A stretch of 63,390 nucleotides of DNA, filler included, from Collodictyon triciliatum (GCA_043381765.1; 12 parts of 12 records of this genome joined end to end with filler, not necessarily neighbours in it); one strand, 5' to 3'; positions 1-63,390 are shown, numbered from the whole stretch's first letter. The notes: generated by a model not told the origin, from the letters alone. A program made the numbers and translations.

Positions 1-11732: not shown

Positions 11733-11920
11733 TTTTTTTTTAATAAAAAAATCAAACAGAATGCAGCAAATCCTTTTCACTTTTAAATTCGACAGTGCCC
11801 CCGCAGCAGCTCGACCGCTTCAAATGATCGACGGTATATTTCCACACACGCTCTATAACTAACACACAAGTCATAAGTAATGAGATTATCGTAATAGGTT
11901 CCATTACTTATATAAATATT

Positions 11921-13486
11921 TTATTCTACGCGGAAAGTCTGTTGGTTGGATTGAATTTCCAGGACTGCGTCATACAGCGATGCAACAATAACCTGGTAGT
12001 CTTTTCCAACAGCACCACTAAACTCTAGCCGCAAACTCATAAGCCCTGACCCTTGCTGTAAATCACTTCCGACTATCTCTCCCTCAACTGCATCGAGGAC
12101 TTTGCGCAGATTGAACCCAAGCATAAATTCAGAACATCCTTGTGCGGCTTCTCTAGCAAATCGTGTAACTCTTGCTTGATCTCCATCTACTAACGCGTTA
12201 AATGCACCATTCGTTTGTGAGACTCTAGTGTATGCATCAAAATTGGTGTTTATTCGAATACCCCCTCCACCAGTAGCTGCACTTATAGCTATACCATTTT
12301 CAGTTCTTGCAACAGGTTCACCTAAAGCAAGCCCAGCATTTAAATTAAAAACAGTTCCATATTTTGGTCCTCTAAATTCAGTTCCATCAAAACCAAACGG
12401 CCCAGTATATTTCCCGCGAACAAAAGTGAGACCCAATGCTTTTTGCAATTCAACAAATACCTGACTTGCATCATTTTCACAATCCATAGGTTGAAGAGGA
12501 TAATAAAATGAGCCAAGTTGAAGCTGGGCAGTTTTTAGACTGCCTGGAAAGTGTTTTCTGTCACGGCCTGCTACTGTAAATTTGTTTTGCTCGGCACTGT
12601 CGAAAAAAGCAACATAAACAGCGTTTAATGACTTTACTGTATCATTAATATTATACACAATATTTGAAGTTGTAGTAGATGGTAAAGAGTAAAGTGAAGT
12701 CCTCCAAGTCTTGTATGGAATTTGAAGGGGAATTCCGCGTTGAATGCTGCTTTGAAGTTGTTGGTGATATTCAGGAGCCATTCTCACCAAATCATAAGAC
12801 ATATAACAATTAGATAAAACATATGAAGCCGTCGTATCAGGTACTCCAACTGTAGCGGCAGCTGCTTGGACATTATACGCTTGCATACACTGAGATGCTG
12901 GTGCGAGCTCTATTTCAATCTGAAAGGCAGTCACACTATCTATAAGACTTGTACTAATTAAACCTGAATACTGACTAATTCCAGACAATCGCAAAGGAAT
13001 ACAATAATTTTTCTTTTTTAATTGTGAAAGTAGAGATTGAGTTTGTCTATGATTTCTGATTCTTTCATATGCAGAACCAATACCCATCGTAGCTTTGCCT
13101 ACTGTATTATTAAAATCATCTGAAACATAATTCAAAAACATAGAGTCCAAATAATTATATCTTTGTATATCTTCGAGTAAAAAGGACGTCCCCTTTCGGA
13201 TACGCAACGCTGAAATAATTGATTCAATTGAATTGTTAAAATAATAATCGTGTGATGCTCTATCTCCAGCACCAGGTGTAATTTCAACATCAAAATGAAA
13301 CATCAACGTGTCCATATCTAATTCCATACCTGTCTCGCTCGGTACGTTCCAGAGAATTCTATCTGTCTGGGTTGGACCAAAGCGACCACCATTAAACGGA
13401 GTAATTTTTGATGTATTTCGCGAAAGAACTTTGTCGTTGTAATTCTTTACGCGCATATATTTTGCTTCAGAAGGAAATTCGGACAT
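11921..13486 (-). CDS. Major capsid protein, double jelly-roll, Polinton-like virus type (521 aa)
   Basis: Motif series recalled from PLV MCPs: ITPFNG..F.P..I.WNVP…LD….F.FD; SIIS.LRI….LLEDIQ.YN; YCIPL.LSG; IEIELA; YVLSN…YD.V; IPYKTW; SLNAVYV.F; QLQLG..YYP.QP; ELQKA; FMLGFNL; GSD; YDAVLEI near the C-terminus. Same contig as Tlr6F. Confidence 0.8.
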   Translation of the reverse strand: MSEFPSEAKYMRVKNYNDKVLSRNTSKITPFNGGRFGPTQTDRILWNVPSETGMELDMDTLMFHFDVEITPGAGDRASHDYYFNNSIESIISALRIRKGTSFLLEDIQRYNYLDSMFLNYVSDDFNNTVGKATMGIGSAYERIRNHRQTQSLLSQLKKKNYCIPLRLSGISQYSGLISTSLIDSVTAFQIEIELAPASQCMQAYNVQAAAATVGVPDTTASYVLSNCYMSYDLVRMAPEYHQQLQSSIQRGIPLQIPYKTWRTSLYSLPSTTTSNIVYNINDTVKSLNAVYVAFFDSAEQNKFTVAGRDRKHFPGSLKTAQLQLGSFYYPLQPMDCENDASQVFVELQKALGLTFVRGKYTGPFGFDGTEFRGPKYGTVFNLNAGLALGEPVARTENGIAISAATGGGGIRINTNFDAYTRVSQTNGAFNALVDGDQARVTRFAREAAQGCSEFMLGFNLRKVLDAVEGEIVGSDLQQGSGLMSLRLEFSGAVGKDYQVIVASLYDAVLEIQSNQQTFRVE

Positions 13487-13506
13487 ATATTAACAAAGAA
13501 AAAAAA

Positions 13507-13866
13507 TTATGTCATTGGACGAAATCCGCGCCCTGTTGAGGCAAGCACGTACGCCTGGCCAAGGTCCTGAATTCCTGAGCCGATGGCCGACGCGTTTTGA
13601 AGTTTCCAGTCGGTTTTCCCCAGGGTCGACAACCCTTTCCCCAGGAAATTCGCGGCGGTGATTGTGCTCACCAGCGGGTTGGCAATTGTCTGAAATGCAG
13701 GTTTGATTCCTGTTCCTTGCAGCCCCAACTCAACTAGTCCGCCGCTAGCTCGATTCAAATCTGAGTAGGCTCTGTCCAATCGTTGCAGTTTGTTTAGTGC
13801 GTTGTCTGTGTGTCGCGTAAGGAATCGACCGACCCCCCTGGCTTGTTTTCTAACATCAACAATCAT
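13507..13866 (-). CDS. Small basic/Gly-rich amphipathic protein immediately upstream of MCP (119 aa)
   Basis: Intact ORF ending 20 bp before the MCP start, same strand; basic N-terminus and G/A/L-rich helices. Confidence 0.65.
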   Translation of the reverse strand: MIVDVRKQARGVGRFLTRHTDNALNKLQRLDRAYSDLNRASGGLVELGLQGTGIKPAFQTIANPLVSTITAANFLGKGLSTLGKTDWKLQNASAIGSGIQDLGQAYVLASTGRGFRPMT

Positions 13867-13899
13867 ACTCTAGGCAAGAAATTTTATATTAGTTATATT

Positions 13900-15999
13900 A
13901 TGGGAAGGCCTAGTAAAAAAAATTTGGTAAAGTACACGAAAGAGGCTTACGCTGCACATTTGCAAAATTTAGATTTTGATGAGCATATAAATATTTATTT
14001 TAATTTATTTGATATAGCCCGTGGATACGATATAAAAAAAGTAGATAATAGACCACAAATATTTTCTTTTGTTAAAGCTATGCAAAGAAAACAACCGGTA
14101 TTTGAAAATCCAGATACTAGAATAGCATATATTGTTGATCTTTATACAAAAATTGGTGTTAATTATATAAGAAAAGAATTAGATAGTTTTCAAAATTTGA
14201 GTGACGTATTGCGCAATAAAACTTCAGCAGATGTTGAAGATGTAGAAGAAGAACAAGAAGAGGATGATGACGAAGAAGCTCCAAGTGCAAGCCAAACTCC
14301 AAGTGCAAGCCAATCTCAACCCACTAAAGAAGAATTGATGGATGCAATAACGGTGGATGATGAAACCTTTCAAGAAATTGATCCAGAAAATTTTCAACAA
14401 CCAGTGTTTAATAACCCCCGTAGACAATCAATAGAAGAAATTACTAATATTAAACTTCAACAAACAAGTTCACCATTACCAGTTGAAGAAGAAGAACAAG
14501 AAAAAGAAGCAAGTTTTGACTTGGATACAACATTTGGTAGACTGGAACAGTATTTTTCACAATTTGATGATGAAATGGAAAGTGAAGAAGGACAAGCACA
14601 CTGGACAGAATTAGCATTAAAAATTATAAGTGAAGTAGGAAAAAAAAAGTCGCCTCTGGATATACCTTATTTGCAAAAAAGAGATGCTCGTGGGGGTCCT
14701 ATTAAAACAGTTATTTACACCGCTATGAATCTTGCACTGAAAGAATGGTTTAAGCACAGGGGGTTTTCTTATAAAGAAAACATACCTAAGGCATTTAATG
14801 ATCTAAAGGAATTTGAATTTATGCAATATTTAGACGATGAATTTGGAGAAGAAATAAGAGAATATTTGTATGCTTTTCAAATAGGCCAACCATACGAAGA
14901 TTTAGATGAAGATGAAATTTTATATAATATATGTTGGAACATCGCATACTACAGATATATTGCAGAACTTGAAAAAATAAAAGAACAAGAGCAGGCAGCA
15001 GAGGAGCGTCGAAGCCGGGCTGAATTATTTAATGCGAAAAGAGAAAAGCAATTGAAAGAGATTGAAGAAAGAAAAGAAAGAAAAAGACAAGAAGCTCTTG
15101 AAAAAAAAAGGCAGGCTGAAGAGGCCCTGGCAGAAAAATTAAAAAAAGGTGAGGAAGTAAGACGGTTGAAATTACAAAAAGAAATTCTCCAAGAATATCA
15201 AAAAAGATATTTACAAAAAATTCCGCCGGATGAAACTGACGAAACAGTTGTTCAAAATCAAGCACTTGTTACTAGAGTTGATGATGCCATTGTTTCACAA
15301 TTAATTCCAGTAATGAATCAAGAAGAAGAACAAATAATTATAAGAGACCTAGTACAAGCAACAAATCAAGGGGTACTTTTGGAAGTAGCAGACCAAGTAG
15401 CAAAGACAATGCAAATGAGTATAAAAGATTTTATAATAAAAAATTCTGACCAACAATCAGATGCTGGGTATGAAAAATTCTTTTATTCATTACCTCAATC
15501 TGACCAAGAAGTAGTAAGAGAAATAAGTGAATTTAGACAGGAAATATTTAATTTAAAACAAGCTAGAGCGCAAGTTGTTCAAACTGAAATCAGAGCTCTT
15601 GCAGTTGCAGATATTTTAAATGACGAATACAAGGCGCAGATTGCTCGTGAACAGAAAGACCTTGAATTAATTGTTAACGATTCACTTGATGCCAGACTTA
15701 ATGAATTGGATGACATAAATCTTTCTAACTTAATTGCAAAAAATATTGTTTCAATGGTCCAAGTAAATGCAAGTATTTCCCGGAGTATGTTAGAGCAGTC
15801 AATGGATGATTTATTTACTACGTTTGAACGCTCGCAAATATTCAACCAAGCAAATTATGTTCAAAATGCGCAGAGAAGTGCTAGTATTTTATTTGGATCA
15901 AAAGTTTTGGGTAGCGCATCAGTATTTGACCCAGACCAATCAACACTTACATATATAGGCTCGCGAATTCTAACTCCTGCTCAAAGTTTTGCAGAACAG
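13900..15999 (+). CDS. Large acidic/coiled-coil viral protein with N-terminal GRP (AT-hook-like) motif, 3' partial
   Basis: Likely start ATG 13900 (MGRPSKK), divergent from the 13866 ORF with a 33-bp gap; E/D tracts, PSASQ repeat, long E/K/R coiled coil. Confidence 0.75.
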
Positions 16000-16099
16000 N
16001 NNNNNNNNNNNNNNNNNNNNNNNNNNNNNNNNNNNNNNNNNNNTTAATTAATTAANNNNNNNNNNNNNNNNNNNNNNNNNNNNNNNNNNNNNNNNNNNN

Positions 16100-17495
16100 C
16101 CGTCTACGGCCTCAGTCGTCAGGATAACCGTGCCAGGGATGACCCCCAATCCTCCACAAGTTCCAAGGCGAATAATCATGGCATTTTCAACCTTTAATTG
16201 AGTAGCTTACATTTTGATATTCTATAAAAGCAAATGAACAAAAAAAAAAAAGATTCTATCAGTATTTTAAAAAGGCTTGTAAACCTCTGAGTAGTACAGA
16301 AGCTTCACTAATTCATGAAGGAGAATGCTCAAGGACGGTTGCCCCATTCCATGCTTATCATAAGAATAAAACTCTAGGTAAGTATATTTCGTGTAGAAGA
16401 TGTCATTATTGAACCCATTCGCCACTATTGCTCAACATCATCAAATATATATATTGAGGGTATTCGTATTACATTCACGCAGATTACAGGACCAGCTTTG
16501 TACATCTCATACCTATAATGAAATTTGCCATAAATATAAAAAAAATGGGTGTATATGATGTTCAAAGTGCAGACTTCTCTTCTTTTTTTTTCTGTTTTCT
16601 GTCTTGTTTTTTTTTTCTCAAAAGATCATTTATTGTTGATGCTGTTATGCTTACCTATCTGATTTTCCGATAGGAACAAGATCTGCTCCCAAAGGCAACT
16701 CCACCTCTAGGGCTTTTAAGGTTTTTTTGGCAACTTTTCGGATTCTTGAGGCACTTCCACCAATCAAAACGTACTTTTTTGGAAAGAGTTAGTGAATATA
16801 TATATATATAGCGATTGATGTAGGTACTCAAGAGTACATTTTTTGAATTAAGATGATAACGAGGACAAGATGAACTTCACGACACAATGTGCGGGTGTTG
16901 CTTTAGTATTTGCATGATTTTTTTTGTATCATGTATTTGTTTCTATGGAGAGCAAAATATACCCGGACATCACCGAACATCGAGGGAAATCCCATACTAG
17001 ACTTCAAACCCAAGTGATATCTATTCACATATATTATAATTATCGACAAAATTTTGGATTTTCCGTGTCTATTTTACGTTAAATCGCTACTCGAAATATA
17101 AAAATATCTCGATAAAGTAAAGTAAAGAAAAAGAAAAAAAAAACAACTCAATTTTGAAACGTCACTTTGAACGAGTGATTGAATTAATGAATGAATGAAT
17201 TAATAAATGGATATAATGTGCCTTACAAGTGATCGACACTCAGTTTTTGGAGGTGGGGATTTGGCAAGCTCTGGATAGCTCGCGTAGATTTCATGGCTTT
17301 TTGTGCTACAACCCTACAGCCACGCATTACAATGGAAGATGAACATAGAGAAGTAGGGTCTACATTCGACCTTTATTCATGCAATGTATGAAGAGGACAG
17401 AAGAATAAGGAGGTTGAGCTTTGATCAACGTACGCTGGTGCGGATTCAGGCTCTTTCTTGGCCTCCACTTCGGTAGGAGCCTTCGAAGCAAGCAT
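16100..17495 (-). CDS. UPP: Uridine phosphorylase (eukaryotic UPP1/2 type), multi-exon, 3' partial
   Basis: Spliced exons read LYHLGL…MFGDVR / YVLIGGSASR / RYEMYKAGPVICVN / HGMGQPSLSILLHELVKLLYY / IIRLGTCGGLGVIPGTVILTTEAVDG; GT-AG introns. Confidence 0.92.
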
Positions 17496-17735
17496 GATTG
17501 ATTGGGATGTCTCTCTCTCTGTTTTTATTTAATTGCTTAGTTCACTTTATTGATAGGCACATTATTCTCTTTTCCAATTTCGTATTGCGACAAGAGGCTC
17601 CGTCATTTATTAGTGTATATTATATTTGTCTTTTATAAACTTTTCTCATTACCTCTGATAGAGATAACTTCCTGCTCGCGAATTAGAGTGCTAGTCACAA
17701 ATTATCAGGCCCTTTTTTCATTCAATATTTCTTTT

Positions 17736-17853
17736 GTGTTTTTTCTGTTTTTTCTGTTTTTTCTGTTTTTTCTGTTTTTTCTGTTTTTTCTGTTTTTTCT
17801 GTTTTTTCTGTTTTTTCTGTTTTTTCTGTTTTTTCTGTTTTTTCTGTTTTTTT
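17736..17853 (+). repeat. (TTTTTTCTG)n minisatellite
   Basis: About 12 tandem 9-mers. Confidence 0.9.
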
Positions 17854-19729
17854 TCAAACGGCGCGTGTTGCTTATTCCCCTCTGCCAATTCAACCCGATC
17901 AATGAGCAAATTTCGAGCCATACGCCTGTTTCCTTTGGCATGGTTTGCGGAGAAACCCCAAAAGGGTGGCAAAATCTACATATTTATATAGGGAGGAATC
18001 TCGTGTGTTCTCTCGCAGGGGATTCACTCCATGCGAAGTTTTTTTTTAAAGAAGATTTGGACACACATCCGAATCTTTGGTAGGTTATTTTTTTCCGTGT
18101 GAATTAATGTATCATTCTTTCACACTCGGCGGAGACTGTGCCGTCGTTCAGGCTTCTCATGACCTTGATGGACTACTATCAAAAACTGTGCTTCTGCCGC
18201 AATAGCCTGGTTGCTTGCTTGTGATTATTATTATAATTGCTTTTATTTTTTTTTTCGTCAAGAGATTTACACAGCGGACTAATATGTTGTTGGTTTTGTA
18301 TACAATGGTGTCCAGGAGCTTCCTTCTCTTGTTTTCTTTTTTTCTTTTTTTTCTTTTTTTCTTTTTTTCTTTTTTTCTTTTTTTCCTTTTTTCTTTTTTT
18401 CTTTTTTTCTTTTTTCACTTTTCTTAATTTTTTGTTTTTATTTTGTCTCCATTATCTTAATTTTTATGTCCCGATGGGGCTATGCATTATGATGATATAG
18501 AAAAAAAGAGACTGAGTTATTAATGAGATAAGAGATATGATATAAAAGGTCCATGTCTTTGATTACAGGATATGGACGCGGAAAAGGCTATTGACGACAG
18601 GGTCCAATGATTGAAGACGTAGGTATTGCAAAAGCTGGTGTTGATGTGATTTCAAGCAGTATTGATGGCTGCTTTCCATGTCATCATAAAAAAATCAATT
18701 CAACTCGACAACACAAGCTGCAGAATGTTAGTTGAGTGCTTGCAGTACAGACTCGGAGTGGGTTATATATTGAGGGCTCTAAAAGTGGTATGCTAAATGG
18801 TTTCCCATAACATAAAAGAAAAGCTTGGTAAAAGATTATACCGAAAAAAAAAAGAATGGGGATAGTGAGAATGCTAAGTCATTCCTGCCAGGCGAATGGT
18901 GATATCTACCCAAGTAACTCGAGGGAAGAAAGTCGTTAATATGTCGTTACGAGCGGAGAAGTGTGTGCTAGCTTGAACTTTCTGCTCGTGTAGATTTCAA
19001 AAGAAATTACAAGGGATTTTCTTGACGCTATTTATTTTGTTTATCACGAAGGGGAAAATACATCGATATGAGGTTTCCAAAAGCTTCTAGGGGTTTCTTT
19101 AGCATATTGGGTATATTTACACAATCAAGTGTAGCCTTAGGTCTCTAAAAATCAGAGAACCCTTCTGCATCCAGTGTGGATCTTATTGTTTCCAGTCGCA
19201 GAGTAGATTTTTCCGGTGTGGAATTCACAATGTTTGAGTGAATCCTTTCAGCGCGGTCATAGTGGTCTCTAAATAGTGGAAAAGTTGTATTGATGACAGG
19301 CTAATCAGTACAACATCAGAAAAATGAAAACAAATGAAAGGAATATTTGTTGGAATAAGTATTTAATGCATATAAAATGTTCAAGGAAAATTATTCACTT
19401 CGCCTGGTGAGTGAGGCCCCGCTTCAGATATCTAATTCAAGGAAATGACGAAACAATAGAGTTACGAAATATACTATTTCTCTATACATTTTATTAATTA
19501 TGTAAGTAGTTCTGAGAAAAATCCAAGACTGTGAGATATCGGTTGCATACGTGTCAGCAAGATCGAGATGTATGTCTAAAATCGCAGGGCTATTTTTCGG
19601 ATACCTGACTCTGCAACATGCAAGCTTTTGTGTCTGGTTGTTTGTGTGTGAGAATCATATTTGATTAATATTGTGATATTTCGATTCTTCAAGGTCAAAA
19701 GTTGACTGAACCATCCACAAATTTTGGGG

Positions 19730-20923
19730 TATATCCAGGACATGCAAAAATAAGAAAATGCGCTCATTTCTTCGCCTTCGTTTCCGGCACTCAGGGTTAT
19801 ATTTACCTGTAAATTTGCAGCTTTCTCATATTGCCCATCTTTCAATGCTGAAGCAATTTCTAAGGTAAGTTGGACGACTCTGTCAGAAGGTTCTGCAGCC
19901 GATACATTACGTGTTTCTGCTGCATGTCTCAAAATGTCTGGTATTTCTTGCTTTAGTTCATTGGGTGATTCACTCCTGCAGGCAAAACCCATGCTTAGAT
20001 ATATCAATAAATGAAGAAAACACCATTTATGCATACAAAGCAATACAGTGGACAACTCTCTACCCTAAAAAAAAGAAATTAATGAAAGTAATCTGCTTAA
20101 ATACAGATACAAACCATGCTTCTGTCGTGGTGTGATACTTTTTGGGCGCTATTCGGATTACTGGCACTGTGCGCTCGATCTCTGGCCCATTTAACTTGAA
20201 TTCATCTACAGGCAAGTCCGTGCACTCTGCCGCATCGACAATCGATTTGACCGCCCCAACACCATCCTTTCCTTTGGATTCCACTCGCGACGGAGCTGCT
20301 CGCTGAGGTTTGGTCTCCTTCTCCAGCGGGATTTTAATCGAATCCCTTTGGGAGTCTGTTTGGATATGAGCATCGTCCTTTGCATTCGATGTAGGCTTTG
20401 TCGTGGTCGATGGTCCATGTGTGATTCGTTTCTTTGAAGCTGAGGTGGCCACAGCACGCATCGGAGCTGGTGGGGGAGCACCGAATCCTGGGGAGAGTTT
20501 GCGTAATGGCCGAGGGTGATGTGGGATGGTATGAGTCTGCGAACCGCTGTTTAGACTCGGTGGGTCAAAGAGAATGGCACCCTGGCCGAGTGGCGAAGGG
20601 GTTGGAGGCCGTGATGGATTAGGTGTGTGCGGGATAGCGGGAACAGAATAATACGCTGGGTCGCATTGGATCGGAACATCACTGGCTGCAGCTGCACGGG
20701 ATGCTTGGGTCAAAGCCTTGTTTGAAGATGAGGATCGTTGAGAAGAATGGGTGATTGCCGCTGTGTTTGTGCTTTGGCCTCCGTGATATTGGATCGGCGC
20801 GGTTTTGCTGGTAGTAGAGTATGGAGATGCGGGCTGTATGATGAAGAGTTATTGGGCCGGGCCATGTGGCGTGGGGTGGGGCATGGTTAGATGCTTTGCG
20901 AAGGGCTTTGTTAAGAGGCATGA
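19730..20923 (-). CDS. Hypothetical multi-exon protein with Pro/Ser-rich N-terminal region
   Basis: Long GC-richer open frame 20060-20713 plus a downstream exon-like segment (SESPNELKQEIPDILRH…); boundaries approximate. Confidence 0.4.
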
Positions 20924-21647
20924 TGGTGTTTTGCAAAGCAAAGAACGGATAAGTAAATGGAAAAAAGAAGGGGGAGGAGGAGAAAATAGAAATACCCGTG
21001 AGCCTGCTGGTGAGGCTATGGAACTGGGTGTTGCTGGAATCGGGGGCCCGTTTTGGTACTTCGCTTCGTAGTATGCTCTGTGTGGTTGTGGATAAGCAGC
21101 GTGTTAAGTTGGAGGCCAACAAGGCTAACAAGCCGCCTTCTAAGAAGGAAGGAGAAATGAAAGGGTGAGGGAGAGACGAAACAAATAAATAAACAAATAA
21201 ACAAACAAATAAATAAATGAACAAATAAACAAACAAATAAATAAATAAACAAACAAACAAAAGAACAAAAGAATAAAAGAACAAACAAACAAAAAAAAAA
21301 AAAAAAAACAAAAAAAAAAAAAAAAAAACAAAAAAAAAAACAAAAAAAAAAACAANNNNNNNNNNNNNNNNNNNNNNNNNNNNNNNNNNNNNNNNNNNNT
21401 TAATTAATTAANNNNNNNNNNNNNNNNNNNNNNNNNNNNNNNNNNNNNNNNNNNNAGAAAAAGAAAGAAAAAGAAAAGAAAGAAAAAGAAAAGAAAGAAA
21501 AAGAAAAGAAAGAAAAAGAAAAGAAAGAAAAAGAAAAGAAAGAAAAAGAAAAGAAGAAAAAGAAGAAGAAAAAGAAGAAGAAAAAGATGAAAAAGAAGAA
21601 GAAAAAGATGAAAAAAAAGGCTAAATTAACATTGCATCAAATACAGC

Positions 21648-24600
21648 TTTGAAAACTCTGAGCGTGTGAATGCCTTACTGGGTTATGCAATCAATGGGCC
21701 TGCTCCTGGCGTGAAAGTTCAGCACTTGTCGACCGAACAATTCACGTTTGAATTAAAATCTAAAAATCTAAAAGTATATGACACCGTATAAAACCAAAAA
21801 AAAAAAACAACCAAAAAAAAAATGGAAGCTCTATTCTGCAAAACAAGTTCAATGACAATATCAAAATAACCATACGAAGAATTCTCAAGCATGATTTATA
21901 GTATGCTCATTCTATAAATAATTCACTTAAAATGCATTTTACATAGCATAATCCGGAATGCCGGTGATATAATCGGGAAGGAAATCCCGCAAGTGTTGGA
22001 GCGTCTTCTGTCTGACGGAAACGGGTTGTTAATAGCAGAGTTTCTATCGAATCCTGAGCCGAGAGCCACTTCTTTCGTGCTGAACTTTGCAAAGATCTTT
22101 GAAGTTCTGCTTAAGTCTCACAAGGATAAGGTCAGAATTTCGAATAATGCCATCAAATAACAATAATTACTTCTGTAAAAAGATATTCTTCTGTTTTGTT
22201 CGAATATTGTCTTTTTTTTTTTAAAAAAAAAAAATGAAAAAAGAGATATAGAAGCCAACTTTTTACGGAATTCGTCACGTACAATTTATGACTAAACCAG
22301 GTGGCTGACTTTTTCGAGGCACACCCAGACGCATACACCAATATTGTGCATCACGCACACACATTAAAGATACTGGATATTTATGCGGACTTGTGCAATT
22401 TTAATCCGTCTGATAGATTACTACGCCTCGTTTCTGAAAAGAATACCGTCAAGACCCTATTCCAGCTCGCTTTTACGCATGTACTATGATTAATTCGGTT
22501 GCAAAATTACCCTTGATTCTCTTGTGTTTATCAAACTTCTTCTCTTGCATTTTTTTATATAATAGTGATAATAATGACTAGTTCTAAGATGAGAGGAAAG
22601 GTTTTTTTTTTGAAGATATTCAATTTGTATACATGTATTTATGAAAGAGCGTAATCGTACTTACGCAAGTGTCAATACTTACAATCAAATACATATGAAA
22701 GGCTGATAAAAAGGTTCAAGCAAATGCCTGCTCCACCTTGGAATACTTTGGGAATGTAATTGCTCGTCAGACTGCAGTCACGCCGCTACTGACCAGCTTC
22801 ATACAGACAGAAAATATTGATACCCTGCTCAAAGCTGGGTTGAACGTATATAGCTAAATTTCAAATGTGACTGATTTGTAATTGATTTGTAATTAATTTA
22901 CCGTTTTTTTTTCTTTCACCTCCGAATAGCATTATCATGCCTTACTTTCACACTCTGACCATTATCCCGTTCCATATTTTGCAAAATATGTAGCACGAGC
23001 ATAAACCAAGACACTTTATAATGCTTGCCCGTGAAATTCTAAGGCTTGTTGATGGAAAACTCTTGACAAAGGTCATCGAGGCGTCTGAAGAAGAGCGCAT
23101 TATTCCCCTCTATTGTGCTACTATTGGAGATATTGCAAACATCCTTCGCCAAGACTACGTATGTTGTTCTTTGGTGTAATTTCTTCATTTCTTCCTTAAC
23201 CATGGCCGATGAATAAAGATCTGGCTAGGAGGAGTATGCTATCATATGCCACAATAGGATTATTTTCTTTTTCATCGCTTTCACATATATATTTTTATCT
23301 CGTTAGCTTTGTAACATATTTTTTTGAACAAATTTGAAAAGGGTGATTCGAAATTAACTGCTTATCGAGTCTCTTTGATCCAAATGCTCGAGCACATCTA
23401 CCGCAAATGGCCACAACGTGCAGCTTCTGAAACTGTGAAGCACGGTCTTTTTGGTCCCCTTTTGGTTTGATTTTAATTCAAAGTATTGGTACCTATGCGT
23501 TATCCATCTCAAATTGAGATGAAAAAAGAAAGAATTTTACGTTAATTGGTGTATTTGCCGAATACTTACTATCAATCAGAATGCTATACCGCGCTTTTAT
23601 TTTGTTTCAAAGTACCCTTAAGCGATTTCTCTTTTCCCAGGAAACTGTCGTGCGTTTTCCGAACAATAATACAGGCCAAAACTATGTTTCCATCATCGTT
23701 TCTCACGTTCTAAAAAAGAAAGTTCCGGCGCTTTCCACAGAGGTTTTTAATTTTTTTTATACCCTTTCATTCGATGATTGTTTTTTTTATTTATTTATTT
23801 ATTCTTAAATCACTTTTATAGCACCATTTGATTTGCTTTCTTGATGAATTTATTCGAAAAAGGAACAGTTTTGAAACTCTTCTTTCTTTAAAATGTGCTT
23901 CAATATGATATACTATTTCTCAATTTAAACTGAATATTTATTAGCTGATTGTAAAAGCACAACTTCCAAAAGTAATCAAGGACAATTTTGACGAATCGGA
24001 TGTTGAGTATTGATTTCTTTTGCCTAAATGTTAAATCTAATAAGAAACATATTTCCGACTCGACTTTCCTCTTATTTTATTTTCATGTATATACGCCAAC
24101 TTTTCTTTGATAAACTAATAAAAAAAATTATGTGTGTAAATTAAACACACTTTCTTTTCTTTTCCATTTCCCCCATAATTCATCACTATTTGAGGTTCCG
24201 TGATGGAAACTATCGTCTGTCCTATCACGGTCATCTTACGCGCATGGCGGAGGAGTTGCAGTCCAGTAACTCTGGCAGCGATATCGAGCAAGGTATTTGC
24301 AGCGGATGATATGACCAAATAACCACAGAGCCATTCGTTTCTCTGCTGATGTCCTTCTGTAGATAGAGTTATTGCCCTTATTTTGCATACATGAAAATAT
24401 TGCCCATTTTCCCTTTTCTTCTTGTCGTTTCATCCCTCTTGATATCTCGAGTGAGCGAACCACATTTCAAATGACTTAGTGATGCAAGACTGGGATGCCT
24501 TCTATGAGTCTGTCATTGAGGCCAAGTTGCAAAAGGAGGAAATACAGGAGCCCGAAATCGAGGTAGTTGGGTGAATAGTGGAAATAGATTTTTTTTTTTC

Positions 24601-24770
24601 ATGTGATAATATATTAAGATAAAATAATGAACAAAAAAAAAGCGATAAAAATAACAAAACAGAAAACAACAACAAATCCCGTATTTTACTACATTCTTTA
24701 GTATAGTATACCATATCCAACATTTAATTATTTCACAGGATGCTCCCGAGCATCTTTCGTCCAGCCCGGT
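21648..24770 (+). CDS. SAPS-domain protein (SIT4/PP6 phosphatase regulatory subunit-like), multi-exon, 5' partial
   Basis: Exons read IAEFLSNPEPRATSFVLNFAKIFEVLL, LTAYRVSLIQML, RFPNNNTGQNYVSIIVSHVL, RLSYHGHLTRMAEEL (cf. SAPS RLGYMGHLTxIAEEV) and DWDAFYESVI. Confidence 0.75.
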
Positions 24771-25360
24771 TGGTTATTCTGCTCAATTTCTTTCTTTTAT
24801 ACATCATATCGCAATCTTGTTCTCCTGCCTTTAGATACTTATTGCACTTTTTTCTTTAATTCATGTAACCTGTTTTGTAGAAATAAAAAAAATAGCTTCA
24901 ACAGGCTGGAGTTTTGCGTGGCAAATGAATTTTATTTGCTCATGCAAAAGAAAATCGAGGACTGGAATCAAATCGTCCAGAGAAATAAATGCTCGCAATC
25001 ATGAAAGATTTAATACGTTTTTACTCATATTATTTAGCTATAATCTCCATAAATGAATTCCTGTGTTCACAAAATACTTCAAGAACCAGATAATATTATT
25101 TTTTTTTGGTGGGATTAACTTTTTCTTTTATTTTAATTTTTTAAAAGGATTATGATTATCCAGAAAAAAAGGGATCGAATTCTTTGCAAAAAGAAAAAAA
25201 GAAAAAAAGAAAAAAAAGAAAAAAAAGAAAAAAAAAGAAAAAAAAAGAGGAACAAAAGAAGAAAAGAAGCAAAGAAGAAGAAGAGAAAAAGAAAAGAAGA
25301 AAAGAAAAGAGGAAGAAGAGAAAAAGAAAAATATGGGAAATAGGAAGCGATGGAGGGCAG

Positions 25361-25675
25361 CTAAGTTAGCGAGCCGACCTCGAAAGTGAAGTCGATGGTG
25401 GAGAACGAAACCAAATTGCCGTGGGAAAGCAGAGTGCGATCCATGACAGGGTTTCCATTGACTTTGTTTGGGTTTTTGCCGCACCCAATCAAAGCGAATG
25501 TCTTTGTGAGGCTATCAAACATGATGATGGCCTGCCTTCGGGAAATCATGCGTGCGTTTGATGCGGCAGAGATGTTAATGTCCGTAGGCGAAAGGTCGCA
25601 TCCGCGCCCGATGACAACTCTTTCGCTTTTGATATAGAAACTGGGACATTCGGTTGCTGGGATGGAAATGCAACA
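25361..25675 (-). CDS. FHA-domain terminal exon (MCRS1/forkhead-associated-like)
   Basis: VVIGRG…DINI…ISRRQAII.FD…F.LIGCGKN…VNG..V…LSHGNLVSF….FTF. Confidence 0.8.
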   Translation of the reverse strand, partial: CCISIPATECPSFYIKSERVVIGRGCDLSPTDINISAASNARMISRRQAIIMFDSLTKTFALIGCGKNPNKVNGNPVMDRTLLSHGNLVSFSTIDFTFEVGSLT

Positions 25676-25724
25676 TCTTTAATCAACCGGATAATCAGGC
25701 TGTAGAATCAGAGCAGTGTTGGAA

Positions 25725-25868
<144 letters not shown>

Positions 25869-27009
25869 CATTTATCGTTCTTTTCTGTTTTTATCTCTGA
25901 TTCTTGTACAATTACATATTTTGTAAGTCAAGTAAAATTGAAAAATAAATATTCGATTGATGGAGCTGTTTAGAGTTACGGTTCATGGAGCGCAAGTAGG
26001 CGAGGTATTTATTTTTTTGTGCAGGGTCTATATAATCATGATAAAGCGTATGTCTCTTTAAATTTGTGTTGTTTAGATGTCAAATTAACCAAGAAAGCAT
26101 AACTAAGAAAACATAAAAAAATAAAACATAAAAAAAGAAAGTATCATAAAGACGGAAAAAAGAGGTAAATCCATAAATACCGATAGACATCGAAAAAAAA
26201 ACCTAGGCGAGGGTCGATGGGCATGAGCGCCGAGTTTTTGAACGGAGCCTTGGTTTTATTCCGGGTAGGCAATTCATTTTTGCCACCAGAGGGTACTTTT
26301 TTTTTTTTTGTTGAGGATATTAAAAACAATAAATTCTAATAATTTATGAAATTGACATTCGATATGATGAGGTCATGAGAACAAAAAATAGACTTCAGAT
26401 GATTTAATCACATTCAATTAATTCGCTGATAAAATTCACAAACATGGCGATTCCACATGAGATGAGGCAGATTGAGCTTGCTGATAGATATTGCTGGGCG
26501 CTGCGAATATTAAATGAGTAATATTTAGATATTTCTGTCTTGGAGAACCAATATGAAAGACAAGTATGCATTTTAGTAGGAATCATAAAAAGAATAAAAA
26601 AGAATGAAAAAAGAATAAAAAAGAATAAAAAAGAATAAAAAAGAATAAAAAAGAATAAAAAAGAATAAAAAAGAATAAAAAAGAATAAAAAAGAATAAAA
26701 AAGAATAAAAANNNNNNNNNNNNNNNNNNNNNNNNNNNNNNNNNNNNNNNNNNNNTTAATTAATTAANNNNNNNNNNNNNNNNNNNNNNNNNNNNNNNNN
26801 NNNNNNNNNNNAAAGAGAAAGAGAAAGAGAAAGAGAAAGAGAAAGAGAAAGAGAAAGAGAAAGAGAAAGAGAAAGAGAAAGAGAAAGAGAAAGAGAAAGA
26901 GAAAGAGAAAGAGAAAGAGAAAGAGATAAAAGGAAACATACATCTGTATTATTTTCACAAAGTATCAAATACTGTTTCCGAAATACTTCTTTTACACAAA
27001 GGGGGTCAA

Positions 27010-29160
<2,151 letters not shown>

Positions 29161-29571
29161 GCATTTCTGATTAGTACTCCGAGCTATTCTATTGGGATTC
29201 GGGGTTTGTTTTTTTCTTTTCTCTGTCAACAACAAAGTCTGTCTCTTAGTATGAACATATGATGATAGCGCGGGAGTTGAAAGGCTGCCACCAGATTTCC
29301 AGAAACCGGGATGGCATTTTCTTTGCTCTTGCAGTCAAAGCGCTGTGGCGCAGCCCAATCATGTCTGTGTGATTTAATTTAAAAATTGAATCCGCCTACA
29401 AGTTGATACTATATACCCATAAATATTGCGACATAGTGCCATTTCGGGGTGGCAAATAGCCTTGTGGGTCACCCACAAACAACACCAGACAGACAACAAA
29501 CACACGCACGCCCAAAAAACAGAATAAGACACACCATCGAACAGATATGCGACCTAACACGTCAAAAATGA

Positions 29572-29642
29572 TGCATTGTCCGGGAATCGAACCCGGGTCG
29601 ACAGCTTGGAAGGCTATCATGCTGCCACTACACCAACAATGC
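29572..29642 (-). tRNA. trnG-TCC: tRNA-Gly (anticodon TCC)
   Basis: Minus strand GCATTGTTGGTGTAGTGGCAGCATGATAGCCTTCCAAGCTGTCGACCCGGGTTCGATTCCCGGACAATGCA folds to a cloverleaf with a GGTTCGA T-loop; a T5 Pol III terminator follows. Confidence 0.96.
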
Positions 29643-29799
29643 TTCCGTGTTGTCTTCAGAGAAACAAAGCTATAATAATTTATAACAATTCCCTTGCGCC
29701 TTTCCTGCTTCCTGGTTTGAGGCGAGGTTTCTTCGCCAACACCCAGGCAAGTACCCACCAAGCCCAGTAGTTGAGCCACACAACCCCGGCCCCAGCTGA

Positions 29800-31900
<2,101 letters not shown>

Positions 31901-32234
31901 GTTTGTGCATATTAATTAACAAGTGAATTAAGTCTTTGAACTCTATTATTATTATCATTATTATCATCATCATCATTATTATCATCATTATTATCATCAT
32001 TATTATCATCATTATTATCATCATTATTATCATCATTATTATCATCATTATTATCATCATTATTATCNNNNNNNNNNNNNNNNNNNNNNNNNNNNNNNNN
32101 NNNNNNNNNNNTTAATTAATTAANNNNNNNNNNNNNNNNNNNNNNNNNNNNNNNNNNNNNNNNNNNNTTTTCCCTTTTTTTTTTTTTTTTGGGAATTTTT
32201 GGGGGAGTTTAAATTTTTTTTTTTTTGAAGATCG

Positions 32235-32295
<61 letters not shown>

Positions 32296-32387
32296 AAAGA
32301 AAAGAATCGATACTAATAGGTTGTTAGGGACACTGGATAATATTCCCCTGGATGGAAAAAAAGTTGGATGTAAACATCTTATCTCGA

Positions 32388-35300
32388 CTACAATAAGTGG
32401 GTGACGTCTTTATTTTCCTTGGTATCATAGACAGTGCCGCCAACTTTCTGAATCCCGTATACCTGAATAATCTTGGGTTCATTTCGTCACGACTCAAATT
32501 ATATATTTTCATCAAGATTTAGTGGTGCGAGTACAGAGAGGAAAGAAAACAATCAAGAATGTAGTGTAGGACTCAAGACATCGAAAAAATTGATTCGACT
32601 GTAGGCAATCGGATAGCGAAAAGTGGATAAAGCAAACGAGTAAATCAAGTGACGAGGACGAACATGTGCATCCTCTGATTTTACCCTTCAAGGATAGTTG
32701 CTGTCAAACAAGAACAAAATCGTCCGAATCAGAGAGACCAGCTTCAGTAGTTGGGTCTGTTAAATGCTCGGTGGTGAAGGCATCTAAAGTGAATTGGGAA
32801 TATTCCTGCACTTGCTTGTGTGGACTCTGCAGAAGGTTGGTTATAACAGATGTGGCATTTTCAGTCATCAAATACATTCGATTGTCGTCTATTATGCGAA
32901 GACCAGGAGGCAAGTAAGTATGTCTGAAAATTGATGCTTAGAAAGAATAAAGAAGAAAAGACTTTCCATTTTATTAATGATGTAAATGGTGTAATATTTC
33001 GGATTTGGATAATGTAGACTTTAGTACCAGAATGCAGGAATAATGTTACAAAAATGTGCACACAGTCTATGCATACATCATGATATAAATTCTGTTCGAT
33101 AGAAGGGAGGCTGCAATAAATGTTCATACCACTTTGTCGAGCGATAACAGCCATGAAGCGAAGAGCACTCGTTTGGACAAGGATGTTCTCAAAAAGTAGC
33201 AAACTAACCAAGATAGGAATTCCATCCGATAGAAGAAAACGTTCGCCGCATTTTTCTATCGTTATTGATTGAATTTGTATTAGTAAATTGGGAGAAAATA
33301 AGAAATTCAATTCAGGTTTGATTTAAGTTTGAATTTTATATCATGGAGAACGAGTTCTTGTTTGTTTGTTTGTTTGTTTGTTTGTTTGTTTGTTTGTTTC
33401 CCCTCTGTAGGTCATATATGTATGTACCATTCGCAATAGCCAAAGAATGAAGTCCTGATAATATGTATGGGGTAATTCCATGGTATGCTTTCCAAGTTGA
33501 TAATAACGCGGTAAATAACTCTACGCCATCCATTTCCATGAAATCCAATCGACAGCCGTCTTCATTACAAATATGGTATTGCGTATATAAATAAACTGAA
33601 GCTTTTATGGTAGGATTGCATACAAAAGACACATTTGATTGGTTGTTAGGAACAACCTAAAAATGAATGAAATGGAATGGAAAGTAGAAAATGAACCTGA
33701 TAACTTCAACATTCCATCCACTGCACTAACCGATGCAGATATAACTCTTTTGTGGGGATATTCGAATAGTTTGATAAAGATTGGAATGAACTGTTCTCGC
33801 TGGGCGGCTTCGATATTCAGCCCTATTACACCCGGCAAAAATAGAAAAAAGATATCACCTTGATACCACCAATAAACTCTTAACCATTTTCCCCTTATTG
33901 GCAATCAAAAATCATACTTACGATTGTCAGTAAAAGATGCTGCCAGGCTAAGGCAAGTCCACTCGATAACATCCATGGGAAACCCTGCGCGCGAATCTCG
34001 GAGGATTTGTGAAAATACTTGAAGACTCCCACATCGGTGAAAAATGACCCGACTATCATCTTTCACATGGTATCAAGAAAAGGGTTAGTCGGGATGAGTC
34101 TTTGGATTTTAAGATAAAAATAAGATAAGAAAAGAAAAGAAAAGAAAAGAAAAGAAAAGAAAAGAAAAGAAAAGAAAAGAAAAGAAAAGAAAAGAAAAGA
34201 AAAGAAAAGAAAAGAAAAGAATATCAGTATGTATGGAAAAAAAACCCTCTTGGCATAAACATTCGTGTAGTATCTGCAATAGAACAATGATGATGTGATA
34301 GTACGCCTTAAATTGAGTAGTAGATATCAAAATGTTTGGTGCTGGAGCTGATTCATCAGAAGTATGTCTACTACTCATATCCGAATCCAGATAACTCTTT
34401 ATGGTCCCGATAATCATTTCTATTCCTCCAGCTGAGCGAATAGAACTAACATATTCGATCCCTAGGTTTATAGTAAAGAAAATTCAGGGGTAATCCTATT
34501 CAGTATATCACAAATTTCTTTGAAATATTTTTAATATGAAACCATATTCGCGTCACTAAAGTGTCACACAAATCCTGTTAGATTATTTAAATGCTTAAAA
34601 TTGAGTGAACGAAATGGACATAGATCACGCCAAGGACAAACATACCCCTCCGCTCGACAGCCTGTCTCAACGCCACAGCAACACGATATTGCACAAAAGG
34701 CTCCCTTGCAGCGAGAAGTGAAACAAGTGCGAGTATTGTATTACTTGATTGCGTGACATCAAACAACCCATCTGCATCATGAAATAGTACATGAAAGTGA
34801 GAAACTATAGTAAATCTATTTTTAAATTTTGAATTTAGATCGGCTCACATCAATATCAGCACATATTAAATCATCAGAACATACACAGAGAAAGAGGAGG
34901 AAAGGTTTTAATAGTAGATTTTATCGAGGTAAATCAAACGGTTATATTGCAGGCAGTTCCCTATAAATTGAGCTGCAGCCGCTTGAATGTCTTGTCTATA
35001 TGATCGAAGAAACTTTGTAGCCAACGATAGAGTGCCCAGTGAAGCAAGTTCTTGGGATGACTTATCTGTGATATATAATTTTTTTTAGAAGGGATTAGCA
35101 ACTTTTAGTTTGTTTATGCGGGAGCGAAATGGAATATAATTGATGCACATAGCTTCATAATTTCTCAGTAGGTATGGCCTAAATACCTTCGGAACTGACA
35201 ACAGCCAAGCACATAAGTAATGGGAATGATGGAGTTGCATTTGATTGGACCGAATTCATGATGGAAAATAATTTCGGGAGGAATCCTTTCTCCCGTATTT

Positions 35301-36608
35301 CCTTTTGAACAGAGACTACCAAATGAGAAAAGAAATAAGATTTTTTTTTTAATAAAGGACAATTAGAAAGATGGCGGGAGTTCCAAGAAAATGGAAAGAA
35401 AAAGAAGTATGTATCTTTTCTCAAAGTATCAGATTGTATCCCTCAGAGAAGGAAAAGAAAAATGAATATTAAAATACAGAACTGTTTCCACGAGCTAAAA
35501 AGTATAAAACTTCTCCTGCATGGTCAAACAAATATTTTTCGTCAGAGTCCAAAATCTTCCCCAATTTCGATAAAATATTACAATCCAGAGCAAAGCTGTG
35601 GCGGTGAGCTGTTTTCATTTGAAATTTTTAAAAAGAATAATAATAAAAATAAAAAGTGAAGATGATACTTTATGAAATTGTCATAATATGTAAATGCTTG
35701 AGTTTACCATCGTCATAGATGCAGTCGCGAATAATGGGAAGAGCGAAGTTGCAAACTGGCTCAAAAACATCGATAAGGGGAATAATGGATGACATAGTCT
35801 TTTGGGCCATAAATGAAGCTTCTTTCGATTCTGTTGTAGTCAATTATTTCGTTAACAAAATGGAATAAGATGAAATGCAAAGAAAAAAGAAAAAGAAGGA
35901 AAAATTATTATATATTAACAAACCCTCCCGAATATTAAAGCATTTTGATAAAGCTCGAACAGCCGCTCTCTTTTGTAACATGTTTCCAGAGTGAAGGTAA
36001 CGCAATACAATACTAATACACCCATGAGATGAAACCACATCTTTACTGTTTCCTTTTGAATTCGTTATGAAATAAACATTCAGTTATCGAAAATCATTTA
36101 TTTATTGATATTTCCAGTGAGATTTTTGTTACTGTTTTATTGATGTGAATTAGTATAAGTATTATTGTAGGAGTTAGTGTTATTATTAGTAATACTAATA
36201 CTATTGTCCCCGCACGAGTTAATCAAAGCTTCGAAAGCTGTCACAATATCTTCCTCCTTCGCTCTTTGAATAACATCAATAATCGCTATAAGGCCATCAT
36301 TTTCCCTCAACTCGTCTTGACAAGCAACTATGTTAAATAATATAATGATTCTATTAAATAGAACCAATAATTGGCTATATGATATACATATAAAAAATTC
36401 GGTCGTAAAAAAAAATCCACGGTTAAAATGAATAGAATAATCATAAATACTCACGGTTGTCTTTACAAATAAGCCCTATGGTTCGATAAGCAGCCTTTTG
36501 AACTTCTTTTGATGGAGAGACGAGAAAATGTGAAACTATGTAATTTATCATGCGCTGCTGTCTCATGTATTCTTGATTATCAGCTGCATTTTTTTATAAA
36601 AGAGTATG

Positions 36609-36705
<97 letters not shown>

Positions 36706-37245
36706 ATAATCAAATTAGCTCTCTTTCTTCTCTCAATAATTTAATGTGCAAGGGATTATTTTTTCAGACTACTCTTTTTTTTTTAAAAAAAAAAAGAATG
36801 CTAAACAGAATATTGGTGATAAATTCTCAAATTCTTTTTCAAGGAAAGTGTGCATAAAAACTCAGATAAATAAAGGTCCTTTAATACAAGCTTACGATTG
36901 GCGATACATAGTTCTCCTATTGTTTGTAAGGTATATGCTACGAACACCGAAGAACGGGAATTTTTAAGAGCAATTACAATAGAATATATGACTCTTGACA
37001 TGCGCGCTGCATCTTTAGACCTTTCTAAATCCCAAAAAAAAAAAAATTATTTAAAGGGAAAAGGAAGAGGAAAAGGAAAAATGGTTCAGATAACAGATAA
37101 TGCTAGAGTGGAGACTACCATTATCTTTGATGCAATAATATATAATTCCTAGAGAAATTTCCTGTATTTCAATACTATTTGATTCTAGTAGAGTTGCTAG
37201 ACTCATTAAAGCTGATGCAGAAACAAGAATTCTATTCGCCTCTGG
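32388..37245 (-). CDS. Armadillo-repeat protein, multi-exon, 5' partial
   Basis: Repeated ARM-like exons: GCISIVLRYLHSGNMLQKRAAVRALSKC, GIPILVSLLLFENILVQTSALRFMAVIAR, ELRENDGLIAIIDVI, VITNLLQSPHKQVQEYSQFTL. Confidence 0.8.
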
Positions 37246-37323
37246 AGAAAAAAGAAAATATAAATTCAGAATTTACAACCAGTGAAATACGCCTTTTAGG
37301 TGAATAAATATTTGATAATGATC

Positions 37324-37422
<99 letters not shown>

Positions 37423-37529
37423 NNNNNNNNNNNNNNNNNNNNNNNNNNNNNNNNNNNNNNNNNNNNTTAATTAATTAANNNNNNNNNNNNNNNNNNNNNN
37501 NNNNNNNNNNNNNNNNNNNNNNAAAAAAA

Positions 37530-37595
<66 letters not shown>

Positions 37596-37598
<3 letters not shown>

Positions 37599-39763
37599 TC
37601 GTTTACGTGGCCTGATATTAATATAGCCATGGTACTAGCTATATATTGATATCATGACACGCGGCTAAGGAGCCCATACAGAAACATAGCAGATATTTCA
37701 GAGTCCTTACAGCTTCTTCGCTTTCAGCTTGGAACAGCTTCCTTTCTTCCTCGCTTCTTGCATGCTGCACGGCATAATCCTCATCACGAAGGTAGAAGAA
37801 TGCACGACTGCACGCTGGCTTGTCAATCAGACAGGCATACTGAATCTGTGGTGAATTTGGCAATTGGAAAAGAAAATGCAAAAAAAAAAAAATTGTAAAA
37901 ATAAAAACAAAGGCAATTAAAAAATAAAGATAAGAACAATCATAAAGAAACCAGAACTCAAAGACCAATCCACTTACCTCGTATTCCGTCACGCTTAGCC
38001 CAGGCATCTCGTTGATAAAGACAAAGCGGCTATTTGTCTCGCTGCGCCATTCAACCCATATGTCCTTCATTGTAGCACCAGGCTTGGTCTTCAGTAGTTC
38101 CTCCAGACGAACCTGCTTGTTTACCTCGCTTTTGTTTTGGTCCGGAATCCACCCATATCGCGCACCAAGAGAGCACACAAAGTACGGGCACTTTCCGATT
38201 GAATCCAGGCAACGAATCACAACCTGACACCCCATCACAACGAATAAGTCATCTTCTTTGCAAACTTGTGAAACATGGTGATGTCAACTATGAAGCTCAT
38301 TCAATCATCACCCATCCCTCGCTGCTGTCTTCAGAAGTCAGCCCCCAACGCAGGTCGATGAAGACTAGCTCCAGTCCCTTCGATTTTGCAAACCTCTTCA
38401 ACCTGCAAGTGCAACAATAGGATTTAATATAACTGCCCTATATATTTGTAATTAAAAAAAGAACGGCCTTTTTTCTTTTTTTTCTTTTTTTTACAGCTTA
38501 CTCGGGCGCTCCGTTTTTGAAGAATTCGTCTCTCTCGCGCTGCATATCACGGAAAGTGGAAGAAAGGAAGACACGAATCACGCGCTCATCAAAGATGATT
38601 GGCGCCAGCTTTGTTGTTGTTTCGTATCTTTGTGGCGCCGGATTCCACTTCTTGAGCCTTCTTTCCTTCAGCTCCTCACAAGCAAGCTTCATCTGTTACC
38701 ATACCATTACTGACACGCCCAAATGATAAAGAATAATTTGCAGCTTTTGCGCTCCTGTTATTTATGAGAGCTCACCTTATCAAGAAGAATGCATGTGCGA
38801 ATCAAGACGACTGACCCTTTATCCTCTAAGCCAAGGCCTGTTACGAGGATATCGTTGGTTTTAAACCCACTTCAAACGCCACACTGGTTTTGTGTATAAT
38901 TATTATTTCATGACTGCTCTGTGCTCACCTTGGAACGGGAACGGAGCTTTTGCTCTTTCATACAGCCTCTTGGCAATATCGTACCTTGGTCGGCAGGTTT
39001 TCTGTGTTTTGAATGAAACGAGAGAAAAAAATGTTCAAGGGTCAATCACATGCTCTCAAATCGTAATCTTGTATTCATAACAGAAATGAACCCATCTCAG
39101 ATACATTCAAGTTAATCCTACCCCAACGCCTCCAGTATGTCCGACGCTTTTTCCGATAAGATACCAGAGAATGGGGTTGCTTATCGCTGATAAAATGTAA
39201 GAATAAATGACTCATGTCACGAACTCTATTTGTAAATCATGGCACAAAGAAATTGCACAAAGAAATTGCACAAACATCCATATTCGGCTTCCCCAGAGAG
39301 TCTCTCATCAAAAACCTTCAGCTTCAGAAACCAAGCAACAATCAGCTTTTGGTTCTCATCCACGAGAACCCTGTCCTCGATAGCCTTGTCACTATATGTA
39401 AATTTAATTCACATTGCTGGCTGAAATTTCATGTCGCTATCAAAAGATATTGTAATTCAAAGGGAAGCCCACGCAAAAAGACGAGAGTGGTAGTCTCCAA
39501 CAGATTTTCCGGTGACCATCTCAATCAACATGGTCAAAAGGAAACCATCCTCAAAGTCGTCTTGAATGTTTTTTGCTTTGAGCTCGATTTTCTCCAAGTG
39601 GTAGTTGACCCATTCGAGGACGGCCTGTTTGGAATGTTTTTTTATCACAACCATTTCTAACACCTTGCAAGGTGATATCACCATTGGGAAGTCATTATGA
39701 GCTTACTTCGTCGTTCGTCAGAAGACTGACGTGGGTCTCGGTGCTTGCTTCGGTTGCGGACAT
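37596..39763 (-). CDS. Calponin-homology domain + DUF4062 (TEP1/NWD/NPHP3-type STAND-associated domain) protein, 3' partial
   Basis: CH: KQAVLEWVNYHL…NIQDDFEDGFLLTMLIEMVTGK. DUF4062: IRVFLSSTFRDMQRERD…VFIDLRWG…IRCLDSI..CPYFVCSLGARYGWIP. Same strand, with linking exons. Confidence 0.75.
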
Positions 39764-39986
39764 TATTCGGAAATTCCTAGATTATGAGCTCGAGAATCAG
39801 TACAAAAAACTTTATTTGCTGTGGTTGATATCTATTAGGCTGCTTGGATAAGGAGTGTGATTTATCTCATGTCCATCAACAATGATTGTATAGCAAAATC
39901 AGAAAAACACAGCACTCTGCTCACTCATTCTGTTACATTTGTTAACGCGTTTCAACCAAATCTGCAAAGATGATGCAGGAAGATGC

Positions 39987-40056
<70 letters not shown>

Positions 40057-41836
40057 CGTCTACCACCACTCTGAAGCATCACCACATAATAATGACAAAA
40101 TTCACACTGATGGTTCATAATAAAGACGAATTTATGTGAACTAGAGCGATTCAGAATAATAACGAGACTAAATGCAATCACCAAAATAAAAATGAAGAGT
40201 GAATATGCTATGTATATAACACAATAGGGAAAGTATCATAAGAATCGCATAATGTTAATCGCGTCCTTTGGCCTAAGGGAGTCTTCTAATAAAAATATCT
40301 CTGAGAGAAATGAGTATAGCTTTACTAGTATTACTATTATAATTATTATTTATATAGTATTATTAATTATTAATTATTAATTATCATTCATTTTTTATTA
40401 TATATTATATATCATTGATATATTTATTATTATTATTTTTTATCATTATCATTATCATTATCATTATCATTATCATTATCATTATCATTATCATTATCAT
40501 TATCGGTATTATTATTTATTATTTTGGTGAGAACCTAGCATGTGAATATATTTGTATTCGAATATTATTTTCGGGATAAGAAACATTCAGGTAAACATCC
40601 CCTACAGACCGTCATGCCCTTTCGTGAGAGTAGACCTGACGACTACTAAATTAACTTTCCGCTGCTTGGCGTGTCGATTGCGAGTGAAAAAGAAACATTA
40701 GTTGATAATATGTCGTTGCATACACAAGCACAAAATAAAGAACGTTAAGACACACACGCAAAAAAAAAAAAATACATTAGAATCTGGGTGCATTCACAGA
40801 TGACTCACGAATAGCCCTCGCCTTTGAATTCATCGCTCCATCTGTTTTCCATTCCTTTTAAGATGATTGAAAATCGGTGGTGATGAGGCTGTGCTGTTGA
40901 GAAGGCTTTTCATCTATCTAAAAGAAGTGGTTTGTGCGAAAAGGTTGCGGTGACAATAAAAGACTAACAGACGAAAAGATAAAGTTGAGAGGGAAAGCTG
41001 GAATGCAAACGTATGTAACTTGATATCAGACTTTTATCTGCTGTTTTCTGGTGGTGCTATCCTCCCGCTAGCCTTGTACCGGCGTTTACTCTCAACCATG
41101 TGCACTCTACTCGGTCTTGAAATGGCCTAACCTTTGTGAAGTTTGAATCGAATAAAAAGAGAAAACGCTGTGTTGTACCTCGAAGGTGGGTAATTATATA
41201 TGAACTTAACAAAGGTTGCATTCTATGTATTTCTTGTGCCAATATCTTAAGATCAAACGAAGCTCACACCAAATGTTCATACGAGCTTCAATACTTCGTC
41301 AGGCATGGTGATCAGGAGCTGTCTCGCGACCGTGGGAGGAATCTGTCGGGTGTGTTTCCCTCCGGTTTCATCTACAATTGCTGAATAGTTGCGCCGTCCT
41401 TCTTGCCACCAAGCATTTTCCCAACCCTCAGTTACTTCTGATTCGCTAGAATTCGGTTTTTCGCTACATATATTCTGTGCGGGTGGGTAGGCGATTTCCA
41501 AATCCGCTTTCATGAACCACCCTATTTCTGGAAAGTAAAATTTTTTCAGCTATTCGGCGCAACTATCCGGACATGAACAAGCAGAGAGAGAAATATTCAT
41601 TTCAAGGCAGGTTTCAATAAGGAGCATCTACCGAAACAGAACCACCACATCGTCAATTTGAAGGGTAATTAAGGCACGGAAAAGCCCTGTCATTGCGATC
41701 CAACACACGATCCAGGTCGGCGGTTGATTCACTCGCTCCTCACAGCAACGTGGATCACTTGTACACTAGGCGACCAATCACTGAATCCACACAACCCGCA
41801 TGCAAAGTTTGGAAGCCAGCCTGACATTCGAATGAA

Positions 41837-42487
41837 ATGCCAAAGAATGCAACATACTTAAGTCACACAAAGCAGGAAAAGGAATCCACAACAAAGGCTC
41901 CGCTCCGTAGGACACAACCAAGAATGAGCCGCCCACCCGCATTCAACCCAGTCCCAAACCCAACCCCCGCAGAGTCGCATCGCACGCAGCGAAGATATCC
42001 AGAGACCATGCCCATGGAAGATACGCGCCAGCCAAGGCCCAAGGCGCCAACTCATCCTGAGGCCATGCCCACTGGCCCCAGACACATGGGCAGCTTCACC
42101 ATCATCCCGCCAAACCCGCAGAAGCGCGAGAAGATCATGAGGCAGCAGCAGGCCCAAGAGGCGCAACATGCTGAAAGACTGGAAAGCGGGGCCATTCGCA
42201 GAGTTGAACGCCGCATCCTTGATCCATCCTATGCACAGCGGTCTGCAAGTGGAGAGGCAGCCCAGCAGGCTGAGCCACGCAGAGCCGATCCCACCGAGGC
42301 CGCTCGGCGTGCGGCAGAAAGGCGCAATCCAATTAGTGTTCGCCATCCAAACAGTAATGCACCTCCAACTCGCGCTCAGTTCAATGCACAAGAGGAGGCC
42401 ATGGAACAGATGAGGCTCAAGAAGGAGATGCAGCCGGATCCAGAGGAGCTTCGCAGGCGCCGCATTGCGCATTACTCAAGCAAATGA
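41837..42487 (+). CDS. Single-exon hypothetical protein with C-terminal p97/VCP-binding-motif-like EELRRRRI
   Basis: Intact 216-aa GC-rich ORF; disordered composition; terminal PDPEELRRRRIAHYS. Confidence 0.6.
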   Translation: MPKNATYLSHTKQEKESTTKAPLRRTQPRMSRPPAFNPVPNPTPAESHRTQRRYPETMPMEDTRQPRPKAPTHPEAMPTGPRHMGSFTIIPPNPQKREKIMRQQQAQEAQHAERLESGAIRRVERRILDPSYAQRSASGEAAQQAEPRRADPTEAARRAAERRNPISVRHPNSNAPPTRAQFNAQEEAMEQMRLKKEMQPDPEELRRRRIAHYSSK

Positions 42488-44499
42488 ACTTGACACGGAT
42501 TTTGTTCTATGATGTCCACCCAAGCTGATTGAAACCAGCTGGAAGCGAGGGAGAAAGGAAATTGAGAAATATGTCAAGAAATATTCGTGATTGTCGGATG
42601 TGGCTCCCTTTATTTTCTCTTTTTTTTAAAAAAAAAAATACATATAATAAAAATGGATGTGACGATAAGTGTGCGTGAAGTATGTATGTATGTATGTATG
42701 TATGTATGTATGTATGTATGTATGTATGTATGTATGTATGTATGTATGTATGTATGTATGTATGTATGTATGTATGNNNNNNNNNNNNNNNNNNNNNNNN
42801 NNNNNNNNNNNNNNNNNNNNTTAATTAATTAANNNNNNNNNNNNNNNNNNNNNNNNNNNNNNNNNNNNNNNNNNNNAAGAAGAAGAAGAAGAAGAAGAAG
42901 AAGAAGAAGAAGAAGAAGAAGAAGAAGAAGAAGAAGAAGAAGAAGAAGAAGAAGAAGAAGAAGAAGAAGAAGAAGAGGCGACGGCGAGCGGGGATGCCTT
43001 TATTTTTTTAATTTTTTGTGAGTTAGAGAAATACCTGCGAATCTGAGAAGTGTCGTATCTCAATAGAAAAGATTTTCACACGTTAGTATTCATGTCACGC
43101 CATCCGCGTTTGCTCAACACAGAAAAGGTGAAGTGTTTCACAGAGCACGGAGACACATAACTACATGTATTTGGACCACATCGAACTCGAAACTTCACAT
43201 GGAATAGAATCGCTAAAGAAGGATGGCTTCAACTTCCGGCATACCTTAGCGAGATGCCAATCTTCTTTCTATTTCTTTTTCTTTATTTCACTTCTCTATG
43301 TGATTGCATTTTAAGTGCAGCGGCACGAAAACCCCACCAAAGTTGAGGTATTCTGGGTGGCACAAGGCAAGTAATGCCATCCGAAACTCATGCAACCTCG
43401 CTGCGTCACGAGCTCGCCCTTGTGACAACACCTGGCGCTGGTGGGGACTTGGGTGGCAAAAATGTTCGATACTGCGGCAGGACTCTGGTGTTGTCTGGGG
43501 TTTGTTTGACTTTTGACTCAGCCGAGTAGAAACCCACACAAACCAAATCGAAGGAAGATAACTGGTCGCACTCGGTATCGATCAAGCACAAGCGCCGCAG
43601 CGCTCACCGGGCAGCCATGAACATCACGTATATCGGACGAAGCGACTTCTGCCTGCGCATACACATGACCCAAGGGCAGATCCCGGCCTTCACAGCAGCA
43701 GATCTCAGCGCAGCCCTTCCACCCGGCAACTTTTGGATCCCGTTTGTCCCCACAGACGACAGAACCCCGTTCTTCATCAACTTCCACTCGCCTGCGGAGA
43801 TGGCCTTCACGTTTGAGCTTCTGCGGCAGAGGAAGCAGAACGCCTACGGACACGCCGTGGTCTTTGTGAACGGACAGAGGCTGATTGTTTTCCCTCCCAA
43901 AGCCCACACCGCCACACGCCCGGCATAGAAGCCCCTCCTCCTTTTCCTCCTCTCTCGGCACACACCCACCACAAGCAGCGCCCGGCATAAAGACACCCCC
44001 CGACTCCGCCGCCAAGGAGAAGCACCCTGATAGTCATTCCCTTTGCTTTTTCTCCTTCCTCTCCTATTCAGCTTGCCACTTCCTGCCTCACCCAGCCGCA
44101 AAGAGAAGCAGCCAGGCAGCAATGGCAGACGCCGAAGACGCCGATCCGCTGACGATTCTCTTGCCGGCAAAGTCTGCCCTGCGTATGTCGTCCTGTGCGC
44201 CTCTTTCGTACGACGTGCTGCTTGCTCGGCACGCCCAACTAACGCAAACCACAAACCGCAAACCCGCAACCCGCAACCCTCAACCCTCAACCCGCAGATC
44301 CCCGACCCGTCCATCACACAGCACACAGCGCCCGGCGAGCATTGGCATTGTGCGCTGCAAAGCAGAGCCGGACCGAACCCAATGCAGCCCGTAAGTGACG
44401 TGTGCTTTCTCGTTTCAAGCACCGCGTTTCCGCTCAGACCTACGCAAGTTGTTTGTCCTGCACAGACCAACAGGCCGGCATCTTCCCTGCAGGGAATGC

Positions 44500-44924
44500 A
44501 GCACTGACCGACAATGATGCGGAGGCGGAGGCGGAGGCAGAGGCAGAGGCAGAGGCAGGTGGAGATGTACTCGCCCAGACCGGTGAATCGGCTTGGAGCT
44601 TCCACACAGACCCGGACAATCTAGCGCATCTCGCAGCCTCCCGCAGTGGCTCGCCTGGGCAAACCCGTACAAAAGATGGAAAGATCCGCACCCGCAAGGG
44701 GAAATCGAAGGCATCCCAGGGATGCACTCCAAAGTCTCGGTCGTGTCAGAAGACTTCTCCTGTGCAGTCTATCGTGTCACCCGTGTCTGGACCTTCGCCA
44801 CTATCGCCCTCTCCACATCGTCTCCTAGCCTTGGGGGATGCGAAGAAGAGACGCACAAAGAAGCATATCGGTGACCTAAAACTTTGCGAAAGAAACTCTT
44901 AGTCTATCGCTTGTCTTTCTTCTT

Positions 44925-45018
<94 letters not shown>

Positions 45019-47397
45019 TTTTCTCTGTATTTTACATATGTTCGCTTCAAAAAGTCTCAAAAGACAAGAAATACAAATGCAAGCAACCTATTACAAAAAT
45101 TATGGTTCGTCAGGAATAATAAATATTACATTCTAACACACAAAGAATACCGCCAGCCAAAATCTCTGCAAGTGAAAGAGGCGATTGTACACGGCATACG
45201 ACAGAAATCGACAGCACCATTTCACTACAAAGACTTTAATGAAAATGATTCATTACATCCGGATGCTCTGGCTCGAATAAATTACAGGGAACTAGCAGAC
45301 CTCCTATCAAAAAATATAGAAAGGGTTCATTTAACTTTACCATACTATTTTGGTGGAAAAAAAAGTTGATATTTGAACCAGTTTTGTAATGGAAGCCAAC
45401 CGTCTTATATAAGTGCAATTTATGATCAACACGCATTTTTTCAAATAAAAGAACTATTGTACTTAACAGCCCACATTAAACCGTAGGAGATTCAGGAAAA
45501 CCAATGCCCAGATATGGGTCCAGATAAACAGAGATTATTTATATATCAGTATTGTCTTTTTTTCTTGTTTTTGTAAAAAAAAAATAATGGTTTTTAAAGG
45601 AATTGAACCTTTATTTTTTAATTTGATGAAAAACTCCAATATTCTGTCAACTGATACTTGTGAAATGTCATGATTTGAATATAGGGAGTCATTCGACCGG
45701 ATAATCGATTCTCTCCCCAGTTATTCTGATGTGCTTCTGGATATCAAGGTATACACTACATATATTTAAGTAGAGCTGCAGTACTCCATGATTCTTTCCA
45801 TATGTAAACAGATGGCAGGAATTATTTTTTTTAAAAAAATATTCCATTTCATAAATAAAAGCGAATATACGACCAGTCATGCATCAGAGCGGAATCCAAG
45901 ATGGTGATTGAGAAACAGAAACAACACGAATATGAACAATTGATCAAAAGAAGAGGCCCAAGCTCCCTTCTCAAAATAAGAGGTGCAGACTATGACTAAA
46001 AATTTTTTGCTATTTTCTATACCACATTTTATCACAACACTCTCCTTTGATATTGCAGACGAGGTCAAAAAACTTTCTCGTTCCAATGAGGTACTCTGTA
46101 GAACATACGAAAGGTACGGTTATTACATCAATAATACTTTTTTTATATACCTTTGGTGACGTAGAAGTTCTATTTTAAAAAAATCCGAAACACTTTTGTT
46201 AAGATATAAGGGCAGACTGAAAACGGACAGTGGTACTCATTTCTTACAATTCTGATTACTTTTTCACAATGCATTCATATTTTAATTTTACTTTAGAATT
46301 CCGAAGCACATGTAAACAAGGTGGCATCTAAATTTCTTGATTTTTTTTTGTGCAATTAATCAAATTTTTGATATACCCCTAGATACCACTGATTCGCCCT
46401 TTTCAAATACTCTGCATTCTGGAGAAGACTCATCATTGAAGGCTGTCCACGACGAAGTTTTTTTCCTACAAAAAGCCCTGGTCACTTTGAAGCAGGAGCA
46501 TAAGAAAAACTATGTTCCAAATAACGTTGTGAAGTGGTTAGAATCAAGTCTTTTTGATCTTCAGGTTTGATTACTAAGTCGCTGTAATTACAAGTGTTTT
46601 ACATACGTTTTTTATCTTCTAAATGAGATATTTAGCATACACGCTACAATCGTTTCGACCCTCATGATTTTCTTAGAGAAAACTTTACATAGTACGAAAT
46701 CCAGCGAATCAATCAAATAATTGATGAGAGAATTCAAGAATACAATGTACTGATAGAAAAATTTGCAATCCTTAAAATGAGTGTGTCTGCCATACAAGAG
46801 GAAATTGAAGCTTCAGACCATCATGTAATTGATTTGCGCATAATGCTTTTGAAACATGCGTTCCATTTTGATTTAATGGAGGATTTATCTACATCCACCA
46901 GTGGCGTTATCAAAACAAAAGAACATTATTACATATCCATTCAGCCGCTTACTTTTTGTGCGTTTTCTCTTTTCTTTTTCCTTTTTCCTTTTTCCTTTTG
47001 CGTTTTCTCTTTTCTTTTTCCTTTTTCCTTTTTCCTTTTTCCTTTTTCCTTTTTCCTTTTTCCTTTTTCCTTTTTCCTTTTTCCTTTTTCCTTTTTCCTT
47101 TTTCCTTTTTTGCTTTTTGCTTTTTCCTTTTTCCTTTTTCGTTTTGCTGTTTCCTTTTGCTTTTTGCTTTTTCTTTTTTCTTCTCTCTCTCTCATTGACC
47201 CCTTCACACGACATGTCCGATGGCCTGAGATGCTGATTTACTTGCAGGCTGCACCGCGCAGAATGTCTTTGTCCCATTACCAAGGAATGGACGGCACACA
47301 GAGGCGGTCCATATCTCTGCGCAGAAGGTACGGCAACTCCGCTGCTTGCAAACACACCGATAACCGCGCACCGCTCCGAATCGGGCCCACGTTCTAA
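44500..47397 (+). CDS. Hypothetical multi-exon coiled-coil protein(s)
   Basis: Exon-like segments such as YEIQRINQIIDERIQEYNVLIEKF…IQEEIE and LQKALVTLKQEH separated by AT-rich introns; gene model uncertain. Confidence 0.35.
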
Positions 47398-47596
47398 CCC
47401 TCGTGCTTGTCTCTCACAGCGTCCGCCTTCTGCCGGAGTCTGATTGACGAGCCCCGCACCGCTCCGCACCGCACCCCATACTTCCTTGCCTGTGTTTGCC
47501 TGTGTTCTGTTAAGCGCAGTGTTTGCGTACCCGTTCTCGTTGCAACAATAAAAACAAAACAAAAAAGAAAGAAAAAAGGAGTAGGAAAAAGTCCGC

Positions 47597-47921
47597 ATGG
47601 AAACACCGCCCGGAAGCCGCCGCCGCCCAACGCCAACACGCGTCCGCGGCCTCTCCCCCGCCGCCGTAGTGCGACGTATGTTTGCGTTTCCGCCCGCCCT
47701 TCCACAGAGCCGCCGCACACACTCACGCGGCCTCCACAGGCAAATCAGAGATCCTGTCGACGGCTGCGTTTGCCCCGCCCTCGCTCGGGCCCGCAGCCGA
47801 TCCCCGCCTCGTGCTGCGCTGCTCTGCGTCCTTCGAAGCCGATCTGAAGGCGGTCCTGCCCGTCAAAGGCCATCTCTGGGCCTCGGAGAAGTCTGGAGAC
47901 ATCACCGTCCGCAACCTCGAG
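47597..47921 (+). CDS. Start of a probable WD40/beta-propeller protein (two exons, 3' partial)
   Basis: ATG 47597, GTATGT…CAG intron, exon ending …VKGHLWASEKSGDITVRNLE. Confidence 0.45.
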
Positions 47922-48439
47922 GTGGGTCGCTTATCCGCTCTGCAGATCGCATATTGCCTCTCTCATGGTGTGCCTTTCCTCATCGTACCGTCTTTCTTTT
48001 TCTTTCTTTTTCTTTTCTTTTCTTCCTTTTCTTCCTTTTCTTTCTTTTCTTTCTTTTCTTTCTTTTCTTTCTTTTCTTTCTTTTCTTTCTTTTCTTTCTT
48101 TTCTTTCTTTTCTTTCTTTTCTTTCTTTTCTTTNNNNNNNNNNNNNNNNNNNNNNNNNNNNNNNNNNNNNNNNNNNNTTAATTAATTAANNNNNNNNNNN
48201 NNNNNNNNNNNNNNNNNNNNNNNNNNNNNNNNNGCGTCTCTTCATGGCGTTTCAGCTTGGACAAAGAATCGTGATCGGCTTTCAGAGGTTTTTTCTGCCA
48301 GCGGAAATGTTCGGAGGTGCCAGAAAAATCCACATATTTACTATTTGTGGAAAATTCATCCTATTAAATTTGTAAATGTGGAAACTATTCTCTTTTTTTT
48401 TTCAGGCTAAGGGCCGTTGTTGGTGCCTCAGCCACGTGT

Positions 48440-50161
48440 TTATTTCGTTTTCTTGGCGCCTTGCTTCAGCCACGTCGCGTATGTCAGATGCAGTAAGTCG
48501 GGCCTGTCAGAGACAAGAATATCAACACCACATTTGAGACACAGCAGCTGCCCATCATGCGAATCCAAATCTTCTCCAAACACAGCCACCTAATACGAAA
48601 GGGAAATTCAACACGTATGCCATACATGCGATCCCAGGTAGAAGGAAGGCTGCATGAGTTGGAACAGACCTTCACACCACGGGCATGGAAAGTGTCCACT
48701 AGTTTCTTGGAGAGAATTCGAAATCCATGGTGTTGGACAGTGAGCCCAAGGATGTGATGCTTTATAGGCACCCATGAGAACAACCCCAAGTAGTACATGA
48801 AGAAAGCAAAGTACCTAAGCCATAAACAAGGATGGTGAGTGATTACAATTAGTAAGATACATTCTCGAAGCAAATTGTTCTTATTAATTCTCGTATGGGA
48901 TATTATTATGAACATTATATACATAGTATGGGTGTCTGGTGTGCATGGTATATCTGCTGGAAGTCGCTTCAGCATGGCTTTATTGATGACAGGATCTGTT
49001 GCCCCGATAATGACACGGCCTTGGAGCTTTCTCTTTTCTATTTCGGTGAATACCTTCTCTACTGCATTCTAAAGGAACCAAAATATTNNNNNNNNNNNNN
49101 NNNNNNNNNNNNNNNNNNNNNNNNNNNNNNNNNNNNNNNNNNNNNNNNNNNNNNNNNNNNNNNNNNNNNNNNNNNNNNNNNNNNNNNNNNNNNNNNNNNG
49201 GGTTATTTATTTAATTGAATAGATGATACATATGTTTTTCTCATTGGTATGATAAGGTAAATTCCCTTTAATTATATGATATTATTTCTTGTAGAAACGG
49301 GTGACTTACCACATCTTTGATATCAAAGTAGATGATGAGGTCATTTTTACCTTGAAATTCATCTAATACCTCATCAAATATAGGGATTTGCACTCCCTGA
49401 ATTATAAAATTATTTTAGCAAAGACTTTATAATTTAACCCAAAAATATTTTAAAATAGTAATATGGAAGAGAAATTTGATTATTTATGGATACTTATGAT
49501 TATTTTTTTTTTGAGGACAAAGAAGATGGTGCTTATGGCAGAAGTAAGGATGGATAAAAGGCAAACCTTGCCGCGGAGAGGAAAAGTTTTTCCACCGTCA
49601 GGAGACCATTTGTAGGCTGCGTCGAGTGCTTGAAGCTCGTCGAGGGTCATACCCGAAACCCTTCCTTTCCCATTGGTGGTGCCTTCGAGAGCAAAAGGAA
49701 ATATACTGGAGCACTTTTGGTGCATTTATAAAAACATGTGATATACTAGATCGCTCTCTTACGGTCTACGGTCTTGTCGTGCATGATCACGTATTTCCCG
49801 TCCTTGGTTTTGTGAATATCGATCTCCAACATGTGCGCCTTGATCTCATTAACTGATCTCTTGTACCTTTCATCATGCAAAGTGTCAGACCTTACACTGC
49901 AAACCTCATGGGAAACAAATAAACGCACGACAGCATGACGTTCTCTGGCGTCAGTGTGGACGCGCCTCCTCGGTGCGCAGAAAGGATAGGAAACTTGCTC
50001 GTTCGAAGTAATGGAATCTTGTCTGCTTTCACGCTGGTGGAGTCAGCCCAAGCAGAAACGACACAGTGAACGGCATACAAGAGCACTAGACCAGCCACTG
50101 CGTAGACATACGGGAATCCAGCGGACAGTAGGCCTTCTCCTCCATCTGCGCCAGGTGTCAT
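48440..50161 (-). CDS. GDPD: Glycerophosphodiester phosphodiesterase (GDPD1/3-like), N-terminal TM, multi-exon
   Basis: SAHRGG….PEN, MLEIDIHKTKDGKYVIMHDKTVDRTTNG.G.V…TLDELQALDA, IPIFDEVLDEF, GVDILVSDRP. Confidence 0.92.
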
Positions 50162-50833
50162 TTCTCAAACAGCAGAGAAAGGCTACTGGGATGATAATGG
50201 TAATATAAACAACGGTTTTGTTCAACAGAGAAGGCAAATGACAATCGAATGAGAATCAGTGAGGGGAAGCAAGCCAGAGCGAATAACGCGCATAGTTTCT
50301 GCGTAAAAACTTCCACCGCAACACACAGCAGCGCAGGGTTTCGCGGGTGTGCAGATTAATCGGAAGAAAAAAAAAGATTTTTCAGTCATACCTTTTTAGG
50401 ATAATTTTGAAAATTTTCGGTTCCGAAATAAATCCACTGGCTGTGTGGGCTTTGATCAAAAATAATCCAGAGCGCACGGGTGGGCAGGAGTCAAATCAGT
50501 CCGCCAACATCGGCCGGTAGAACGCTTTTGCTGATCCCAACACTAATCGTAACGAAGCACCATTTTCTTTTTAAATCTCACCTCACGGTAGCGGTTTTTT
50601 TTTTTTTTTAATAAAATGTATTTTCATTAAGCTTGATAATTCGGAACAGTGAATATTCTCCATGGGGAGCATTGCTGGCACACTAATATTTAAAAAAAAA
50701 AAAAAAAAATGCAAACCCAAGTGAATTTGCTACCCAGCCACATTTTTTCAATTAATCTTTTCTATCGACGAGACATCGTGCTTTAGATAGTAAACTTTCT
50801 TTCGGGGCATACAACCTAGACAATTGTTACAAA

Positions 50834-53382
<2,549 letters not shown>

Positions 53383-53410
53383 TAATATCTCTTGTCCCGG
53401 ACAAATTTGA

Positions 53411-53484
<74 letters not shown>

Positions 53485-54085
53485 NNNNNNNNNNNNNNNN
53501 NNNNNNNNNNNNNNNNNNNNNNNNNNNNTTAATTAATTAANNNNNNNNNNNNNNNNNNNNNNNNNNNNNNNNNNNNNNNNNNNNATGGCTTTTTGTCAAC
53601 GGGGAAGTCCAGGTATACGAATGCCGGGGCTGAGGCGAATCGGTTGGAGCAGATTGCAGCGCAATTGTGTGGTGCTAGTCGCAAGGATTTCATTGTTCAC
53701 TAGAGAGGGGGCTGTCTTGTCATTTCTGCCTATGGCCTAGCTGAGCGCCGCGCTCGAAGGGGCTTTCTGTATTGTTCGTTGCCGTAGCGAGAGCGGCGGC
53801 CATTGAAGCGGATGTGACAGACGGCTCTGAATTGGGCGTAGTGGGTATTGTTTCGCTCGAGGCGGCGGTTGAAGGGGTGGTTCCTCGTTTCTTGGTGGTG
53901 AGAAAGGTATCTGTTACCCGCCCGAAGGTTCCCGTTGACTGGATGGTAAAGACGTAAGTTATAATGCCAGGCAGACGGGCTAGGGATGACTGTGGCAGTT
54001 GACATCTGGCAAAAGCTCTCCCCCGCACCTGTTAAGGAGTATGAACGCTTTCAGCCGTCTTTCGCCACTGGGGATACACTTAAGT

Positions 54086-54152
54086 TGTCAGTCTAATTGC
54101 CCAATACGGCATCTTAGGCGGAAACTGTCAGTCTAATAATGAGTTATGCAGA
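54086..54152 (+). mobile_element. Upstream integron-type recombination site (attI-like or degenerate attC): GTCTAAT-AATGA-GTTATGC with TGTCAGTCTAAT direct repeat
   Basis: Core GTTATGCAGA (54143-54152) is the exact reverse complement of TCTGCATAAC at the downstream attC. L-box, 5-bp spacer and R-box geometry; direct repeats at 54086-54097 and 54126-54137. Confidence 0.65.
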
Positions 54153-54205
54153 CCAAACCTCTCTAAACTCTTTTGGTAGGAAATCACATCACTTTTTTGC
54201 ATTTT

Positions 54206-54227
54206 GTCAACAATTCGTCAACAATTC
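54206..54227 (+). promoter_or_regulatory. 11-bp tandem direct repeat GTCAACAATTC x2 upstream of the cassette operon
   Basis: Exact repeat with one-helical-turn period ending 20 bp before ATG 54248; regulatory role is inference only. Confidence 0.3.
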
Positions 54228-54247
54228 GTTTTTTGGTAATTTGACCT

Positions 54248-54763
54248 ATGCCTACTTATAGCGTTAGAGACATTTTAGAAATTATCAAAACTCTAACCCC
54301 CGAACAAAAGCTGGAACTTCAACGCGAACTCCCCAGTGTTCTAGCTGCCGTTGGCAAGGAGTCGACAACTCCTGCTAAGAGTCAAAGTATGAGTGGGGTA
54401 ACTATTACAGGTAGTAGTGACATTGATCTGAGTCAAATTCAGGCAGAGGAGGGAAGTAGTATCAATCAGAGTAAGACTCAGGCAACGCTAGAGAATACTG
54501 ATTTAAAGGAAGCGCTGAGTGTGCTGGAAAAATTAAAGCAGACAGTTGCAACTAATAGCGACCTTAATCCTCTGATAAAGGAAGTGGCAGAGGAGAAAAT
54601 TCAGGCTATCCAGAAAGAAGTACAAAAGCCACAGCCAGATAAAAGCCTGGTGGATAAAGCAATTGTAGCCTTGAAAAAGGGATTGGCAGGGGTGGAAGAA
54701 CTGGCAGAGCCAGTGATGAAAGTTGCCGGTTTGGTGGCTAAAGCCTGGATGGTAATCCCATGA
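54248..54763 (+). CDS. Small helical protein with internal amyloid-like motif; putative effector of the adjacent NLR-like receptor
   Basis: 171 aa: short N-terminal helical part, beta-prone QSMSGVTITGSSDIDLSQIQ, C-terminal helical bundle ending in a hydrophobic/amphipathic helix. Stop overlaps the next start (ATGA). Confidence 0.8.
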   Translation: MPTYSVRDILEIIKTLTPEQKLELQRELPSVLAAVGKESTTPAKSQSMSGVTITGSSDIDLSQIQAEEGSSINQSKTQATLENTDLKEALSVLEKLKQTVATNSDLNPLIKEVAEEKIQAIQKEVQKPQPDKSLVDKAIVALKKGLAGVEELAEPVMKVAGLVAKAWMVIP

Positions 54764-57700
54764 CACAGGAATTTTCTAAGAATTTAGGTGAGGGTGGACG
54801 CGAGCAGACAATCCATGATGTGTCGGTTGTTAGTAGCCAAAACGTTACATTTAACCAGACGCAAATCATCCAGATCTCAGTTGAAGAGGTAAAGACTCGG
54901 AAATTCATTATCACATCCCCCTATAAAGGGCTGAAAAAGTTTGAGTCAGAAGATAAAGATCGCTTTTTTGGGCGGGATCAGTTTCTCACAGGATTGGTGA
55001 ATGAACTGGAGCAGAGCAATTTTGTATTACTTCTAGGTGCATCAGGAAGTGGTAAATCTTCGGTAATTAGAGCAGGTTTGATTCCTTGGCTGGCAGAGAG
55101 GCAAGGGAGTCATTTTATGAATCTGGTCTTTACTCCAGATCAAGATCCGTTTGAATCGCTGTATGCCAGTTTGTTAGGGAAGTATAAACAGTCAGAAGCA
55201 CAGATTGCTCGTATTGCTAAGGAAGATACGCTAACTCAGTTAGTGCGATCGCTCAAGCAGAAGGATGCCTACTGGTTCATTCTCATCGACCAGTTTGAGG
55301 AGTTGTTTACTACCACTGAGTCAAGCAAACGAGATGTCTTCATCAAGAGTTTGGTGCAACTGGTAAAAACTCTCGACAAAGCTGGCGATCGCTCGGTCAA
55401 ACTTGTAGCAACGATGCGAGCAGATTTTTTGGATCGGCTCAGTCCCTATCCCGACTTAATCAAGATAACAGATAAGCATCGCCCCATGATTGCAGAAATG
55501 CAATTGGATGAATTGCGCTTGGCGATCGAACAACCTGCCGCCCATCATGGTGTAGTGTTTGAGACTGGATTAGTCAAGCAAATCATTGATGACGTGCAAG
55601 GACAGGCTGGATATTTACCCTTGTTGCAGTACACGCTAAATCTGTTGTGGGAAACGGAAGTTCAGAGCCGAAGTATTGAAGATCGGACGTTAAATATCAG
55701 CAACTATCGGAAATTGGGTGGGGTGCGGGGAGCACTCCAGCAGCACGTAGATCAAATCTACAAATCTTTGTCTGAATCGGAAAAATTAGCGGCTCAGAGG
55801 ATATTTTTAAAGTTAGTGGGCATTGGCCAAGATGAAGAATCTGGAACTGAGTGGAAACCTGTTCGGCGACGTGCCACTCGTTCAGAGTTTAGCGACCCAC
55901 TAGAGCAAACAGTCTTAACTCAGTTGGTCAATCAGAACTTATTAGTGAGTAATCGTGTGGCTAACTCCGAGGAAAGCACGATTGAGATCGCTCACGAAGC
56001 TTTGCTGACTTCCTGGTTAACATTGAATACTTGGATTAAGGAAAATCGTCAGGAGATCGCACTTCGTAACCGCTTGAACGATGATGTTGAACAATGGAAG
56101 AAAACAAATTCCCATGAAGATTTGTGGTCAGGTTCTCGACTGGAGCAGGCGTTAGAACTAAGACAGGATGAAACCTTTAATCAGGTTCTTGGCGGTTTGA
56201 GTCAGGAAGCCAATCAGTTTTTAGATGCAAGTCAAGGTGAGCGAGATCGCATTCAAAAAGAGAAAGTACGTCTCCAGCGTCGAGCTATTAAATGGCTTTC
56301 TAGCGGTTTGGCAGTAGCTGTCCTATTTGCTTTAGCTGCTGCTTACCAGTGGCAAAAAGCTGAACGTCAAACCCGAATGGCTCAACTGCAAACAAAAATT
56401 GTGTTAGCCAATAATTTACTGCCCAAAGAACCAACTAGAGCAGCAATCCTATCAATTTATGCTACAGGTCAAAGTGTAGCAGAGTATAAAAATGTCTTGA
56501 GTTCGGCAGAAAATAGTTTGCTAGCAAGTGTTCAGGGAGCAAGAGAAGAAAATGTATTTAAAGGGCATCAAGGGGCGGTTTTATCCGTTGCAATGAGTCC
56601 TGATGGGCAAAAGATTGCCAGTGCTGGAGCAGATGGAACAGTCAGACTTTGGAATCTGACGGATCGATCTCAACAAGTTATTGAAAATTTTCAAAACGTT
56701 CAAGCTACAAGCGTTGTCTTCAATCGCAGTGGACATATTTTAGCCAGTGCTGATGCTAATGGACAGATAGCAATTCGTAAATTACAAGAGAATTCCCTTG
56801 TTTGTAATTATCCGAGTGAACTAAAAGGACGCAGAGATGATTATGAAGTTTTTCTTCACCGGACGGTGTTAGCGTTTAGCCCTAAAAATGAAAATTTATT
56901 TATTGGTGCAGGTCCCGATAATAGAGTTCGTATCTTTAATGTGGAAAATTGCGATGAACAAGATTTGGGTATTTTAGAACAGTATGCTCCTGGCGAAGGC
57001 TATCCTTTTGCAACATCTATTGCATTTAGCCCTGATGGCGATTTATTAGCTATAGGTGACTCTGACTCTGGTTTAAGACTGTTAAAGCTTTCTGATAAAA
57101 CCCAACAAATTCTGTTAAAAGGAAGGCTAGGTTATGCTGAATCAATTCAATCGTTAGCATTTCCTGATTTGACCACGATTATCATTGGTATTGGTGTCCA
57201 TGAAATGGCAGAGTATGCGTCTATTAAAACTATCTGGACATTAAGCAAAGATCAGAATCAATGGGAGAAGGGGATTACATTTGGTGTGCATCAAAATGTA
57301 GCTCGTACAGTCGTAATGAATCCTGGTACAAGCCAAATTGTTAGTGGTGGCGATGAAAGTGGTGACGGTCATAACTTAATTCTGCTTGATCGCTGGACTC
57401 AGAACATGCTGTTTGCGTTCATTGGGCATAAAGATAGCGTAAATGCGATTTCTCTCAGTAAGGATGGTAAAAATCTTGTTAGTGGAGGTAGCGATGGTAC
57501 AGTCAGACTGTGGAGCATGGAGATCACTCCTAAAGGTGATGGAATAAAAGAAGTCGTAGAGAAAACCCCAAATTCCTCGTCGTCAGACTATACCAGTATT
57601 TTCTATAGTTCTGATGGCGATAGTATGGCAATAGTCAAACACGATCCGAAGGGCTTTAGCGAAACAGAAACCAATTTTAATTCCTTCAAAAATCTTATCC

Positions 57701-58239
57701 AAATTAAGGCAAAAAAAGGAAACGTTCTGTTAGGAGAGTTTAAGGTAATAGGAAAGGTTAAATTTGTTGCCCTTAGTAGTAATAATAATAAAGTGGTGAT
57801 TATTAAGCCAGATGAAATCGAAATTCGAGACTTTCAAGGTAAATTCCCGACTACATTTATCAATGATGGAAAAATCGATATTGGTGCCATTAGTCCTGAT
57901 GGAAGAACAATCGCAATGGCAAAAAAACAAGAGCCTGGTGTTGTAGCTAGACCACCTCTACAGCTTTTCGACATTAATGGGCAACCTATTGGTAAATTTG
58001 AGCAGGAAGGTAGCGTGGACTTTTTAGCATTTAGTCGCAATAGTCAATATATTTTGACCTCAAAATATGGAGAGATTCATTTCTTTCCCGCTAATTGGCA
58101 AGCCTTTCTGAAAATTGCTTGCAATAGACTCCGCTACCATCCCGTTTTGAACGATCCTGAAACTTTAGCTCAGGATGAAATTGCTAGAGGTGCTAGGGAA
58201 ACTTGTCAGAAGTATAGTCCCGACTGGCAGACGAGGTGA
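54760..58239 (+). CDS. nSTAND1-type STAND NTPase + TM segment + WD40 repeats (bacterial NLR-like), N-terminal amyloid-like motif
   Basis: SPYKGL..F…D…FFGR, Walker A GASGSGKSS, Walker B ILIDQFEELF, MRADFL, LPLLQYTL, EIAHEALL..W; hydrophobic WLSSGLAVAVLFALAAAY; GH…VRLW WD repeats; C-terminal ACNRLRYHP. Confidence 0.93.
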   Translation: MTQEFSKNLGEGGREQTIHDVSVVSSQNVTFNQTQIIQISVEEVKTRKFIITSPYKGLKKFESEDKDRFFGRDQFLTGLVNELEQSNFVLLLGASGSGKSSVIRAGLIPWLAERQGSHFMNLVFTPDQDPFESLYASLLGKYKQSEAQIARIAKEDTLTQLVRSLKQKDAYWFILIDQFEELFTTTESSKRDVFIKSLVQLVKTLDKAGDRSVKLVATMRADFLDRLSPYPDLIKITDKHRPMIAEMQLDELRLAIEQPAAHHGVVFETGLVKQIIDDVQGQAGYLPLLQYTLNLLWETEVQSRSIEDRTLNISNYRKLGGVRGALQQHVDQIYKSLSESEKLAAQRIFLKLVGIGQDEESGTEWKPVRRRATRSEFSDPLEQTVLTQLVNQNLLVSNRVANSEESTIEIAHEALLTSWLTLNTWIKENRQEIALRNRLNDDVEQWKKTNSHEDLWSGSRLEQALELRQDETFNQVLGGLSQEANQFLDASQGERDRIQKEKVRLQRRAIKWLSSGLAVAVLFALAAAYQWQKAERQTRMAQLQTKIVLANNLLPKEPTRAAILSIYATGQSVAEYKNVLSSAENSLLASVQGAREENVFKGHQGAVLSVAMSPDGQKIASAGADGTVRLWNLTDRSQQVIENFQNVQATSVVFNRSGHILASADANGQIAIRKLQENSLVCNYPSELKGRRDDYEVFLHRTVLAFSPKNENLFIGAGPDNRVRIFNVENCDEQDLGILEQYAPGEGYPFATSIAFSPDGDLLAIGDSDSGLRLLKLSDKTQQILLKGRLGYAESIQSLAFPDLTTIIIGIGVHEMAEYASIKTIWTLSKDQNQWEKGITFGVHQNVARTVVMNPGTSQIVSGGDESGDGHNLILLDRWTQNMLFAFIGHKDSVNAISLSKDGKNLVSGGSDGTVRLWSMEITPKGDGIKEVVEKTPNSSSSDYTSIFYSSDGDSMAIVKHDPKGFSETETNFNSFKNLIQIKAKKGNVLLGEFKVIGKVKFVALSSNNNKVVIIKPDEIEIRDFQGKFPTTFINDGKIDIGAISPDGRTIAMAKKQEPGVVARPPLQLFDINGQPIGKFEQEGSVDFLAFSRNSQYILTSKYGEIHFFPANWQAFLKIACNRLRYHPVLNDPETLAQDEIARGARETCQKYSPDWQTR

Positions 58240-58313
58240 GTAAGGGGAGATGAAAGAAGTCGCTTATGATTTCTTGGAGTAGTTGTCAGAAGTCAGTCAG
58301 TTAGGCGATCTCT

Positions 58314-58402
58314 GCATAACAAGCCGCTTGCACACCGACCGCATCAAGGTCGTCTGCTGGAACCGAAAGGCTACTAGCGGCGGGTGAAGCGGATCGTTAG
58401 CA
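58314..58402 (+). mobile_element. attC: Integron attC site (89 bp)
   Basis: R'' GCATAAC, 5-bp spacer, L'' GCTTGCAC (one extra base), stem CCGACCGC/GCGGCGG, L' GTGAAGC, 5-bp spacer, R' GTTAGCA; begins ~75 bp after the stop of the last cassette gene. Confidence 0.88.
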
Positions 58403-58746
58403 ATCCAAGCGCTGGCGCACCTTCAGGGTGAAAGTAACTGGCTCTAGTCGATGAGTATATATGCTTAGTGAAAATCTAGTTATTTAGAAGAAGTAAACAC
58501 CTTTCGCTGCGCCGGATCCCCCGTCCCATCCACAGCAGTCGTTGTCCCAACCTGCACCTGAGCGAAAGATGCACCTTGGGTAAGCACCAAAGCAAGCGCG
58601 AACACCAACACCCGGACATACTGCACCCAATATTTGCAGATCACCGATGGCCATTAACCATTACAAAGTCATATCCCCACCCATTAACGGTGTTATCGGC
58701 CCCTATCACCTTTTCCTTGAGCATTAGTTAGGACGCATCTCTCAAG

Positions 58747-58835
58747 CCCTTTGATTCGCCTTTAGGATTTCCCGCCAGTTAGGACAGATCCCCCCCTACA
58801 TGTAGGGGGGGAAATCCTAAAGGCGAATCAAAGGG
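58747..58835. repeat. Perfect 27-bp inverted repeat with inner palindrome at contig end
   Basis: CCCTTTGATTCGCCTTTAGGATTTCCC … GGGAAATCCTAAAGGCGAATCAAAGGG; inner CCCCCCTACATGTAGGGGGG. Confidence 0.85.
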
Positions 58836-59369
58836 NNNNNNNNNNNNNNNNNNNNNNNNNNNNNNNNNNNNNNNNNNNNTTAATTAATTAANNNNNNNNN
58901 NNNNNNNNNNNNNNNNNNNNNNNNNNNNNNNNNNNAAAAAAAAAAAAAAAAAAAAAAAAAAAAGTGAATAATAAAAAAAAAAAAGGTTTTTTTTTTTTTT
59001 TCCCTTAAAAAAAAAAAAAACAAAGGAAATCGTTGTGGTTTAATTGATATATCCAAAACTCAGTCATTTACTCTATTTGGGTACAATTCGATGGACAAAG
59101 ACCGAAACGACTCTAACTCGTTTTTGGCTAACCCTTTGCCTAGGACAAAAGAAGGGTTCATATCTCCACGCTTTGAATACGAAATCAGAATCAGAAGGAA
59201 AGAAAATGAAGCTGTTTGATAAATCAAATGAGTTTCACTTTTCACTCAAGTTACCTTCGGTCGCTGGTTAATGAAATAACTGGCCCCTAAAGACTGAATT
59301 TTCAGTATTCCAAAGTTCTTTATTTCATCACGCCTTATTCTATTCAAAATGATTCACGGGTAACGAGGC

Positions 59370-61807
59370 ATGAATATTTTTGGCCAGATGTACACCCCTA
59401 GGAAGCAAGTGGCCCATAGGGTCATCAATCATCCGATTTATCTATTCCAATATGATGGTCAAATCTGCGTGAGGAAGTTTGATGTGTTAGACTATCTTGG
59501 GCACCACCGGACAAGACAATTAAAATACCTTGATGAAAAACAACCACCCGTGTTTCCAAAGCGAAAGCATTTGCTGACATGCGCGGAAAACATATCTACA
59601 CTAAAATTGACGGAACCTCGTATGCCCACGCGCACCTCGCACGCCGTCGTTTATGCGGTTGACCTTGCCAAGGAATTTATAATGCGATTAATAGGCTCAT
59701 CCCAACACTTTGAATCTCTTCTGGCCACCCCTGTCATAGTATGTGCAATTCTGTTCCATAGAGAGGATTACATATTTCCCTTTTTCTTTTTCTTTTTTGC
59801 TTGCATTTCCTGAAATAATACAACCAACTAATTCTTTTATTTTTCACAGAGCTTGATGACGGAGTCCATCGAGAGCTTAAAAGTATTTTTTAGTTTTAAA
59901 AATTAAAATTGATTCTGTTTAACATAAAATACATGATTTCAAATCCATTAAAGGATTTATCGAGTACCAACAAAGATGTGCCCTATACGATACCGTATCA
60001 GCCGAGACTAAGATCCATGGAGCCTAGAGATTCGTCATTTGAAAGAAGTTCCTTATCTACAGATTCTAGTTTCCAGGCTCATAAAAGCAGTAGCAAGATT
60101 CGAAGCGCAAACATGTAAGTTTTGCTTTCATAAACGATATTACAATAAAAAAAATTTATAATGTTTTCAATAAAATTTTCGAATAAAATTGTATTATTGG
60201 CTGAGGGACAACCACAGCGACATCAATCATGTTACGACATGCTTAAGGAAACTTCATGAATCTGTATCTACGCAAAGGAATTTTCCACACAAAGAAAGTC
60301 ACAGAGAGCTCTTCGACGCTGATGGAAGCTTTAATCAATATCAATCCGGGTTTTGTTTGCAAAATCCAAAGCTTCACCAAGAGCATGAAACATATCCCAT
60401 AACCAACGCCGACACAAAGTACACAACAGATGAATTTGAACTATTCAATCAATCACAAATGTTCACGAACGATTCAAATGAAGTCCTAGTCGTGTCCAAC
60501 AGTTTAGTATCAGAAAATCAATTTGGCCAGTTTTCTGCTAGCAGGTAAAATTATCATTCTATCAATGTGTTACCCCATGCATTTGACTATATCTTCTGTC
60601 CTTTTTGACGATCAAAGGCCGTGAGCTGGATTTTAATTTATTTTTTTTTTAAAAAAAAAAAAAAATGTTTTACACGTTGCATGGACAAATTGAATCAAGT
60701 GAGTACCAGGGTGATTCTTTCTCATTTGAGGATATTTCCCATGGAGAGTGCATTCCTCCAATAAAATTGAGTTGCTTTCATCCAAAGAATTTTGTCTATG
60801 TACCAGCTGATCACATCGTCGTGGAAATCGTGGGAACTGGGTTTTCAGATGACTGTGCTTGTATCGCTCAAGAAACTACAATGCAAGGAGAAACTCACCA
60901 TAAGATTGATATATATGTAATTTCAAATGAACTCCTATCTTGCCAATTACCCAGTTCTAGAGAACCTAGAAAATTGGTCCTTTTTGTCTACGACCAATAC
61001 AGAGTCTCTGATGGCATAGAATTTGATTATTTGGAGCAGAAAAGTACACACGAAAACTCAGGCACGGACATGTCTATTAGTAATTCGAATGGCAACTGCG
61101 GTGATTTTGATGTTGATATGTTTTTTTCTGAAGATCCGTTTTTCAATAATGATGAGCAACTAGGAGGAGGATTCGGCAATTATTCTTCAGATTCGTTTAG
61201 TACACATTCGCTACAAAACAAAAAAGAACATGATGATGAAGTCATTTCAAAAAAATTATCAACTCATCTTTCAAGGATTGATGAAGAAAATGTTAATCAG
61301 GGCATTTTCTCTTTGGAGGAATGTCGTATTGACATTGATGAACCCTCAAAAAAATTTACAGAAATATCAAATGGGCATGAAGACATCAAGTCGAGCTCTC
61401 CTTCACGCGATGTATTCCCAAAGTCAAACAAGATATTAGAATATGTCAAATGTTTCATACCAGAGATACCAAAATTTGTGTCCATTAAAAGATTAGGAGC
61501 ATTCTTGAAAGTGGAAATAGAAAGACAAAAGTCCACCCCATCATCCCATCCATTTCGACATGTGCCAACTTTGACTAATTTGATGAAAACGTTCATCACC
61601 CCTGAAAATCACAGTGATTTCCCATCTGTGGATAGTCATCATGAATATGAATCGAGGCACTTAACTTTAAACGAAAAGGAAAATATTCCCAAGTATGGCA
61701 CAGAGAAAGGATGTGAGGTCGTAGAAACACACGTATTATGTAATGAGCAATGTGAAGAGATTGAAAATGAATTACATACTAGAGAACTCCCCCATCGAAA
61801 CGAATAG
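59370..61807 (+). CDS. Multi-exon protein with IPT/TIG domain and possible N-terminal winged-helix-like domain
   Basis: IPT/TIG-like PPIKLSCFHPK…VVEIVGTGFS…VISNELLSCQLP…VLFVY…SDGIEFDY, acidic low-complexity flanks, globular first exon. Confidence 0.55.
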
Positions 61808-62339
61808 TACCAAAAAATGATGGAGTTATAATAAGAGTTTTAATTGACACTTTCCTCTTCAGTTTTTCCGGAACAAAAAATAAACCTTCTCCAAAAAAAA
61901 AAAATCTATTGCTAAATATGCGGATTGTCAGAACTAAAATTGAAATATGATTCATTCTACATATCATTCTAATATGTGAGTTTTTTATGTTTATTTGTGG
62001 GTGGCTGTTCGATAGTAAAAGTTAGCCTTTCTTTTTTCCGCTTTTTTTTTTCGTGAAACGTTAGTCTTCAAAAAGTTGTTTTTTTTTTAAAAAAAAAAAA
62101 TTACTCAAACATTGAATGTATATTAATTCAGTTTCATTATATTTGATTCATTCTATCCCGTCATATAAATTCTTGATTATTTAATCTAATCTACTTTTTA
62201 ACGACAATCATACCAAACATCATTTTATAAAAAAAAAAATGTTTTCGTTAATCCATTTGGAACTAATTATAGCAGAGGTGGTCGATATCGAATTATTCTT
62301 AGAATATAGATTTTTTTAACACCAACTAATGATAAAGAG

Positions 62340-62923
62340 AAAATCATATTTCTTTACAGAAAACCGCCATGATTATACAAATGTCACAGGGAGATGAAAT
62401 AAAGCATTGTATAAGAATTATAACATCGATGATATCAAGTCATATTATTTTTGGCATAGAAAGTTGGTCAAATTATTTCAAAACGAAGGAAGAACAAAGC
62501 TTTTCCTTCTTTTGTTCTTTTTGTTCTTTTTGTTCTTTTTGTTCTTTTTGTTCTTTTTGTTCAATTAAGTTTGCTGAAAGAAAACAAAATTGATGAAATT
62601 ATCTTTTTCTCTATGACAATATGTGATCTCTTCATTGTCCAAGAATAAAATGCACCTTTTTTTTTCATAATAGCTGGATGTTCTCGCTCGGATTGGTAGA
62701 AAATCGGCATACTTTCGTAGTGGCGATGAAAGGAATTCAGCTTTGGAGGATGTCAAATTGTTTCTAAGCGACAGGATTAAGTGGATGGTGGTATATATAT
62801 ATATATTAATGCTTACAATGCATTCATTTCACATGAATGAAATATATTACGAACGAGTGATGCCGCTTTAAATAGGTCACTGGAATCACGCATCCTTCAT
62901 CTTGGGTTGGAAGGCGCGTCATG
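62340..62923 (-). CDS. Possible PH-domain-like small multi-exon gene
   Basis: LSSPLRKY…YEKKRCILFLDNEEITYC resembles PH strands beta1-beta3; weak. Confidence 0.3.
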
Positions 62924-63390
62924 GCAAGCAGCAGTCCAAGTAAACTCCAGCAATTCCCCCACCGCAAAAAAAAAAAAGGTGAAAAACGATATTTCCATAT
63001 CTGGAATTTCTCCTTTTTTTCTCCTTCTCCTTTCCCTTTTTCGCCTTGCTAGCAGCGCACCCTTCCTGTTGAGAATCGGGGTTTTGCGACTGTCTGAGGC
63101 TTAGGCGCCCAACAGTTTGGCGCTGACGCGAAGTAGAGAGACAGTGGTCAGCATTGTGTATTTCATCGCAACTACGACGAGTCGTTCAGGGACTTTCGTT
63201 ACTTGAGCTAATTTACTCTTCTTTTCTCTTCTTTTCTCTTCTTTTCTCTTCTTTTCTCTTCTTTTCTCTTTCTTTTCTCTTCTTTTCTCTTCTTTTCTCT
63301 TCTTTTCTCTTCTTTTCTCTTCTTTTCTCTTCTTTTCTCTTCTTTTCTCTTCTTTTCTCTTCTTTTCTCTTCTTTTCTCTTCTTTTCTCT

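What the first reader, a model, noticed from the sequence alone, without database searches (positions are those of the whole stretch)
54248..58239. Candidate amyloid-signalling NLR/effector pair with a new-looking shared motif, carried on an integron cassette
Seen: the STAND-WD40 protein has no folded N-terminal effector, only ~50 aa containing QTIHDVSVVSSQNVTFNQTQ (nt 54805-54864). The translationally coupled upstream protein contains QSMSGVTITGSSDIDLSQIQ (nt 54383-54442). The two align without gaps as Q[ST][MI]xxV[ST][IV]xxSx[DN][IV]x[LF][SN]QxQ, a beta-prone, Q/N/S/T-rich pattern with regularly spaced aliphatic residues. Established: fungal HET-S/NWD2, RHIM and bacterial BASS/Bell systems use two adjacent genes in which an NLR N-terminal amyloid motif templates the same motif on a separate effector. 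Inference: this is such a system with an atypical layout, because the motif is internal and precedes a helical bundle ending in an amphipathic, possibly membrane-active helix rather than following a Bell/HeLo domain. A mobile-cassette location would fit an anti-phage or cell-death role.
Basis: partly seen in the sequence, partly recalled or inferred. Interest (0 to 1): 0.9.

Follow-up and report, generated by a model that had tools for sequence, protein, structure and literature searches.

The report
NLR and partner share co-evolving motif
A cyanobacterial immune-receptor-like ATPase and the small protein encoded just upstream carry the same short, disordered, beta-prone tag, which changes in step in both proteins across many cyanobacteria; this is the signature of amyloid-type signalling, here in a layout not described before, but fibril formation is untested.

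Summary
The gene pair is real. A 171-aa ORF (54248-54763) overlaps by ATGA a 1159-aa nSTAND1-WD40 protein (54760-58239). Both 20-aa motifs sit at the stated coordinates.

In this window the similarity is weak: 5 of 20 residues identical, z 2.4, and 16 of 500 shuffles reach it. Across relatives it is strong. In 37 pairs the median z is 6.2. The motifs co-vary by clade: 0 of 20000 permutations reach the observed cognate score. A profile built from the small-protein side finds STAND N-termini in 13 loci at E<=0.001, with no unrelated ORF below E 0.2, but it misses the window's own.

AlphaFold2 puts both motifs in low-confidence segments beside confident domains. The small protein ends in a generic four-helix bundle. 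In relatives its short N-terminal hairpin is replaced by CHAT, TRADD-like or HetE-N domains.

Best reading: an NLR-partner cell-death or defence module coupled through a homotypic beta motif, most likely by amyloid-like templating. It is a new variant of the BASS/Bell kind. Amyloid formation and any match to BASS1-11 could not be tested.

The integron context is not supported. The window is a string of about 5.3-kb metagenome contigs, and no integrase was found.

An earlier scan note (e1-5203763, other DNA) reports a related Bell/nSTAND1 pairing.

The parts
53585..58835 (.). The metagenome contig piece that holds the finding. The rest of the window is other, unrelated pieces.
   Evidence: N44 + TTAATTAATTAA + N44 joints occur every ~5.36 kb. 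Run labels say lake-water metagenome. The first 33-37 nt is a repeat with 17 listed matches in a related genome. The last 89 nt is an inverted repeat (I1).
54248..54763 (+). Small partner protein, 171 aa, in no Pfam or NCBIfam family.
   Evidence: ORF. No family reaches its cut-off. 54 near homologues and 98 representatives. Every hit that carries an organism name is cyanobacterial.
54248..54352 (+). N-terminal helical hairpin (residues 1-35). This is the variable position; relatives carry CHAT, TRADD-like N, HetE-N or an HTH antidote domain here.
   Evidence: AlphaFold2 helices 6-14 and 18-35. Fused forms.
54377..54487 (+). Partner-side beta-prone motif region (residues 44-80).
   Evidence: pLDDT<50 over residues 36-81. 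S+G+Q+N make up 51% of residues, and K, P, L, E are depleted. The profile of this region hits STAND N-termini.
54470..54751 (+). C-terminal four-helix bundle (residues 75-168). This is the constant part of the family and ends in the conserved LAEPV.KVA.LVAKAW helix.
   Evidence: Helices 75-102, 108-125, 132-145 and 150-168, pLDDT about 77-84. Only generic bundle matches were found. Conservation.
54760..54763 (+). ATGA overlap of the partner's stop codon with the STAND start codon.
   Evidence: The same 4-nt overlap occurs in 25 of 36 related loci.
54760..58239 (+). nSTAND1-WD40 NLR-like protein, 1159 aa.
54805..54864 (+). Receptor-side motif (residues 16-35), inside the low-confidence N-terminal tail.
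   Evidence: Residues 1-37 have pLDDT<50, while the NTPase from about residue 41 is near 90. No Pfam match. Conserved in 28 aligned N-termini.
54919..56118 (+). nSTAND1 NTPase domain (residues 54-453), Walker A GASGSGKSS.
   Evidence: PF20703, E 2.8e-114, 383 bits against a cut-off of 27.1. Invariant G93-S101 in 26 sequences.
56284..56352 (+). Conserved hydrophobic segment (residues ~509-531) after a basic cluster RLQRR. Probably a transmembrane helix.
   Evidence: The maximum 19-residue hydropathy window lies at residues 494-559 in 31 of 32 related STAND proteins, each preceded by R/K-rich residues. Inference only; no topology predictor was run.
56500..58236 (+). WD40 beta-propeller region, the putative sensor.
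   Evidence: WD40 and beta-propeller Pfam matches between residues 581 and 1014. Direct repeats D1-D3.
58315..58405 (.). Imperfect palindrome downstream of the pair. It looks attC-like by eye but is unverified.
   Evidence: Stem found in the fold, but z is -0.7 against shuffles. The right arm is 97% identical over 35 nt directly after the homologous stop codon in a Microcystis genome.
53796..53813 (.). Upstream copy of the GCGGC..TGAAGCGGAT arm.
   Evidence: Repeat family D7, 83% to 58377-58394. Alignment.

Best explanation
This is a two-gene NLR-type cell-death or defence module of cyanobacteria.

The receptor is an nSTAND1 ATPase. It probably sits in the membrane through one helix, with a WD40 sensor C-terminal to that helix. 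Its only N-terminal feature is a disordered tail of about 40 aa that carries a Q/N/S/T-rich, beta-prone motif.

The partner is translated from the overlapping upstream ORF. It carries a matching motif between a short N-terminal hairpin and a C-terminal four-helix bundle.

Proposed mechanism (inferred): ligand-driven oligomerisation of the ATPase clusters the N-terminal motifs. These adopt a cross-beta or beta-arch fold that templates the matching motif of the partner, as in HET-S/NWD2 and Bell/BASS. Folding of the motif, which abuts helix 1 of the bundle, then activates the partner. In this locus the output would be the bundle itself. In relatives it would be the CHAT, TRADD-like or HetE-N domain fused in front of the motif.

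Shown here: the pairing, the shared motif, its co-evolution, its disorder and its composition.
Inferred: amyloid templating, the role of the bundle, the membrane topology and the defence function.
For: - Gene pairing. 36 of 42 related loci have a STAND gene directly downstream of the small gene. 26 of these align over the NTPase at 47-97% identity. 25 of 36 overlap by 4 nt.
- Motif similarity. It is well above shuffles in most pairs: median z 6.2 over 37 pairs, and 0 of 500 shuffles reach the score in 22 pairs.
- Co-variation. With 12 clades defined on the bundle sequence alone, the sum of cognate scores is 618 against 410 +/- 35 for permuted partners. 0 of 20000 permutations reach it.
- Two pairs in one Nodosilinea MAG. 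They score 37 and 59 with their own partners but 24 and 26 crosswise.
- Cross-detection. A profile of the partner-side motif (59 sequences) finds STAND N-termini in 13 loci at E<=0.001 and in 18 at E<=0.05, among 999 ORFs. The first unrelated ORF is at E 0.2.
- No recent gene conversion. The two motif-coding DNA stretches are only 41-58% identical. In 8 of 11 pairs at most half of the identical residues use the same codon, so the likeness is kept at protein level.
- Disorder. Both motifs lie in pLDDT<50 segments next to confident domains.
- Composition. S, G, Q and N make up 51% of the partner-side motif; on the receptor side Q, I, V, S, T and N dominate. K, P and L are depleted on both. This matches the bias reported for BASS motifs (passages of 10.1101/2020.01.06.895854).
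- Fused relatives. They carry CHAT (9 of 10 long forms scanned), TRADD-like N and HetE-N in front of the same motif plus bundle. These domains are linked to BASS-type signalling and bacterial death systems in the papers read.
Against: - In the window itself the similarity is marginal. The z is 2.4, 16 of 500 shuffles reach the score, and the cognate ranks 20th of 37.
- The motif profile does not find the window's own STAND protein at E<=10. Its three closest relatives also fail, or score E 4.2.
- No amyloid predictor or experiment was available.
- Co-variation is equally expected for a finite, non-amyloid beta-sheet interface.
- The motif is not terminal on the partner, unlike the BASS, HRAM, sigma and PP motifs as described in the papers read.
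- The bundle is a generic fold with no specific match to a known executioner domain.
- The bundle was never found on a STAND protein among the 98 representatives (longest 461 aa) or the 3 longer hits. Classical NLR effector domains usually also occur in such 'all-in-one' forms.
- No phenotype, phage or toxicity data exist.
Confidence: 0.55

Rival explanations
1. Non-amyloid adaptor coupling. The two motifs form a finite beta-sheet, by strand augmentation or a small oligomeric ring. This tethers the partner to the receptor's N-terminus, in the manner of the effector-associated domains (EADs) of Kaur et al. 2020, with no self-propagating fold.
For: - Adjacent-gene copies being closest to each other is the stated hallmark of EAD coupling (passages of PMC7159879). 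It is seen here.
- The module sits in front of variable effector-type domains, as EADs do.
- The internal position of the motif and the attached folded bundle fit a docking module better than a terminal prion-forming tail.
Against: - EADs are described as small folded domains, alpha or alpha+beta. Here the shared part is about 20-35 residues and low-confidence in both models.
- No EAD family of Pfam matches.
- The bundle is not shared by the receptor.
- The Q/N/G/S-rich, K/P/L-poor composition is that reported for amyloid signalling motifs.
Confidence: 0.27
2. The small protein is a guard or antitoxin-like inhibitor. It binds the receptor's N-terminal motif and keeps it silent. The receptor's own tail, or another factor, is the output.
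For: - The N-terminal hairpin gives a weak, sub-threshold hit to an antitoxin model (VapB15, E 0.16).
- One relative (P0089) carries an addiction-module antidote domain in its place (PF21716, E 6.8e-12).
- An upstream, overlapping small gene is the usual place of an antitoxin (general knowledge).
Against: - Most fused relatives carry death or protease domains (CHAT, TRADD-like N, HetE-N) at that position, not inhibitors.
- The receptor has no other recognisable effector.
- The VapB15 hit is far below its cut-off (12 against 80 bits).
Confidence: 0.1
3. There is no functional link. Two low-complexity Q/N/S-rich linkers look alike by composition.
For: - The window's own pair is only marginally above shuffles.
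- The motif profile also hits a Q/N/G-rich beta-repeat protein (E 0.0046) in one of five genomes.
Against: - Shuffles keep composition and are beaten strongly in most pairs.
- Clade-specific matching words occur on both sides, and 0 of 20000 permutations reach the observed cognate score.
- The register is conserved relative to the NTPase start.
Confidence: 0.04

Closest known systems
Bell/BASS-NLR gene pairs of filamentous bacteria (Dyrka et al. 2020, 10.1101/2020.01.06.895854; outline, sections 7 and 9, and passages read)
   Same: - Collinear, overlapping effector-then-NLR genes.
- A motif of about 20-25 aa shared by the upstream protein and the NLR N-terminus.
- The same compositional bias.
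- Cyanobacterial hosts.
- CHAT listed among alternative partner domains.
   Different: - The receptor is nSTAND1, not NACHT or NB-ARC.
- The partner has no Bell domain.
- The motif is internal and followed by a four-helix bundle.
- Their screen took only Bell C-termini and NACHT/NB-ARC neighbours, so this family lay outside its design.
- A match to the BASS1-10 profiles could not be tested.
Bab/Agp (BASS11) abortive-infection system of E. coli (Ibarlosa et al. 2024, 10.1101/2024.11.07.622273; outline and section 4 read)
   Same: - An adjacent gene pair sharing an amyloid motif.
- A small helical partner.
- The motif family is also found with CHAT, TIR, EAD7, NACHT and NB-ARC.
- It provides experimental proof that such pairs can act in phage defence.
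   Different: - The sensor there is TPR-GreA/B-C-PIN, not a STAND ATPase.
- The motif is C-terminal on Bab.
- Bab's helical domain is N-terminal with a hydrophobic first helix.
- No experiment exists for the present pair.
HET-S/NWD2 of Podospora (as summarised in the introduction of Dyrka et al. 2020)
   Same: An NLR N-terminal motif templates the same motif on a helical-bundle executioner encoded next door.
   Different: - It is fungal, with a HeLo domain N-terminal to the motif.
- The motif occurs as two pseudorepeats at the C-terminus.
- No homology to it was detected here.
RHIM of RIPK1 (recalled, not from a call)
   Same: An amyloid-forming motif at an internal position, followed by a C-terminal helical bundle (the death domain) and preceded by an effector-type domain.
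   Different: It is an animal kinase with no NLR partner gene. This is a resemblance of layout only and was not tested here.
EAD-coupled conflict systems (Kaur et al. 2020, PMC7159879; passages read)
   Same: - One copy sits on the core NTPase and one on a variable effector in the adjacent gene.
- Neighbouring copies are the most alike.
- The systems are enriched in multicellular bacteria.
   Different: EADs are folded domains with Pfam models. Here the shared element is a short disordered motif, and no EAD model matches.

Membership tests
nSTAND1 STAND NTPases (PF20703) | Match to the family model over its full length, above the curated cut-off | tested here: met
   E 2.8e-114, 383.1 bits against a cut-off of 27.1. 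Residues 54-453 match model positions 1-378 of 379.
BASS/Bell-NLR amyloid signalling pairs | Adjacent, collinear effector and NLR genes with a short distance or an overlap | tested here: met
   4-nt overlap in the window and in 25 of 36 related loci.
BASS/Bell-NLR amyloid signalling pairs | The same short motif on the partner and at the N-terminus of the NLR, detectable by one profile | tested here: met
   For the family: 13 loci at E<=0.001 and 18 at E<=0.05, plus co-variation. For the window's own pair only weakly: z 2.4, and not found by the profile.
BASS/Bell-NLR amyloid signalling pairs | Motif at the C-terminal end of the effector protein | tested here: not met
   The motif is residues about 44-80 of 171 and is followed by a 95-residue four-helix bundle.
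BASS/Bell-NLR amyloid signalling pairs | Bell (HeLo-like) domain on the effector | tested here: not met
   No HetE-N or HeLo-type Pfam match in the window's protein at E<=10, or in 59 relatives at E<=0.05 among the 25 families shown. One fused relative (P0098) has HetE-N in front of the motif. That 'Bell' equals Pfam HetE-N is my assumption.
BASS/Bell-NLR amyloid signalling pairs | Composition enriched in Q, N, G, V, I and depleted in K, P, L | tested here: met
   against the description.
BASS/Bell-NLR amyloid signalling pairs | Match to one of the BASS1-11 profiles | not testable with these tools
   The logos are figures and the profiles are supplements, which are closed. No sequence of them was available.
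BASS/Bell-NLR amyloid signalling pairs | Fibril formation, prion behaviour, cross-seeding | not testable with these tools
   Needs peptides or GFP fusions. ArchCandy and ASMscan are not installed.
Effector-associated domains (EAD1-11) | A small folded domain present on both the core NTPase and the effector, matching a Pfam EAD model | tested here: not met
   No EAD model hit. The shared element is low-confidence in both models.
Integron gene cassette | attC recombination site at the 3' end of the cassette | tested here: inconclusive
   There is an imperfect palindrome at 58315-58405. Its end words only partly fit the RYYYAAC/GTTRRRY consensus (consensus recalled). The fold is no better than shuffles, z -0.7. 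No attC covariance model was available, and Rfam found nothing.
Integron gene cassette | Integron integrase, or an array of attC sites, nearby | tested here: not met
   None in the 5.25-kb piece. In 3 related genomes no match reaches the TIGR02249 cut-off: the best is 116 bits against 265, a 159-aa fragment about 340 kb from the pair. Related pairs sit among unrelated housekeeping-type genes.
HeLo/Bell/MLKL-type four-helix executioner domains | A fold match standing above generic bundles | tested here: inconclusive
   Foldseek best E is 0.26. The best VIA-align Z is 11.9, to a de novo designed bundle, within the range the tool calls common for helical bundles.

The most novel reading that the evidence does not exclude
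This is a cyanobacteria-wide, undescribed class of prion-like signalling. A membrane-anchored nSTAND1 receptor with its sensor domain beyond the membrane helix passes its signal through a private, co-evolving amyloid motif to a new four-helix-bundle module. That module serves as a universal socket for plug-in effectors (CHAT, TRADD-like N, HetE-N) or acts as the executioner itself. The internal motif followed by a bundle would mirror the RIPK1 layout in bacteria.
Probability: 0.35. Interest if true: 0.8.

Novelty: new variant of a known kind. Interest (0 to 1): 0.62.

Why it matters
Amyloid signalling between an NLR and its effector is established in fungi and animals and, since 2020-2024, in bacteria. 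The known bacterial cases were found by a screen restricted to Bell domains and NACHT/NB-ARC receptors.

This family shows the same logic with three differences:
- a different receptor clade (nSTAND1);
- a partner in no known family;
- a motif placed between domains.

The co-variation is clear enough to define specificity classes. It gives a compact set for testing how motif matching encodes partner choice, and what a helical bundle placed after an amyloid motif does. The testable set is a 171-aa protein, two peptides of about 25 aa, and natural CHAT-fused relatives.

Tried and rejected
- Complex prediction of the small protein with the receptor's first 80 residues gave 'no answer': score 0.00, controls not run, alignments not used. 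It counts neither way.
- Foldseek against PDB found no match at E<=0.001. VIA-align wide found only generic four-helix bundles; no Bell, HeLo or MLKL entry was among the rows shown. That does not exclude them.
- Pfam and NCBIfam scans of the small protein, its motif region and the receptor tail found nothing above cut-off.
- The ESM Atlas gave its own cluster plus leads to DUF4404 (0.90) and TCAD2 (0.87). I did not follow these up, and hmmscan did not list either family.
- Rfam on the whole piece found 0 matches at E<=1. The promoter and terminator scan of 53585-54400 found 0 sites.
- No whole genome is held for the window, so I used related genomes through locus handles.
- The 'longer' homologue search gave only 3 CHAT fusions and no STAND fusion. 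The tool itself calls this weak evidence.
- Integron checks:
  - No integrase reaches the cut-off.
  - The palindrome has two matches in one related genome, one being the pair's own 3' flank.
  - No repeat array lies near the integrase-like fragment.
- Looking for BASS consensus sequences in the text of three papers found none.
- Parts of the laid stretch without RNA-contig cover (53900-54127) are not interpreted.

Full report
**What the window is.**
The 63-kb window is not one locus. It consists of pieces of about 5.3 kb joined by 44 N, TTAATTAATTAA and 44 N. The finding lies in one piece, 53585-58835. No whole genome is held for the window. The runs that hold this DNA are labelled lake-water metagenomes. 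All context claims are therefore limited to 5.25 kb.

**The observation.**
- The small ORF 54248-54763 (171 aa) ends in ...CCATGA. The ATG of that word starts the 1159-aa ORF 54760-58239.
- The large protein is nSTAND1 (PF20703, residues 54-453, E 2.8e-114) followed by WD40 repeats.
- Its first 62 residues match nothing in Pfam at E<=10.
They are residues 46-65 of the small protein and 16-35 of the large one.
- Aligned without gaps, they share 5 of 20 residues (read).
- Taken alone this is weak. The best local alignment between the partner's motif region and the receptor's tail scores 35, against 24.3 +/- 4.5 for 500 shuffles (z 2.4). 16 of 500 shuffles reach it.

**Relatives.**
- The small protein has 54 close homologues and 98 representatives at 50% clustering.
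- No source gives it any name other than 'hypothetical protein', and it has no Pfam family.
- A scan of one genome per species found 42 loci, all in records titled as cyanobacteria. They include Microcystis, Nostoc, Calothrix, Pseudanabaena, Nodosilinea, Leptolyngbya, Planktothrix and others.
- In 36 of the 42 loci, the next ORF on the same strand begins with a Q/N/S-rich tail followed by the SPY[KR]GL...FFGRD start of the NTPase.
- Of the other six loci, three have a truncated small gene followed by an unrelated ORF (L029, L040, L042). Three have no long downstream ORF or end at the contig edge (L033, L035, L041).
- 26 of the downstream proteins align with the window's first 460 residues at 47-97% identity.
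- 25 of 36 loci have the same 4-nt overlap.

**The motif is shared and co-evolves.**
- Over the 37 pairs (36 loci plus the window) the median z against shuffles is 6.2, with values up to about 12. In 22 pairs none of 500 shuffles reaches the observed score.
- The matching words differ from clade to clade but agree within a pair. For example, L027 has ...MTNAVSGTTFGDGNNAFNLQP on the partner and ...MSNAVSNVTFGDGVNTFNFSP on the receptor. L026 has VGGNFQVGGSGVTVDMSQ against IGGNFQVDGSGNRVDFSQ.
- I grouped the loci into 12 clades using only the last 85 residues of the small protein. The sum of cognate clade scores is 618, against 410 +/- 35 when partners are permuted. 0 of 20000 permutations reach it. 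The diagonal is the row maximum in 5 clades and the column maximum in 8.
- If the two motifs had evolved independently since one ancient duplication, cognate and non-cognate pairs should be equally alike. They are not.
- Two pairs from one Nodosilinea MAG score 37 and 59 with their own partners and 24 and 26 crosswise. Two pairs from one Nostoc genome are not distinct: 48 and 65 against 50 and 60.
- A profile HMM built from the partner side alone (59 sequences, residues 44-80) was searched against all 999 ORFs of the loci.
  - It finds the STAND N-termini of 13 loci at E<=0.001 and of 18 at E<=0.05.
  - The first unrelated ORF appears at E 0.2.
  - It does not find the window's own receptor at E<=10. 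Among the three closest loci only L002 appears, at E 4.2.
- The window clade therefore has the least similar pair of the family. I report this as a result against the reading for this particular locus.
- The likeness is held at protein level. The two motif-coding DNA stretches are 41-58% identical, and in 8 of 11 pairs at most half of the identical residues share a codon, for example 3 of 13 in L028. Recent gene conversion does not explain it.
- In five whole cyanobacterial genomes a motif model built from 31 partner-side segments gave 8 matches: the six small proteins, one cognate receptor tail, and one hit inside a long Q/N/G-rich beta-repeat ORF.
- At this sensitivity the motif is private to this module. 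Its one false hit is a beta-rich repeat protein.

**Structure.**
- AlphaFold2 with 59 sequences gives the small protein two short helices (6-14, 18-35), a low-confidence stretch 36-81 (pLDDT<50), and four helices 75-168 at pLDDT about 77-84.
- AlphaFold2 of receptor residues 1-460 (26 sequences) gives pLDDT<50 for residues 1-37 and about 90 for the NTPase.
- Neither motif is part of an ordinary folded domain.
- Composition: on the partner side S, G, Q and N make up 51% of motif residues; on the receptor side Q, I, V, S, T and N dominate. K, P and L are depleted on both. Dyrka et al. describe this bias for BASS motifs.
- The bundle matches only generic four-helix bundles. The Foldseek best E is 0.26. 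The best VIA-align Z is 11.9, to a designed bundle, within the range the tool calls common for helical bundles.

**Architecture of the family.**
- Longer relatives keep the motif and the bundle at the C-terminus and replace the 35-residue hairpin.
  - A CHAT protease domain replaces it in 9 of 10 long forms scanned, and in 3 of 3 'longer' hits.
  - One of these CHAT forms also carries a TRADD-like N domain (P0106).
  - P0099 has TRADD-like N alone, P0098 has HetE-N, and P0089 has an addiction-module antidote domain.
- The variable, effector-type position is therefore N-terminal to the motif. Motif plus bundle is the constant module.
- The bundle never appears on a STAND protein among the 98 representatives (longest 461 aa).
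The bundle may be an executioner, and in the 171-aa form nothing else is a candidate. It may equally be a constant adaptor or safety domain.

**Mechanism proposed.**
1. The sensor domain detects a signal.
2. The nSTAND1 ATPase oligomerises.
3. The N-terminal tails cluster and adopt a beta-arch or cross-beta fold.
4. That fold templates the partner's motif.
5. Folding next to helix 1 of the bundle activates the partner.

The pairing and the co-evolution are shown here. Every step of the mechanism is inferred by analogy with HET-S/NWD2, Bell/BASS and Bab/Agp. A finite beta-sheet adaptor complex in the manner of EADs fits the same data and is the main rival.

**Comparison with what is known.**
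[quoted passage not shown] A non-Bell partner of an nSTAND1 receptor could not have been found by it.
- Four full-text searches returned the BASS papers but nothing on this family. I saw listings and abstracts, plus the passages cited.
- I cannot say whether the motif falls within BASS1-11. The logos are figures, the profiles are in supplements that are closed, and no consensus is given in the text I searched.
I did not test that note. It suggests that nSTAND1 receptors use several such partner types.

**The integron claim.**
- Downstream of the pair lies an imperfect palindrome (58315-58405), and one of its arms recurs upstream.
- Its right arm follows the homologous stop codon in a Microcystis genome at 97% identity over 35 nt.
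- RNA-library contigs of a relative end upstream of the pair in a similar word (table 7).
- Integrons do occur in cyanobacteria (passage of PMC4889954).
- Against the claim:
  - The palindrome folds no better than shuffles, z -0.7.
  - Its end words fit the attC consensus only in part (consensus recalled).
  - The piece holds no integrase.
  - Three related genomes have no match over the integron-integrase cut-off. The best is a 159-aa fragment about 340 kb from the pair.
  - Related pairs in Nostocales sit among unrelated genes.
- I leave the cassette idea as untested rather than refuted.

**Expression.**
- Contigs from RNA libraries of three studies cover the pair at about 95% identity.
- Two 4.3-kb contigs of one study run from 54143 across the 54760 junction and past 55600.
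- The tool warns that DNA can be present in such libraries and that a contig across two genes does not show one transcript. This is only a weak hint of co-transcription.

**Verdict.**
- The pair and the motif are real, and the motif's co-evolution is strongly supported at family level.
- The window's own copy is the weakest example.
- The amyloid mechanism is plausible but untested, and the integron context is unsupported.
- I class it as a new variant of a known kind of system.

Noticed in passing
window 56284-56352 (receptor residues ~509-531): A conserved ~20-residue hydrophobic segment, preceded by a basic cluster (RLQRR...), lies between the NTPase and the WD40 region. It is found at the same place in 31 of 32 related STAND proteins. 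It suggests a membrane-anchored receptor whose WD40 domain would lie outside the cytoplasm. No topology predictor was run.
   Followed up: partly
L006-L013 (Nostocales loci), downstream ORFs of 726-736 aa: In these relatives the STAND protein keeps the tail, the NTPase and the hydrophobic segment. It has a different, shorter C-terminal region in place of WD40. The sensor part is exchangeable.
   Followed up: no
window 53585-53621 and 58747-58835: The contig starts with a 33-37-nt word that gives 17 listed matches in a related Microcystis genome. There the word begins a multi-copy ORF that starts MAFCQRGSP. The contig ends in a 30-nt inverted repeat (I1). The assembly probably broke at repeats on both sides.
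   Followed up: partly
window 54206-54227: An 11-nt word (GTCAACAATTC) is tandemly duplicated about 20 nt upstream of the small gene's ATG. RNA-library contigs of relatives lack one copy (table 4). It may be an operator-like or slippage site in the promoter region.
   Followed up: no
window 53620-54120: About 500 nt of G+C-richer non-coding sequence lies upstream of the pair. It has no Rfam match and no likeness to the three closest genomes beyond the repeat at its start. Only the last ~130 nt before the ATG is conserved, at 77-82%, in L001-L003.
   Followed up: partly
L057 5339-5818 (G001:C1 ~3960339-3960818, minus strand): A 159-aa ORF in the Microcystis genome matches the first third of the integron-integrase model (116 bits, positions 3-105 of 315). 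It looks truncated. A 43-nt stretch 80% like the left arm of the window's palindrome lies about 3.5 kb away.
   Followed up: partly
L064 (G005:C1 ~3358249): A very long ORF (open frame 1762 aa) made of Q/N/G/V-rich beta-type repeats gives the only off-family hit of the motif model, at E 0.0046.
   Followed up: no
window, all other pieces: The neighbouring pieces are A+T-rich with long T, A or TAT runs and low coding density. They seem unrelated to the cyanobacterial piece.
   Followed up: no
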